NCBI GenBank assembly: GCA_964499705.1
Contig: CAZCME010000002.1
Location: 1 to 64,000, forward strand
Source: an uncultured bacterium
GTDB taxonomy: Bacteria; UBA8481
DNA: 64,000 bases
Direction of reading: 5' to 3'
The notes under the pieces are model-generated. The model searched no databases and had not been told where the DNA came from. It saw only the letters and a list, made by a program, of their open reading frames with translations. Positions 1 to 64,000 of this stretch are shown one piece after another; the stretch's first letter is position 1, and each line of letters opens with the position of its first letter. The position numbers and the translations under genes are program-made.

Positions 1-1
1 C

Positions 2-1495
2 GTCCGCCACGCGACGTCGGACTGGATGGAACTCGAGAAGCAGCGCGGCATCTCCATCAGCTCGACTGTTCTTCAGTTCGATTACTCCGGATTCAAGATC
101 AACCTCCTCGATACCCCCGGCCCCCGCGATTTTTCGGCAGATACCTACCGGGTGCTCACCGCGGTCGACGCGGCGATCATGGTCATCGACGCGGGCAAGG
201 GCATCGAGGCCCAGACCAGGAAACTCTTCGAGGTCTGTCGCCGGCGCGGCATTCCCATCTTCACCTTCATCAATAAACTGGACCGGCCCGCCCGCGAGCC
301 GCTAGAGCTCCTGGACGAGCTCGAAAAAGTTCTCGGGCTCGATCCCTTCCCGATGAACTGGCCCCTCGGGTCCGGCCCCGGGTTTCGCGGTGTCTACGAC
401 CGCCTGACGAAGCAGGTGCATCTCTTCGAGCGGACCGCGGGCGGCGCGTTCAAGGCGCCGCAGGCCGTTCTCGATCCCGCGGATCCGCTTATCAGGGAAC
501 GACTTCTTCCGGAGGATTTCCGCCGGTTCTCCGAGGAGGTCGAGATCCTCGACATCGTCGGGACGCAATTCGACAGGGAGATGGTCCTGGCGGGGGAGAC
601 GACGCCGGTTTACTTCGGCAGCGCGGTGAATAATTTCGGCGTCCAGCTTCTCCTGGACGGATTTCTCGACCTCTCGCCGCCGCCCGTCGCGCGCCGCTCG
701 AAATCATGCATTGTCCCGACGGACCAGGCCGGCTTCTCCGCGTTCATCTTCAAGATCCAGGCGAACATGGATCCGCGCCACCGTGACAGGATCGCCTTCG
801 CACGCGTCTGTTCCGGGAAGTTCGAGCGCGACATGACCGTGTATCATTCGAGCTCGGGCAAGAAAGTCCGCCTCACCTATTCGCACAAGCTCTTCGGCCA
901 GGAGCGCGAGATCGTCAACGAAGCCTGGCCGGGCGACATCGTCGGCCTCGTCGGTCACTCCGAGTTCCAGATCGGAGACACGCTCGCGGAGGATCCGGAC
1001 ATCCGCTTCGACGAGATCCCGCGATTTCCCCCGGAATGCTTCACGGTCCTCCAGAACGCCAATCCCGCGCAGTTCAAGCCGTTCCGAAAAGGGCTGGAGC
1101 AGCTCATCAAGGAAGGACTGGTGCAGCCGTTCTATCTGTCCAATACGCCTCACTCCGCCAGCCACCTGGCCGCCGTCGGCCCGCTCCAGTTCGAGGTGCT
1201 GCAGTACCGCCTGAGGGCGGAGTATGGCGTCGATGCGCGCCTGGAGCCGGCGCCGTGGCTTGTGGTGAAGTGGCTGGACGAGGAGGGCCACGAGCGGCTG
1301 AAGAGCGATGCGGGATACATGCCCGCGGATGTGCGGATCGGCGAAGACGCGGATGCCCGGCCGGTGATCTTTTTCCCGAGCGAATGGGTGCTGCGATTCT
1401 TCATGGAGAAGAATTCCGGAGTGATGCTGTATGAATTACCGCCCGGCGCCGGCGAAAGAGAACCCGCTCAGGCCGCCTCGAACGGCGGCTCGTAG
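2..1495 (+). CDS. prfC: Peptide chain release factor 3 (5'-partial, runs off the window start)
   Basis: Frame open from position 2 (VRHATSDWMELEKQRGISI); NKLD G4 motif; FIFKIQANMDPRHRDRIAF and AVGPLQFEV are RF3 signatures. Confidence 0.96.
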   Translation, partial: VRHATSDWMELEKQRGISISSTVLQFDYSGFKINLLDTPGPRDFSADTYRVLTAVDAAIMVIDAGKGIEAQTRKLFEVCRRRGIPIFTFINKLDRPAREPLELLDELEKVLGLDPFPMNWPLGSGPGFRGVYDRLTKQVHLFERTAGGAFKAPQAVLDPADPLIRERLLPEDFRRFSEEVEILDIVGTQFDREMVLAGETTPVYFGSAVNNFGVQLLLDGFLDLSPPPVARRSKSCIVPTDQAGFSAFIFKIQANMDPRHRDRIAFARVCSGKFERDMTVYHSSSGKKVRLTYSHKLFGQEREIVNEAWPGDIVGLVGHSEFQIGDTLAEDPDIRFDEIPRFPPECFTVLQNANPAQFKPFRKGLEQLIKEGLVQPFYLSNTPHSASHLAAVGPLQFEVLQYRLRAEYGVDARLEPAPWLVVKWLDEEGHERLKSDAGYMPADVRIGEDADARPVIFFPSEWVLRFFMEKNSGVMLYELPPGAGEREPAQAASNGGS

Positions 1496-2181
1496 ACCGT
1501 AACGCGCCAGGTTTCGTTTCTGCCGGCCTCGATCCACTCCTGCATGGCGGGCAGAGCCAGCATCGTCTTTCCATATTCGCCCGCCCTGCCCGGCAGCTCG
1601 ACCCCGTAAGCCCTGAAACGGATGGCGACAGGAGCGAACATCGCGTCGGCGATCGTGAAATGTCCGAAGAGAAACGGTCCGCTTTGACTGTGCGCCTCTC
1701 GGCACTTTGTCCAGATCGCCTCGATCCGCGCGATGTCGCGATCGACGTCCTTATTCCGGGATTTGTCCGTCATGGAGATCGCGACGTTGCAGGGCATGTT
1801 GGACCGGAGCGCGGTGAAGCCGGCGTGCATCTCGCAGGCGATCGACCGTGCTTCCGCGCGCTTGCCGGGATCGGCGGGCCGGAGAAGCCGGTCCGGAAAG
1901 AGGTCAGCGAGATATTCGCAGATGGCCAGGGACTCCCACACGATGACGTTTCCGTGATGCAGCGTCGGTACACGCCCCGAAGGGCAATTCCGGCGCTTCA
2001 GATCTTCGGCCTCGGGAGTTCTCAGCGGCACGAGGATTTCCTCGAAGGCGACGCCCAGGCGTTTCAGCAGAAGCCAGGGCCGGAGGGACCACGAAGAATA
2101 CCGCTTGTTGCCGATGACGAGGAGGAAGGACGCTGAATCTCCGCGAATATTAATGCTCCTCTCCGGGCGCCTGGAAATCAC
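1468..2181 (-). CDS. Glutathione S-transferase family protein
   Basis: IGNKRYSSWSLRPW, GRVP, WESLAICEYL and FTIADAMFAPV motifs; GTG start overlaps the upstream stop (GTGA); start uncertain. Confidence 0.9.
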   Translation of the reverse strand: MISRRPERSINIRGDSASFLLVIGNKRYSSWSLRPWLLLKRLGVAFEEILVPLRTPEAEDLKRRNCPSGRVPTLHHGNVIVWESLAICEYLADLFPDRLLRPADPGKRAEARSIACEMHAGFTALRSNMPCNVAISMTDKSRNKDVDRDIARIEAIWTKCREAHSQSGPFLFGHFTIADAMFAPVAIRFRAYGVELPGRAGEYGKTMLALPAMQEWIEAGRNETWRVTVYEPPFEAA

Positions 2182-3479
2182 CGGAAGAAAACCAGCGTCA
2201 CAACCGCGAAAATGGGAAGGAGTACGAGGCAGGAATAGAGCATGTAGCCGAAGAACGACGGCATCCTGATTCCGGATTCCTCGCAGACGGCCTTCACCAT
2301 GAAATTGGGAGCGTTTCCGATGTAGGAATTGGCGCCCATGAAGACCGCGCCGGCCGATACGGCGGAGAGAAAGAGCGAATGCTCGGGATGCGCGGCGAGC
2401 GCCGCGAGATCGCTGACGCCCAGGGAACCGAGCGCCGTCGTGGCGAAGGTGAGATACGTCGGCGCGTTGTCCAGGAAGGATGACAGTGCGCCCGTGACCC
2501 AGAAGAACTGCCAGGGTTGCGTGATCCCGAGTTCACCGCCCCGGGCCTTCAGGATCTCCAGCGCGGGGATCATCGCGGCGAAGATTCCCGCGAAGAGAAT
2601 GGCGACTTCGTTGATGGGGCCGAATGTGAACTTGTTGGACGATCGGGGGCCTGAGGGCCCGAGTTCCAAGGACGCCGCCAGCATCGCGAGCATCGCGATT
2701 TCACGCCAGGGCATTCCGAAGTGCGCTTCGAGGCCTTGCGGAGTTTCCACCTCGTGAATCGCGCCCGGCAGGAAGACCGCGCCGAGGATTCCCGCGAGGA
2801 AGAGGATGTTGATCTTGCCGCACAGCCGGGTCGGGACGTAGTCTGCCACGTCCAGCGCGGAGGAATCCTTCGTCTCTTTGGAATAGGCGCGCTGCTCGAT
2901 CACGAAGAAGACCGCGAAGATGAGTCCGAGGCAGAGGAGCCAGGGGCCGAAGAGCCGGAGTGTCCAGAAGAAGGGCACGCCGCGGAGAAATCCGAGGAAC
3001 AGGGGAGGGTCGCCCAGCGGGGTGAGGAGCCCGGCGCAATTGGAGACGATGAAGATGAAGAAGACGAAGATGTGGAGCGTATGCTTGCGTTCTGAGTTGG
3101 CGCGTATGAGGGGGCGAATGAGGATCATCGAAGCGCCGGTTGTGCCGACGAGATTCGCGAGAATGGCTCCGATGCCGAGGAACGCCATGTTCGTGGCGGG
3201 CGTGCCGAGAAGATTGCCGGTGACGTAGATTCCTCCGGCGGCGGTGAAGAGCGCGGCAAGGAGAACGATGAAGGAGACGTATTCGACGCCGGTGTGCAGG
3301 AGCAGTTGGTGATCCTTCATGCCGATGTAGACGGCCACGGGAGCGCTGATGAGGGCCGTCACGATCGCCTTGTTCCTGTTGTGCTCCCACCAGTGCCCGC
3401 ACGCGAGCGGCATGATCGCGATGGCCAGGAGGAGCGCGACGAACGGGAATGTCGTCGCTATGGAAAGTTCGTGACCCAT
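2178..3479 (-). CDS. Ion-transporter superfamily membrane protein (putative Na+/H+ antiporter or citrate transporter)
   Basis: Many TM segments; GTTGASM, LTPLGDPPLFLGFL, LSSFLDNAPTYL and YIGNAPNFMV repeats of the IT superfamily. Confidence 0.8.
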   Translation of the reverse strand: MGHELSIATTFPFVALLLAIAIMPLACGHWWEHNRNKAIVTALISAPVAVYIGMKDHQLLLHTGVEYVSFIVLLAALFTAAGGIYVTGNLLGTPATNMAFLGIGAILANLVGTTGASMILIRPLIRANSERKHTLHIFVFFIFIVSNCAGLLTPLGDPPLFLGFLRGVPFFWTLRLFGPWLLCLGLIFAVFFVIEQRAYSKETKDSSALDVADYVPTRLCGKINILFLAGILGAVFLPGAIHEVETPQGLEAHFGMPWREIAMLAMLAASLELGPSGPRSSNKFTFGPINEVAILFAGIFAAMIPALEILKARGGELGITQPWQFFWVTGALSSFLDNAPTYLTFATTALGSLGVSDLAALAAHPEHSLFLSAVSAGAVFMGANSYIGNAPNFMVKAVCEESGIRMPSFFGYMLYSCLVLLPIFAVVTLVFFR

Positions 3480-3581
3480 TTTTTCCTATCATCTTTCGAT
3501 TGCTGAATGATCCGGCGAAAACTACGATCATGCACATGAACTGTCAATCTCTCGATCGGTCCAGGAAAGTATATTCTGTAA

Positions 3582-3602
3582 TTCATCCTTCATCCTTCAT
3601 CC
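3582..3602. repeat. Heptamer tandem repeat (TTCATCC)x3 in a divergent intergenic region
   Basis: Exact copies at 3582, 3589, 3596; small hairpin CCTCCA-TGGA-TGGAGG follows at 3605-3620. Confidence 0.75.
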
Positions 3603-3675
3603 GACCTCCATGGATGGAGGAAGTGCCGCAGAGCGACAGGGATGTCTCGAACGGCCCTCATCCTTGGTTTTATTC

Positions 3676-4746
3676 ATGGAGATAGGCATCGTCGGGCTCC
3701 CGAATGTCGGCAAGTCCACGCTCTTCAACGCCATCACGGCGGCGGGGATTCCGGCGGAAAATTTCCCGTTCTGCACGATCGAGCCCAATGTCGGCGTGGC
3801 GACCGTCATCGATGCGCGCCTGGACAGGCTGGCGGCTATTTTCGAATCGGAGAAGATCGTTCCGGCGTCGGTACGTTTCATCGACATCGCCGGCATCGTC
3901 AAGGATGCTCACAAGGGCGAAGGGCTCGGGAACAAGTTCCTCTCGCACATCCGTGAAGTCGACGCGATCTGCCACGTCGTCAGGTGCTTTGAAGATCCGA
4001 ATGTCATCCATGTGGACGGAACGGTGAACCCGGGCCGCGACATCGAGGTGATCGAGTACGAGCTCGTGCTGGCCGATATCGAGACTGTTCAGCGGAGGTA
4101 CGGGCGAAGCGAAAAAGCGTCCAAGGGAGATCCGACCCTGAAGCCGGAGGTGGAATTCCTGAGGGCGCTCGAAGAACATCTCGCCGCCGGCAAGGCCGCC
4201 CGCTCGCACCCTGTTCCTGACGACATGAAATCGGTCATGCGAGAGCTGTGTCTTCTCTCCGCCAAGCCCGCGCTCTTCTGCGCCAACGTCGCGGAGAGCG
4301 ATCTGCCGGACGGCAACGCCGCGGTCGCTTTGCTCCGGGAGCATGGCGAAACGGTCGTCGTCTCCGCGGCGATCGAAGCGGAGATCGCGACGCTGGCGGG
4401 CGATGAGCGCGCGGAATTCCTGAGCTCCATCGGCCTGGAGCGTTCCGGGCTGGAACGCCTCGTATCGGCCGCCTACAGGTTGCTGGGGCTCGAGACCTAC
4501 CTGACCGCCGGTCCCAAGGAAGCGCGCGCCTGGACGTATCACCGCGGCATGCGAGCCCCTGCCGCCGCCGGCGTCATCCACAGCGATTTCGAGCGAGGCT
4601 TCATCCGCGCCGAAGTCGTCTCCTACGCGGATCTCGATCAGCTCGGCTCGATGGCGAAGGTGCGAGAAGTGGGCAAGCTCCGATCCGAAGGCAAGGAATA
4701 TGTCATGCAGGACGGAGACGTGGTGGTCTTCAAGTTCAACGTTTAA
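3676..4746 (+). CDS. ychF: Redox-regulated ATPase YchF
   Basis: [41 protein letters not shown] and C-terminal TGS domain; start set at ATG 3676. Confidence 0.97.
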
Positions 4747-4767
4747 TCGGTTTATTCACTCTTTTTT

Positions 4768-5760
4768 TCACCCGCCGATGCTGGCCATGACCCGCGCGCG
4801 GTTCTCCACCTGCTCCCGGAATTCCACCATCCCGCCCGGCCCTTTGGCAAAAACCGCTTTCTGAAAGACTGCCGCTATCTCCTCGTCCGATCCGGCGCGC
4901 GCTGGTGTGCGGAGATCGAAGCCGTCGCGACCGAAGAGGCAGTTGAAGAGCTGGCCGTCTGAGCGGAGCCGGAGCCGGTCGCAGGCGCCGCAGAAGAGAT
5001 TCGTGACGGGCTCGATGAGGCCGAATCCGCCGGCGTCCTTGAACCGGAATCGGCGTGCGGGCGCTGACGGCCTGGAGCGGGGGATCTCCTCGTAGCTCTC
5101 CTCGCCGAAATCGCGCACGATGATCTCCTCGATCTCGGCGCCGGAAAGAACCAGCGCCTCGTTCCACTCCACATCCTCGAACGGCATCAGCTCGATGAAG
5201 CGGATCGGAATATTCGTCTCGCGCGAGAACCGGATGAGCGGAACGATCTCGTTCTCCGTACGACCCCTGACCGCGACGCAGTTCATCTCGATCGTGAGCG
5301 AATCATATTGTCGCGCGGCCTCGATGGCATCGAGGACGGTCTGCAGAGAATCCACGCCGGTCATCTCCTCGAAGATCTCCCGGTGGATCGAATCGAGCGA
5401 AATGGAGAGGTGCGTGAGACCCGCGCGCACGAGAAAGTCGATCCTGTCCTTGAGGAGCAGACCGTTCGTGGTGAGCGACACGGATGCGACGCCCTCGATG
5501 CCTCGCGTCATGGCGATCAGCTGATCGAGCCCGCGTCGCAGGAGCGGTTCGCCGCCGGTGTAGCGGATGCGCGTGATCCCGAGAGACGCTCCGACCCGGG
5601 CGATCCGCGCGATTTCCTCGAAGGTGAGGATCTCGGCCCGCGGCAGGGGCGGCGGCGCTCCATGCGGGAGGCAATAACGGCAGCGCATCTGGCAGCGGTC
5701 GGTGACGGAGATGCGGAGCGTTCTGTGGGGGCGCCGATAGGTATCGACAAGCGAGGACAT
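4768..5760 (-). CDS. moaA: GTP 3',8-cyclase MoaA
   Basis: LRISVTDRCQMRCRYC radical-SAM motif, TGGEPL, FCGACDRLR...NCLF, C-terminal MASIGG. Confidence 0.96.
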   Translation of the reverse strand: MSSLVDTYRRPHRTLRISVTDRCQMRCRYCLPHGAPPPLPRAEILTFEEIARIARVGASLGITRIRYTGGEPLLRRGLDQLIAMTRGIEGVASVSLTTNGLLLKDRIDFLVRAGLTHLSISLDSIHREIFEEMTGVDSLQTVLDAIEAARQYDSLTIEMNCVAVRGRTENEIVPLIRFSRETNIPIRFIELMPFEDVEWNEALVLSGAEIEEIIVRDFGEESYEEIPRSRPSAPARRFRFKDAGGFGLIEPVTNLFCGACDRLRLRSDGQLFNCLFGRDGFDLRTPARAGSDEEIAAVFQKAVFAKGPGGMVEFREQVENRARVMASIGG

Positions 5761-5766
5761 AGGCGT

Positions 5767-5795
5767 ATTATATGCTCCGTTTTACGGGCTGTCAG
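5767..5795 (-). promoter_or_regulatory. Sigma70-type promoter of moaA, leaderless geometry
   Basis: Minus strand CTGACA-17 nt-TATAAT-6 nt-ATG; no SD. Confidence 0.7.
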
Positions 5796-5850
5796 CGAGC
5801 ACCATCCGGCTTCCGGTAAAATAATTTCAAAGGAGCGATCAGCTTCCACC

Positions 5851-6729
5851 ATGCCCAGAATCGGTATCGATATTGGCGGCACCAACCTGAAGGCAGGGCT
5901 TGTCGACGATGACGGCAAGGTCCTGGCGCGTCGCGAGACACCCACGCCGGCGGATGAGCCGCCCGAGCAGGCGGTCGCCACGATGGTGGGATTCATCAGG
6001 GAACTCGGCGCTCCATCCATGGTCGGCATCGGAGCGCCCGGTCTCGTCGACAGTAAGAACGGCGTCGTTCGCACATCTCCGAATCTTCCCCAGTGGGAAA
6101 ATGTCAGGCTCGCCGCGATGCTCGAAAAGGAAGTCGGCGTTCCCGTCAAGCTCGCCAACGACGTGAACGCGATCGCCTGGGGAGAATTTCTCTTCGGGGC
6201 CGGCCGCGGCTGCCGCGACATTCTTGTCATCACGCTCGGCACCGGCCTCGGCGGCGCCCTGATCCTGGATGGCAAATTGCATATCGGAAAGGACCAGACC
6301 GCCGGCGAGATCGGCCACGTGACGCTCATTCCCGACGGCTATAAATGCCCCTGCGGAAACACGGGATGCCTCGAACAATATGTCGCCAAGAACGGGATCG
6401 TCCGCCGCGCGAAAACGCTCCGGAAGGATCTCGTCGATCCGACTCCCGAGACGATCGCGCAGGCCGCCGCGCGCGGCGAAGAGTGGGCCCGATCCGTCTA
6501 CGAAGGCGTGGGAATCAACCTGGGCCAGATCATCGCCGGCATGATCCAGATCCTCAATCTGGAAAAGGTGATCGTGGGTGGCAAGATCGCCAATGCCGGA
6601 GAAGTTCTCTTCGGCCCCCTGCGCGCGCACGCCGCGGAGCGGATCTATCCGCTTCTCCGGGAGACCTACACGATCGAAAAGGTAGCTCTGGGTCCGGATT
6701 CAGGAATTATCGGAGCGGCGTTCTTATAA
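5851..6729 (+). CDS. ROK family sugar kinase (glucokinase-like)
   Basis: IGIDIGGT, NDVNA, LGTGLGG, GEIGH, CPCGNTGCLE; start set at ATG 5851. Confidence 0.92.
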   Translation: MPRIGIDIGGTNLKAGLVDDDGKVLARRETPTPADEPPEQAVATMVGFIRELGAPSMVGIGAPGLVDSKNGVVRTSPNLPQWENVRLAAMLEKEVGVPVKLANDVNAIAWGEFLFGAGRGCRDILVITLGTGLGGALILDGKLHIGKDQTAGEIGHVTLIPDGYKCPCGNTGCLEQYVAKNGIVRRAKTLRKDLVDPTPETIAQAAARGEEWARSVYEGVGINLGQIIAGMIQILNLEKVIVGGKIANAGEVLFGPLRAHAAERIYPLLRETYTIEKVALGPDSGIIGAAFL

Positions 6730-6737
6730 AGGTAAAG

Positions 6738-6846
6738 GGGGACATTCTCCAACATTCCAACATTGGAGATACTTGAGTTTCAGCTTGCCGCTTTCAAAAT
6801 GAGGAAGTTCTTTATTCTCAATGTTGGAATGTTGGAGAATGTCCCC
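6738..6846. repeat. Family-1 palindromic element (MITE/REP-like), copy 1
   Basis: Perfect 28-bp inverted repeat GGGGACATTCTCCAACATTCCAACATTG at 6738-6765 and 6819-6846 around an AT-rich core; homologous copies at 13480 and 45448. Confidence 0.95.
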
Positions 6847-7629
6847 TCAATACCCGATGATCTCATGTCCGCCGTCCACGAAGATGACGCGGCCGGTGAT
6901 TCCCGTGCCCTTGGCGGAGAGGATGAACGCGGTCGTCGCTCCCACTTCCTCGATCGTGATCGGCCGCCCCAGCGGAGAACGTTCCACGAAGAGCCGGTGC
7001 ATCTCGCCGAAGCCGGAGATGCCCTTGGCGGCGAGCGTCTTGATGGGGCCGGGGGATACGACGTTGACGCGGATGCCGCGACGTCCCAGTTCCACGGCGA
7101 GATACTTGGCGCTCATTTCCAAGGCGGCTTTCGCGACGCCCATGACGTTGTAATTCGGCACGACTCTCTGGCCGCCCAGGTAGGACATCGTGACAGCCGC
7201 GCCCTTGCGCTTCTCCAGGAGAGGAAGCACGGCATTCACCATCGCCACGAAGGACCACGCCGATATTTCGTTTGCCACCTTCCAGCCTTCGCGGGACGTC
7301 TTGACGAATTCGCCGCCAAGATCCTCCCGGTTGGCGAAGGCGATGGAGTGAACGCAGCCGTCCAGACCGTCCCACTTCTCCGCCAGGGCTTTGCCGAGGT
7401 TCACGAAATCCTCGTCGCGGGAGACGTTGAAGGGAAGCATGAAGGCTTTCGGCAGTGTCGCCGCGAGTTCCTCGACTTTTTCCTGGAGCCGCTCATCGGC
7501 GTACGTCAGGCAGAGCTCGTATCCCTCGTCCGCCAGGGCCTGCGCGACGCCCCAGGCGATGGAGTATTTATTCGCGACGCCGGCGATGACGGCTGTGCGT
7601 GGTTTTCCTTGCTCAGGTGATTCGGTCAT
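6847..7629 (-). CDS. fabI: Enoyl-ACP reductase FabI
   Basis: GVANKYSIAWG, HSIAFA, YNVMGVAKAALE, GPIKTLAA, VDGG; GGAGG SD before ATG 7629. Confidence 0.95.
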   Translation of the reverse strand: MTESPEQGKPRTAVIAGVANKYSIAWGVAQALADEGYELCLTYADERLQEKVEELAATLPKAFMLPFNVSRDEDFVNLGKALAEKWDGLDGCVHSIAFANREDLGGEFVKTSREGWKVANEISAWSFVAMVNAVLPLLEKRKGAAVTMSYLGGQRVVPNYNVMGVAKAALEMSAKYLAVELGRRGIRVNVVSPGPIKTLAAKGISGFGEMHRLFVERSPLGRPITIEEVGATTAFILSAKGTGITGRVIFVDGGHEIIGY

Positions 7630-7703
7630 GGTGCCTCCGGTAACATCGCGCACTTTTATCATCTATCGGGCCGGGCATAAAGAAAAATGTGGATCTCCAG
7701 AAA

Positions 7704-7864
7704 TTCCCCATCGAAAAAATATTAACAGGATGAACAGGATAGCAGGATCGATTCCGTGTGGAATGGAATGCAATGCAGCCCCGTTATCGGGGCTAGGTTT
7801 TCAGTCCTCTCAAATCCTGCCCATCCTGCCTATCTTGTCAAATTTCCCCCCATCGGATGGGGAA
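7704..7864. repeat. Family-2 palindromic element (CAGGAT/ATCCTG arrays), copy A
   Basis: Ends TTCCCCATC / GATGGGGAA; inner arms AACAGGATGAACAGGATAGCAGGAT and ATCCTGCCCATCCTGCCTATCTTGT; second copy at 18313-18520. Confidence 0.85.
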
Positions 7865-7922
7865 CCTCATGAAATCTTCTGCATGCTGACAGAAGCCCGC
7901 GGAGCCTGTAATGTGTTGCGCC

Positions 7923-9485
7923 ATGACAAAGGTCGCCAAATCCCGCAAACAGGAATTTCAAACGATCTCGGGAATTCCCATCTCCGCCCACTACGGTCCC
8001 GAGGCCGACAGGCCCGGCGACTTCCCCTTCACCCGGGGGATCCGGCCGAGCATGTACCGCGGGCAATTCTGGACGATGCGCCAGTACGCGGGGATGGGCG
8101 ACGCGGAGGAATCGAACCGGCGTTACAAGTATCTCCTTTCCGAAGGCCAGACAGGCCTTTCCATCGCGTTCGATCTCCCGACGCAGATCGGATTCGACAG
8201 CGATGATCCTCTCGCCGAGGGCGAGGTCGGCAAGGTCGGCGTCGCGACCGATTCCCTGGCGGATATGGAACTTCTCCTGGACGGCATCCCGCTGGACAAG
8301 GTCACGACTTCGATGACCATCAACGCAACGGCCTCCATCCTGCTGGCGCTGTACATCGCCGTCGGCGAGAAGCAGGGCGTGCCGCGCGCGCTGCTCGGCG
8401 GCACGACGCAGAACGACATCCTGAAGGAATACATCGCCCGCGGCACCTACGCGTTTCCCCCGAAGCCGTCGCTCCGGATCATCACCGACATGTTCGAGTT
8501 CTGCTCGAAGGAAATGCCGCGATGGAACACGATCTCCATCTCCGGCTATCACATCCGCGAGGCGGGCTCCACGGCGGTGGAGGAAGTCGCCTTCACGATC
8601 GCCGACGCGATCGCCTACGTCGACGTCGCCGTCCGGCGCGGGCTCGACGTCGACGACTTCGCCGGGCGGCTCTCGTTCTTCTTCAACTGCCACATGGATT
8701 TCTTCGAGGAGGTCGCGAAGTTCCGGGCGGCGCGGAGGATCTGGGCGAAGGTGATGCGCGACCGGTTCCACGCGAAGGATGCGCGGTCGGGACAGATGCG
8801 CTTCCACACGCAGACGGCCGGATCGTCTCTTCAGGCCGAGCAGATCGACGTCAACATCGTCCGCACCACGATCGAGGCGATGGCGGCGGTCTGCGGCGGA
8901 ACGCAGTCCCTGCACACGAATTCCCGGGATGAGGCGCTCGCGCTTCCGACGGAGGCTTCCGCGCGGATTGCCCTCCGGACGCAGCAGGTGATCGCGCATG
9001 AATCGGGCATCGCCGACGTGGTTGATCCGCTCGGCGGTTCGCATTATGTCGAGGCTCTGACGGACGAGATCGAGAACCGGGCGATGGAGCTGATCGGGAG
9101 AATCGACGGCATGGGCGGAATGCTGAAGGCGATCGAGTCGGGATTTCCCCAGCGCGCCATCCGCGATTCCGCGTTCCGATACCAGGCCGCCGTGGAGTCC
9201 GGCGACCGGAAGATCGTCGGCGTGAATTGCTTCCGGATCGAGGAACCGCCCCCCGTACTGTTCCAGCACGATCCTGCGATCGCCTCCCGCCAGAAGGAGC
9301 GCCTCTTGAAAGTGCGGAACACCCGCGATGCGTCGAGGGTTCATGCGGCGCTCCAGAGCGTGGAATCCGCCGCGCGCGGGACCGACAACCTGATGCCGGT
9401 CATTCTCGATGCGGTGAAATCCTTCGCCACGGTGGGGGAGATCGTCTCCGCGATGAAGAGAGTCTTCGGAGCATACTCCGGTTAA
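7923..9485 (+). CDS. Methylmalonyl-CoA mutase, large (substrate-binding) subunit
   Basis: [45 protein letters not shown]; no C-terminal B12-binding DxHxxG domain. Confidence 0.93.
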
Positions 9486-10724
9486 ATGACTTCGCGAATC
9501 GAGGTGTCGACATTGGCGAGCGGATTGACGGTCGCCGCCGAGAAGATTCCCGGCCTTGCCTCCGTTTCATTCGCGCTCTTCATCCCTGTCGGTTCCGCGG
9601 CGGATCCGGCGGGACGATGCGGATTGACGTCGTTGGCGTCGGAGATGATCATGCGAGGCGCCTCGGACAGGGATGCCCGCGCGCTCACCGAGGCCATGGA
9701 CGGCCTGGGGATCGAGCGAAACGTCGATTACTCGCTCGAATATCTCCTGCTCTCCGGCTCCTGTCTCTCCACGCACGTGCCGCGGGCGCTCTCCCTCTTC
9801 CGCGATATTCTTCTCGCGCCGCGACTCGATCAGGAGGAACTGGCTCCTTCGATCGAGCTGTCCCTTCAGGGAATTCTCGCCGTGGAAGATACGCCCTCCG
9901 AAAAACTCTTCGTCGAGCTGGGAAAGAGATATTTGCCGCCGCCGTTCGACAAGCCGTCGAAGGGCATCGCCGGGGAGATCGAAGCGGTCACGATCGGGGA
10001 TCTGCGCGGAATCTGTTCGTATCGCTCCCCGCGCGGCATGATCCTCTCGATGGCGGGAGACATCGAGATGACCGCGGCGAATGCGATGGCGCTCGATATC
10101 TTCCGCGACTTTCCTCCGGCGCCGGATTTTCCCCGCTTTCCGATGTCGCCGACGCATCCGGAACCGGGACACGTCATGAAGGCCGACGCGCACCAGGTTC
10201 AGATCGGGATGGCGATGCCGTCTCTTCCGCTGTCGCATCCCGATTACGTCAAGTCGCTCCTGTCGGTCACCGTTCTTTCCGGCGGCATGAGCGGCAGGCT
10301 CTTCGTCGAAGTGCGCGAGAAGCGCGGCCTCGTCTATTCCGTGCGCGCCTTCTATTCCACGATGCGCGACCGCGGAGACATCTACGTCTATGCGGGGACG
10401 ACACCGGAAAAAGCCGCGGAGACGGAACGCGTCGTGCGCGGTGAACTGGAGCGGCTGACGGAGGGGATCACGGCCGAGGAACTCGCCCGCGCCCGGACTC
10501 AGCTCCGGAGCTCGGTCGTCATGAGCCAGGAATCGTCGCGCGGCCGGGCGACCACGATGGCCATGGACCTTTTCCGGCTCGGCCGCGTCCGCGAACCCGA
10601 CGACATCATCGGCGCGATCCAGCGCATTGAGCTCGATGAGATGAACGCGTTTCTCTCCCGGCTGGAACCGCGGCCGTTCGTCATGACGCTGGGACCTGCG
10701 GGCGCGGGAGTGGCGGCCGCATGA
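9486..10724 (+). CDS. M16 family peptidase, non-catalytic subunit
   Basis: M16 fold motifs without HxxEH; GGGMS-like SGGMSGRLFVEVREKRGLVY R/Y pair present. Confidence 0.88.
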   Translation: MTSRIEVSTLASGLTVAAEKIPGLASVSFALFIPVGSAADPAGRCGLTSLASEMIMRGASDRDARALTEAMDGLGIERNVDYSLEYLLLSGSCLSTHVPRALSLFRDILLAPRLDQEELAPSIELSLQGILAVEDTPSEKLFVELGKRYLPPPFDKPSKGIAGEIEAVTIGDLRGICSYRSPRGMILSMAGDIEMTAANAMALDIFRDFPPAPDFPRFPMSPTHPEPGHVMKADAHQVQIGMAMPSLPLSHPDYVKSLLSVTVLSGGMSGRLFVEVREKRGLVYSVRAFYSTMRDRGDIYVYAGTTPEKAAETERVVRGELERLTEGITAEELARARTQLRSSVVMSQESSRGRATTMAMDLFRLGRVREPDDIIGAIQRIELDEMNAFLSRLEPRPFVMTLGPAGAGVAAA

Positions 10725-11962
10725 CGGCGGAGCCCATGAAATATTCGGAGCATGTGACACCGTCCGGGCTGCGCGTCTACGTCGAGGAGATCGCGGCGGC
10801 GCGGAGCGCGGCGTGCGGATATTTTGTCGCGACCGGCTCGCGGGACGAGACGCCTGAAGTGATGGGCGTGTCGCATTTCCTGGAGCACATGTCGTTCAAG
10901 GCGACGAAGAAACGATCCGCGATCGAGGTCTCGCGCGAGCTCGATAACATGGGATCGCGCGCCAACGCCTACACGTCCTGGGAGCGCACCGTGTATTTCG
11001 CCCAGGTGCTGCCGGAGTTCGTGCCCGGCGCGATCGGGCTCATCGCGGAGATGATCGATCCCGGGTTTCTCGAGGAGGATTTCAGGACGGAGAAGAATGT
11101 CATTCTCGAGGAGATCGAGATGTACAACGACAGGCCGGAATTTCTCCTCTTCGAGTATCTCCTGCAGGAACGCTACAGGAATCATCCCCTCTCCGGACGC
11201 ATCCTGGGCACAGGCGAGTCGATCACGGCGCTGCAGCTCGAACAGATGAAGGCCTATCACGCCGACCGATATCGTCGATCGAACATCGTCCTGGCGGTCG
11301 CGGGCGCCGTGAAGGCGGAGGAGATCATACGGATCGCGGATCTTCTGGAGGACCCCGGAGCGGAGCGACGCTCCTTCGCGGGAAGCGCTGTCATGATTCC
11401 GAAGTCCGAGTCCGGAAGGCACGCGAAGGTGACGCGCGAGACGGACATGCGCGAGCATTACATGGCCGCCTGGGCCGGGCCGCCGACACCGAAGATGCGC
11501 GAGCGGTACGTCGCGAGCGTCCTGGCGATCCTGCTCGGCGACGAGGAAGGCTCCCGCTTCGCGTGGGCGTTGACGCACAAGGGGATCACGGAGGACGCGG
11601 ACGCCGGAGCGATCTCCTTCCGCGACGACGGGCTTTTCTACGCCGGCTTCACGAGCACGAAGGAGAATTTCGATCGGGCGCGGGAGATCCTGCACGGGGA
11701 AATCGCTCGTCTCAGGAAGGGCGGCCTGGAACCGGACGAGCTGGAGCGGGCGCGGACGAAATACGCCTCCCGGATCATGCTCGGCGCGGAATCCACGATG
11801 TCGCGGATGAGCGGCCTGGGCAACGACTCTCTCGACGGTGTGGGTTATTTCAGCGTAAGGGAGGAACTCGACATCATCATGGCGATCCAGGAGGAGCACG
11901 TGATGGAAATGGCGCAGGGGCTCGACGATCCGATCGCTTCCGCGCAGATCGGTCCGATCTGA
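10721..11962 (+). CDS. M16 family zinc peptidase, catalytic subunit
   Basis: GSRDE...SHFLEHM inverted zinc motif, NAYTS, EKNVILEE; ATGA overlap with the upstream gene. Confidence 0.92.
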   Translation: MTAEPMKYSEHVTPSGLRVYVEEIAAARSAACGYFVATGSRDETPEVMGVSHFLEHMSFKATKKRSAIEVSRELDNMGSRANAYTSWERTVYFAQVLPEFVPGAIGLIAEMIDPGFLEEDFRTEKNVILEEIEMYNDRPEFLLFEYLLQERYRNHPLSGRILGTGESITALQLEQMKAYHADRYRRSNIVLAVAGAVKAEEIIRIADLLEDPGAERRSFAGSAVMIPKSESGRHAKVTRETDMREHYMAAWAGPPTPKMRERYVASVLAILLGDEEGSRFAWALTHKGITEDADAGAISFRDDGLFYAGFTSTKENFDRAREILHGEIARLRKGGLEPDELERARTKYASRIMLGAESTMSRMSGLGNDSLDGVGYFSVREELDIIMAIQEEHVMEMAQGLDDPIASAQIGPI

Positions 11963-11971
11963 GGTGGCGGC

Positions 11972-13480
11972 ATGAGCGAAACTCTGCCCACGCTGTACAC
12001 CAAAAAGGATTCCCAGCCCGCGGGGGAGACGGGCTTCAAGATCGGCATGTCGGTGGATGGATACGAGATCACCGGCATCCTGGGACAGGGCGGCATGGGC
12101 GCCGTCTACATGGCGAAGCACCTTATGCTCAACCGCGATGTGGCGATCAAGGTGCTCGCGCAGCAGCACATGAAGAACCACGAACTCGTCGATCGCTTTC
12201 TCCGGGAGGCCCGGTCCCTGGCGGAAGTATCGCATCCCGGGATCATCGCGGTGCACGACCTGAGGCTGCAGGGCGACTACCCATGGATCGTGATGGAGTT
12301 CGTCGAAGGCGTGTCGCTGGAAGCGATGCTGGAGGAGAAGAAGAAGCTGTCGGTCAAGGATACCGTCCAGATCGCCGCCCAGATCGCCGAAGCCCTGGAT
12401 CACGCTCATAACCACGGCATCATCCACCGCGACCTGAAGCCGCCGAACATCCTCATCAACAAGGATGGCGTCGTCAAGGTCGCCGACTTCGGCCTGGCGG
12501 GAATACTGGGCGAACCGAAGGATCAGAGATTGACCGCGGTGGACGTCGTCATGGGAACTCCCGGGTTCATGGCCCCGGAGATCCGCAGCAATCCGATGGA
12601 TGTCGACGGCCGCGCGGACCTGTATTCGCTCGGCGTGAACCTGTACCAGATGCTGACCGGGAAGATTCCTTCCGGATATTTTCAGCCGCCCGACAAGTTG
12701 AATCCCGAGGTTCCCCCCGAGCTTTCGCAGCTCGTGCTGAGTCTGCTGGCGCAGGAACCGGAGAACCGGCCGCAGACCGCGCGGGAAGTGGCGAGCCGCC
12801 TCGCGCCCTGGATGACGGAGAGGGGAGCGTCGGAATTCCGGAGCATGGTGCAGGATGTAAAGGTTGTGGCGCGTCCGCGGTTGGCCGCGCTGGATGACAT
12901 CTGGGCGCATCGCTCCTTCGTCACCGCGCTCCTCGGCCTCGTCATCGTCTGCATCGTCTCCTTCAACATTCTCGACCTCGGTCCCGTCGCCCGCGCGACG
13001 CGCTCGCTTGTACCTCTGTCCGCCGTCGCGGCCATCATCATGGGATGGCTCAGCATCGGCCGGATCCGCCGGTCGCAGGGCGCGGCGAAGGGCGCGCGCT
13101 TCGCGACGTTCGGAATGATCATGGGGCTCTGGCTCTTCTTCATCATCTTCATCTCGCACAAGTACGACCGGAGCCCGTCGATACTCTTTCTCTCCCGATT
13201 TCCGATGGTGATCGCCGCCGTCTGCGCCTTCGCGCTCTGGGACTGGCTGCACCGCACCCAGCAGGAGCTCGGCACGCTCTTCACGCAGAGCGGCGGCCGG
13301 TATGAGCGAGCCGCCTGGTTCGTCGTTCTCCTGGCGCCGGCGTTTCTCCTGATTCCTTTCCTTCAATATGTCGAGCCGGAATATCTCCTGAACGTTCTGC
13401 TCTTCCGCTGGATCGCGATCGGCATCGGCCCGGTCATCTATATCCTTCTCGTGGTTCTGCCCGGCGCCCGCCTGAAATAG
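11972..13480 (+). CDS. Hanks-type Ser/Thr protein kinase with multi-pass membrane C-terminus
   Basis: GQGGMG, VAIK, HRDLKPPN, DFG, GTPGFMAPE, DLYSLG; about six hydrophobic segments follow. Confidence 0.93.
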   Translation: MSETLPTLYTKKDSQPAGETGFKIGMSVDGYEITGILGQGGMGAVYMAKHLMLNRDVAIKVLAQQHMKNHELVDRFLREARSLAEVSHPGIIAVHDLRLQGDYPWIVMEFVEGVSLEAMLEEKKKLSVKDTVQIAAQIAEALDHAHNHGIIHRDLKPPNILINKDGVVKVADFGLAGILGEPKDQRLTAVDVVMGTPGFMAPEIRSNPMDVDGRADLYSLGVNLYQMLTGKIPSGYFQPPDKLNPEVPPELSQLVLSLLAQEPENRPQTAREVASRLAPWMTERGASEFRSMVQDVKVVARPRLAALDDIWAHRSFVTALLGLVIVCIVSFNILDLGPVARATRSLVPLSAVAAIIMGWLSIGRIRRSQGAAKGARFATFGMIMGLWLFFIIFISHKYDRSPSILFLSRFPMVIAAVCAFALWDWLHRTQQELGTLFTQSGGRYERAAWFVVLLAPAFLLIPFLQYVEPEYLLNVLLFRWIAIGIGPVIYILLVVLPGARLK

Positions 13481-13590
13481 GGGACATTCTCCAACATTGC
13501 AACATTGGGGATAATGAAGTTACTCGATTTCTGGGGTAACTTTTTTGTAACGCTATTATTCTGAATGTTGCAATGTTGGAGAATGTCCCC
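13480..13590. repeat. Family-1 palindromic element, copy 2 (core inverted relative to copies 1 and 3)
   Basis: Perfect 27-bp IR GGGGACATTCTCCAACATTGCAACATT / AATGTTGCAATGTTGGAGAATGTCCCC; flanked by TA on both sides. Confidence 0.95.
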
Positions 13591-13598
13591 TACAGCTC

Positions 13599-15293
13599 CT
13601 ACAGCCGCTTGTAGATGGAAATCTTCGAGACGAAGAGATTCGGCAGGAAGAATCTCTCGCTCTCGTAACGGATCCGGTGATTCCAGAAGGAGAGATCCGG
13701 TTCATACTCCGCGACGGGGATGAATCCGTTCTGCGTCAGGATATTGTCCACATGAGGATAAAGAACGCGGCTGTCGGAGAGGAGTTCCATCCTGTTCGTG
13801 ACGATCCACGTCACGCTGTCGGGAATGGGCTCGGCGAGGGACAGTTCCGGCTGGTAATTGTAGTGCTTCCTGGCGCGCCAGAAGTAATCGGTGTACAGGA
13901 TGGTCGGCTGGTAGTTATAGATCATCTCGTAGAAAAACCCGATCGTTTCTCCCGGAGGAATGTGTTCCGCGATCCAGTCGCTCGACTCGATCCGGATATC
14001 GCGATCGAGGAAGAACTTCCGGACGAGAGCCGCGTCGACTCCGGCGTTCAGCACCAGGGCGGCCGCGACCGGCACCATGGCGATCCGGTCGAAGCGGACG
14101 AAGAGGGCGTCCAGGAAGAGGCAGAGCGAGACGAGCAGCAGCAGGCTCGGCACGAGCATCCGGCTGGCCTGGTTCAATCCGTTGAAGCTCGACAGGCCCA
14201 GCCAGAGCAGCAGGTACGCCGCGATCACGATGTGGCTCCGGGATGATCGCGCCCGCGCGAGGAGCGGCACGATGGAGATGTAGGCGGCGTATGCGACGGA
14301 CGCGGACAGCGCGAATGTCAGGACCGTGCCGTAATAGTTGGTGAAGACGATATCCTTCGGCGTGGGCAGGCCGCTGATGTCGCCGGTCGCATTCAGGAGC
14401 TGGGTCCTGATCGTCTTGATGATGTCGTCGAAGCGCGTCAGAAGCGAATAGGCGAGCGTCAGGCCGTAGGTGACAATGAGGGCCGAGAAAGCGCGTCCCG
14501 CGCGCGAGAGCTTTTCGCGCGGCGTTTCATCGCGGCGGATGAGGAGGGCGAGCGCGATGAGCGGAACGAGCGCGCCCGCGGTCGTCTTCGTCGCGATGGC
14601 GATTCCGGAGAGGATGGCGGCGCGCTTCAAGGCGTAGGGGTGATAGGCCTCCTGGTCGGCGACGAGATACATGATGACCGAGAGTTCGAGATACGCGACG
14701 ATGACGTTGTAGGAGGCGTAATGGCCGAGCATGATCCCGAGGGGCATCAGCGCGGCGAGGAACGTTCCGGTCCATACGGCTTCCGGCCGCTTGCAGAGGA
14801 GATCCAGCAGGCGGTGGACGACGACGACGATCAACATGCCGAAGAAAGCGGAAATGTACCGCCCCACCATCATGGCCTCCGCGAAAATGGCGTTGGAATC
14901 CAGGACGGGGTAGAGCCCGAGCAGTTTCTTCATACCCACGACGGGGATGGTCGCAAAGAAGATGAGATAGTTGGCGACGGGCAGCGAAGCGAGGGGCCAC
15001 TCCGGAGCGATCGTGATCTGCCCCGTGAGGAATCCTTTCGCCACCGTGATAAGGGTCTCCGCGTCGATCTTCATGCCGCCGGCGTTATTCGCCGAAGCAT
15101 ATTTCGCGAAACTGTTCCCCAGGCTCCGGAAGCACGCCGCGAACTCCCGCTCGTCGGGGTAGAAAGTGTAGACCGTGCCCTTGACGCCGGGAGGCGGATC
15201 ATCCGCGTGGAAATGGACGAGCCCGTGGTCATTGCCGGCCAGGCGCAGAGAGAGGCTTGCGAGGCAGATCAGGATGAGGACGAAGCGCGGCAT
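13599..15293 (-). CDS. Integral membrane glycosyltransferase (GT-C, ArnT/PMT-like)
   Basis: N-terminal TM followed by YPDE loop motif, many TMs, GIAIATK motif, soluble C-terminal domain. Confidence 0.7.
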   Translation of the reverse strand: MPRFVLILICLASLSLRLAGNDHGLVHFHADDPPPGVKGTVYTFYPDEREFAACFRSLGNSFAKYASANNAGGMKIDAETLITVAKGFLTGQITIAPEWPLASLPVANYLIFFATIPVVGMKKLLGLYPVLDSNAIFAEAMMVGRYISAFFGMLIVVVVHRLLDLLCKRPEAVWTGTFLAALMPLGIMLGHYASYNVIVAYLELSVIMYLVADQEAYHPYALKRAAILSGIAIATKTTAGALVPLIALALLIRRDETPREKLSRAGRAFSALIVTYGLTLAYSLLTRFDDIIKTIRTQLLNATGDISGLPTPKDIVFTNYYGTVLTFALSASVAYAAYISIVPLLARARSSRSHIVIAAYLLLWLGLSSFNGLNQASRMLVPSLLLLVSLCLFLDALFVRFDRIAMVPVAAALVLNAGVDAALVRKFFLDRDIRIESSDWIAEHIPPGETIGFFYEMIYNYQPTILYTDYFWRARKHYNYQPELSLAEPIPDSVTWIVTNRMELLSDSRVLYPHVDNILTQNGFIPVAEYEPDLSFWNHRIRYESERFFLPNLFVSKISIYKRL

Positions 15294-15307
15294 CGTGCCC
15301 GCTATTC

Positions 15308-15337
15308 TTGCACAACTCGGTCCCGGTGTCGTAGACT
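15308..15337 (+). promoter_or_regulatory. Sigma70-type promoter of the tRNA gene
   Basis: TTGCAC-18 nt-TAGACT ending 11 nt before the tRNA. Confidence 0.55.
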
Positions 15338-15348
15338 TCTCCGACCCA

Positions 15349-15422
15349 GCGCCCGTAGCTCATCTGGATAGAGCACCGGTTTCCTAAACCGGGGGTAACA
15401 GGTTCAAGTCCTGTCGGGCGCA
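15349..15422 (+). tRNA. tRNA-Arg(CCT), CCA end not encoded
   Basis: Acceptor stem GCGCCCG/CGGGCGC, D arm GCTC..GAGC, anticodon arm CCGGT-TTCCTAA-ACCGG, T arm ACAGG-TTCAAGT-CCTGT; followed by GTG, not CCA. Confidence 0.97.
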
Positions 15423-15496
15423 GTGCCGGTCATTTTGCAAGCCTGTCCAGTCCAGGCTCGCGATATTATTCGGAGCCTTGCGATGGCGTGACGCTC

Positions 15497-15525
15497 TTGA
15501 CATCTCCGTCTTCAGTCGAGACAAT
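15497..15525 (+). promoter_or_regulatory. Sigma70-type promoter of the deoC fusion, leaderless geometry
   Basis: TTGACA-17 nt-GACAAT-6 nt-ATG(15532); no SD. Confidence 0.7.
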
Positions 15526-15531
15526 CCGTGC

Positions 15532-17031
15532 ATGGAAATCGACAAGGATCTCGTCGAGAAGATCGCCCGCGAAGTCATCAGCCGTCTCGGCGCCACGCCG
15601 GGATTCATCCCATCCTCCGCCACATCCGGTTCGCTCCTGGCCGTCCTGACCTGCGGCGTCGTCGGGATCGACGAGGCTGTCGCGCAGCTCCAGAAGGCCC
15701 GCGCGGGATATGCGTCCCTGACGGTGTTTCTCGCGCAGTGCGCGGATGGAAAGTCCGGCGAGGAAATTTCCAACCGCGTTCGTCCCGATCGTGTCCTGAA
15801 GGCGACGCAGGGCGCGTCCGTCGATCAGGCTCTGGAAGGCGCCGCCGCGGTCGTTTACCCGAACTGCACGATGACCCTGGCGGCCAAGATCGGCATGCTC
15901 ATCTCGGACTCGACCTCCAGTTCGATCGCGGTCTCCGCCCTCGTCCGCCGATTGCCGGTCACGATCGCGACGAACTCGATGCTCGCCAGCCTGGCGAAGG
16001 GCGACTATGTGCCCCCCGAATTTCAGGCGGTCGGCGCGGAGCATATCGATCGCTTGAAGCGCGCGGGCGTCCGGACCTGCGATATCCGGGAGATGGCGGC
16101 GACCGCGGCAGGAGCGAAATCCTCGGTCGGGTCCTCTTCCTGGCAGGCTCTTCCTGTTACCGTGACCCACGAACTGCCGGCCTCCGCCGCGATCCAGTGC
16201 CAGCCGGTCCTGCGGGATCTCGAAGCCTTCGTCCGCTCCTCCATGGCCGACGATCCCTCCTGCCAGCCCTGCGCCGCCAAGCTCCACGCGGCCATCGAGA
16301 AATGCATCGAAGCCGGAGCCTGCCGCATCGGAACGGCGGGCACGCCCGACACCGCGCACGGCAGCGGCGGCGTCGCCGGGATGATCGACCATACTTTATT
16401 GAAGGCGAACGCGACTCCTCAGGAAGTCGAGAAGCTCTGCGCCGAGGCGCGCCAGTACAAGTTCAAGTCGGTCTGCATCAATCCCGGCTACATCGCGATG
16501 AGCAAGCGGCTCCTCCAGGGTTCGGGTGTCCTCGTCTGCACCGTCATCGGATTTCCCCTCGGGGCGACGACGACCGGAGCGAAAGCCGCGGAGACGCGCG
16601 ACGCGATCGCGGACGGCGCCGATGAGATCGACATGGTCATCAACATCGGCGCCCTGAAAGCCGGCGATTACATGAAGGTGAAGCACGACATGGAAGAGGT
16701 CGTCGAGGCGGCGAAGGGCCGGACCGTGAAGGTCATTCTCGAGACGCATTTTCTGACGGACGAAGAGAAGGTCGCCGCGTGCCAGCTTGCCGTCGCCGCG
16801 GGAGTTCACTTCGTCAAGACCTCCACCGGATTCGGCGGCGGCGGAGCCACGGCCGAGGACATCGCGCTGATGCGCAAGGTCGTCGGCCCGAACCTGGGGG
16901 TCAAGGCTTCCGGCGGCGTACGGACGAAGGAAGACGCGGAGAAGATGATCAAGGCCGGCGCGAACCGCATCGGCGCGTCCGCGTCCATCGCCATCGCCAC
17001 GGGGAAGAAAACGGAATCCAAGGGATATTGA
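15532..17031 (+). CDS. deoC: Deoxyribose-phosphate aldolase with long N-terminal extension (putative encapsulation peptide, flavoprotein-like domain, Cys-rich linker)
   Basis: C-terminal ~220 aa: [42 protein letters not shown]; about 280 extra N-terminal residues. Confidence 0.93.
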
Positions 17032-18203
17032 GCTCCCGCTTCAATCGCGTTCTCGTCATCGTCCTCGATTCCGTCGGTGTCGGCGAGATGCCGGACGCGG
17101 CCGAATATGGCGATGTCGGTTCAAACACGCTCGGTAATCTCGCCCGCGCCGTCGGAGGATTGAAGGCGCCTCATTTCGGCGCGCTGGGATTGGGAAACAT
17201 CATCGAGGTCGCCGGAGTGCCTCCGGTCGACAAGCCCGCCGCATCCTGGGGCAAAGCTGCGCTGGCTGCTCCGAACAAGGATACGACCTCCGGCCACTGG
17301 GAGATGATGACCGCCGTCCTCAAGACGAAGCTCAATACTTTTCCCGATGGTTTTCCGGACGAACTCATCGACCTGTTCAAGCGCGAGGCGCATGTCGATG
17401 GCGTCCTGGCGAACAAGGTGGCGTCCGGGACGGAAGTGATCGCGGAGTATGGCCAGGAGCATGTGCGGACGGGCTGGCCGATCGTGTACACGAGCGCGGA
17501 CTCCGTCTTCCAGATCGCCTGTCACGAAGAATCGTTCGGCCTCGAACGATTGTACGAAATATGCGAGTCGGCGCGGCGCCTTCTCACGGGGAAATACGAA
17601 GTGGGTCGCGTCATCGCCCGGCCCTTTCTCGGGACGCCCGGTTCCTACAAGAGAACGTCCAATCGCCACGATTATTCCCTGGAGCCCCCCGTGCCGACCG
17701 TTTTGGACAGGTTGTGCGAGAAGAACATTCCGGTGCTCGGTATCGGCAAGATCCAGGACATCTTCGCCGGGCGCGGCGTGCCGGAAAACAACAAGACGAA
17801 GGACAACGCTGACGGCGTCGCGAAGATCCACGCCGCGCTGCAGTCGCACGCGAAAGGCTTCATCTTCGCCAATCTTGTCGATTTCGACTCGCTCTTCGGG
17901 CATCGCAACGATGTGGCCGGCTACGCGCGCGCCATCGAGGAGTTCGATGTCGCGCTGCCGGGCATCCTCCGGAAATTATCGGACCGCGATCTCCTCATCA
18001 TCTGCGCGGATCACGGCAACGATCCGACGACGCCATCGACCGATCACAACCGGGAATATTGCCCGATCCTCGCGTGGCGCTCCGGCGGCACCGGCCGCAA
18101 CATCGGCATCCGCCGGTCCCTGGCCGACATCGGCGCAACCGTGGCCGATGTCTTCGGCGTCACCCCGTCGGAAGGGGAATCGTTCCTGTCTCTCGTCGCC
18201 TGA
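17028..18203 (+). CDS. deoB: Phosphopentomutase
   Basis: [61 protein letters not shown] start overlapping the deoC stop (TTGA). Confidence 0.96.
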
Positions 18204-18312
18204 CGCTATAGTCTCGCCTCGATCGTCCTCAGGATCCGCTACCCGTGATGTCCACGGTGCCGCCATGGCGATGGATGGCGTGCATCTCGCCCTTCTCTAT
18301 GTTGATGACAGG

Positions 18313-18520
18313 AGTTCCCCATCAAATATTTAACAGGATGGGCAGGATCGATTGACCGTAGGATTGCAGATAGTGTCGTCCTTTTAATGGGGAGTGGTTT
18401 TCTTTTTACTTTGAGAGACTTGATCATGGCTCATATGCGGCAGCATTAATTCGATTTTTATGGAAAGAATCCTGCCCACCCTGCCCATCCTGTTAATTTC
18501 ACGCCATTGGATGGGGAACT
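18313..18520. repeat. Family-2 palindromic element, copy B
   Basis: 11-bp TIR AGTTCCCCATC / GATGGGGAACT; inner arms TTAACAGGATGGGCAGGAT and ATCCTGCCCACCCTGCCCATCCTGTTAA; AT-rich core. Confidence 0.87.
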
Positions 18521-18568
18521 TGCGTTGCCCGTGTGTCGCGTTCGATTCTCTGGCATAATGCCTTCATC

Positions 18569-19810
18569 ATGGCACTCGTAACCTGTCCCGGTTTTGTCGA
18601 CGCGCATTCGCATGATGACACGGCGCTCTTGTCGGATCCCGCGCGGCCTATCAAGAGACGCCAGGGGATCGTTCATCAGGTCATCGGCAACTGCGGTCTC
18701 ACTCCGTTTCCTCTCGTTCCCGGAGACCAGCCCGAGTACGAGAAGTTTCTTCACTCTGTTCTCGGAGAATGCCCCTGCCGCGACGAGGGGATTCATGAGC
18801 GGACGGGAGATTTCATCGGGAAGATGCCCGCGAACATCTCCACGCTCCTCGGCTACAACAGTCTCCGCGTCCGTCTCTTCGGTTACCTGGACCGCCCGCT
18901 CGATGCCGGCGAGCGCAGGCTCGCGCGGAAGGGAATCCAGGACGCGCTGGATGGGGGCGCGATAGGGGTTTCGATCGGTCTCGCGTATCTGCCCGCCGTG
19001 GCCGCGGACGCGGAGGAGATTTCCGCGATCGCGGACGTATCGCCCCTGCTGACTGTCCACATGCGAAATGAATCGACGCATGTCCTGGAGTCGCTCGATG
19101 AGATGGGCGCCGCGGTCTCGTCGGCGCGCGCGCGCGGATCGCGGTGCCACCTCCACATCTCCCACCTGAAGATCGCCGGCGAAAGAAACTGGCCCCTGTG
19201 GGATCGGCTCCTGCAACGCGTTCTTTTCTGGCGCGAAGAACTCGGGATCACGTTCGACCACTATCCGTTTTCGTTCGGCTCCACCGGCCTCGCCGCTTTG
19301 CTGCCGCCGGAATTCGGACGCCTGCCCCGGAAGGAACTCGCGCGCGTTCACGCGTCCGCGATCGAGGAACGCTTCGCCGATACGGACTGGGAAAACTACA
19401 TCCATTTCGCGGGCCCCGAGAATCTCACCTTCGCGGGCCTCACGTACTGGCCTCATCTGAACGGCACGACGCTGGAGGGGCAGAATGTCGCGGAGCTGAT
19501 CCGGGACATGGTCCTGTCCGAACCGAATCCCGCGATTCTCATCAAGGGCCAGAGCGACAAGGTGATAGATGAGCTTCTGAAATTGCCGTTCGGCTGCATC
19601 GGCAGCGATGCGCTCCCGGACGTGCCGGAACATCCGCGCCTCACCAGCACGTTTCCCGAATATCTCGCCCGCATGAAACGGCTCGGCCAGACACTGGAAT
19701 TCGCGGTGGATAAGGCGTCGAGACTTCCTCGCAAGATCTTCGGAATCAGGAATGAAGACGAGATTTCGATCGATCGGGACTCCTTCCGGATCGGTTTCTC
19801 CCCGGCCTGA
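18569..19810 (+). CDS. Amidohydrolase, N-acyl-D-amino-acid deacylase-like (short form)
   Basis: PGFVDAHSHDD, GNCG, HMRNE, HISHLK, IGSDA, HPRLTSTFP motifs. Confidence 0.85.
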   Translation: MALVTCPGFVDAHSHDDTALLSDPARPIKRRQGIVHQVIGNCGLTPFPLVPGDQPEYEKFLHSVLGECPCRDEGIHERTGDFIGKMPANISTLLGYNSLRVRLFGYLDRPLDAGERRLARKGIQDALDGGAIGVSIGLAYLPAVAADAEEISAIADVSPLLTVHMRNESTHVLESLDEMGAAVSSARARGSRCHLHISHLKIAGERNWPLWDRLLQRVLFWREELGITFDHYPFSFGSTGLAALLPPEFGRLPRKELARVHASAIEERFADTDWENYIHFAGPENLTFAGLTYWPHLNGTTLEGQNVAELIRDMVLSEPNPAILIKGQSDKVIDELLKLPFGCIGSDALPDVPEHPRLTSTFPEYLARMKRLGQTLEFAVDKASRLPRKIFGIRNEDEISIDRDSFRIGFSPA

Positions 19811-19908
19811 GGAGATGAACATCCGGATTCGAAATCTGAAAACGCTTCATCTTCGTTCTGCCTCTGTTAGACTGCTCACATGAACCCGCGTCTGGAATAT
19901 ATTCCGTC

Positions 19909-20646
19909 ATGAAGCCCGCGATCCGGATCTTCGCCGCGTCCGACATGGGGTGCGTTCGCAAGAATAACGAGGACAACTTCAAATACATGGCCGAAGGCGA
20001 GGACTTCTGGGCCGCGGTCGCCGATGGATGCGGCGGCGAGATGGCGGGAGAAGTCGCTTCGCGGATTGCGATCGATGTCTTCGCGCAGGAGATCGACAAG
20101 AACCAAGGCTCCCCCCGTGACATCGTCTTCATCCTCCGCGATGCCGTCGTGAAGGCCAATCGCGCCATTCTCGAAGAGGCCAAGCAGGCCGACAAACGAA
20201 ACATGGGCACCACCTTTTCCGGCATCTACATGCGCGGAAAGAATCTCTTCACGCTGCACGCGGGCGATTCACGGATCTATCGGAAGAGGGACGGCCGCTT
20301 TGAGCAATTGACCGAGGATCACACGTGGGTGCAGGACCAGGTGAAGCGCGGCAAGATGACGCAGGATGAGGCCGATCACCATCCGAAGAGCGGTGTCCTT
20401 CTCCGCGCTCTCGGCACTCCCGACTTCACCGCTCCGGACATCGACTTTCTCGACGGCCGTCCCGGCGATGTGATCCTCATCTCCAGCGACGGCCTCCACC
20501 GTGTCGTCTCACTGGAGGAAATTTCCGAAGCGATGGACCTCGACCAGGAAACGGCGGTCAAGATGCTGATCGAGACTGCGCTGAAGCGCGGATCGCCGGA
20601 CAATGTGACCGTCATCGCGATGAAGATCGAGGCTGTCGGAGAATAG
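19909..20646 (+). CDS. PP2C-family Ser/Thr protein phosphatase
   Basis: RKNNED, VADGCGG, MGTT, HAGDSRIY, TEDH, SDGL, DNVT. Confidence 0.94.
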   Translation: MKPAIRIFAASDMGCVRKNNEDNFKYMAEGEDFWAAVADGCGGEMAGEVASRIAIDVFAQEIDKNQGSPRDIVFILRDAVVKANRAILEEAKQADKRNMGTTFSGIYMRGKNLFTLHAGDSRIYRKRDGRFEQLTEDHTWVQDQVKRGKMTQDEADHHPKSGVLLRALGTPDFTAPDIDFLDGRPGDVILISSDGLHRVVSLEEISEAMDLDQETAVKMLIETALKRGSPDNVTVIAMKIEAVGE

Positions 20647-20715
20647 CCGGGCGAATCTATCGGCCGGTCTGTTTTCCAATTCAGAACCTTTTCTCCTTCT
20701 GATACAGTCCTCTTC

Positions 20716-23235
20716 ATGGAACCCCGCCGTAAATACGATCCTTCCACCATCGAGCCGGCCGCGCAGCGGCGCTGGGCCGATGCGGGCATCTTTGACGGCC
20801 TGAAGGGCGACGGAGACATCTACTATTGCCTGGAGATGTTTCCCTATCCCTCCGGAAAGCTCCACATGGGCCACGTCCGCAACTACACGATCGGCGATGC
20901 GGTGGCGCGATTCCAGAGGATGAACGGGCGGCGCGTCGTTTATCCGATGGGCTTCGATTCGTTCGGGCTTCCCGCGGAGAACGCGGCCATCAAGAGCGGC
21001 ACGCACCCGAGCACGTGGACCTTTTCCCGCATCGAAGAGATGGTCGGGCAGATGAAGCGGATGGGTTTCTCCTATGACTGGTCCAGGAAGTCGGTCACGT
21101 GCACGCCCGAGTACTACAAGTGGAACCAGTGGTTCTTCCTGAAGTTCTGGGAGCGGGGACTGGTCTATCGGAAGAGATCGCCCGTCAACTGGTGCCCGGA
21201 ATGCAACACGGTCCTGGCGAACGAACAGGTGCATGACGGGATGTGCTGGCGCCACGACGACACTCCTGTCGTCCAGAAATCGCTCGAACAGTGGTTCATC
21301 AGGACGACCGCCTACGCGGAGCGACTGCTTGCCAACCTGGATGGGTTGACAGGCTGGCCGGAGCATGTGAAGGAGATGCAGCGGCACTGGATCGGCCGGT
21401 CGGAAGGAGCCATCCTCCGGTTTCCGGTCGACGGTTCGGACCATGTCATCGAAACCTTCACGACGCGGCCGGACACGGTGTACGGGATCACGTATCTCGT
21501 GATGGCGCCGGAGCATCCTCTTGTGGATGAACTCGTCGTCGATGACCGGAAAGACGGGCTCCGGGAATTTCGCCGCACGGTCGCGGCTCAGACCGTGCAG
21601 GACAGGACGGACGCGGCCCGCCCCAAGCACGGGTACGCGCTCGGCCGGACCTTCACCAATCCCTTCACCGGTCGCTCGCATCCTCTGTACGTCGCGGATT
21701 ACGCGCTCATGGAATACGGCACCGGCGCGGTCATGGCCGTTCCCGCGCACGACCAGCGCGATTTCGAATTCGCGCGGCGGCATGGTCTTCCCATCACGGC
21801 CGTCATTCATCCGGAAAGCGAAATGCTCGTCGGAGCCGCCATGACGAAGGCCTTCGAGGACGACGGCGTCATGCGCGATTCGGGACCTTTCGAAGGCCAG
21901 CCGAACAGGAAGGCCTGGCGCGGGATCGTCGATCTGGCCCGGGAAAAGGGCTGGGGCCGGCCGCATGTCCAGTTCCGTCTCCGGGACTGGCTCGTCTCCC
22001 GCCAGCGCTACTGGGGCACTCCCATCCCCGCAGTCTCCTGCGACCGGTGCGGCATCGTGCCGGAGGAAATCGATCGACTTCCCGTTGTCCTCCCCGACGA
22101 CATCAAGTTCAGCTCCGGCGGGAATCCGCTCGCTTCGTCGTCGTCGTTTGTGAACACGACCTGCCCGAAGTGCGCCGGCCCCGCGCGGCGCGAGACCGAT
22201 ACGATGGACACGTTCGTCGATTCCTCCTGGTATTTTCTCCGCTACTGCGACGCTCGCAACGACACCGCGCCTTTCGATTCCGGCAGGGTGAACGAATGCA
22301 TGCCGATCGATCAGTACATCGGCGGCGTGGAGCATGCCTGCATGCACCTCATCTACTCCCGGTTCTTCACGATGGTTCTGCATGACATGGGCCTCGTGAA
22401 GTGCGAGGAACCCTTCACCAATCTTCTGACCCAGGGGATGGTCTCCATGGAAACCTACCGCTGTCCGAAAGACGACTGGATCCTCCCGACGGAGTGCGTG
22501 GACGGCAAGTGCGTTCACTGCGGAAGCGAAGTGAAGATAGGCCGCGTGGAGAAGATGTCGAAGTCGAAGAAGAACCTCGTCGATCCCGGCGAGATCATCG
22601 ACCGATACGGGGCCGACACAGCGCGAACCTTCATTCTCTTCGCCTCGCCCCCGGAAAATGAGCTCCTCTGGTCCGACCAGGCCGTGGAAGGCTCGTTCCG
22701 TTTTCTCCGCCGCGTGCACGATCTCGTGGAAGAACGAGCCTCCCTCGATCTCGCCGCGCCGAACGACGGAGATCGCGAGTTGAGAAGAAAGGCGCACGAC
22801 ACGATTCTCCGGGTCACGCGCGACATCGCGACGCGATTCCAGTTCAATACCGCGATCGCCGCCATGATGGAGCTCCTGAATGCGCTCCAGGCCCACGGCG
22901 CGAACACGCCGGTCGCGCGCGAGGCCGTCGAGATTCTCATCCGCTGCCTCTCGCCGATCGCGCCGCACCTGGCCGAGGACCGATGGCGCCTGCTGGGCCA
23001 CGATACGCTCCTGGCGAGCGAACGCTGGCCGGTGGTCGATGAAGCGGCGCTGGTGACGGACACCGTGGAGATTCCGGTGCAGGTGAACGGTAAATTGCGA
23101 GGCCGGATCCGCGTGGCGCCCGACGCTCCGGAATCCGCCGCGCTCTCCGCCGCCGCCGCCGCGCTCAGTCTCGATCTCTCGCATCCGAAGAAGGTCGTCT
23201 ACAAGGCGGGCAAGATCTTGAACCTCGTGATCTGA
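20716..23235 (+). CDS. leuS: Leucine--tRNA ligase
   Basis: MFPYPSGKLHMGH, FTTRPDT, GTGAVMAVPAHDQRD, SRQRYWG, KMSKS, VQVNGKLR. Confidence 0.98.
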   Translation: MEPRRKYDPSTIEPAAQRRWADAGIFDGLKGDGDIYYCLEMFPYPSGKLHMGHVRNYTIGDAVARFQRMNGRRVVYPMGFDSFGLPAENAAIKSGTHPSTWTFSRIEEMVGQMKRMGFSYDWSRKSVTCTPEYYKWNQWFFLKFWERGLVYRKRSPVNWCPECNTVLANEQVHDGMCWRHDDTPVVQKSLEQWFIRTTAYAERLLANLDGLTGWPEHVKEMQRHWIGRSEGAILRFPVDGSDHVIETFTTRPDTVYGITYLVMAPEHPLVDELVVDDRKDGLREFRRTVAAQTVQDRTDAARPKHGYALGRTFTNPFTGRSHPLYVADYALMEYGTGAVMAVPAHDQRDFEFARRHGLPITAVIHPESEMLVGAAMTKAFEDDGVMRDSGPFEGQPNRKAWRGIVDLAREKGWGRPHVQFRLRDWLVSRQRYWGTPIPAVSCDRCGIVPEEIDRLPVVLPDDIKFSSGGNPLASSSSFVNTTCPKCAGPARRETDTMDTFVDSSWYFLRYCDARNDTAPFDSGRVNECMPIDQYIGGVEHACMHLIYSRFFTMVLHDMGLVKCEEPFTNLLTQGMVSMETYRCPKDDWILPTECVDGKCVHCGSEVKIGRVEKMSKSKKNLVDPGEIIDRYGADTARTFILFASPPENELLWSDQAVEGSFRFLRRVHDLVEERASLDLAAPNDGDRELRRKAHDTILRVTRDIATRFQFNTAIAAMMELLNALQAHGANTPVAREAVEILIRCLSPIAPHLAEDRWRLLGHDTLLASERWPVVDEAALVTDTVEIPVQVNGKLRGRIRVAPDAPESAALSAAAAALSLDLSHPKKVVYKAGKILNLVI

Positions 23236-23266
23236 TGAAGCGCTTCGCCGAGCGAAACCCTCCTCG

Positions 23267-23917
23267 TTGATTACAACCCCGTTATTACTGCTGATCATGG
23301 TCGCGACACCAAGTGCGGAAATCGCCATGGAACGGGCGGGAGCCCGGATGGGCAATGCCGTCCTCTCCGCGGATCTGGACGGGGATGGACGGAAGGAAGA
23401 GATCCGGCTGCTTCTTGAGCGTCGCACAGGAAGGGGAGGCGTCGCCGTCTATTCCGACGGAGACGAGCAAAGCCGGTTTCTCCGGAAGGATTATTTTCCG
23501 TTCAGCGCCGTTGTCGGAGATATCGATAACGATGGAGATGCCGAAGTCCTGATCGGCCTGTACGACCGCTCCAAGGATCGCTCGGGACGATTCGCCATGA
23601 AGCTGCATGTTTTCGATTACGAAGCCGGCAGGCTCAAGCCCCGGTGGTTCACCGACCGCGAATTCGAGTGGTTCGGAGTGGTGAGGCAGGGCGACAGGAA
23701 TCTGCTCGCGGTGACGGAGCGGAGCGGCGACCGATGGAGCCTGCGGACGTGGAAATGGCAGGATTTCGGTTTCTGGCTGGAGGAGCCGATCTTCGTGTCC
23801 GAGGAGCCGTTCTCCTGCGACACGATTGAAAACGGGCTGGTGGCGACATCGACGGGCGGCCGCCGCATTGAAGTGATCGCCTCTGGCGACGGCTGGCAGA
23901 CGAGGCGCCTGCGATGA
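23267..23917 (+). CDS. Hypothetical secreted protein with FG-GAP/VCBS-like motifs
   Basis: Hydrophobic N-terminus; ADLDGDGRKE and GDIDNDGDAEV repeats; TTG start uncertain. Confidence 0.6.
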   Translation: MITTPLLLLIMVATPSAEIAMERAGARMGNAVLSADLDGDGRKEEIRLLLERRTGRGGVAVYSDGDEQSRFLRKDYFPFSAVVGDIDNDGDAEVLIGLYDRSKDRSGRFAMKLHVFDYEAGRLKPRWFTDREFEWFGVVRQGDRNLLAVTERSGDRWSLRTWKWQDFGFWLEEPIFVSEEPFSCDTIENGLVATSTGGRRIEVIASGDGWQTRRLR

Positions 23918-26166
23918 CGAAGTGCGCGATAGGGCGCAGGTTTTCAGCCGCCATCTTCGCGGCGGGATTATGCGCGGTTCAAGTCGCCGCGGCGTCGCTC
24001 CAGCAGATCCAGAACGATCCGAACTTCCCGCGCATCCGCGAATCGGTCGAGTATTCCGGGATCGACTGGGAATCCGGCGACCGCGTGCGCGCCTCAGCTG
24101 TCATCACCGACGATGATCCCGTTCTCGACACGAGGATCCCGGCACCGCGGATTCCCGGCCCCGTCGCGCCGGCCTCCATTGAGCCCTATGATATCGATGC
24201 GCAGTTAAACAACGTCTCCAACCGCGAGGCGTTCGGCGAATTTTCCGCGGAGCAGACGAAGCGGCTGCATGAAAATGGTTTCGTCGTCACGACCGACTCG
24301 CGGCTTCAGAGCTTCTACATCTACGAGGAGAACGTGTACTGGAACCTCCCGAACTTCGTCACGACCGATGTCATCCTCCATACGTTCTCCGACATTTTTC
24401 TCTATGCCTTGAAGAAGGTGGAACGTCGCTCCGTCTTCGGCTGGGTCAAGCTCCTCTCTTCCGCGTTGCGGGAGGAGAGCGTGAAGCTCTGGCGCGAGGC
24501 GCGCGATCCGGTCGTAAAACAGGAGGCCCGCGGCAACGCGATCTATTTCGCCACGTTGGAAGCGCTCCTGAAACGCACGACACGGCACGCGCCGGAGGAG
24601 TTGCAGCCGGAGGTCGAGTCCGCGCTCGGCGTCATCAGGGGCGCGGCGGGCGAGAAGACGACGATCGGAGGCATCGAGGTCGATCCACCGGCATTCGCGC
24701 CGCGCGGCCATTACACGGCCTCGGAGGATTTCAAGAACTACTTCCGCGCCATGAATCTCCTCTCGGCTCCCATCCTCATTCCTTCTGACGCGGATCCGAA
24801 TCCCGCGCTTGTGCGGATTCAATTGATGGCGTTCGCCCTGGATCGCGCGAAGATTCGCGGCGTTCCGGCGCTTAAGGCATGGCAGCGCGTCAACGACCTG
24901 ACCAGTCTCTTCACGGGCCGGTCCAATCCGATTCCCATCGTCGACGTTCTTCCGCTGCTCCAAGAGGAGGATGGGCACAGGCTCGGTGTCGACGAAATAG
25001 CCCGCCAAGCACAACTCGCACGCGCCCGGGCGCGACTTTCCGCGATCTTCGTGCGCATCCTCCCCGATGCCTCCACGGATACTCCCGTCGCCTTTTTCGG
25101 CAAAAAATATGTCCTCGACGCGGAGATCATGCAGCATCTCGTCCGATGGCCGGACCGCCCCATGGCGAGCGGCCTCGATGTCGCGGCATCGCTGGGATTC
25201 GATCAGGCGCGCGATCTCGATATCGCCGGTCAGAAAGCCGTCGACTGGTTTCCCGGTCGGCTCGAAGAGGAGCGACGGCGCGTTGCGGACATTCCCGTGG
25301 ACTGGTGGACGAGCGGCGTCTATCCCGGACTTCTCTGGACCTTCAGCTCGCTGGTTCCTGAGCATGCCTCCGAGCTTCCCATGTTCATGCGCAACCGAGC
25401 CTGGGGATTCAAGAGCTTGAATACCGCGCTCTCCGGCTGGGCTGAACTTCGGCACCACACGATTCTTTATGCGGAAGCGTTCTCCGCCGAAGGCGGCGGC
25501 GATCAGTACAAGGTCGAACTTCCGAAAGGCTATATCGAGCCGAACGCGCTCTTCTTCAGCCGGATGAGATGGCTGATGGAGAAATTCCGGCACGATCTTT
25601 CGGCGAACGGGGCGCTCACCAGGAACCTGGACGCCAAGCTCGATGCGCTCGCGGATATCGTCAGGCGATGCGATGAGATCGTTCGCAAGGAACGGCGCGG
25701 TGCTCCACTGGATAGACAGGATCACGAGTTCATCCACTTCATCGGCAGTCGACTCGGGGAGATCACGACGATGAGCCGGACGAACGACCAGCTGACTCGT
25801 CACGACTGGAACATCCTGCCGGAAGCGGAGCGGAGCCAGGCCATCATCGCGGACGTGGGGAGGGGAAACGATGCTGTTCTCGAAGTGGGAATCGGACCGG
25901 CGCATGCGATCTTCGCAATCATTCCGGGCGCCGGAGGAAAACTCCGTCTCGCCCGGGGAGCGAGCTATCAATATTACGAATTCCCGTGGCCGGCGTCCGA
26001 CCGCCTGACGGACGAGAAATGGCGTGAAATCCTCTCCAGGGATCCGCATCCTTCCGTCCCGGATTGGGCAGCGGCCTACCGAACCGATCATCCCAAGCCC
26101 GGGAAATATCCTCACCAGGACCGTACCGACCTCGAATGGTACGTGTATAGTTATTCACCGGATTAG
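23914..26166 (+). CDS. Secreted DUF3160-like protein
   Basis: Signal peptide; FVTTDVILH, PRGHYT, LNTALSGWAELRHHTILY, GYIEPN, YYEF..RLTDEKW resemble DUF3160. Confidence 0.8.
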   Translation: MTKCAIGRRFSAAIFAAGLCAVQVAAASLQQIQNDPNFPRIRESVEYSGIDWESGDRVRASAVITDDDPVLDTRIPAPRIPGPVAPASIEPYDIDAQLNNVSNREAFGEFSAEQTKRLHENGFVVTTDSRLQSFYIYEENVYWNLPNFVTTDVILHTFSDIFLYALKKVERRSVFGWVKLLSSALREESVKLWREARDPVVKQEARGNAIYFATLEALLKRTTRHAPEELQPEVESALGVIRGAAGEKTTIGGIEVDPPAFAPRGHYTASEDFKNYFRAMNLLSAPILIPSDADPNPALVRIQLMAFALDRAKIRGVPALKAWQRVNDLTSLFTGRSNPIPIVDVLPLLQEEDGHRLGVDEIARQAQLARARARLSAIFVRILPDASTDTPVAFFGKKYVLDAEIMQHLVRWPDRPMASGLDVAASLGFDQARDLDIAGQKAVDWFPGRLEEERRRVADIPVDWWTSGVYPGLLWTFSSLVPEHASELPMFMRNRAWGFKSLNTALSGWAELRHHTILYAEAFSAEGGGDQYKVELPKGYIEPNALFFSRMRWLMEKFRHDLSANGALTRNLDAKLDALADIVRRCDEIVRKERRGAPLDRQDHEFIHFIGSRLGEITTMSRTNDQLTRHDWNILPEAERSQAIIADVGRGNDAVLEVGIGPAHAIFAIIPGAGGKLRLARGASYQYYEFPWPASDRLTDEKWREILSRDPHPSVPDWAAAYRTDHPKPGKYPHQDRTDLEWYVYSYSPD

Positions 26167-26251
26167 CGGTGTGACAGTTGTAAATCTTGTGATTTGAACC
26201 GCCAGTTGTGGTAAGATTCCACAGGAACCGGGGACTCCGGAGCGGAAAGAC

Positions 26252-26280
26252 TTGCTAAACACCGCGACATTGATTAGAGT
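26252..26280 (+). promoter_or_regulatory. Promoter upstream of the hpf-PTS operon
   Basis: TTGCTA-17 nt-TAGAGT; a second extended -10 (TGGTAAGAT) at 26209-26217. Confidence 0.5.
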
Positions 26281-26349
26281 CCCCGCTTCATATTCGAGGA
26301 GCCGGATCGCACTCAATTCTGGCTCCCCCGGGAATGGGAGTGGTCATTC

Positions 26350-26898
26350 ATGCAAATAAGCACAACGTTTCGACAGATGCCGTCGTCCCAGGCGCTCAGG
26401 GAATACGGCGAGTCCAAGGTCCTGAAACTGGAGAAGTTCTTCAACGGCCTGATGGAGGCCAAGGTGACGTTTTCCGCGGAGAAGACGTCTCAGAAGGCCG
26501 AGGTCACGATCACGGCCAACGGCATCAAGATCCGCGGCGAAAATTCCGCGGCAGACGCCTACGCCGCCCTCGATTCCGTCATCGACAAGCTCTCCCGCCA
26601 GCTCCGCAAATACCAGGACAAGCTGAAGGCCCACAAGCCCGCTCTTCCCACCAAGGAAATGTATCGCCACGAGGTGCGTTCGTCCGAGTCGTTCGAGCCC
26701 GAGTCGAAGAGCGCGCAGCATACCATCGTCTCCAGCAAGTCGTTCCCCCTGAAGCCGATGTTTCCCGACGATGCGGTGATGGAAATGGAATTGTCCGACG
26801 ACGACTTCATGGTCTTCATCAACGCGGAAACCAGTGGCGTCAACGTGATCTATCGACGGCGCGACGGCAATTACGGCCTCGTCGAACCCGATCGATAA
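26350..26898 (+). CDS. hpf: Ribosome hibernation promoting factor (long HPF)
   Basis: YAALDSVIDKLSRQLRKYQDK and C-terminal KPM..DAVMEMEL..VNVIYRRRDGNYGLVE. Confidence 0.93.
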   Translation: MQISTTFRQMPSSQALREYGESKVLKLEKFFNGLMEAKVTFSAEKTSQKAEVTITANGIKIRGENSAADAYAALDSVIDKLSRQLRKYQDKLKAHKPALPTKEMYRHEVRSSESFEPESKSAQHTIVSSKSFPLKPMFPDDAVMEMELSDDDFMVFINAETSGVNVIYRRRDGNYGLVEPDR

Positions 26899-26937
26899 AC
26901 TTTAGCCCATGAATCAGACCAAGAAGAGGATGACCCG

Positions 26938-27405
26938 ATGAAACTTTCTGATTTGCTGACCGAGAACGGCATCAGCGTAGCGCTGGCGGCCCGCGACAAG
27001 CGCGGCGTCATCGAGGAGATGGTGGATCTGCTCATGAAATCCACCAACGGCGTGACGGACAAGAACGCCGTCATCAAGGCCGTATGGGAACGCGAGGAAC
27101 TGATGTCGACGGGCATCGGCCAGGGTGTCGGCATCCCGCACGCCAAGACCAACGCGGTGGACAAGCTCCACGCCGTCTTCGGCAAGTCCGAAGCGGGCGT
27201 CGACTTCTCCGCTCTCGACGGCAAACCCGTCCACCTGATCTTTCTCCTTGTGGCTCCGGAGGATCAATCGGGCCCGCACGTCAAGGCCCTGGCCAGGATC
27301 TCCCGGCTCCTCAAGCAGTCGTATTTCAGACAGGCTCTCCAGGAGTCCCGCAAATCCCAGGAAGTGTTGACGATCATCCGCGAAGAGGAACTGAAGAGCG
27401 CCTGA
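26938..27405 (+). CDS. ptsN: PTS EIIA, Ntr/fructose type
   Basis: REELMSTGIGQGVGIPH, DFSALDGKPV, HVKALARIS; position after hpf. Confidence 0.85.
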   Translation: MKLSDLLTENGISVALAARDKRGVIEEMVDLLMKSTNGVTDKNAVIKAVWEREELMSTGIGQGVGIPHAKTNAVDKLHAVFGKSEAGVDFSALDGKPVHLIFLLVAPEDQSGPHVKALARISRLLKQSYFRQALQESRKSQEVLTIIREEELKSA

Positions 27406-27409
27406 AGGC

Positions 27410-27487
27410 AATACTGAATAAGGAATACTGAATCATGAATGCCGACAATGGAAATCATTCAGCATTCCCTGTTTCCTGTTCCGTATT
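27410..27487. repeat. Inverted heptamer-array element between ptsN and hprK
   Basis: Left AATACTG AATAAGG AATACTG AAT; reverse complement of the right arm reads AATACGG AACAGGA AACAGGG AATGCTG AAT. Confidence 0.6.
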
Positions 27488-27495
27488 GAATTAAG

Positions 27496-28470
27496 ATGGA
27501 TACCGATAACGAGGTAATCATCCAGGAGCTCGTCGATGACCTGAGGAGCGCGCTGGATCTGCGGGTCATCGCCGGCACTTCCGGCACGATGCGCGCGATC
27601 CGGGATCCCGAGGTCCAGCGACCCGGGCTCGCCCTCGCCGGCTTCCTCGATTACTTCCGCCCCAATAATCTCCAGATCATCGGCCAGACGGAGCTCGCTT
27701 ACATGGCGACGCTCGGCGACGAGCTGATGCTGAAGCGCTGGGAGGATTACCTCGGCAATCTTCCGGCCGCCATCATTGTCGCCCGCGCCCTCGTCCTGCC
27801 GGAGGCGCTTCTCGACAAGGCCAGCGAGCTCGGGATCTGCGTCCTCTCCTCGCCGCTCCGGACCGAGGATATCTCCCACAAGATCGAGCTGTATCTCGAA
27901 CGCGAACTGGCGCCGTCGGCGATGATGCATGGCGTCCTGATGGACGTTTTCGGGCTGGGCGTGCTGATCCTCGGAGATTCTGGCGTCGGCAAATCGGAAG
28001 CGGCCCTGGAGCTTCTCCAGCGCGGCCACAGGCTCGTCTCCGACGACATCGTGGAGATCAAGAAGATGCGGCAGGACGTGCTCATCGGGACGAGTCCGGC
28101 TTTGACGAAGCACCACATCGAGATCCGCGGGCTCGGCATCCTCAATATCCGCCAGCTCTACGGCGCCTCCGCCATCGTCGACGAGATGAAGCTCGACATG
28201 GTCGCGCAGCTGGAGATCTGGAAGGAAGGATTCGAATACGACCGGCTCGGCCTCGAGCAGGAGACGTTCGAGATCCTCGGGAACGAAGTCCCGAGCGTCC
28301 TGGTGCCGGTGCAGCCCGGCCGGAACATCGCGATCATCATCGAGGTGGGCGCCATGAACCAGCGGCTGAAGAACATGGGAGTTCATGCGGCGGAGGAATT
28401 CAACAAGCGTCTGAACGAGATGCTCGTGTCCGGCCACGGCATGACGAGCGGCACGGGGGAGCAGAAATGA
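27496..28470 (+). CDS. hprK: HPr kinase/phosphorylase
   Basis: RPGLALAG, HGVLMDVFGLGVLILGDSGVGKSE, LVSDD, IEIRGLGI, PGRN. Confidence 0.96.
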   Translation: MDTDNEVIIQELVDDLRSALDLRVIAGTSGTMRAIRDPEVQRPGLALAGFLDYFRPNNLQIIGQTELAYMATLGDELMLKRWEDYLGNLPAAIIVARALVLPEALLDKASELGICVLSSPLRTEDISHKIELYLERELAPSAMMHGVLMDVFGLGVLILGDSGVGKSEAALELLQRGHRLVSDDIVEIKKMRQDVLIGTSPALTKHHIEIRGLGILNIRQLYGASAIVDEMKLDMVAQLEIWKEGFEYDRLGLEQETFEILGNEVPSVLVPVQPGRNIAIIIEVGAMNQRLKNMGVHAAEEFNKRLNEMLVSGHGMTSGTGEQK

Positions 28471-29006
28471 TGGCCGACGAACGTTCGGGTACGGGCGGAG
28501 AAACGGGCGCGGCGACGGACGCTGCCGCTGCTCTGCCGCTGCTCATCATCGCGTCCCACGGAGCCGTGGGCCAGGCCGCACTGGAGACGTGTTCGCAGAT
28601 CCTGGGGCCGATCGAGCCCGCCGCCGCGATCGGGCTCGATGTTCACGGCAGGCTCGAAGACGTCGAGCGCGGGATCGTCGCCGTCCGGGAGCATCACGGC
28701 CGGGAGCGGCCGACGATCATCCTCGTCGATCTCTTCGGCGGCTCGTGCGCGAATGTCGCGGCGAAGATCCTGAAGTCCCGGACCGAACAGGATGCTCCCA
28801 TCCGTGTCATCGCGGGCTTCAACATCCCGATGATCATCGAGTTCGCCTTTTCCCGCAGCAAGTACCCGCTCGACAAGCTGGCCGACCGGATCATCGAGGC
28901 CGGGAAAAAAGCCTGCCTCGATCTGAACGCGAAGGTTCTGGCTCGGCCGGCGCAAGTTGCTCCGAAGGATGCGCCTCCACCCGGGAAAGAACCCGGAACA
29001 GCATGA
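28467..29006 (+). CDS. PTS mannose-family EIIA
   Basis: IASHG phospho-His, VDLFGGSCAN, AGFNIPM. Confidence 0.88.
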   Translation: MMADERSGTGGETGAATDAAAALPLLIIASHGAVGQAALETCSQILGPIEPAAAIGLDVHGRLEDVERGIVAVREHHGRERPTIILVDLFGGSCANVAAKILKSRTEQDAPIRVIAGFNIPMIIEFAFSRSKYPLDKLADRIIEAGKKACLDLNAKVLARPAQVAPKDAPPPGKEPGTA

Positions 29007-29491
29007 TCGTCCTCGCCCGCATCGACGACCGCCTGATCCACGGCCAGGTGACCGTGGGCTGGTCGCGATTCCTCGACATCGAGAAGATCGTGGTGCTGTC
29101 CGACGACATCGTGCACGACGACATGCAGAAGTCGCTCCTGGCGATGGCCGTGCCTGAGAGCGCCGACTTCGACGTCGATTCGGTCGCGGGCGTCGCGGCC
29201 AAGCTTGCCCATCCGGAATATACATCCTGCCGTACGCTCCTGCTCGCCGCTTCTCCTTCCGAGTTCAGGCGTCTCGTGGTCGAATTCGGATTCAGGCTTC
29301 CGGAGGTGAACGTGGGCGGCCAGAGGTACGCCGCCGGCACGCGGAAGGTGTGCGACGGCGTCCTCCTGACGGATGAAGCCTACGCCGATCTCTGCGCGCT
29401 TCGCGACGCGGGCGTCTTCGTCGAGGTCCGCATGATTCCTTCCCATGACAAGAAGGATCTCTTCAAGCTCTATCCGGGTGATCGCGCATGA
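29003..29491 (+). CDS. PTS mannose-family EIIB
   Basis: MIVLARIDDRLIHGQV, VNVGG; ATGA overlap at 29003. Confidence 0.92.
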   Translation: MIVLARIDDRLIHGQVTVGWSRFLDIEKIVVLSDDIVHDDMQKSLLAMAVPESADFDVDSVAGVAAKLAHPEYTSCRTLLLAASPSEFRRLVVEFGFRLPEVNVGGQRYAAGTRKVCDGVLLTDEAYADLCALRDAGVFVEVRMIPSHDKKDLFKLYPGDRA

Positions 29492-30186
29492 ATTTTACGC
29501 CGCTCGTCCTGGCCGCGCTCGTCGCGGGCCTCACGGCGCTCGACAATGTCCATGTCTTCCAGTGGATGCTCTCGCGCCCCGTCGTGACGGGGCCGATCGT
29601 GGGAGCGATCATGGGAGATCTCACGTCGGGAATGATCTGTGGAGCATGGATCGAGCTGATATGGCTGGGCGTTCTTCCCATCGGAAATTACACGCCTCCG
29701 GATGCCCAGATCACGGCCGCTTCCGCGGCGACGGCCGCCGCCGTCTGGTCGGCGGATTACGAATCCAGCAGGACGGCGGTTTCGCTGCTGGCCGTGCTGG
29801 CTTTTGTTCCGATCGGAGTCTTCTCCAAGCTGATGGATCTCTCGCTCCGCAAGCATCTCGCCGTTAAAGCCGAAGCGATTCTCGCCTGCGCTCCGCCGTA
29901 CAGGACCGGCGGTATGATCGTGGCGAGCATCCTGCCGGTCTTCGCGAAGGCGGCGTTCGCGGTCGTCATCGTATTCGTGATCGCGGTCGTGATGAAACCC
30001 GTGATCGTGCTGCTCACATCGGAGCCCCGCGTATCGAAGGGATTGTTCTTCGCCGCATCCCTCGTGCCCGCGCTCGGGATGGTCCAGCTGGCCCGCTGCA
30101 TCGGCGCGAAGGGCCGGGAGAAGTGGATCCTCCTCGGCGTTCTGGCCGCGACGGTCGTTTTCCTCGCCCGGGGTGTGAAGCTATGA
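29488..30186 (+). CDS. PTS mannose-family EIIC
   Basis: SRPVVTGPIVGAIMGD, ELIWLGVLPIGNYTPPD; hydrophobic. Confidence 0.88.
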   Translation: MNFTPLVLAALVAGLTALDNVHVFQWMLSRPVVTGPIVGAIMGDLTSGMICGAWIELIWLGVLPIGNYTPPDAQITAASAATAAAVWSADYESSRTAVSLLAVLAFVPIGVFSKLMDLSLRKHLAVKAEAILACAPPYRTGGMIVASILPVFAKAAFAVVIVFVIAVVMKPVIVLLTSEPRVSKGLFFAASLVPALGMVQLARCIGAKGREKWILLGVLAATVVFLARGVKL

Positions 30187-30932
30187 CGTTTTCGGAGCGG
30201 TTCATCATCTTCGTGCGACTGCATTTCCTCCAGCTCCTCTGGAATTTCAAGGGCATGCAGCACTTTGGTTTTCTCTCCGCGCTCCGGCCGGTGTTGCGGA
30301 GGCTTTATTCCGGCGACGCCTACATCGAGGCGGAGAAACGCCAGGGACAGTTTTTCAACACGCATCCGTGCTTTGCTCCGATCTGCGTCGGCGTCGTCGC
30401 GCGGCTCGAGGAGGAACTGAAGGCGGGGACGTTTCAGAAGGCGGAGATGATCCCGGTGTTGAAAAACAGGATGAGCGGACCGCTGGCGGCGGTCGGGGAT
30501 GCGTTTTTCTGGGAGACCGTGAGGCCGATCGTCGGGAGCTGCGCGGTATTCGCCGTTTATGCGTTCGGCGCGGGCGCCCCGTCCGCCACGCTCGGGATCG
30601 CCTGCTTTGTTCTCGTCTACATTTTTCTCGTCGAATCGATCCGGTGGCGGGGCCTCGGATGGGGCTATGCCTACGGTCTCGGCGTCGTCGATCTCCTGAA
30701 GAAGAAGGATTTTCATTCTTCCATGAGAACATTGAGAAACGTCGGCGCTCTCGGCCTGGGCATCGCGACTGTCTTCTTTCTCGCGGGCGATACGGAGGCC
30801 GTCACGTGGGAACATGGAGCGCGAGCGGCGGCGATGGGGCTCCTGCTCTGGGGCGCCATGAAGAAACTTTCTCCGACCCTCATGCTCTACCTGCTGGTCG
30901 CCGGCGGCATGGCGCTGGGGATGTTCCTGTGA
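30183..30932 (+). CDS. PTS mannose-family EIID
   Basis: WNFKGMQHFGF, FFNTHP, GPLAAVGDAFFW; ATGA overlap at 30183. Confidence 0.9.
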   Translation: MTFSERFIIFVRLHFLQLLWNFKGMQHFGFLSALRPVLRRLYSGDAYIEAEKRQGQFFNTHPCFAPICVGVVARLEEELKAGTFQKAEMIPVLKNRMSGPLAAVGDAFFWETVRPIVGSCAVFAVYAFGAGAPSATLGIACFVLVYIFLVESIRWRGLGWGYAYGLGVVDLLKKKDFHSSMRTLRNVGALGLGIATVFFLAGDTEAVTWEHGARAAAMGLLLWGAMKKLSPTLMLYLLVAGGMALGMFL

Positions 30933-31194
30933 AGGTCGAGCGGACGTTCACGATCGAGAACCGCGCGGGTCTGCACGCGCGGGCGGCGGCGATGCTGGTG
31001 CAGACCTCGGGACGATTCCAGTCGGAGGTCTTCATCACGAAGGACGACGAGACCGTCAACGGCAAGTCGATCATGGGCGTCATGATGCTGGCGGCGCTGT
31101 GCGGCAGCATGATCCAGGTGAGCGTGGAGGGCAACGACGCCGATGCGGCGATGACCGCCATCGCGGATCTCATCCAGAGAAAGTTCGACGAGCC

Positions 31195-31198
<4 letters not shown>
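30929..31198 (+). CDS. ptsH: Phosphocarrier protein HPr
   Basis: NRAGLHARAA (His15) and NGKSIMGVMML (Ser46); GTGA overlap. Confidence 0.95.
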
Positions 31199-32928
<1,730 letters not shown>

Positions 32929-32971
32929 GAAGTGGTCATTTCGCCCGCGACTGATATAATTCCCCGCCGTC

Positions 32972-34768
32972 ATGCATCCCCTTAAATACATCCGCAATTT
33001 TTCGATCATCGCGCACATCGATCACGGCAAGTCCACGCTGGCCGACCGGCTGCTGGAGCTGACCCGGACGATCGAGAAGCGCGAGATGCGCGAGCAGGTC
33101 CTCGATGGGATGGATCTCGAAAGGGAGCGCGGCATCACGATCAAGGCGCATCCCGTCCGGATGATGTACAAGCCCCAGCCGGACGGTCCGGAATACCTGC
33201 TCCATCTCATCGATACTCCCGGCCACGTGGACTTCCGCTACGAGGTCTCGCGCGCGATGGCGGCGTGCGAAGGAGCGATCCTCGTCGTGGATGCGTCGCA
33301 GGGCGTGGAAGCGCAGACGCTGGCGAACATCGACCTGGCGCTGGAGGAAAACCTGACGCTCATTCCCGTCATGAACAAGATCGATCTTCCCGGCGCCGAC
33401 ATCGAGAGGACGCGCGCGCAATTGCGGGAGCTCGGATTCTCCGACGACGAATGCATTCCCTGTTCGGCGAAGGAGGGGATCGGGATCAGGGAGATTCTCG
33501 AAGCGGTGATCGACCGCGTCCCGCCGCCATCGGGTTCGCTGGACGGGCCGCTCCGCGCGCTCATCTTCGATTCGCAGTACGACCAGTATCTCGGAGCGGT
33601 CGCGTATGTGCGGGTGATGGACGGCGCCGTCCGGAAGGACGATTTCACGACAATGGCTTCGACGGGCCGGCGCAACCAGGTGGCGGAGGCGGGCATCTTC
33701 AACCCGGCCCGGGTTATAACAGGGGAGATCACGACCGGTTGCGTCGGTTATGTCACGGCGTCCTTGAAGAAGATCGACGAGATCCGCGTCGGAGATACCC
33801 TGACGGGCGATGTCGACGGCATCGCGCAACTTCCCGGCTACCGCGAGCCGCTCTCCATGGTCTTCGCGGGGCTCTATCCCATCGAGGGCGACCGCTTCGA
33901 CGATCTCCGGACCGCTCTCGAGAAACTCCAGTTGAACGACGCCGCGTTCAGCTTCGAGCCGGAGACATCGGCGGCGCTGGGATTCGGTTTCCGCTGCGGC
34001 TTTCTCGGGCTGTTGCACATGGATATCATCCAGGAGCGCCTGGAGCGCGAATTCAACCTGGAGCTTCTCGTGACCGCGCCCTCCGTGGAGTACAAGGTGC
34101 GCCTCATGACCGGCGATGTCATCCTCTGCGAGAATCCGGCGTTGTTGCCGCCCGCGGGGGACATCGAGGCGATCGAGGAGCCGTACATCAACGCGAAGAT
34201 CTACACGCCGGAGGAGTACATCGGCGCGATCATGCAGCTCTGCCAGGACAAGCGCGGCATTTTCGGCACGATGAACTACATCTCATCCGACCGCGTCGTC
34301 ATCCACTACGAGCTGCCGCTCGGCGAGGTCGTCATGGATTTCTTCGACAAGCTGAAGTCCATGTCCCGGGGCTACGCGAGCTTCGACTATGAGTACGCCG
34401 AGCACAAGGAGGGCGACCTCGTCCGCATGGACATCAAGGTCAACGATGAACCGGTGGACGCGCTCTCCACGATCGTTCATCGCGAAAAATCGTATTACGC
34501 CGGAAAGAAACTCTGCGAGAAGCTGAAGGAGCTTATTCCGCGCCACCAGTTCCAGATCCCCGTCCAGGCCGCGATCGGCGCCCGCATCATCGCCAGGGAA
34601 ACGATACGCGCCATGTCCAAGAACGTCATCGCGAAGTGCTACGGCGGAGACATCACCCGGAAAAGGAAGCTCATCGAGAAGCAGAAGGAAGGCAAGCGCC
34701 GGATGAAGACGATCGGCAGCGTGGAGATCCCTCAGAAGGCGTTCATGGCCGTGCTGGAGATGGGTTGA
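32972..34768 (+). CDS. lepA: Elongation factor 4 (LepA)
   Basis: [52 protein letters not shown]. Confidence 0.98.
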
Positions 34769-34851
34769 TCGTTCCGTCGCAAGCGGCGAAACGCTTCCGT
34801 TGTCACGCGTGATTTGCGCCGAGATTCATCAGAAGCTGTCGGAACGGCTGC

Positions 34852-34883
34852 AAAAAAAAAGAGCCTCCCGAAGGAGGCTCTTT
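34852..34883 (-). terminator. Rho-independent terminator of the lipoprotein gene (possibly bidirectional)
   Basis: Minus strand GAGCCTCC-TTCG-GGAGGCTC followed by 9 T. Confidence 0.9.
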
Positions 34884-34894
34884 GAAGAACGCTT

Positions 34895-35482
34895 TTACTT
34901 GAGGGGTTTGATTCCCTGATCCATGGCGTCTATCTCTTTTCTGAACTTCTCGGCCGCGGGAGTGACTTCCGCGTAGAGGGCCATGAGCTTGTCGGCGGGA
35001 GTCTTGATGAAGGTCACGACGATCGCCATCTCCTGCTCCTTGGAGGTCCCGACAAGCGACCACGAGGGCATGCCGTTGAGCTGCGCTTCCTTCGGTTCGC
35101 CGAGTTCGACGTCGGGCACGTCCTTGGCGAGATACGTGGTGATCTCCTTGATGGCATCTTCCAGCTCGCCGGCGGAAAGAACCTGGAATGAGACGTAAAC
35201 TTCTTCGCCCGGGGACGTGATTTCGAGAGAGTTTTCTTCCTGAACGAGCGACCATTTGGCCGGAATGGCCAGCTCGATTTTTGCTTCCTCGTGCTTGTAG
35301 ATCTGAATCTCGTCCGAGGCGGGGAGAACGACGTTCTTTCCTGCGGCGGGAGCCGGGGCAGGCGCCGGCGTCGCCGCCGGGGCGGGCGCGGGCGCAGGGG
35401 CCGATGCGGGAGGTTGACCACCGCAACCGACGACAGCCGCGGCCAGAATCGCCGATGACAAGATGTTCCGATAAACCTTCAT
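34895..35482 (-). CDS. Hypothetical lipoprotein with Pro/Ala-rich linker
   Basis: Lipobox AVVG-C, PAPAPA linker, GGAGG SD, own terminator. Confidence 0.8.
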   Translation of the reverse strand: MKVYRNILSSAILAAAVVGCGGQPPASAPAPAPAPAATPAPAPAPAAGKNVVLPASDEIQIYKHEEAKIELAIPAKWSLVQEENSLEITSPGEEVYVSFQVLSAGELEDAIKEITTYLAKDVPDVELGEPKEAQLNGMPSWSLVGTSKEQEMAIVVTFIKTPADKLMALYAEVTPAAEKFRKEIDAMDQGIKPLK

Positions 35483-35649
35483 ATATTCTTCCTCCGATAA
35501 TATTTTCCCGCCGCGATGGGCGGGAAATGTCGCAAGACGTTATGTCAACTGGCATGAAAATCAACGGATATCGCACCAGTATCTAACCTGGCCCAGCCTT
35601 GGCGGATCGGATTTACTCCGGCGTTCCCTATCGTTATGATCCGCATGTC

Positions 35650-37398
35650 ATGAGGAACTCATTCCACGTTCAAGGTCCGCGTAAAATCGGCATTGTTGTT
35701 CTTCTGCTCGCGTGGACGCTTTCCTGCGGTGGAGGTTCAGGTGGCGCCGTGGGAGGAGGACCCGCATCCTCCGGCGCTGGGCGACCCGCTCCATCGGCGC
35801 TATCCGGCAATATTCTGGCGGACATGGGATTCCGTCCCGATCCGGACGGTTTCGGTTTCGCGAACTACGACAACACGGGCGTGGTCAATCTTGGCGAAGA
35901 GGAAATGTTCAGGCTCTTCGGCGCCGGCGCGTTCGAGTCGACGGATGGCGGCCGCCGGATTCTTTCGCCGACCGCCCGCGAATGGATGGAAGTGGTGAAT
36001 GACGCGATGCAGGGCGGTCATTGCGAAGGGCTCGCCGTGAGCGCGCTTCTCTTCTATGGAAACCGGCTCGAGCCCGCGCGGTTCGGGGGACGGTCCGTTC
36101 ATGAACTTCGAAAGGACGAGAACCTGACGCTGCAGCATGAGATTGCTTTCTGGTGGGCGACGCAGGCGACGACTCCGACGGCATCGAGCAAGATCAAGTC
36201 CACTCCCGCCGAGCTCGTCGATCTGCTCGTCGCGGGTCTGGCCGGGAAGGGGAACGGCAATCCGCTCTACGACCTCCACATCTATCGCGCCGGCGGCGGC
36301 GGCGGTCACGCCGTCACTCCCTACGCGGTGCGCGAGCGCGACGGAGATCATGTCGAGATTCTCTGCTACGACAACAACCATCCGGGCATGGAACGGATAA
36401 TCGAGGTCGACCGGTCCGTGAATACATGGCGCTATTCCGCGTCGCGAAATCCGGACGAATCCGAGTCCGTGTACGAAGGCGACGCCTCGACGATGAACCT
36501 GGTCGCCGTTCCCATGGATCCGCGCCTGCGTTTGCAGGATTGTCCGTTCGACGACGAAGCGTCCTTCACGGATGATGAGGAGTCCGAAGAATCCGAGGAG
36601 GGCGACGAGGAAACAAGTTCGTCGGTCGGGATGTCGACGGCCGCCGACACGCGGTCCGCGAAGACTCCGGTCGAGATCTGGCTCGACGGCGACGCCGATC
36701 TCCTGATCACCGATCGGCAGGGGCGACGGCTCGGCCTGGTCGGAGACCGATTCGTGAACGAGATCCCCGGTGCTTCCTATCGATACATGTTGAGCGCGGG
36801 ATTCGAGAAGGTCGAGCATGAACCGGTGTATGTCATTCCGTCAGGGATCGAGGTCACGATCACTCTCAGCGGCGCGCGACTCGAGGAGGCATCATCCTCG
36901 GACATCACGATATTCGGCCGCGGATTTTCGATTGAAGTGAACGAGGTGATGCTCGAACCCGGTCAGGTCGATGTGATCGGGTTCTCGCCCGATGGAAAGA
37001 CGGTCACGTATAAGCCGTCCGGCGACGAGTCACCCGATCTCATCATCGCCTTCCGGACGCGCGCTGAGGATTACGAATTCGAGGTGGGCGACTTCGAGGT
37101 CACGAAAGGCGGCTCGCTGGAGATGGGGATCGAGTACCGCGAAGGCCGCGTTCGCGTTCGCGCGCCGCGTTCCCGCGACGGAGCATCGCTCGCTTTATAC
37201 GGTTACCGCGTCGTGGGCGAACGAGAAGACACGTTCGAGAACGACGACATCACTCTCGGCGCGGGAGAGACGGGCTATCTCTATTTCCGCAATTGGGGCG
37301 GCGCCGGCACGGACATGCGTTACGCGGTCGACACCAACGGCGACGGAAAGCCGGACCGCGAAGAGTCGCTCGACGATGAGGATCTTGCTCGGGATTGA
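35650..37398 (+). CDS. Hypothetical lipoprotein with putative Cys-His-Asp catalytic domain
   Basis: Lipobox TLS-C, GGHCEG, GGHAVTPY, YDNN, acidic linker, beta-rich C-terminal part; start approximate. Confidence 0.7.
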   Translation: MRNSFHVQGPRKIGIVVLLLAWTLSCGGGSGGAVGGGPASSGAGRPAPSALSGNILADMGFRPDPDGFGFANYDNTGVVNLGEEEMFRLFGAGAFESTDGGRRILSPTAREWMEVVNDAMQGGHCEGLAVSALLFYGNRLEPARFGGRSVHELRKDENLTLQHEIAFWWATQATTPTASSKIKSTPAELVDLLVAGLAGKGNGNPLYDLHIYRAGGGGGHAVTPYAVRERDGDHVEILCYDNNHPGMERIIEVDRSVNTWRYSASRNPDESESVYEGDASTMNLVAVPMDPRLRLQDCPFDDEASFTDDEESEESEEGDEETSSSVGMSTAADTRSAKTPVEIWLDGDADLLITDRQGRRLGLVGDRFVNEIPGASYRYMLSAGFEKVEHEPVYVIPSGIEVTITLSGARLEEASSSDITIFGRGFSIEVNEVMLEPGQVDVIGFSPDGKTVTYKPSGDESPDLIIAFRTRAEDYEFEVGDFEVTKGGSLEMGIEYREGRVRVRAPRSRDGASLALYGYRVVGEREDTFENDDITLGAGETGYLYFRNWGGAGTDMRYAVDTNGDGKPDREESLDDEDLARD

Positions 37399-37749
37399 GG
37401 GGCATTTATCCGGGGAGGGGATTTGTTGTCCGGACGTCTGGCACACCCTGTGCTTTTCCCTGGCGCCCGGCGACCAGGAACGGATCCGCGTGCGCACGGC
37501 GCCGGAGATTTGCTGAGCCTTCGGCGCTGACATGCTGTGAATATCTAGTGGCGTTCGGCGTATTAGTTTGCCCGGCGTGACGAGCGTCATAGCGTTGCAC
37601 TTGTACGGAAATATGATTGTTCGGGATGTTGCGTTCGAGATACACACTGCAAGTTTCTGATCTTCAATTTTCCGCTGCAGGGACCGAGCCTGGTGGCGGT
37701 GCGGGCTCCGTGTGATGAGGAATCCCCCCAATCCCATGAGCGTGCCGCG

Positions 37750-38340
37750 ATGACGGAGGAGGCGAGCTCGAAACTCGCGGAGGAGACCGTCCTGCGGACC
37801 TGGCAAGCTCGGATCCATGTCCTGAACAATTCCTCCGCCTGGTCCGGAGTGAGCCTTTGCTTCGGCGTGGGAGCCTTCTTCCTGGGACTCCTCCTCCTCT
37901 TCATCACGAAAAGCGTGACGGGACTGCTGGTCGCGTTCGGGATCTTCTGCGGCCTGATGGTTCTATTTGTACTGGTCGGCGGAGCGATCGATCTCTTCGG
38001 CGGATTCCGCGTCACGTTCATCCTCACCGATCGCGGCGTTTGGAGTATCACGGGAAGCGGAGCGAGAGCCGCCGCTGATGCCGCGGTCGTCGGCGGGATC
38101 TTCGCGGGAAGCCTCACGGGCATCGCGACCGGCTTCGCGGCGCGATCGGAGCAGAACGTATTCATTCCCTACGGCGAGATCTCCCGCTTGAAGGTGAAGG
38201 ATCGACGACGCAGCGTCCTCGTTAGAGGAAAGTTGCTTGAGAAACCCATCGAACTCTACTGCACTGTCGAGAACTTCCATGAGGTTCAGAAGATCCTGAT
38301 GGCGCAATCTCCCGCCGCGTTCGGAGCCGCCATCGGTTAG
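37750..38340 (+). CDS. Hypothetical membrane protein
   Basis: Two TM segments followed by a small beta-rich domain; start uncertain (37693 or 37750). Confidence 0.6.
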   Translation: MTEEASSKLAEETVLRTWQARIHVLNNSSAWSGVSLCFGVGAFFLGLLLLFITKSVTGLLVAFGIFCGLMVLFVLVGGAIDLFGGFRVTFILTDRGVWSITGSGARAAADAAVVGGIFAGSLTGIATGFAARSEQNVFIPYGEISRLKVKDRRRSVLVRGKLLEKPIELYCTVENFHEVQKILMAQSPAAFGAAIG

Positions 38341-38391
38341 TTCATCGACCATCTCGCCAGAAGGAACAGCTCCTTGCCGATCGGTAGTGGT

Positions 38392-39210
38392 TCAGTGAAA
38401 TACCAGCCCCGCAAGGACTAGAGCCGCACCCAGCGCGAAACAGACCGATCCGCCGATCGTGAAGTTCCGGATCCCGCTCCTTGCGCCCGCGGTCAGTTCC
38501 TCCTCGCACTTCGACGAGACGAGGAAGGATGCTCCGCTCTGCACGGGCCGCGCGATCATGACTTCTCCTTGCGCGTCTGTCGCCATCCCCAGGACGAAGA
38601 CCGGGCGATTCAGAGGATGGATCCGCTCGCGATATCGAAATCCCAGGGTCCGCCTGCCCTGAGGAATCTGCTGGAAGCTCGGAAGCAGTGACCATGATCT
38701 CCCGCCGAGGGTCAGGCTGCCCTGCTGAAATTGGGCCCGCGTGTCGGGTTCCAGGCGATCGACGACCTGCTGCATCTCGATCTCGGCTCCCTCGGGATCG
38801 ACCTGGATCCCGCCCGTCTGGTCCTTGACCCGGAACGGCGTGGACCTCGAATTCCGGCTGATCGTTTCCGTGCTTCGCCTCGTCTTCGCCACCTGCTGGC
38901 GCGTCTGCGGATTCTCCTCGTAGACCGTCTCTTCATACTCCCAGTCCACTTCGGAGCTGAACGCCACGCACTTCTCTTTGGATATGTCCGCCGTGAGCGG
39001 AGCGTCGCACTCGATCCGGCCGGTCACTTCGACCGGATGGCGAAAGGCGCCCTTGCCGAGATCCTTGCTGACGCGTTCGTACAGGCTCTGGAGCGCGCTT
39101 GCCGTGAATGTTTCCGTGGATGCCAGCGCCAGGAATTTCTTCCGGGCCGAAGCGCGCAAGACAAAGAGCACGATTCCGACAACAATGAGAACACATCCGA
39201 TGACTGTCAT
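38392..39210 (-). CDS. GIDE-domain-like membrane protein
   Basis: TM at both ends; VEVTGRIEC..PL, PFRVKDQTGGIQVDP, GFRYRERI..VFVLG, FLVS resemble the GIDE domain. Confidence 0.72.
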   Translation of the reverse strand: MTVIGCVLIVVGIVLFVLRASARKKFLALASTETFTASALQSLYERVSKDLGKGAFRHPVEVTGRIECDAPLTADISKEKCVAFSSEVDWEYEETVYEENPQTRQQVAKTRRSTETISRNSRSTPFRVKDQTGGIQVDPEGAEIEMQQVVDRLEPDTRAQFQQGSLTLGGRSWSLLPSFQQIPQGRRTLGFRYRERIHPLNRPVFVLGMATDAQGEVMIARPVQSGASFLVSSKCEEELTAGARSGIRNFTIGGSVCFALGAALVLAGLVFH

Positions 39211-39441
39211 GCTCGCCCGCCTTTCGAGGTGAAGCCTTTTGGAGATGGTAGCTGTTCCGGGCTCGGAATCAACGAGGGATTATCCATGAGAGAATCCGCA
39301 CGATTCCGCATTCCGTGAGGCGTTTTCTCCCTTTTCCTGTTGACCGCGGTTTCCTCTCTCATGCATGATCCTCATGACGTTCCGCGCGACGTTTTATCCC
39401 GCTGTATTTTCCGCATAGCGCACATCGAGGGAGGTTGGGCC

Positions 39442-40200
39442 ATGTCGAGAATCGGACGAAGTCTGTCGCTATTGCTGCTGTTTGCGGGTTTCTGGACGGG
39501 GAGCGTATCGGCGGAGGTCGAGAACAAACCGCTCATCATGGTTGTCGGCAACGGCAAGGCGGTTCGTCCGCCCGATGTCGCCTATATCACCCTGTATGTC
39601 ACGGGCAACGGGATTCTCACCGTGGATGCGGCAAAGGACGCGGCGGAGAAACTGAAGAAGATCCTGGATGCGATCCAGGAGTTGAAGATCGAGGACGCGA
39701 AGGTCGAGACCACGGAGCTGGGAATCGGTGAGAAAGAGGATCGATCCTGGTCGCCCGACAAGAAGGAAGAACCGCCACGCCCTCAGTTCACGCACAGGAT
39801 CCGCATCACGATTCTTCCCGTGGCAAAATCGATTCATGAGCTCCTGGATGCGGGGCTCCGCGCGGGCGCGCTCTTCCAGATTCCCTCGCAGGTTCAATAT
39901 TCCGGCGAATTCAAGACCGTTGTCGTTTATGGCCTCTTGAATTTCGCGGAAGCCGAAAAGCAGGCCCGTGAAGAAGCCATCGGGAAAGCGCGGGCTGAAG
40001 CGGAACAGAAGGCGGTGCTGCTGGGAGGGAGCCTTGGCCCTGTATCGTCATCCGTCTGTGCAGGAGCGGGCTACCCGCAGAACTTCTATGGCTGGTGTGG
40101 GCAGAACCAGCAATTTCCGACGATGTACACCTCGACGAATCCGGCGGAGGTTGAGGTTCGCGTCGCGGAAACGCTCAACTATGAATTCAAGAATCCATGA
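39442..40200 (+). CDS. SIMPL/DUF541-like periplasmic protein
   Basis: Signal peptide, VVGNGKAVRPPDVAYITLYV, AREEAIGKARAEAEQKA..LG; GGAGG SD before ATG 39442. Confidence 0.75.
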   Translation: MSRIGRSLSLLLLFAGFWTGSVSAEVENKPLIMVVGNGKAVRPPDVAYITLYVTGNGILTVDAAKDAAEKLKKILDAIQELKIEDAKVETTELGIGEKEDRSWSPDKKEEPPRPQFTHRIRITILPVAKSIHELLDAGLRAGALFQIPSQVQYSGEFKTVVVYGLLNFAEAEKQAREEAIGKARAEAEQKAVLLGGSLGPVSSSVCAGAGYPQNFYGWCGQNQQFPTMYTSTNPAEVEVRVAETLNYEFKNP

Positions 40201-40216
40201 AGGAGAATATGCACGC

Positions 40217-41173
40217 ATGATCTTCATCATCCTGGCCGGAATCGTACTTCTCGTGGGGGGCATCCTCATTGTCGAATGGCGTCACGCCAAGCAGGCGGGG
40301 CATAGCGGTCTTGTCGCGGCGGCGGGTCGCGGCGACAAGGACGGAGTGATGAAGTCCCTGGCGAAGGGAGTCGATCCGAATGTCCGTGACGCGAAAGGCG
40401 TCTCCGTGCTGGGCGCCGCAGCCGCCGCGGGCGCGGACGAGATGGTGTCTCTCCTTATCGAGAAGGGCGCGAGCGTCGACGCGGAAGACGGAGCGGGCAG
40501 GACCGCGCTCCATTATGCCGCCGAATCGGGAATTCTCTCCTCGGGGCAGCTTCTCCTCTCAAAGGGTTCGCCCCGTGACGCGGCTTCGAGCAAGGATCAG
40601 CGCACGCCCGCCATGCTGGCCGCCATGAAAGGGCATTCTGAAGTTCTCGAAGCGATCCTGGATGGCTCCGCACTTGATCTGAACCGCGAGGATGCGGACG
40701 GTCGGACCGCTCTCATGCACGCCGCCGCGGGGGGACATGCAGGATGCGTTCGCCTGCTCTTCCAGGCCGGAGCGAATGTCAATTACGGCAAGACCTCGAC
40801 TCCGCTTCTCGAGGCCGTCAAGGGCGGTCACATTGATGCCGCGGATGTGCTCCTGGAAGCGGGAGCGGCCGTCGAAGGTCGGGGGCCCGACGAACTCACT
40901 CCGCTTATGGCAGGGGTGAACACGGACAATCCGAAGATGGTCCAGCTTCTTGTCGGGTGGAAAGCCGATATCGACGCCAAAACATCTGCGGGCGATTCCG
41001 CCGTCATTCTCTCCGGGACGCAGGAGAATCCGGAGGTCGCCCGGATTCTCATCGACGAAGGCGGCGACATCAACACGAAGAATAACGCGGGGGAGTCCGC
41101 CCTGGCCCGCGCCCGCCGCGCGAGGAATCTGAAGGTCATCACCTTCCTCGAATCCCGTCGCGCCAAGGGCTGA
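40217..41173 (+). CDS. Membrane-anchored ankyrin repeat protein
   Basis: N-terminal TM then repeats GRTALHYAA, RTPAMLAA, GRTALMHAA, TPLLEAV, TPLMAGV; start 40217 (alternative 40181). Confidence 0.9.
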   Translation: MIFIILAGIVLLVGGILIVEWRHAKQAGHSGLVAAAGRGDKDGVMKSLAKGVDPNVRDAKGVSVLGAAAAAGADEMVSLLIEKGASVDAEDGAGRTALHYAAESGILSSGQLLLSKGSPRDAASSKDQRTPAMLAAMKGHSEVLEAILDGSALDLNREDADGRTALMHAAAGGHAGCVRLLFQAGANVNYGKTSTPLLEAVKGGHIDAADVLLEAGAAVEGRGPDELTPLMAGVNTDNPKMVQLLVGWKADIDAKTSAGDSAVILSGTQENPEVARILIDEGGDINTKNNAGESALARARRARNLKVITFLESRRAKG

Positions 41174-41192
41174 TGTTTCAAGGCTGACGACG

Positions 41193-41603
41193 ATGGTGCG
41201 GCCGTCGATCTCATCGCGCATGATGGTCGCCGCACAGGTCAGCCTGATCGCAAGGCTGGCGTCTTCGGGGCCGGTGATCCTCCTTCCCGCGCGGTTCGCG
41301 CTCGTCGCCTGCGCGGGATTTTCCCTGGGAGCATGGGCCGCTCTAACCATGGGGATTTCCCGCATCCGGGCTCATCCCGAACCGGCCGATGACGCTCAAC
41401 TTGTAACCTCCGGGCCCTATCACTATATGAAGCACCCGATGTACTGGTCGGTGCTTCTGGTCTGCGGATCGTGGGTTGCGGCCCGCCCACGCCGCGATCG
41501 GGTCATCAACCTGCTGGCGCTGGCAGCCGTTCTCTGCGCGAAGATGCGTCGGGAGGAAAAACTCCTCGCCGAACGGTTTCCGGACTATGCATTGAAATCC
41601 TGA
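41193..41603 (+). CDS. Isoprenylcysteine carboxyl methyltransferase / PEMT family membrane protein
   Basis: LVTSGPYHYMKHPMY and EEKLLAERFPDY motifs. Confidence 0.8.
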   Translation: MVRPSISSRMMVAAQVSLIARLASSGPVILLPARFALVACAGFSLGAWAALTMGISRIRAHPEPADDAQLVTSGPYHYMKHPMYWSVLLVCGSWVAARPRRDRVINLLALAAVLCAKMRREEKLLAERFPDYALKS

Positions 41604-41646
41604 TTTCTGAATCCCGACATTGAACTCGGAAGGATGGCCTTAGGAA

Positions 41647-42753
41647 TTAATGAAGGTCCACAATCTTCCGCATGTCGGTGGTCTCCTCATCAGGATAGGC
41701 CGCCCCGAGGCCGGGACTTTCCGGCAGGATGATCTGTGGCGGCTTGATCCGGATGCCTCCGATCACATCGTCGCGCGCGTGGTCGTACGATCCGTCGAGA
41801 TCGAGGAATTTGAAGATCGGAAATGCCGAGGCGAGATGAGCGGAGGCGGTCAGGCCTAGCCGGGTTTCCAGGGATCCTCCCATCATGCACGGGATATCCG
41901 CCGCGGTCGCGATCCGCGCGATCGTCGCCACCGCTTCGAGCCCGCCGGCCTTGGAGAGCTTCACATTGAAGTAGTCGCATGCTTTTTCTTCCGCCAGTCT
42001 CTCCGCCTCGCGGGGCGTGAAGAGCGATTCGTCGGCCATGATCCTGATGGGAGAGAATTCCGTGACGCGTTTCATGCCCTTGATATCCTGGGCGGGGACG
42101 GGCTGCTCGCAGAATTCCACGTTGAATTCCGCGAATCGGCGGAGGGCCTCCAATGCCGCGTCGGCATCGGCATAACCCTGGTTGGCGTCCAGCCGGAGCG
42201 GCACGCCGGGGCCGACGGCCATGGAAATTTTCGCCAGCCGGACATAATCCTCCGTCGGATCCCATCCGATCTTCACCTTCAGGACGCCGTAACCTTCGCT
42301 GACGGCCCGCATCGCCAGCTCGGCGGCCGCGCTCGGATCCGGATGCGTGATCGTGACATCGATCTCCAATCGCCGCTTATCGCCGAGAAAATACCGGTAC
42401 AGCGGAAGATGCGCGGCCTGCGCCGCGATGTCATGAATCGCCATGTCGAACGCGCATCGTGTCGTCGTGTTGTGCGGCAGGTAACGTTCCATGAACCGTG
42501 AAAGCGCGTCGGCTTCCACGGGATTCTTACCCAGGAGCTCCGGCGCCAGGTCCCGCGCCGCTGCCGCGCAGATGCCCTGCGTCTCGCCCGTCACGGTCCG
42601 GAACGGACAGGCCTCCCCCCATCCCGCGAGTCCCTCGTGCGTGGTGATGCGCACCAGGATGCTGCGGACGCGGTCCATCACCATCGTCGCGATCCGGAAG
42701 GGCGCGCGGATCGGCATGTCGAGCTTCCAGATTTCTATGCGCGAGATCTTCAC
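41647..42753 (-). CDS. Dipeptide epimerase (enolase superfamily)
   Basis: GWGEA, DMAIHD, KVK, DANQG, EQP, ADES, NVKLSK, DLDG; GTG start at 42753. Confidence 0.88.
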   Translation of the reverse strand: MKISRIEIWKLDMPIRAPFRIATMVMDRVRSILVRITTHEGLAGWGEACPFRTVTGETQGICAAAARDLAPELLGKNPVEADALSRFMERYLPHNTTTRCAFDMAIHDIAAQAAHLPLYRYFLGDKRRLEIDVTITHPDPSAAAELAMRAVSEGYGVLKVKIGWDPTEDYVRLAKISMAVGPGVPLRLDANQGYADADAALEALRRFAEFNVEFCEQPVPAQDIKGMKRVTEFSPIRIMADESLFTPREAERLAEEKACDYFNVKLSKAGGLEAVATIARIATAADIPCMMGGSLETRLGLTASAHLASAFPIFKFLDLDGSYDHARDDVIGGIRIKPPQIILPESPGLGAAYPDEETTDMRKIVDLH

Positions 42754-42787
42754 AGTAGTAATATAAGCCTTGCGGAGGATATTTTCC

Positions 42788-43489
42788 ATGAGGCGGAATA
42801 AAGTCGTCGTCATTACGGGCGCGACGCGCGGGATCGGCCATGCTCTGGCGGAACAGTTTATCGCCGCCGGTCATCCCGTGGCGGGATGCGGCCGATCCGC
42901 GGAACGGATCGCATCGATGCGCGCCCGGTATCGATCGCCGAATCTCTTCGATGTCGTCGATGTCTCGGATGACGCGGCCGTCGCCGCCTGGGCACGTGCC
43001 GTCATCGCGAATCTCGGCCCCCCTGACCTGCTCCTCAATAACGCCGCGATTCTTCTTCCGGAGACCGTGATATGGAAGGTCTCCGCGTCGGATTTCTCGT
43101 CCATTGTCGATATCAACGTGAAGGGAGTCGCCCATGTCTGCCGCCATTTCCTACCGGCCATGATCGAGCGGGGCACAGGCGTCGTCGTGAATTTCAGCTC
43201 CGGCTGGGGCCGCTCCGTCGACGCCGGATTCGGCCCCTACTGCGCGACCAAGTGGGCGATCGAGGGATTCACGAAGGCGCTCGCTCTGGAGCTCCCGGCC
43301 TCGATGGCCGCGATTCCATTTTCGCCGGGCATGGTGGATACGGACATGCTGAAGCTCGCCTTCCCGGCCGAGTCCCGGGAGTATTCCGATCCGCGGTCGT
43401 GGGCTGCGCGGGCCGTTCCGTGCCTGCTTCGCCTGGGTCCCCGGGATTCGGGGAAATCTTTGAGTCTTCAGGAAAATTCGATACAATAA
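42788..43489 (+). CDS. Short-chain dehydrogenase/reductase
   Basis: TGATRGIG, NNAA, FSSGWG, YCATK, PGMVDT; GGAGG SD. Confidence 0.92.
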   Translation: MRRNKVVVITGATRGIGHALAEQFIAAGHPVAGCGRSAERIASMRARYRSPNLFDVVDVSDDAAVAAWARAVIANLGPPDLLLNNAAILLPETVIWKVSASDFSSIVDINVKGVAHVCRHFLPAMIERGTGVVVNFSSGWGRSVDAGFGPYCATKWAIEGFTKALALELPASMAAIPFSPGMVDTDMLKLAFPAESREYSDPRSWAARAVPCLLRLGPRDSGKSLSLQENSIQ

Positions 43490-43509
43490 TTTTTCCGAGG
43501 TGAAACGTC

Positions 43510-45447
<1,938 letters not shown>

Positions 45448-45558
45448 GGGGACATTCTCCAACATTCCAACATTGGGGATGAAAGAGTTACAAAAAATCT
45501 GATAACAAAATGATGTAAGTCTATTATCCCCAATGTTGGAATGTTGGAGAATGTCCCC
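45448..45558. repeat. Family-1 palindromic element, copy 3
   Basis: Perfect 33-bp IR GGGGACATTCTCCAACATTCCAACATTGGGGAT / ATCCCCAATGTTGGAATGTTGGAGAATGTCCCC. Confidence 0.95.
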
Positions 45559-45559
45559 T

Positions 45560-45739
45560 TTAAAACAGCGTGTAGATGAAGGGGGCTATGGGGCTTGAAT
45601 TGGCGAAGACGATCAGGAGCCCGAAGACCAGGAGGACGAGCACCATCGGGATCATCCACCAGATCTTCTCCTTCCAGAGAAATTCGATGAATTCGCCGGC
45701 GATACCGAACTTGGATTTCATGCGCTCGATGACGGTCAT
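45560..45739 (-). CDS. Small membrane protein, DUF5989/SxtK-like
   Basis: EFIEFLWKEKIWWMIP...SPIAPFIYTLF signature; start approximate. Confidence 0.85.
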   Translation of the reverse strand: MTVIERMKSKFGIAGEFIEFLWKEKIWWMIPMVLVLLVFGLLIVFANSSPIAPFIYTLF

Positions 45740-45770
45740 GGCCTGATTATCTCTCTCGGCACGGATTTGA

Positions 45771-46142
45771 TCAATCTTTAATGATGGAAGCGAGGGGATA
45801 GCGGCGGAAATATCCGGCGGGGCGGCGGGGATGGTCGGGATCAAAGCGGGAGACGTACTCGATCCCGGCTTCGCCCAGCCTCCACGAATAGTGAAAGCCG
45901 TCGCCGGAATTGAACGAGACCTCCCAGAGCCGGACGGGGAGAGCGCCCGTCTCCCGGATCAGGCGGATCCAGTTCGCTTTCAGAAGATTCAACTGGTGAT
46001 ACGTCCAGAGAACGGTCGCGGGCCGGGGATCGACATTCAGTTTATTCCAGAGATGTTCCATCTCTTCACGATGGCGTCCGGTGATACGCATGATGTCGGG
46101 CAGAAGCCGTTGCGATTCGTCGAATGAGAAGCAGCGTTTCAT
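45771..46142 (-). CDS. DUF2203-like hypothetical protein
   Basis: N-terminal FSFDESQRLLP and YSWRLGEAGIEY resemble DUF2203 termini. Confidence 0.55.
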   Translation of the reverse strand: MKRCFSFDESQRLLPDIMRITGRHREEMEHLWNKLNVDPRPATVLWTYHQLNLLKANWIRLIRETGALPVRLWEVSFNSGDGFHYSWRLGEAGIEYVSRFDPDHPRRPAGYFRRYPLASIIKD

Positions 46143-46242
46143 CTGTATGTTTCCACTATTATATATCGACGAGAGACACGGAATGACTCAAAGAAAACTT
46201 TTTTACAAAATGAAATAGAGGGGGTTGACAAACGGTTGCAGG

Positions 46243-47958
46243 TTACTTGTACACGACCGCGTTCTGCATGACGAGCATGTCCATTTCGCACCTTGAGAAC
46301 GTGGAGAACGCATTCGCGGGCGTCGTGACGATCGGCTCCCCCTTCAGGTTGAATGACGTGTTCAAAACGATGGGCACGCCGGTCGCCGCGCCGTGCGTCT
46401 TGATCATGTCGTAGTACCGCGGATTGACGGCTCGCTCCACGGCCTGCAGCCGGCCCGTGCCGTCCTCGTGCTTGACGGCCGGAATCGCGTCGGTCGTTAT
46501 GGGGACGACATACAGCATGTAACGCGACGGCTGGTGCCGCTCCGCGTCCTGCATCTCGAAGTGGTCCTTCACCGATTCCATCAGGACGCTCGGCGCGAAC
46601 GGCCGGAACGCCTCGCGAAACTTGATCTTCGCGTTCACGACTTCCTTCATCTCCGCCCGGCGCGGATCGGCGAGGATCGACCTGTTCCCGAGAGCCCGTG
46701 GCCCCCACTCGAACCGGCCCTGCATCCATCCCACGACGTGCCCTTTCTGCAGCGCGATCGTGATCTTCTCATACAGCTTCTCGTCATCCTCGATACGTTC
46801 CCACTTCGCGCCGGTTGTCTTGAGGAATGCTTCCACATCGCCCTGGGAATATTCTTCACCCCAGTACGCGTGCGTCAGGTGGAACTTGCGGGGATTGCCG
46901 AACAGCACATGATCGGCATACAGCGCCGCGCCCATCGCTCCGCCCGAATCCCCGGCGGACGGCTGGACGAAGATCTCCTCGAACGCGGTCTCCTTCAGGA
47001 TCCGGTAATTCGCGACCGAATTCAACGCAACGCCGCCGGCCATCACGAGCTTCTTGCAGCCGGTGTCGCTCTGGACCTTCTTCGCCATCCGGAGGATCGC
47101 TTCCTCCGTGAACTTCTGGATCGATGAGGCGACATTCGTGTACAGCGACCGCGGCGGAGCCGGCTCGTCGCGCTCGCGCGGCTTCCCGAACAGCTCCGCG
47201 AACTTGTTCGTGTAGGTCTTCTCCGTGTGGTAGTGATGCGAGAAGTAGGACATGTCGAGCTGGATAAACCCGTCGTCGTCGAGCCGGCAGACCTTATGGA
47301 CCTTCTCCAGGAATTCAGGACGTCCGTACGGAGCCATGCCCATCACCTTGTATTCGCCCTCGTTCACTTCGAATCCGAGCCAGGCGGTGAACGCCGAATA
47401 CAGGAGACCCAGCGAATGCGGGAAGTGGATGTCGTGCGTCAGGTTGATGGTCGATCGTCCGCCGACCGTCTTCGCGTGCCCCAGCGCCGTCGTCGTCCAT
47501 TCTCCGACCCCGTCGACCGACAGGACCGCGGCTTCGTCGTAAGGGGAGGGGAGAAACGCCGACGCCGCGTGCGAAAGATGATGCTCGATGAAGAGGATCT
47601 TCGACTCCGGAACTCCGGTCGCCTTATGCAGGACGCTCTTCATCCAGAACTTGTCGGAGAGCCATGTCGTCATCGACTCCCGGAAGAATTTGTAGGATCT
47701 GGGATAGGTCGCCAGCGACGTCGCAAGAATCCGGTGGAATTTCTTGAATGGCTTTTCGTAGAAGACGACCGCGTCCAGGTCGTGCGTGGTGATGCCGGCC
47801 TTCCGGAGACAGAACTCCATCGCCAGCGCCGGAAATCCGGAGTCGTGTTTCCTGCGGGAGAATCTTTCCTCGTCCGCCGCGGCGATGACCATGCCGTCCC
47901 GGACGAGGCAGGCGGCGGAATCGTGATAGAAGCAGGAGACTCCGAGGATCGTCGCCAT
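46243..47958 (-). CDS. Carbamoyltransferase, NodU/CmcH family
   Basis: YHDSAAC, EERFSRRKH, HHLSHAAS, DGVGE, GEYKVMGMAPYG, GGVALN, GPRALGNRSIL, FRPFAP, LNTSFN. Confidence 0.95.
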   Translation of the reverse strand: MATILGVSCFYHDSAACLVRDGMVIAAADEERFSRRKHDSGFPALAMEFCLRKAGITTHDLDAVVFYEKPFKKFHRILATSLATYPRSYKFFRESMTTWLSDKFWMKSVLHKATGVPESKILFIEHHLSHAASAFLPSPYDEAAVLSVDGVGEWTTTALGHAKTVGGRSTINLTHDIHFPHSLGLLYSAFTAWLGFEVNEGEYKVMGMAPYGRPEFLEKVHKVCRLDDDGFIQLDMSYFSHHYHTEKTYTNKFAELFGKPRERDEPAPPRSLYTNVASSIQKFTEEAILRMAKKVQSDTGCKKLVMAGGVALNSVANYRILKETAFEEIFVQPSAGDSGGAMGAALYADHVLFGNPRKFHLTHAYWGEEYSQGDVEAFLKTTGAKWERIEDDEKLYEKITIALQKGHVVGWMQGRFEWGPRALGNRSILADPRRAEMKEVVNAKIKFREAFRPFAPSVLMESVKDHFEMQDAERHQPSRYMLYVVPITTDAIPAVKHEDGTGRLQAVERAVNPRYYDMIKTHGAATGVPIVLNTSFNLKGEPIVTTPANAFSTFSRCEMDMLVMQNAVVYK

Positions 47959-48287
47959 CAGAACTGCTTCCGGGCGTCGTCGAGCGCGACATCGGAGGTT
48001 TTCCTCGGGATCCAGGTCTGGCGGGTCTTCATGCGCATCGGGTCGATGAACGCGTTCATGACGATGGCGTAAGGCGTGATCACGATGATGTAAAAGAGAG
48101 TCAGGATGACCCGCGAATTGAAGAGGCCCATGCGGTGCCCGAAGCGCTTGAAATTATCCCGCAGGATGATGCGCTTCTCGTGTCCGCTGGCGAGGTATGT
48201 CAGGCCGAATAGAGAGAGGCACGTGATGGCGACGGCGGCGATGCATTTGAGGACGAGAAGAACGATATGCAGAATCGAAGCGAGCAT
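47958..48287 (-). CDS. SxtJ-like small membrane protein
   Basis: FGHRMGLFNSRVILTLFYIIVITP...DPM...W...RKQF; TGATG overlap with the carbamoyltransferase. Confidence 0.72.
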   Translation of the reverse strand: MLASILHIVLLVLKCIAAVAITCLSLFGLTYLASGHEKRIILRDNFKRFGHRMGLFNSRVILTLFYIIVITPYAIVMNAFIDPMRMKTRQTWIPRKTSDVALDDARKQF

Positions 48288-48337
48288 GGGATGTGGAATC
48301 CTAGTCGGGGTTCAGTTGCTGTAAAGACAGAACTGCG

Positions 48338-49930
48338 TCACGCCGGCATCTCCACGGCTTTGCCTGTGGAAGGCGGAGCTGCCTTCATCCAGGCGCAGTA
48401 CACGACGAGCGCGACCGCGAGGCCGACGAACCAGCCGTAGTCGTACACCGAATCCCACATGGTTCTCGCCGCGGCGATGTCTTTTGGATCCATCGTGGCG
48501 GCACGCCAGAAGCCCTTCACATTGGGTAGAATTCCCGCGACCAGCGCGCCGAGAGCGGCCGGATTGAATCCGGCCGAATAGGAATAGACGCCCTTCTCGC
48601 GATACAGATCCAGCAGGTTCAGCTTCCCTCCGCGGACGATGAAGTAATCTCCGAGCATAATCCCGGCGATGGGGCCCAGCAGAGTACCGTAACCGATGAG
48701 CCAGGTGAAGATGTACCCTTGAGTCGTTTCGATCAGCTTCCACGGCATGATGAGGATGCCGATGACGCCGGTGATGAGGCCGCCCATCTTGAAGGAGATC
48801 CGTCGCGGCGCGATGTTGGCGAAGTCGTTGGCGGGGGAGACCACATTGGCCGCGATATTCGTGGAGAGCGTCGCGACGAGAAGGCCGATCATGCCGAGAA
48901 TGATCACGCCGTACCCGAGAGAGGCGCGGCCGCCGGCGATGAATTCATGCCCGACCTTCGCCGTCACTTCGACCGGATCCCACGCGTTCTTCAACGCGTC
49001 CGGCCCGGTCCAGATGACGAGCGCCGCCGACGTCACCGCGATTCCGATGAAGGAATAGAGCGTCATGGTGCTCGGCAGCCCGATCGTCTGCCCCCAGATC
49101 TGGTCCTTCTGGCTCCTGGCATACCGCGAAAAATCCGGAATGTTCAGCGAAAGTGTCGCCCAGAATCCCACCATCGCCGTCAGCCAGGGCGCGAAGGATT
49201 TTATAAATTCGCCGTTGGATTGGAATTTCGAAGGCGTGGCGAGCATGGGTCCGAATCCGCCCGCGCGATTGTAGGCCCATCCCAGCAGCATCAGGCCGAG
49301 AATGATCAGGAACGGCGCTGCCAGAGTCTCCATCCACTTGATCGACTCCGTTCCCTTCCAGATGAAATACATGTTCATGAGCCAGAAGAAGAGGAAGCAT
49401 CCCAGTTGGGCGGCGTTGATGCCGAGCGGCGTATGCGGCGCAGCCTCGATTCCCGGCGAGACGATCTTGACGAGCTCGTAGATCGCACTTCCGCCGATCC
49501 ATGTCTGGATCCCGAACCAGCCGCACGCAACGAGCGCGCGCAGAATCGCCGGCACATTCGAACCCAGCGTTCCGAAAGAAGCGCGGACAAGCACAGGGAA
49601 CGGAATGCCGTATTTCGTGCCCGGCACCGCGTTAAGGATCATCGGGATGAGGACGATCAGGTTGCCGAGAAAGACCGTGAAGATCGCCTGCGACCAGCTC
49701 ATGCCGGAATTCAACATCCCGCCCGCCAGTTGATACGTCGGGATGCAGACCGCCATGCCGACCCAGAGCGACGCGATGTGCGTGGTGCTCCATGTCCGCT
49801 GGTTCGCCATCGTCGGCACGATGTCGTGGTTCGCCAGCGGCGTCATGTCTCCGATGGATTGCGCCAGCTCGATGTGCCCGCCGACTTCGCGCTCCGCGTT
49901 GTACAGTTCGTCTATGGGTATCCGGCTCAT
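48338..49930 (-). CDS. NCS1 family nucleobase:cation symporter
   Basis: LWVGMAVCIPTY, GTKYGIPFPV, CGWFGIQTWIGG, WATLSLNIPDFSRY, NIAANVVSP; start set at ATG 49930. Confidence 0.93.
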   Translation of the reverse strand: MSRIPIDELYNAEREVGGHIELAQSIGDMTPLANHDIVPTMANQRTWSTTHIASLWVGMAVCIPTYQLAGGMLNSGMSWSQAIFTVFLGNLIVLIPMILNAVPGTKYGIPFPVLVRASFGTLGSNVPAILRALVACGWFGIQTWIGGSAIYELVKIVSPGIEAAPHTPLGINAAQLGCFLFFWLMNMYFIWKGTESIKWMETLAAPFLIILGLMLLGWAYNRAGGFGPMLATPSKFQSNGEFIKSFAPWLTAMVGFWATLSLNIPDFSRYARSQKDQIWGQTIGLPSTMTLYSFIGIAVTSAALVIWTGPDALKNAWDPVEVTAKVGHEFIAGGRASLGYGVIILGMIGLLVATLSTNIAANVVSPANDFANIAPRRISFKMGGLITGVIGILIMPWKLIETTQGYIFTWLIGYGTLLGPIAGIMLGDYFIVRGGKLNLLDLYREKGVYSYSAGFNPAALGALVAGILPNVKGFWRAATMDPKDIAAARTMWDSVYDYGWFVGLAVALVVYCAWMKAAPPSTGKAVEMPA

Positions 49931-49936
49931 TCGGGA

Positions 49937-49965
49937 AAGATAAAAGACATTTCGTCCCAATGCAA
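49937..49965 (-). promoter_or_regulatory. Sigma70-type promoter of the NCS1 gene, leaderless geometry
   Basis: Minus strand TTGCAT-17 nt-TATCTT-6 nt-ATG. Confidence 0.6.
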
Positions 49966-50041
49966 CATCCCAAAAGATTTGCCATATTCGCGAAATTGAC
50001 CGTATGATATCCAGCTTCGAAATTCATCAAGAGGTAATCCC

Positions 50042-51355
50042 ATGGACATGATGGCTCACGATCTGGAACTGACCCCTGAGGAAATCGGGAAGATGCGGAA
50101 GGAATATCTGCTTCCGTCGACGATGACCTACTATTCCAACCCGGTCAATGTCGTCAAAGGCGAGATGCAGTATGTCTACGACGAGAAGGGCCGCAAGTAT
50201 CTCGACGCGTTCTCCGCCGTCGTCACGATCTCCGTCGGCCACTGCCATCCCGATGTCGTCTCCCGCGTCGTGGAACAGGTAAAGACGCTCCAGCACATGA
50301 CCACGCTCTACTATCACCCGCGCATCGTTCAGTACGCGAAGAAGATGTCGGAGGCCGCCGCGGGAGCGAATCCGGAGCTGAAGAACTGCTTCTTCACCAA
50401 CTCCGGCTCCGAGGCCACGGAACTCGCCGCGCTCCTGGCGAAGAACTTCACCCACACGTCCGAGTTCATCGCTGTGCGCCACTCCTTCCATGGCCGCACC
50501 CTCATGGCCATGACCCTGACGGGGCAGTCGCTCTGGCGCCACTCGCTGCCGTATGTCTTCGGCGTCCATCACTCTCCCGCCGGTTACACGTACAGGAAAC
50601 CCGCCGGCATGACGGATGAGGAATTCGGTTCCTTCTGCGCGGATCAGGTCGAGGAGATCATCAAGTACCAGACGTGCGGAAAGCTTGCCGCGTTCATCGC
50701 GGAGCCGATCCAGGGCTTCGGCGGTGTCATCACGCCTCCGGCCAGCTACTTTCCGAAGATCTACAGCGTCGTCAAGAAATACGGTGGGCTCTTCATCGCG
50801 GATGAAGTCCAGACAGGGTTCGGGCGGACCGGGGACAAGTTCTTCGGCATCGAACACTGGGGCGTCAAGCCGGATATCATCACGATGGCGAAGGGCATCG
50901 GCAACGGCGTCCCGCTCGGCGGCGTCATCACGACAAAGGAGATCGCGCACTCCATGGACGGCAAGGTCCACTTCAATACCTACGGAGGAAATCCCGTCTC
51001 CATGACGCAGGGCGAGGCCGTCCTCGACGTCATCAAGAAATACGGCTACGCGGCCAATGCGACGAAAATCGGCAACAGGATCATCGCCGGCGTCGAGAAA
51101 TTGATGCAGAAGCATTCCTCCATCGGCGAGATCCGCGGAAAAGGACTCATGCTGGGTGTCGAGATCGTCAAGGATCCCAGGACGAAGGAACCCGATCCGC
51201 AGAAGGTGCTCGCGATTCTCGACAAGGGCCGCGAAATGGGCGTTCTCTTCGGCAAGGGCGGCATGGCGGGCAATGTTATCCGCATCAAGCCGCCGCTCTG
51301 TTCCACCGAGGCCGATGCGGATCAGATCCTGGAGACGCTCGACAAGTCGCTCTGA
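50042..51355 (+). CDS. Class III PLP aminotransferase (AGXT2 / beta-alanine aminotransferase-like)
   Basis: VGHCHP, TNSGSEA, FHG, EPIQG, ADEVQTGFGRTG, MAKGIGNG, NTYGGNP. Confidence 0.9.
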   Translation: MDMMAHDLELTPEEIGKMRKEYLLPSTMTYYSNPVNVVKGEMQYVYDEKGRKYLDAFSAVVTISVGHCHPDVVSRVVEQVKTLQHMTTLYYHPRIVQYAKKMSEAAAGANPELKNCFFTNSGSEATELAALLAKNFTHTSEFIAVRHSFHGRTLMAMTLTGQSLWRHSLPYVFGVHHSPAGYTYRKPAGMTDEEFGSFCADQVEEIIKYQTCGKLAAFIAEPIQGFGGVITPPASYFPKIYSVVKKYGGLFIADEVQTGFGRTGDKFFGIEHWGVKPDIITMAKGIGNGVPLGGVITTKEIAHSMDGKVHFNTYGGNPVSMTQGEAVLDVIKKYGYAANATKIGNRIIAGVEKLMQKHSSIGEIRGKGLMLGVEIVKDPRTKEPDPQKVLAILDKGREMGVLFGKGGMAGNVIRIKPPLCSTEADADQILETLDKSL

Positions 51356-51454
51356 TATCCGAGGGTTCCGTGCGTATCCGCCCGCAATCCACAAATCCAT
51401 AATTCTCAGTTGCTGCCCTGCGCTCGTTGACGTATTCTTGACTCCGATAGCTTG

Positions 51455-51859
51455 ATGAAAACAACCGTCTCAACACCGCTTGCGCCGGCCGCCATCGGCC
51501 CATATTCCCAGGCTGTCTCCGCGAATGGTTTTCTTTTCACCTCCGGTCAGATCCCGCTCGATCCCTCGACGGGCGTCGTCGTATCCGGCGGCATCGATGA
51601 ACAGACGAACCGAACGCTCGATAATCTCGAGGCCGTGCTCGCGGCCGGCGGTTCCTCGCTCGCCGCCGTCGTGCAGACGAACATCTACGTGACTTCGCTC
51701 TCCCATTTCGCCCGCGTGAACGAGCTCTACGCCGCGCGATTCGGCCCGGGGCCGTATCCTGCCCGCATCACAGTGGAAGTGCCCGCGCTGCCGAAGGGCG
51801 TTCTCATAGAGATTTCCGCCATCGCTCTGATCGAGTCCGCCTCCATGCAGCGAGGTTAA
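51455..51859 (+). CDS. RidA/YjgF family imine deaminase
   Basis: APAAIGPYSQA, SGQIPLDP, YPAR, LPKGVLIEI. Confidence 0.92.
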   Translation: MKTTVSTPLAPAAIGPYSQAVSANGFLFTSGQIPLDPSTGVVVSGGIDEQTNRTLDNLEAVLAAGGSSLAAVVQTNIYVTSLSHFARVNELYAARFGPGPYPARITVEVPALPKGVLIEISAIALIESASMQRG

Positions 51860-51894
51860 ACGCCGCGTGGGGATAGATCGCTCGGGAATCATTC

Positions 51895-54800
51895 GTGCTT
51901 GATATCCAGTTGACGCAGGCTGGCTCCATCCCGGTTCTCGTTCTCCGCGGTTCCATGGACGCGCCCGACATCCCCGTCCTCACCACCTATCTCGCGCCGC
52001 AGCGCCCCATGCTCGTCATCGACATCCTCAACGTGAAGCGTCTCCTGCCGGAAGGCGGCGAGATCATGGTTCGTGCCGCCAGGAAGGCCAAGCGCCAGGA
52101 GGGCCACGTGATCCTGGCCGCCAATGGAACGGACGCGATTGTCGATCAGTTGCTGGGAGTGGCCGGAGCCTCGCGCGAATTTCTGCGCGCCAAGGCGCGC
52201 GAGGAGGCGATCAAGTCCGCCGAGAGCCTCCTGCGCCAGCGTCTCACGAAATCGCTTTCGAGCTCGCGAGTCGCGCCGAAGCTCTCCCATGCCGAGGAAC
52301 AGGCGGCGACGCAGGAAGAGCCGAAGGAGAAGCATTGCCCCAATTGCAAGGCGAAGGTCGCGCTCGATGCCGACCGCTGCTATCTCTGCGGCATGCTCCT
52401 GTCCGACCGGCAGACCATGCTCTTTCACAAGCCCGAGTTCGAACCCTGTCCCAGCTGCCAGGCGAACATGCTCATCGGTTCCGACAAGTGTCCGCTCTGC
52501 GGTTGGACGAAGCCGCAGGATAAGGAACCGGAAAAGGCCGAGCCTGTTCCTGAAAGCGCTCCGCCGGCCGCGGCTTCCCCCGGGGATGACGCCGTGCGAA
52601 AGGCGAAATCCGACCTGGATCAGATTCGCAGGGAGCTGGCCGATTCCGCGAGAGAGCTGATCGACCTCCAGGAAAAACGCTCCGTGATCCAGCAGGAACT
52701 TTCCGAACTCGAGCTGAAGAAATTCGAAATCGACGGCAGGTTCAGCGAGCAGGAACGGCGCGCGGGACAGCGGATCGCGGAACTGGAGGGCAAGGCCGGG
52801 CTCATCGAGGTGACGCTCACGGAGATGCAGAAGAAGCGCGAGGATCTGGCGCGCGAGATCGCGGACCAGGAAGCGAAGATGTCCAGCGTGACCTTGACCC
52901 TTGGCGCGGCCGCTGTCGGAGGCCTCACCGCCGCCGCGATGACGGATTCGGCTGTCTTCGGGGCGACGGAGATGCATAAGGCCGAGGCCGACGCCTTGAA
53001 GGAGGAGATCGCGACGTTGTCCGCGCGCCGGGATGAACTGCAGGCGGGCATCGAGCAGATCAGGATGCTTGCGGAGAAGACGCGGAGCGAGGCCGTCGAC
53101 GAGATCGAGCGCGAGCGAAAAGCGCTGGCGTCCGAAACGGATGAAGCGCGCCTCAAGTTGAACGAGACACGGGCGGAGGCGGAACGCGCGCGCGGAGAAG
53201 TGGAATCCACCCGCGAGGAATTGGCGGGGCTCGGATCGGAAAAGCAGCGCATCGTCGCGGAGCTCGAGCGGGCGCGGAATGCGGCGGCCGCGTCCGCGTC
53301 CGAGGAGCGCGCGAAGATCGAGGCCGAAGTGGCCCGTGAAACGCAGGCGGCCCGGGACGAGATCGGCCGGCAGCAGGCGGCGGCGGACGCGGTGCGGGCC
53401 GAGGTCGCGCGACTGGCGGACAAGCGCGCGGAGATGGAACTAGAGATCGCGACGCAGACGGATCAGGCGTCGCAGGTGCGCTCGGCCGTGGAGGAGGCGC
53501 GCGGGCGTATCGCGGAGTTGCGCGCCGAATCCGATGCCGTTCAGGCGGAACGGGATGCGGCGCGTGATGAACGGGATCGGGCGATCCGCGAGAAGGAGGA
53601 CTCCGTCCAGGCGCTCCAGGATCGCTTCGACGGCCTGCGCGCGGATTTCGAAGCGCGGGCCGCCGAGAAGGGCGGGATCGAGCGCGAACTCGATCGGCTG
53701 CACGGACTTCTCGAAACGGAGCGGCTCGATATCGACCGGACGCTGACGGCGGAGAGAGCCGCGCTGGTGGAGAAATTGTCCGCTGATTGCGGAGAGGTCG
53801 AGGCGCTTCGAGCAGAGCGTGAAAAAATCACGGCCGAACGCGACCAGGTTTCCGCGGCTGTTCTTGCCGTCCGCGAAGAACTGGCGAAGGTCGAGGCATC
53901 GCTTGCTGATGCGCGCGCCTCGAAGGAGGCCGCCGATGCGGCGATTCGCGCGGCGAGGGAAGACGAGGCGGCCGCGGCCGAGTCGACCGCGCGGTTGGCC
54001 TCGGTTCGGCACGAACTGGATGCGGCCGGGAAGACGCTGGAGGAGATCAAGGCCGCCGCGATTTCCGCCGCGCAGGATCGGGACCGGATCGTCGCGGAAA
54101 CCACGCAGGAAGCCGCGTTGCGCGCCCAGGCGCTCGGCGCGGAGGCCGACATGCTCGCGTCCTCGCTTGATCGCGAGAGGATCGAGCTCGGCCGCATCCA
54201 CGACGATCGCGCCGCGGAGGAAGAACGCGCGCGGCAGTTGTCCGCGACGCTCGCGGAATTGCAGGCGCGGCATGACGAACTTCTCTCCCGCATCGGCGAA
54301 TCGGAGCAAGCCGCGGTCCCGGCGGAGCCCGTGGCCGGAACATCGGTGGAAGAAATCAGGCAGGTGCGAGGCGAAGCCGCCGAGCTGATGGCCGCGGCGG
54401 AACGCCTGCGCATGGAAGTGGAGCATCGTCGCGGCGAGCTCGCGGGCATTCATCATGAGCTCGACGCGCTCCGCCTGGAACGGAATGAAGTGGAGCGCGA
54501 AGTCCAGGATCGTCGGCAGGCGGTGGAACGCGAGCTGCTGGAAGAGCGTGAGTCGCAGGCGGCGGAACTTCGCGAGAAGCGCGAGGAAATCGAGCGCGAC
54601 GAGAGCAGCCGGCGCGAGGAAATCGAGCGCCAGATCGAACTGCGGCGTACGGATGCGGATCGCGACCAGGAAGCTCAGCGCGCGGAATCGGAGCGATCAT
54701 GGACGATTCGCCGCGAGGAAGCGGAGAAAGCCCTGGCTGAGATTGAGTCCAGGTCGGCGGCCGCGGCACGGGAAGCGGAGCGATGGCAGGCGGAGCAGGC

Positions 54801-57324
54801 GGCGAGAAAAGCGGAAGTGGATGCGCTGGAGGAACGACGGCAGGCGCTCTCGCGGATCGAGTCGGAACACGCCGCACTGGCGACGGAGTGCGATCGGCGG
54901 CGCGGCGAGCTCGAAGAGATCGAGTCCCGCATCGCGGAGGCGCGCCGTGAGATGGAGGCCGCCGGACGTCCATCAGTTCCGCCGGAGAGCGCCTCGGCAT
55001 CCATCGATGCGCTGACAAGGACGCTCCTCGATGCGATCCAGACGAATACACAAGCGATCGAGAAGCTCCGGACGGACGCGACCGCGACTCCTTCGACCCC
55101 GGCGGACGCCGCGGCGAGCGACGAGCGATACGCCCGCATGCGAGATCGGTTCGATGCCGCTGTGAAGGAAGCCGACGATGCCAGGCGCGCCGGCCGGGAC
55201 CTGGAGTTGCGACTGGAGACGAGCGAGCATCGCGCGGAGGAAGCGGGGCGTCGCCTGGAAGAAGCACTGCGGCGGATGGAGGAAGCGGAAACGCGCGCGA
55301 GAATGATCGATCGCGGCGCATCCGAAGCGGAGCGGCGCATCGCGGAAGCGGAACGGCGTGCGGATGACGCGGTGCACCGCGCCGAGGAGGCGGAACGACG
55401 CTCTCGCCAGGCCGCCTCCGTCTCGATGTCGATGGCAGGACCGGTGTCAGCGGAGATCGATGAATGGCGGGACAAGCTGGAAGCGGAGCGGAGCCTGCGG
55501 GAATCGCTGGAGCAGAAGTACAACGCGGCCGCCGCCGAACTCGACCTCGCGAAGATGCGCATGTCCCAGGTGAACGATCCCTATCGCGATGTGATGAAGG
55601 ACGTCGAGCGGGAGCGCAAGGGCGTCGAAGAAGCGATCGAACGCCTGAGAAAAGAGCGGGACTCCATACGGCGCGAGAAGGAATTCGAGCTGAAGTCGAT
55701 GGAGATCCTGAAACGCGAGATCGGGCGGTGGATGCGCGAAAGAATCAAGATCTCCTCCGAGCAGGATGCGGAGCTCATCATGGCGATGCGCTCCGAGATC
55801 GACAGGCTCAGGGCCGAAAAATACGAAGCCGGCTCCGCCGAGGGAATGCCGCCCGCGGCTGCCGCGCCCGACTTGACCCTGGATCTGCAGAAGCTTCGCG
55901 ATGAAAACATGCGGATCCGGGATGAGCTGGCTCGGTTGAAGCAGGAGTCAAGTGTCGCGGATGCGGGAAAGATAGGGCTCGGCGAAACGGTCGCCCGCGA
56001 AAAGGACGCCCGCCTCGCCGCCGAAAAATCGGCGCAGGAATTCAAGCTTCGCATTGCCTTCCTGGAGGAAAAGCTCGGCGTACTCGAACGCGCTTCGGCG
56101 GGCAGCACGGAGTCCGAGGCCGCGATGCGGACGATGCGGACGCAGATCGAGAATCTGGAGTCGAAGTTGAAGGAAGCCGCGGTCGAACGGAGCGAGCGGG
56201 AGCGCCTGGAGAAGACCATCGCGGATCTGGAAACGGAAGTACGGACGCTGTCCGAAGAAAAAACGGAGCAGGAGAAAAGCCGTGCTGTCGCGGAGAAAAT
56301 GCGCACGGAGTTGGAGGAAGCGACCGAGGCCGAATCGCGCGCCGCCCTTGCTGTCCGCGATCTCGAAGCGGAGCGGGATGAACTGGTCCGGAGGCTTGCG
56401 GAGAAAGAAACCGCGGACCAGGCGATGCTGGCCGGAAAAACGGGCGCCTTGCAGGGAGCGCTGGACAAGGCGCAACGGGAAGTGGAGGAGGCGCGCGAGG
56501 AGATGCGTGACGCGGCGGCGGAGATCAAGGCCCTTTCCGAGCGCCTCGAGGCCGAGATGCGTGGAAAGGACGAAGCGGCCGCTTCGCTGGCCGGATTGAG
56601 AAGGGAAAGCGATGCGCTGACCCGCCGCCGTGAAGAACTTCTCGCGGAATTGGCGCGTGCCAAGGAAGAGTTGGCACGCGAACGGGAAGCGCAAAGGAGC
56701 GGGGGGGCTATGGGCATGGCAGCGGCGGTGGCCGCGGCGGCCGCAGTTCCGATCGTTCCGGAGGTTTCTGCTCCCGTTGAGCAAGTGATCGAGCCGGTTT
56801 CGGAATCAGTCGAGCCCCGCGAGGAAGTGCGGGAGGAAGAACCGACTCCGCAGGAAACAACAATCACCGCGGAGCTCGAAGGAGTTCCCGGATCCGCTCA
56901 GACTTCGCACGAATCGGCGCATTCGGTTACAGCTGATCAGAGAATCGAGCCGGAACCGAAACCCGCCGAACTGATCCCCTCCGAGCCGCCCGCTCCGGAG
57001 TTTGTCGCGCGACCCGAGGAGGAAGCGCTCTCGATCGAGGCGCTGAGGCAGCGCGCCTTCGACGAGGAGGACGCGGGGCGATCCACGGAGGCGTTCCGGA
57101 TCTACAACTTGATCCTGATGCGCGACGCGGGTAACATCTCCGCGCTGCACAATCTCGCGCTCATCCGCTACCGCTCGGGCGACATCGACGGAGCGCTGCT
57201 GCTTTGCGCGAGGATGGAAGGCCTGAAGAAGGAATTACCGCGCGAATCCCGCAAGCTCATCGCGGAAGTCCGGCGCCATCGATCTTCCCCGTCGCCGGTC
57301 TGGGGCAAGTTGTTCGGCAGGTAG
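51895..57324 (+). CDS. Giant protein: STAS-like domain, double zinc ribbons, long coiled coil, C-terminal TPR-like module
   Basis: 1809-aa ORF; N-terminal beta/alpha STAS-like pattern; CPNC/CYLC/CPSC/CPLC; more than 1300 aa rich in E/R/A; ALHNLALIRYRSGDIDGA. Confidence 0.8.
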   Translation: MLDIQLTQAGSIPVLVLRGSMDAPDIPVLTTYLAPQRPMLVIDILNVKRLLPEGGEIMVRAARKAKRQEGHVILAANGTDAIVDQLLGVAGASREFLRAKAREEAIKSAESLLRQRLTKSLSSSRVAPKLSHAEEQAATQEEPKEKHCPNCKAKVALDADRCYLCGMLLSDRQTMLFHKPEFEPCPSCQANMLIGSDKCPLCGWTKPQDKEPEKAEPVPESAPPAAASPGDDAVRKAKSDLDQIRRELADSARELIDLQEKRSVIQQELSELELKKFEIDGRFSEQERRAGQRIAELEGKAGLIEVTLTEMQKKREDLAREIADQEAKMSSVTLTLGAAAVGGLTAAAMTDSAVFGATEMHKAEADALKEEIATLSARRDELQAGIEQIRMLAEKTRSEAVDEIERERKALASETDEARLKLNETRAEAERARGEVESTREELAGLGSEKQRIVAELERARNAAAASASEERAKIEAEVARETQAARDEIGRQQAAADAVRAEVARLADKRAEMELEIATQTDQASQVRSAVEEARGRIAELRAESDAVQAERDAARDERDRAIREKEDSVQALQDRFDGLRADFEARAAEKGGIERELDRLHGLLETERLDIDRTLTAERAALVEKLSADCGEVEALRAEREKITAERDQVSAAVLAVREELAKVEASLADARASKEAADAAIRAAREDEAAAAESTARLASVRHELDAAGKTLEEIKAAAISAAQDRDRIVAETTQEAALRAQALGAEADMLASSLDRERIELGRIHDDRAAEEERARQLSATLAELQARHDELLSRIGESEQAAVPAEPVAGTSVEEIRQVRGEAAELMAAAERLRMEVEHRRGELAGIHHELDALRLERNEVEREVQDRRQAVERELLEERESQAAELREKREEIERDESSRREEIERQIELRRTDADRDQEAQRAESERSWTIRREEAEKALAEIESRSAAAAREAERWQAEQAARKAEVDALEERRQALSRIESEHAALATECDRRRGELEEIESRIAEARREMEAAGRPSVPPESASASIDALTRTLLDAIQTNTQAIEKLRTDATATPSTPADAAASDERYARMRDRFDAAVKEADDARRAGRDLELRLETSEHRAEEAGRRLEEALRRMEEAETRARMIDRGASEAERRIAEAERRADDAVHRAEEAERRSRQAASVSMSMAGPVSAEIDEWRDKLEAERSLRESLEQKYNAAAAELDLAKMRMSQVNDPYRDVMKDVERERKGVEEAIERLRKERDSIRREKEFELKSMEILKREIGRWMRERIKISSEQDAELIMAMRSEIDRLRAEKYEAGSAEGMPPAAAAPDLTLDLQKLRDENMRIRDELARLKQESSVADAGKIGLGETVAREKDARLAAEKSAQEFKLRIAFLEEKLGVLERASAGSTESEAAMRTMRTQIENLESKLKEAAVERSERERLEKTIADLETEVRTLSEEKTEQEKSRAVAEKMRTELEEATEAESRAALAVRDLEAERDELVRRLAEKETADQAMLAGKTGALQGALDKAQREVEEAREEMRDAAAEIKALSERLEAEMRGKDEAAASLAGLRRESDALTRRREELLAELARAKEELAREREAQRSGGAMGMAAAVAAAAAVPIVPEVSAPVEQVIEPVSESVEPREEVREEEPTPQETTITAELEGVPGSAQTSHESAHSVTADQRIEPEPKPAELIPSEPPAPEFVARPEEEALSIEALRQRAFDEEDAGRSTEAFRIYNLILMRDAGNISALHNLALIRYRSGDIDGALLLCARMEGLKKELPRESRKLIAEVRRHRSSPSPVWGKLFGR

Positions 57325-57332
57325 ACGCGAGC

Positions 57333-57824
57333 CTAGGCGCCCAGTTTCTCGGTGATCCTCAACGGAAGCAGGTACATCAGCCGGCATCGCCGCCGCCGCA
57401 CGGGCCGCTCCACGTCAAGGAGCGCGAGAGCTCCCTTGGAAAACTCCACGCCGCTCGTCTCCAGTCCCATGCAGAGCGTGCTGACGAGATAGGACAAATC
57501 GGGCGCATGTCCGACGAGCATGATCGACTGAGCCCGTCGCTGCGACAGGAACATCATGAGCGCCGTGCTGTCGGCTCCGGGCAGGAGAAATCCGCAATCT
57601 TCCGGTGGTTCAATCTTCAACTTGTTCGTGATGATGGATGCGGTTTCACGCGCGCGCAGGTAGGGGCTTGTCAGGACCAGTTCGATCTTGTTCCCGATTT
57701 CGAGGAGCGCGTCCGCGACGTTCTGGGCTTCGCGGCGGCCGGTCTCCGTGAGAGGCCGGTCCGCATCCTGGGCGTATCCATGCGGATCCGCGGCTGATGT
57801 GTGACGGAGAATGTACAAATCCAC
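57333..57824 (-). CDS. sixA: Phosphohistidine phosphatase SixA
   Basis: LYILRH, DADRPLTETG, TSPYLRARETA, LVGHAP, FSKG. Confidence 0.88.
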   Translation of the reverse strand: MDLYILRHTSAADPHGYAQDADRPLTETGRREAQNVADALLEIGNKIELVLTSPYLRARETASIITNKLKIEPPEDCGFLLPGADSTALMMFLSQRRAQSIMLVGHAPDLSYLVSTLCMGLETSGVEFSKGALALLDVERPVRRRRCRLMYLLPLRITEKLGA

Positions 57825-57852
57825 GATGCCCTCCCTGAATCGCCCTGATTCT

Positions 57853-59157
57853 CTATCGAGGCGGGCCGATTGGCAAGCTGTACGAATCGGTGAGCTCCGG
57901 ATGATGCGAGAATTTCCGGTCCGCGTAATAAGCGGGATGCCACGTTCTCATCGCATCCTTCGTCCAGATCTCGTCCGATACTTTTCCGTGCTCGCGCGCC
58001 CACGCGATGGCCGCGAATTCCCTGTCATACCAGCCAATGTCCGAATAATAGCGACGCTCCACGATGCGCAGCGATTGATCGAGGAAGAGAATGAGTAGCA
58101 CGGCGGCGGTAAAACGCGAGCGGTGCGAGAGCATGATCGCGAAGAGAAGAGCGGCGGAGGGGATCAGGAAGTACTGCCAGTAGTCATGCACCATCGCCGC
58201 TTCGGAGAAAGCGAGGATGTAACCGGCGCCCCAGAGGAGGATCGCCAGCAGGAATCTCGTTCGTTCCGTGACGGTCCGGCCCGCATGAAAAATTCCCGCG
58301 GTCGCGACGAGTGCGCCGACGGGCGTGAACGCCGACCAGGCGAAGCGGTCGATCGCCTGCACGCGGATGAAATCCAATACACCGAATGTTGAATCTGATC
58401 CGGCGCGCATCACGCCCTTGTGGAAGAGAGACAGGATCGCATCGGGGCCCCCGAGCCAGAGTCCCTGCGCGGCGAAGAGAGAAAACGCGAGCGCGGCGCC
58501 GAGGACGACGGGAATCAACCTGCGTCCCGGCCCGTAGGCGATGAGCAGGGCCGGCACGATGAACGCGCCTCCGAAGTCGATGCTGCACGCTGCGAAGGAC
58601 AGGAAGCCGAGCAGGATCGCTTCACGGTGTCGACGCGCCGGATCCGCTTCGTCCACCGCCGCGGATCCGAAGCGATCCGCCAGGAGAAGAACGAAAGGCA
58701 CGACGAAGGGCGGATGCGTCGCCAGCTTTCCGAAATAGATCCATGACGGAGCGAAAGCCGCGGCCGTCAGGGCGGTGAAAGCGGTCCGGGCATCATACCG
58801 CCGGCGCACCGCGGCGTGGAAGATCACGAGCCCCATCAGGCAGAACAGGAGCGGCACGATCCGAGTGGACGCGGGCGATTCTCCGAGGATCGCGAACGAT
58901 GCGGCCAGCAGGAGTGAGAGCGTGCCGGGATGGTTCAGATACCTGTCGGGCGCCTTCGGCACGGATTCGCCCGTTGAAAGACAGTTGGCGAGCCCCGTCA
59001 CCACCGGTCCGTAACGGAGATGATTCCGCGCGGCAAGGCCGTAGATGGCGTTTTCGGCCTCGTGCGGCCGGATGAATTCGTCGGTGATGTGCGGAAGCCG
59101 GATGAAAAGCGCCGCGAGGAGAATCAGGAGGAGAAGGAATTTTTCGTTGCGGCTCAT
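57853..59157 (-). CDS. Integral membrane glycosyltransferase (ArnT/PMT-like)
   Basis: Multi-TM; YLNHP loop, LGESPASTRIVP, HDYWQY. Confidence 0.72.
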   Translation of the reverse strand: MSRNEKFLLLLILLAALFIRLPHITDEFIRPHEAENAIYGLAARNHLRYGPVVTGLANCLSTGESVPKAPDRYLNHPGTLSLLLAASFAILGESPASTRIVPLLFCLMGLVIFHAAVRRRYDARTAFTALTAAAFAPSWIYFGKLATHPPFVVPFVLLLADRFGSAAVDEADPARRHREAILLGFLSFAACSIDFGGAFIVPALLIAYGPGRRLIPVVLGAALAFSLFAAQGLWLGGPDAILSLFHKGVMRAGSDSTFGVLDFIRVQAIDRFAWSAFTPVGALVATAGIFHAGRTVTERTRFLLAILLWGAGYILAFSEAAMVHDYWQYFLIPSAALLFAIMLSHRSRFTAAVLLILFLDQSLRIVERRYYSDIGWYDREFAAIAWAREHGKVSDEIWTKDAMRTWHPAYYADRKFSHHPELTDSYSLPIGPPR

Positions 59158-59162
59158 GTCTG

Positions 59163-59750
59163 CTACAGCAGGGGCGTGATGACCTTATCGAATTCCTCCA
59201 TGCTGCCGACCCCCTTCCACTCCGTCACAACCCGCCCTTTCCTGTCGAAGATGGCCGTGAACGGGAACTTCCCCTCAAATCTGACGCCCAGTTTCTTCAT
59301 CTCCGCGTAGGTGACGTCGTCGGATTCTTCCGTGATGAGGATCGGCGGGAAGGGGAGCATGTATTCGGATAGCATGGATTCGAGATCGGGGCGATTATCG
59401 TAAAGGGCGATGGCCACGACCTTCAGCCCCTTTGCCTTGTATCGGGACGCGACTTCGATGATGGTCGGAAATTCAAATCGGCAGGGCGGGCACCACGAAC
59501 CGTAGACGTGCAGGAGCACCGGCGAACCCTTGGCGTCCGTGATGATCTTCGCGGCTTCCTTGATCGTCATTTCCTTCAGGATGGAAGCGATCGGGATGGG
59601 AAGCAGAGACGTGTCGGAGGACATGACAGGCCGGCCCGTCGAGCGCACCGCGATTTCAGACGGCTCGGATGGTCCGCCGCAGGAGGAGACGAGGAAGAAA
59701 AGAAGAATTCCACCCGCGAAGTATCTCGCCGAGTTCAGACCAGGTTGCAT
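59163..59750 (-). CDS. TlpA/ResA-like thioredoxin lipoprotein
   Basis: Lipobox VSS-C, SWCPPCRFEFP, cis-Pro FPFTAIFDRKG. Confidence 0.88.
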   Translation of the reverse strand: MQPGLNSARYFAGGILLFFLVSSCGGPSEPSEIAVRSTGRPVMSSDTSLLPIPIASILKEMTIKEAAKIITDAKGSPVLLHVYGSWCPPCRFEFPTIIEVASRYKAKGLKVVAIALYDNRPDLESMLSEYMLPFPPILITEESDDVTYAEMKKLGVRFEGKFPFTAIFDRKGRVVTEWKGVGSMEEFDKVITPLL

Positions 59751-59762
59751 GAGCTCATCCTA

Positions 59763-60689
59763 TCATCCACGCCGCAGAAATTCCAGAAGCCCGGCGATGT
59801 CCGCGGGCAGGGGAGCCTCCACCGCGACGAGCTTGCCTGTGACCGGATGTGCGAAAGAAAGCTTCTGCGCATGCAGCGCCTGGCGCGAGATCGGCATACC
59901 GGAACGTTCCGGCGCGTACGTGATGTCGCCGCAGACGGGATGGCCGATCCGCTTCATGTGAACGCGGATCTGGTGCGTTCGACCGGTATCGAGCCGGACG
60001 GCGAGAAGCGACGCGTGAGCGAATCGCTCTATCACGTCGTAGTGCGTCACGGCATGCCGGACCGTGGCGCCGGAAGCGGCGGAGAGAACGGCGAATTTTC
60101 GGCGATTGTCCGGATCGCGCCCGATCGGCATGTTGATCGTGCCGGAGGAAGGCGAAGGAATGCCGTGGACGACGGCGAGGTATTCACGCTTCATCGCGCG
60201 GACGCGTATCTGCCCCGTGAGACCGCGATAGGCTTCCGGCGAGAGCGCGAAGACGATCGCGCCGGACGTGTCGAGATCGAGGCGATGGACGACGCCGGGT
60301 CTCCGGATCGATCCGACGAGCGCCATCTTCGGATGCCGGGCCAGCACTCCGTTGACGAGCGTGTCGTCGAGATGCCCGGGCGCGGGATGGACGCAGAGTC
60401 CCGCCGGCTTGGAGACCACGAGGATGTCGTCGTCCTCGAAGAGGATCTCCAGCGGCATGGCGATCGGCTTGATGGCGCAGTCTTCGTGCGTCAGCTCGGG
60501 CAGATCGATCTCGACGACCTGGCCGTCCCGCACCTTGGCGTTTCGCGTCGCGGTCGCGCCGTCGATGCGCGCACGGCCCTCATCGGTGAGCCGGGCCAGG
60601 ACAGTACGCGATATCGCGGGAAGCTTCTCCGCGAGAAATTTATCCAGCCGCTTTCCTTTTTCGAGGAAGGCTACTTCGAAGCGCGGGAT
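59763..60689 (-). CDS. rluD: RluA/RluD family 23S rRNA pseudouridine synthase; probable non-canonical (ATC) start
   Basis: KPAGLCVHP, VHRLDLDTSG, TGRTHQIRVH, RQALHA; in-frame S4 domain (GKRLDKFLAEKLPAISR) upstream of the listed GTG at 60533. Confidence 0.88.
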   Translation of the reverse strand: MPRFEVAFLEKGKRLDKFLAEKLPAISRTVLARLTDEGRARIDGATATRNAKVRDGQVVEIDLPELTHEDCAIKPIAMPLEILFEDDDILVVSKPAGLCVHPAPGHLDDTLVNGVLARHPKMALVGSIRRPGVVHRLDLDTSGAIVFALSPEAYRGLTGQIRVRAMKREYLAVVHGIPSPSSGTINMPIGRDPDNRRKFAVLSAASGATVRHAVTHYDVIERFAHASLLAVRLDTGRTHQIRVHMKRIGHPVCGDITYAPERSGMPISRQALHAQKLSFAHPVTGKLVAVEAPLPADIAGLLEFLRRG

Positions 60690-61447
60690 GGCTTAAACCT
60701 CAGGTAGAGGATGGATGCGGCGGCGAGCATGCCGATCGAGATGAGCTGCGAGACGGAGAATTCTCCAAGGTAGAAACCTCGATCGTCGGCGCGGAGCCGC
60801 TCGATCGCGAAGCGGATCACGGCGTAGCAGGCCATGTAGGCGAGAAAGACGGATCCGTCGAAGAACTTCCTCCGCTTGACGAAAAGAAGGAGTCCGAAGA
60901 GAAGGAGAAGCGAGATCGATTCGTAGGCCTGGGTGGGGTGCACGGGCACTTCCCCGAAGCGCATCGACGGCGGCGAGTCCGCCGGAAACGTGATGCCGTA
61001 ATCGCTGGGGGCTCCGTAGCAGCACCCTTGAGCAAAGCAGCCGAGGCGGCCGATGGAATGCGCGAGAGCCAGGGCGGGCGCGATGACGTCCGCCGTGCGC
61101 GCGATCGGCAGTTTCTTCCTGCGAACCATGAGAATCGTCGCGGGGATCGCCAGCAGCAATCCGCCGTAGAAGACAAAGCCGTCCCGCCGGAAGATGATCG
61201 AGGCGAATTCGTTCTGAAATTGATCCCATTCCACGATGACATACAGGAGGCGGCCTCCGATGAGCCCCGAGACGAGCGCGATCAGTGTGATGTCGCCGAT
61301 GTCCTCCGCAGAAATGTCCGACGCCTTCGCGAGCGTCACGGTCGTGTAGAGCGCTGCGGCGAACGAGAGCGCGAGCAGGACGCCGTAGGTGTGGATGGGG
61401 AAGGACCCGTCGAAGGGATTGGGAAGCGTGACGATGATCGGAAACAT
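60671..61447 (-). CDS. lgt: Prolipoprotein diacylglyceryl transferase
   Basis: HTYG, GGRLLYV, GFVFYGG, IGRLGCFAQGCCYG, HPTQAYE, RFAIERLRAD; start set at ATG 61447. Confidence 0.95.
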   Translation of the reverse strand: MFPIIVTLPNPFDGSFPIHTYGVLLALSFAAALYTTVTLAKASDISAEDIGDITLIALVSGLIGGRLLYVIVEWDQFQNEFASIIFRRDGFVFYGGLLLAIPATILMVRRKKLPIARTADVIAPALALAHSIGRLGCFAQGCCYGAPSDYGITFPADSPPSMRFGEVPVHPTQAYESISLLLLFGLLLFVKRRKFFDGSVFLAYMACYAVIRFAIERLRADDRGFYLGEFSVSQLISIGMLAAASILYLRFKPSRASK

Positions 61448-61962
61448 CAGGCGGCTTCCGCGGGAGTATCGGCGGGAGCGGATGCGGCGGGAGACTTCGT
61501 GAAATATGGAGCCGCCAGCAGCAGGCATACGCCGACCGTAATTGCTGAATCGGCCACGTTGAACGCCGGCCAGCGCGTCTCTCCCCATCCGAAGTCGAGA
61601 AAGTCTATGACGTAATTGAAGCGCACGCGGTCGATCAGGTTCCCGATCGCTCCCGAGAGGACGCACGCCAGGGCCGCCTGGTACAGAAGCGTCCTGTTGG
61701 ACGTGAGAAGCTTGTGCAGGAATAGCGCCGCGATGGCAATGCTCGTCAGGTACAGGAAGACATGCGGGTAGCCCCGGGCGATCCCGAAGGCGGCGCCGGA
61801 ATTATGAACGCGCGTCAGCCTGAAGAAGTCTCCGCAGATCGCCTCCGATTCTCCCCACATGTCGAATCGGTCGATGATCCAGTTCTTGGAGACCTGGTCG
61901 GCCGCGACGATGACAGGCACGGCAAGCCAGGTCAGGAAGAGAACCAGTTTCACGCGGTTCAT
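61447..61962 (-). CDS. lspA: Lipoprotein signal peptidase
   Basis: DQVSK, NSGAAFG, GAIGNLIDR, VIDFLD, FNVADSAI. Confidence 0.96.
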   Translation of the reverse strand: MNRVKLVLFLTWLAVPVIVAADQVSKNWIIDRFDMWGESEAICGDFFRLTRVHNSGAAFGIARGYPHVFLYLTSIAIAALFLHKLLTSNRTLLYQAALACVLSGAIGNLIDRVRFNYVIDFLDFGWGETRWPAFNVADSAITVGVCLLLAAPYFTKSPAASAPADTPAEAA

Positions 61963-61970
61963 GAACTATA

Positions 61971-64000
61971 TCACTTCGTCAGAACGTCCGCGCACCGCTC
62001 GCAGACGCGCTCGCCCTGATGCTCGCCCGCCAGATCCAGGTATCGCCAGCATCGGGGACACTTCTGCTTCTCCGTCAGCTCGACGCTCGTTTCACTTCCG
62101 GAACGCATCTCCGCGATCTGGCAGAGCATGCGCAGGCGCTCCAGGTCGCCCTGGAATGTCGTCGTGACGGAAGCCATCTGGCTCGACTTGATGATGCCGG
62201 CGGCGCGTTTCGCCTCGATGGCCTTCAGGATCTCGCCGCGCGCGGAAACGAACGGTTCGAAGAGAGAGAAGATCGACTCGTCTGGTTCTTCGACCGCGGG
62301 CATGTCAGAGAGATGAACGGACTCGGCTTCGTCGCCGCCTTTCGCGACGTTGGAAAGGAGCCAGACCTCGTCGGACGTGAAGACGAGAACCGGCGCCATG
62401 ATCCGGAGCGTCGCGGAGAGGATTTCTCGGCAGGTGATCTGCGCCGCGCGTCGCGAAGGACTCTCGACGCGGTCGCAGTAGAGCCTGTCCTTCACGATGT
62501 CGAGATAGAACGACGAGAGGTCGTTCGTGAAGAACTCCAGCGTCGCGCGGTAGACGTCGTGGAAGGCATAGTCGTCGTAGGCGCCCCGGCAACGCTTGAC
62601 GTAACGCTGCAGAGCGGAGACCGCCCAGCGGTCCAGTTCCGTGCGTCCGGATGAGGGCAGGGAAGCATCCGCGGGAAGATCGATGATGTTGGCCGCGAGG
62701 AATCTCCATGTGTTCCGGATCTTCCTGTACGTGTCCGCGACCTGGTCCAGGATCGGGTAGGAGATGCGGAGATCTTCCCGGTAGTTTTCGGAGGCGACCC
62801 ACAGGCGGATGATGTCGGCTCCATACTTGGCCATGACTTCCGACGGAGCGATCGCGTTGCCCGCCGACTTGTGCATCGCGCGGCCCGCGCCGTCCAGCAT
62901 GAAGCCGTGCGTCAGGACCGCCCGGTAGGGCGGCTCGCCCGTGATCGCCAGCGACGGCCAGAGCGATGACTGGAACCAGCCGCGATGCTGGTCCGATCCT
63001 TCGAGATAAAGTTCGGCGCGAGGAGGTAGCGGAGTGGCTTCGTCTCGCGATCCGCCGGTCATGCGGTCGGCGGCAAACCAGGAGACGCCCGAATCGAACC
63101 AGACGTCGAGAATGTCCTGCTCGCGGCGCAGGGCTCCGCCGCACTGTGCGCACACGCGCGCAGGCGCGCCGCCCGAGAACCACTCGTCCAGTCGTCCGCT
63201 CTTCGCGAGCGCCATCGCTTCCCCGATGACGGCGCTGTCGATGACCTCGCCGTCGCAGGCTGTGCAGATGAGCGCAGGGATGGGAACGCCCCAGGCGCGC
63301 TGGCGGGAGAGGCACCAGTCCGGCCGTTCACGGACGCTGCCCACGAATCGATCCTTGCCCCAAGAGGGGATCCATTGGATGGAGTCCGCGGCCGAAAGGG
63401 CGCTGGTTCGGAGAGATCCCGATTCGCCGCCGGCATGATCGATCGACATGAACCACTGGCGCGTCGCCCGGAATATGATCGGCCCCTTGCACCGCCAGCA
63501 GTGAGGATACTGGTGCTCCAGTTTCCCGGAGTGCACGAGCGCGCCCCGCTCGCGTAGCAGATCGATTATCTCGGGGTTCGCGTCGAAGACGTATGTCCCC
63601 TCGCAGACGGTGGCTTCCTTTGTGAAGCATCCCGATTCGTCGACGGGCGCGAGGATCGGGAGCTTGTACTTCAGGCCCGCGATGTAGTCGTCGTGGCCGT
63701 GGCCCGGCGCGATGTGCACGACGCCGGTTCCCTGGTCTGTCGTGACGAAATCTCCGAGGATGACCGGCACGGTTCGATCGATGAACGGGTGACGGAATGT
63801 CCTGCCTTCGAGCTGAGCTCCGCTTACGCGATCCCCTGTCGTGTATTCGCTCCATCCCGCTTCCTCGGCCGTTTTTTCGAGCAGCGACTCCGCGACGATG
63901 AAATGCCTGCCGCCGGTTTTCACCGTGACATACTCCAGGTCGGCGCGCACCGCGACGGCAAGGTTGGCGGGAAGCGTCCATGGTGTCGTCGTCCAGATGA
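61971..64000 (-). CDS. ileS: Isoleucine--tRNA ligase (5'-partial)
   Basis: IWTTTPWTLPAN, GTGVVHIAPGHG, DWCLSRQRAWGVPIP, LEGSDQHRGWF, C-terminal CPRCW..CERC zinc site. Confidence 0.97.
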   Translation of the reverse strand, partial: IWTTTPWTLPANLAVAVRADLEYVTVKTGGRHFIVAESLLEKTAEEAGWSEYTTGDRVSGAQLEGRTFRHPFIDRTVPVILGDFVTTDQGTGVVHIAPGHGHDDYIAGLKYKLPILAPVDESGCFTKEATVCEGTYVFDANPEIIDLLRERGALVHSGKLEHQYPHCWRCKGPIIFRATRQWFMSIDHAGGESGSLRTSALSAADSIQWIPSWGKDRFVGSVRERPDWCLSRQRAWGVPIPALICTACDGEVIDSAVIGEAMALAKSGRLDEWFSGGAPARVCAQCGGALRREQDILDVWFDSGVSWFAADRMTGGSRDEATPLPPRAELYLEGSDQHRGWFQSSLWPSLAITGEPPYRAVLTHGFMLDGAGRAMHKSAGNAIAPSEVMAKYGADIIRLWVASENYREDLRISYPILDQVADTYRKIRNTWRFLAANIIDLPADASLPSSGRTELDRWAVSALQRYVKRCRGAYDDYAFHDVYRATLEFFTNDLSSFYLDIVKDRLYCDRVESPSRRAAQITCREILSATLRIMAPVLVFTSDEVWLLSNVAKGGDEAESVHLSDMPAVEEPDESIFSLFEPFVSARGEILKAIEAKRAAGIIKSSQMASVTTTFQGDLERLRMLCQIAEMRSGSETSVELTEKQKCPRCWRYLDLAGEHQGERVCERCADVLTK

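Follow-up and report, generated by a model that had tools for sequence, protein, structure and literature searches.

A stretch of 64,000 nucleotides from an uncultured bacterium (hereafter the window) encodes a DeoC aldolase that is extended at its N-terminus by a helix, an alpha/beta domain and a Cys-rich segment and is followed directly by deoB, and the question it raises is whether such a protein belongs to a bacterial microcompartment (BMC) when no shell gene lies near it. It is fairly probable that the fusion protein is the signature aldolase of an SPU-type microcompartment in its Flav+DERA form, a cargo protein with an HFCD trimerising module that is encoded at a satellite to the shell locus. 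The gene pair and the parts of the fusion protein are as follows:

15497..15525, + strand, weak sigma-70-like promoter match (TTGACA, 17 nt, GACAAT), ending 6 nt before the start codon
15532..17031, + strand, flavoprotein-like/DeoC fusion gene (499 aa plus stop)
15532..15594, + strand, encapsulation-peptide-like amphipathic helix (residues 1-21; AlphaFold helix 5-20, block pLDDT 80-89)
15595..15630, + strand, variable Ser/Gly/Pro linker (residues 22-33; pLDDT <50 at 22-29; length differs among homologues)
15631..16119, + strand, HFCD-fold (PF02441-like) flavoprotein-like domain (residues 34-196; pLDDT >90 for most of 31-190)
16120..16194, + strand, disordered, poorly conserved linker (residues 197-221; pLDDT <50; length and sequence vary among homologues)
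16195..16335, + strand, Cys-rich helical hairpin (residues 222-268; C223, C244, C247, C258 and C264), the pre-DeoC extension of BMC-type aldolases
16369..17028, + strand, deoxyribose-phosphate aldolase TIM barrel (residues 280-499; pLDDT mostly >95)
17028..18203, + strand, deoB, phosphopentomutase (TTG start at 17028; overlaps the upstream coding sequence, including its stop, by 4 nt)

The fusion frame opens with ATG at 15532 and runs for 499 codons to a TGA at 17029-17031. A start of the form M/L-(E/D/Q)-I-D-R, as encoded at this ATG, is found in seven of the eight close homologues, the remaining one starting six residues later, and a longer frame from TTG 15478 is unlikely because the homologues begin like the product of ATG 15532. 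The promoter-like site was the only one found in a promoter scan, against a mean of 0.7 in shuffled sequences, and is not above chance. From the N- to the C-terminus the protein consists of an amphipathic helix, a linker, an alpha/beta domain of ~165 aa, a disordered linker, a helical segment with five Cys and a complete DeoC, an order common to all eight close homologues in an alignment of nine sequences (63-72% overall identity). The original prediction had given the same order of helix, Ser/Gly/Pro linker, alpha/beta domain, Cys-rich linker and DeoC, and every protein string that it quoted is present. Conserved in eight homologues together with five invariant Cys and an invariant helix core, the architecture is no chance open reading frame. 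Residues 1 to ~280 matched no family at E<=1 in a scan of Pfam and NCBIfam, and an AlphaFold model of residues 1-280 has a mean pLDDT of 84.0.

The C-terminal part is a complete DeoC, matching TIGR00126 over residues 282-488 (profile 3-209 of 211; 8.8e-84; 280.2 bits, cut-off 117.3) and PF01791 at 66.5 bits against a cut-off of 23.8. D367, K400, K429 (in FVKTSTGF) and K458 (in GVKASGG) are present and invariant in all nine sequences, and we equate D367 and the lysines with the catalytic Asp and Lys residues of E. coli DERA (K167, K201 and D102). The DeoC part is 59% identical to an ordinary DeoC from Staphylococcus and 58-63% identical to BMC-type ones, and so the barrel alone marks no BMC clade. 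The downstream gene matches the phosphopentomutase family NF003766 at 7e-156, and DeoB lacks an N-terminal extension, since residue 4 already aligns with profile position 2. The complete DeoC and the overlapping deoB thus both stand as first proposed. Pairing of deoC with deoB is an ordinary arrangement for cytosolic enzymes.

The absence of shell genes nearby, which had also been claimed, was confirmed in two ways. Among 56 open reading frames of the window chosen by GC-frame pattern, a Pfam search found no PF00936, PF03319, PF00171, PF06130 or PF02502. A six-frame tblastn search of the window with 23 proteins encoded by neighbouring genes in related loci, BMC-H, BMC-P, BMC-T, aldehyde dehydrogenase, PduL and PduS among them, matched only the fusion, deoB, PP2C and LeuRS genes, plus a weak PduS match (E=0.006) that we take as probably due to chance. 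There are consequently no shell, aldehyde dehydrogenase, PduL, PduS or RpiB genes within 15.5 kb upstream or 46 kb downstream of the fusion gene.

Four related loci (L001 to L004) were found with nine close sequences, none of them the locus of a distant fusion or of a stand-alone flavoprotein. L001 is a full locus encoding PduL, BMC-H, BMC-P, an aldehyde dehydrogenase (NF011927, 612 bits), a PduS/RnfC-like protein and a PduT-like BMC-T, after which come a hypothetical gene, a 5'-nucleotidase gene, a GGDEF gene, the fusion gene and deoB. L002 has the order BMC-T, hypothetical gene, 5'-nucleotidase, GGDEF and fusion; L003 is cut at the fusion gene; and L004 has transketolase genes in the 3.5 kb upstream. 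Shell genes therefore lie upstream of the fusion gene in two of the four loci, and the fusion gene is followed by deoB in all three that extend downstream (L001, L003 and L004), with the order deoB, PP2C, LeuRS common to the window, L001 and L003. The set of BMC-H, BMC-P and acylating aldehyde dehydrogenase genes that accompanies an SPU-type BMC DERA is absent from the window, complete in L001 and partial in L002. The proposed tie to a microcompartment is hence upheld through relatives, in which BMC shell genes precede the fusion gene (L001 and L002), as do, in L001, genes for core enzymes. L003 and L004 come from the phylum Hydrogenedentes; Dataset S1 of PMC11585597 includes one SPU2 locus from a Candidatus Hydrogenedentes bacterium, and the supplements of PMC8217296 gave no match to Hydrogenedentes. 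Upstream of the fusion gene, the shared gene order ends at the single tRNA gene that ARAGORN found in the window, and the upstream genes of L001 have no tblastn match in the window:

15349..15422, + strand, tRNA-Arg(CCT), the upstream boundary at which synteny with L001 ends

The predicted structure of the alpha/beta domain is of the HFCD flavoprotein type. The Pfam scan returned no PF02441 match at E<=1 for the fusion protein, which falls short of the gathering score; of 48 remote homologues, 37 reach that score, 4 fall below it and 7 have no match. Compared with the PDB by Foldseek, the AlphaFold model had 68 matches at E<=0.001; those shown are without exception HFCD/UbiX-family flavoproteins, the top ones being UbiX, EpiD, TvaF, HAL3 and MrsD at a probability of 1.00 (7km2_B at 4.5e-07). 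Target TM scores were 0.57-0.69 to UbiX, EpiD, TvaF, MrsD, HAL3 and DmrB, with 6jls at 0.69. A profile of stand-alone relatives searched against the PDB likewise recovered HFCD chains (6jls at 2e-08, 3mcu at 1.3e-07 and 1qzu at 4.3e-06), and a local HMM of the flavoprotein unit matches residues 1-203 of the fusion protein. In the protein Atlas, PF02441 clusters scored 0.80-0.83, below the 0.9 level, and are a lead only. The HFCD-type domain that had been proposed from the letters is borne out by the structural matches to UbiX, EpiD and TvaF. An RpiB-like identity was also considered, since RPI-DERA fusions exist, and was rejected: there is no PF02502 match, and the Foldseek matches shown all belong to the HFCD/UbiX group.

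The domain keeps the P-x-x-T...A-K-x-G...D motif of the fold (P110, T113, K119, G121 and D126). The PAMN-like motif reads ATNSM, and the position aligned with the cysteine-decarboxylase His, judged from one printed TvaF alignment and the family alignment, is neither His nor conserved; the mapping of both is partly our assumption. Residues 30-200 in three copies gave a predicted trimer score of 0.89 against 0.01 for the best of three controls, with runs agreeing in at least 95% of contacts and a partner pLDDT of at least 90. Of 30 proteins solved as one-chain pairs, 20 passed the same threshold, as did 1 of 23 known as single chains; these counts apply only roughly here, as a custom alignment was used and FMN was included but unscored. 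Likeness to solved HFCD trimers, rather than binding, may account for the high score.

Between this domain and the barrel, the five Cys of the hairpin are invariant in all nine sequences, and the segment is predicted to form helices at 223-238 and 242-260 (pLDDT 63-76). Short BMC-type DeoC proteins such as P0058 have a homologous segment. The 75 residues that precede DeoC contain four or more Cys in 63 of 64 long and 50 of 58 short BMC-type proteins, and C-x2-C-x2-C is found in 44 of 64 and 19 of 58, respectively; in the clade of the window the latter motif has been remodelled and consists of C-x2-C and three further, scattered Cys. This conserved motif of four or more Cys ahead of microcompartment-type DeoC domains is unexplained, and no published description of a metal or Fe-S centre at the site was found.

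The fusion looks frequent in bacterial metagenomes within the matches listed: among 111 newly listed DeoC matches, 47 of the 51 long proteins match the HMM of the flavoprotein unit, 44 of them beyond the helix. Within the closest 120 matches, short DeoC proteins (278-352 aa) carry a like helix and, after it, a Cys-rich segment, an arrangement that matches the extension reported for SPU DERAs (PMC11585597). On the DeoC tree, the flavoprotein-like domain was gained or lost at least six times, and it is missing entirely from a close relative with 80% identity, P0058. The helix and flavoprotein-like unit also occur by themselves, in stand-alone proteins 164-297 aa long whose alignment begins at residues 1-9. 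Eight of these were scanned: five matched TIGR02536 'ethanolamine utilization protein' and four the PduM C-terminus, in each case weakly and below threshold. PF02441 flavoproteins have been recorded in EUT2B, EUT2D and GRM3 loci (PMC4207490).

An alternative view of these two parts, possible if unlikely, is that they form an active redox module inside the compartment and not a mere scaffold, the flavoprotein-like domain binding flavin and the Cys-rich segment a metal or Fe-S centre, for example for NADH re-oxidation or electron passage to a relay of the PduS/PduT type. The HFCD fold with its retained motif, the frequent Cys ahead of DeoC and the PduS-like and PduT-like electron-relay parts encoded in L001 agree with such a role, as does the report by Axen et al. 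that flavin-binding domains are frequent in BMC loci (PMC4207490). Against it, the domain has diverged and does not reach the Pfam threshold, this very clade has a remodelled C-x2-C-x2-C motif, and repeated gain or loss of the domain, with its absence from P0058, is more in keeping with an accessory part than with an essential redox partner.

At the N-terminus, I11, R13, E14, V15, R18 and L19 of the helix are invariant in the fusion protein and its eight close homologues, and the hydrophobic pattern recurs in 59 of 64 long DeoC proteins, 54 of 60 short ones and 40 of 44 stand-alone flavoproteins. The hydrophobic moment of 0.449 is reached by 8.5% of shuffles of the helix's own residues, which is not significant, and amphipathicity alone is therefore not distinctive. 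The likeness to BMC cargo claimed for this helix holds on other grounds: the element equals that heading short BMC-type DeoC proteins and stand-alone BMC-type flavoproteins, and the ordinary DeoC from Staphylococcus (P0064) begins directly at the barrel, without the helical extension that is a feature of BMC DERAs. An N-terminal extension is reported for all SPU DERAs (PMC11585597), and GFP-tagged Hodarchaeales enzymes bearing encapsulation peptides were recruited to shells, whereas versions with the peptide deleted were not (PMC12747264).

The helix also bears on a second, rather unlikely alternative, that the protein is relic cargo whose shell locus was lost or never kept. The fusion protein would then work as an aldolase in the cytosol, paired with DeoB for ordinary salvage or catabolism, with the helix and flavoprotein-like domain persisting as oligomerisation parts or neutral baggage. 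The lack of any BMC gene in the 64-kb window, the break in upstream synteny with L001 and L002 right at the tRNA gene and the commonplace nature of the gene pair in the cytosol are all compatible with such a loss. A search with the BMC-T of L001 found 15 close orthologues, none on a contig as long as that of the window (482,048 bases), a negative of little if any weight because L001's own protein was also not returned. The invariant helix core speaks against a relic. A full-length SPU DERA bearing its encapsulation peptide was insoluble when expressed without a shell (PMC11585597), and an unused helix should therefore be selected against. Satellite loci with PF01791 genes that bear encapsulation peptides and lie at a distance from the main locus are moreover documented in genomes with HO-type BMCs (PMC8217296). 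As a separate and only circumstantial observation, two BMC-T orthologues come from contigs whose lengths, 160,954 and 9,585 bases, equal those of the contigs of two fusion proteins (P0007 and P0061, respectively).

The original prediction did not recognise the fusion from characterised proteins, and here it did not hold: the fusion type is already known from a 2025 bioRxiv preprint, which describes Flav+DERA proteins with encapsulation peptides, terminal or between domains, in microcompartment operons of Hodarchaeales (PMC12747264). The protein in the window resembles these Asgard enzymes in having an N-terminal flavoprotein domain, a PF01791 DERA, a predicted encapsulation peptide and an SPU-type pathway. 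As described there, the Hodarchaeales proteins are archaeal and encoded inside the shell operon, whereas the fusion reported here is bacterial and encoded with deoB away from shell genes; the preprint terms the fusion 'uncommon in BMC'. Like the DERA of SPU BMCs (Dwyer, Sutter and Kerfeld 2024, PMC11585597), the protein combines a class I DeoC with an N-terminal amphipathic helix that is absent from ordinary DeoC, and it shares the pre-barrel segment with short BMC-type forms. The SPU6 enzyme has an extension of only ~70 residues and an RpiB-like partner protein (PMC11585597), whereas the window protein has an HFCD-fold domain of ~165 residues between the helix and the Cys-rich segment, with no RpiB gene nearby. 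A small alpha/beta domain is likewise fused to a BMC aldolase in the RPI-DERA of SPU3 loci (PMC11585597; PMC4207490), for whose RPI part a packaging role has been proposed (PMC11585597), but the partner domain in the window is of the HFCD fold and lacks a PF02502 match.

The stand-alone flavoproteins of BMC loci (PF02441; TIGR02536-related) share the helix, linker and HFCD-like domain and can be aligned from residue 1 to about 200, but they end in a PduM-like '...TPLARD...GI..' tail where the fusion protein has the Cys-rich segment and DeoC; an NCBIfam scan gave no TIGR02536 match for the fusion protein. The fold, the central P..T..AK..G..D motif and the predicted trimer are common to HFCD flavoproteins such as UbiX/Pad1, EpiD/MrsD/TvaF, CoaC/HAL3 and DpaB, from which the domain differs in its sub-threshold Pfam score and, judged by inspection, apparently in its unconserved decarboxylase His and altered PAMN. 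It is very improbable that the protein has nothing to do with microcompartments and is a divergent HFCD-like enzyme with the helix as a structural part only, joined to DeoC so that substrate is channelled during nucleoside catabolism; the missing shell genes in the 64-kb window and the statistically unexceptional amphipathicity would allow it, but short DeoC proteins without the flavoprotein-like domain begin with the same helix, the fusion gene sits beside BMC loci in L001 and L002, and published Flav+DERA fusions sit in microcompartment operons (PMC12747264).

Under the preferred reading, as cargo of an SPU-type microcompartment, DeoB, which lacks a targeting extension, would convert deoxyribose 1-phosphate to deoxyribose 5-phosphate in the cytosol, and the N-terminal helix would carry the fusion protein into the shell. 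The HFCD-fold domain would most likely act as a trimerising module, and together with DeoC, assumed to be a dimer as reported for DERA, it could cross-link the cargo into a core. We infer that the two-gene module lies apart from a shell locus elsewhere in the source genome, as a satellite, its counterparts in the closest sequenced relatives standing just downstream of the shell locus. A bolder extension, which we regard as doubtful, is that the predicted HFCD trimer and assumed DeoC dimer form a self-assembling scaffold that nucleates SPU-type cores in lineages without the RpiB-like partner, with the Cys motif binding a metal or Fe-S centre and the module recruited though encoded apart. If true, the signature enzyme of the organelle would possess, through the scaffold and the centre at the Cys motif, its own site for redox sensing or electron relay.

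Few bacterial organelles are as widespread as SPU-type microcompartments, which are nevertheless barely characterised, and a flavoprotein-aldolase fusion described as unusual for Asgard archaea appears to be frequent among bacteria. The N-terminal unit of the fusion protein is the same module as that of the uncharacterised stand-alone EUT/GRM flavoproteins, which links two unexplained parts of BMC biology. The signature aldolase can be encoded with deoB away from shell genes, and surveys limited to the neighbours of shell genes would therefore overlook it. The conserved Cys motif and the predicted trimer provide simple, testable hypotheses for how the cargo core of these organelles may be assembled.

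The fusion gene runs from an ATG at 15532 to a TGA at 17029-17031 and encodes 499 residues. This ATG was favoured over a TTG at 15478 because the N-termini of homologues align with it: the whole architecture is common to eight homologues of 491-515 residues, seven of which begin M/L-(E/D/Q)-I-D-R, with the remaining one beginning six residues later. The aldolase is complete (residues 282-488 against TIGR00126, 8.8e-84, 280.2 bits, cut-off 117.3), and deoB, with a TTG start at 17028, shares 4 nt with the upstream coding sequence, stop included; the original description of a complete DeoC with deoB overlapping its stop was therefore confirmed. The match of the deoB product to NF003766, the phosphopentomutase model (7e-156), already begins at residue 4, which leaves no room for an added N-terminal part. 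The following features flank or include the fusion gene:

15349-15422: tRNA-Arg(CCT) gene, 110 nt upstream of the fusion gene
15532-17031, forward strand: fusion gene
18533-19810: amidohydrolase-like ORF between deoB and the PP2C gene (NF006560, 1.1e-11, far under the cut-off)

The DNA is 62% G+C, and 56 window ORFs were chosen for a GC-frame pattern like that of real genes; a Pfam run on them returned only housekeeping and transport genes, without a bacterial microcompartment (BMC) domain, EutN/CcmL, aldehyde dehydrogenase (AldDH), PduL or RpiB. A six-frame tblastn search with 23 proteins encoded in related loci, among them BMC-H, BMC-P, BMC-T, AldDH, PduL and PduS, matched only the fusion, deoB, PP2C and LeuRS genes in the window, apart from one extra weak match (E=0.006) taken as chance. 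The lack of shell genes nearby, as originally noted, therefore holds across the window. Elsewhere in the window, 26350-32928 carries genes for a ribosome hibernation factor, PTS EIIA-2, HPr kinase, mannose-family PTS EIIA/IIC/IID and enzyme I, which suggests that the lineage has an HPrK/PTS regulatory system. A 1,809-aa ORF at 51895-57324 has a UPF0547 zinc-ribbon as its sole Pfam match, and this stretch is unusual in composition (G+C 0.665, GC skew up to 0.146, AT skew up to 0.29).

A genome scan yielded four loci with a homologous fusion gene, L001-L004, from 195 pattern matches. In L001, where the N-terminal part is 57% identical, the fusion gene and deoB lie downstream of genes for PduL, BMC-H, BMC-P, an acylating AldDH (612 bits against NF011927), a PduS/RnfC-like protein and a PduT-like BMC-T, and a small hypothetical gene, a 5'-nucleotidase gene and a GGDEF gene lie between the BMC genes and the fusion. 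L002 has the order BMC-T, hypothetical gene, 5'-nucleotidase, GGDEF, fusion; the L003 sequence (Candidatus Hydrogenedentes) breaks off within the fusion gene; and L004 (Hydrogenedentota) has transketolase genes upstream within its 3.5 kb. Downstream deoB, PP2C and LeuRS are common to L001, L003 and the window, with one extra, differing gene in between in the window and in L001 (an unrelated 271-aa ORF in the latter) and none in L003. The window thus represents this same chromosomal region, but its upstream side lacks the shell locus. Synteny with L001 and L002 stops at the tRNA-Arg(CCT) gene, which may be a rearrangement or excision point. A 161-aa hypothetical gene adjoining BMC-T in L001 (6138-6623) weakly matches the EutQ N-terminus (2.7e-06) and the C-terminal portion of TIGR02536, and its product has the same '...TPLARD...'-type tail that ends stand-alone BMC flavoproteins. 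Dataset S1 of Dwyer et al. (PMC11585597) lists a locus of the sugar-phosphate-utilising (SPU) type SPU2 in a Candidatus Hydrogenedentes bacterium, and HO-type BMC genomes are described by Sutter et al. (PMC8217296) as having PF01791 genes with encapsulation peptides (EPs) at sites distant from the main locus.

Two AlphaFold models, one covering residues 1-280 (mean pLDDT 84.0) and one the whole protein (86.4), were concordant and gave the following layout:

Residues 5-20: helix
Residues 22-29: disordered linker
Residues 34-196: confident alpha/beta domain
Residues 197-221: disordered linker
Residues 223-238 and 242-260: two helices (pLDDT 63-76) bearing C223, C244, C247 and C258, with C264 directly after
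Thereafter: short linker, then TIM barrel (pLDDT mostly >95)

The five cysteines, the helix core (I11, R13, E14, V15, R18, L19) and the DeoC residues D367, K400, K429 and K458 are invariant in 9/9 sequences.

Residues 1 to ~280 have no Pfam or NCBIfam match at E<=1. When residues 1-280 were used as the query of an exhaustive phmmer search, 49 proteins scored E<=0.001. They comprise one close fusion, four DeoC fusions at greater distance and 44 stand-alone proteins, 164-297 residues long (mostly ~260), in which the alignment mostly begins within the first few residues. With the close fusion left out, 37 of the 48 reach the gathering score of PF02441 (Flavoprotein), four fall below it and seven have no match. 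A profile of the stand-alone proteins and the window's part matched TvaF (6jls, 2e-08), DpaB (3mcu, 1.3e-07) and human PPCDC (1qzu, 4.3e-06) in the PDB; the nominal best match, a designed TIM barrel, was a repeat artefact with no single significant stretch. Foldseek returned 68 matches at E<=0.001 for the AlphaFold model, and those listed are all UbiX/Pad1, EpiD, TvaF, MrsD, HAL3 or DmrB (prob 1.00, target TM 0.57-0.69). Together, the Foldseek matches, the PDB profile matches and the relatives' PF02441 scores bear out the predicted flavoprotein fold, of the HFCD/UbiX type, although a direct Pfam match is lacking; the domain is too divergent in sequence for Pfam detection. On inspection of the alignments, the central P..T...AK.G...D motif is retained, the residue aligned with what we take to be the decarboxylase His differs, and the presumed PAMN position reads ATNSM.

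Prediction of a trimer from three copies of residues 30-200 scored 0.89, compared with 0.01 for the best of three controls, and the runs share at least 95% of contacts with pLDDT >=90. The score mark is attained by 20/30 solved one-chain pairs and 1/23 single chains, counts that are only rough here because our own alignment was used and FMN was included. The predicted interface comprises the conserved stretches 114-126 and 154-179. Solved HFCD trimers exist, and the score may therefore reflect likeness only.

The helix and the Cys-rich segment are elements of the BMC type of aldolase. A search with residues 215-499 was confined to proteins of 274-874 residues, and among the best 120 matches 111 were new, 60 under 400 residues and 51 longer. 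Most short DeoC proteins consist of an amphipathic helix, a linker, a Cys-rich stretch in which C...C-x2-C-G-x-C is common, a helix with G-A-x-R-I/V-G at its end, and DeoC. This layout is consistent with the N-terminal extension reported by Dwyer et al. (PMC11585597) for all SPU deoxyribose-phosphate aldolases (DERAs) and treated there as a putative EP; the main text of that paper names cysteine only for RPI and in methods. At least four Cys occur within the 75 residues ahead of DeoC in 63/64 long and 50/58 short proteins (from a set of 124, two without a recognisable DeoC start being left out), and this motif may bind a metal or an Fe-S centre. The window's clade has a remodelled form of it, with five invariant Cys that are scattered (window 16195-16335, residues 222-268).

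A local HMM of the stand-alone flavoproteins, all 44 of which went into it, matches 60 of the 64 long DeoC proteins, a set containing the window's protein and 12 previously found fusions, and none of the 60 short ones; three of the 60 matches span the helix only. P0058, a short relative of 321 residues on a 1,316-base contig, shares 80% identity with residues 218-499 and keeps the helix but has no flavoprotein-like domain, so that the domain is either dispensable or was secondarily lost. In a FastTree phylogeny restricted to the DeoC domain (121 rows), the window's protein sits in a supported clade of 13, 11 of which bear the flavoprotein-like domain. Of the two members that lack it, P0060 has a public gene call of 288 aa that appears to be a shortened call of a 510-codon ORF in L004 (3582-5114); this frame has a tblastn match to window residues 1-279, and its N-terminal domains appear to have been overlooked by annotation. 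Such a start-site problem is described by Dwyer et al. (PMC11585597). Other short rows may be truncated calls too, and therefore the at least 16 changes in domain presence that the tree needs, six of them forced by well-supported branches, are an upper bound.

In a full-text literature search on DERA, microcompartments and flavoproteins, a 2025 preprint on Hodarchaeales (PMC12747264) was, by title, alone in treating DERA in microcompartments. It reports that most Hodarchaeales microcompartment operons encode a DERA with a fused flavoprotein domain, a combination it calls 'uncommon in BMC', and that EP-bearing enzymes, Flav+DERA included, entered shells only with their EPs. The fusion type is therefore already in print, and its original description as unrecognised does not stand. 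According to Axen et al. (PMC4207490), PF02441 flavoproteins occur in EUT2B, EUT2D and GRM3 loci.

We infer that the fusion protein would be encapsulated and that a shell locus would lie elsewhere in the same genome. A 5'-nucleotidase and a nucleoside phosphorylase, the genes for neither of which lie within the 64-kb window, would supply deoxyribose 1-phosphate; cytosolic DeoB would convert this to deoxyribose 5-phosphate; and encapsulated AldDH and PduL would handle the aldehyde, with PduS/PduT-type parts carrying electrons out. The flavoprotein-like domain would most likely serve as an oligomerising part that helps to build the cargo core, the main alternative being a putative active flavin and metal site. 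New here is a bacterial fusion that is coupled to deoB and sits apart from the shell locus, along with evidence that bacterial metagenomes frequently encode the fusion and that its N-terminal unit is the module also known as the stand-alone BMC flavoprotein.
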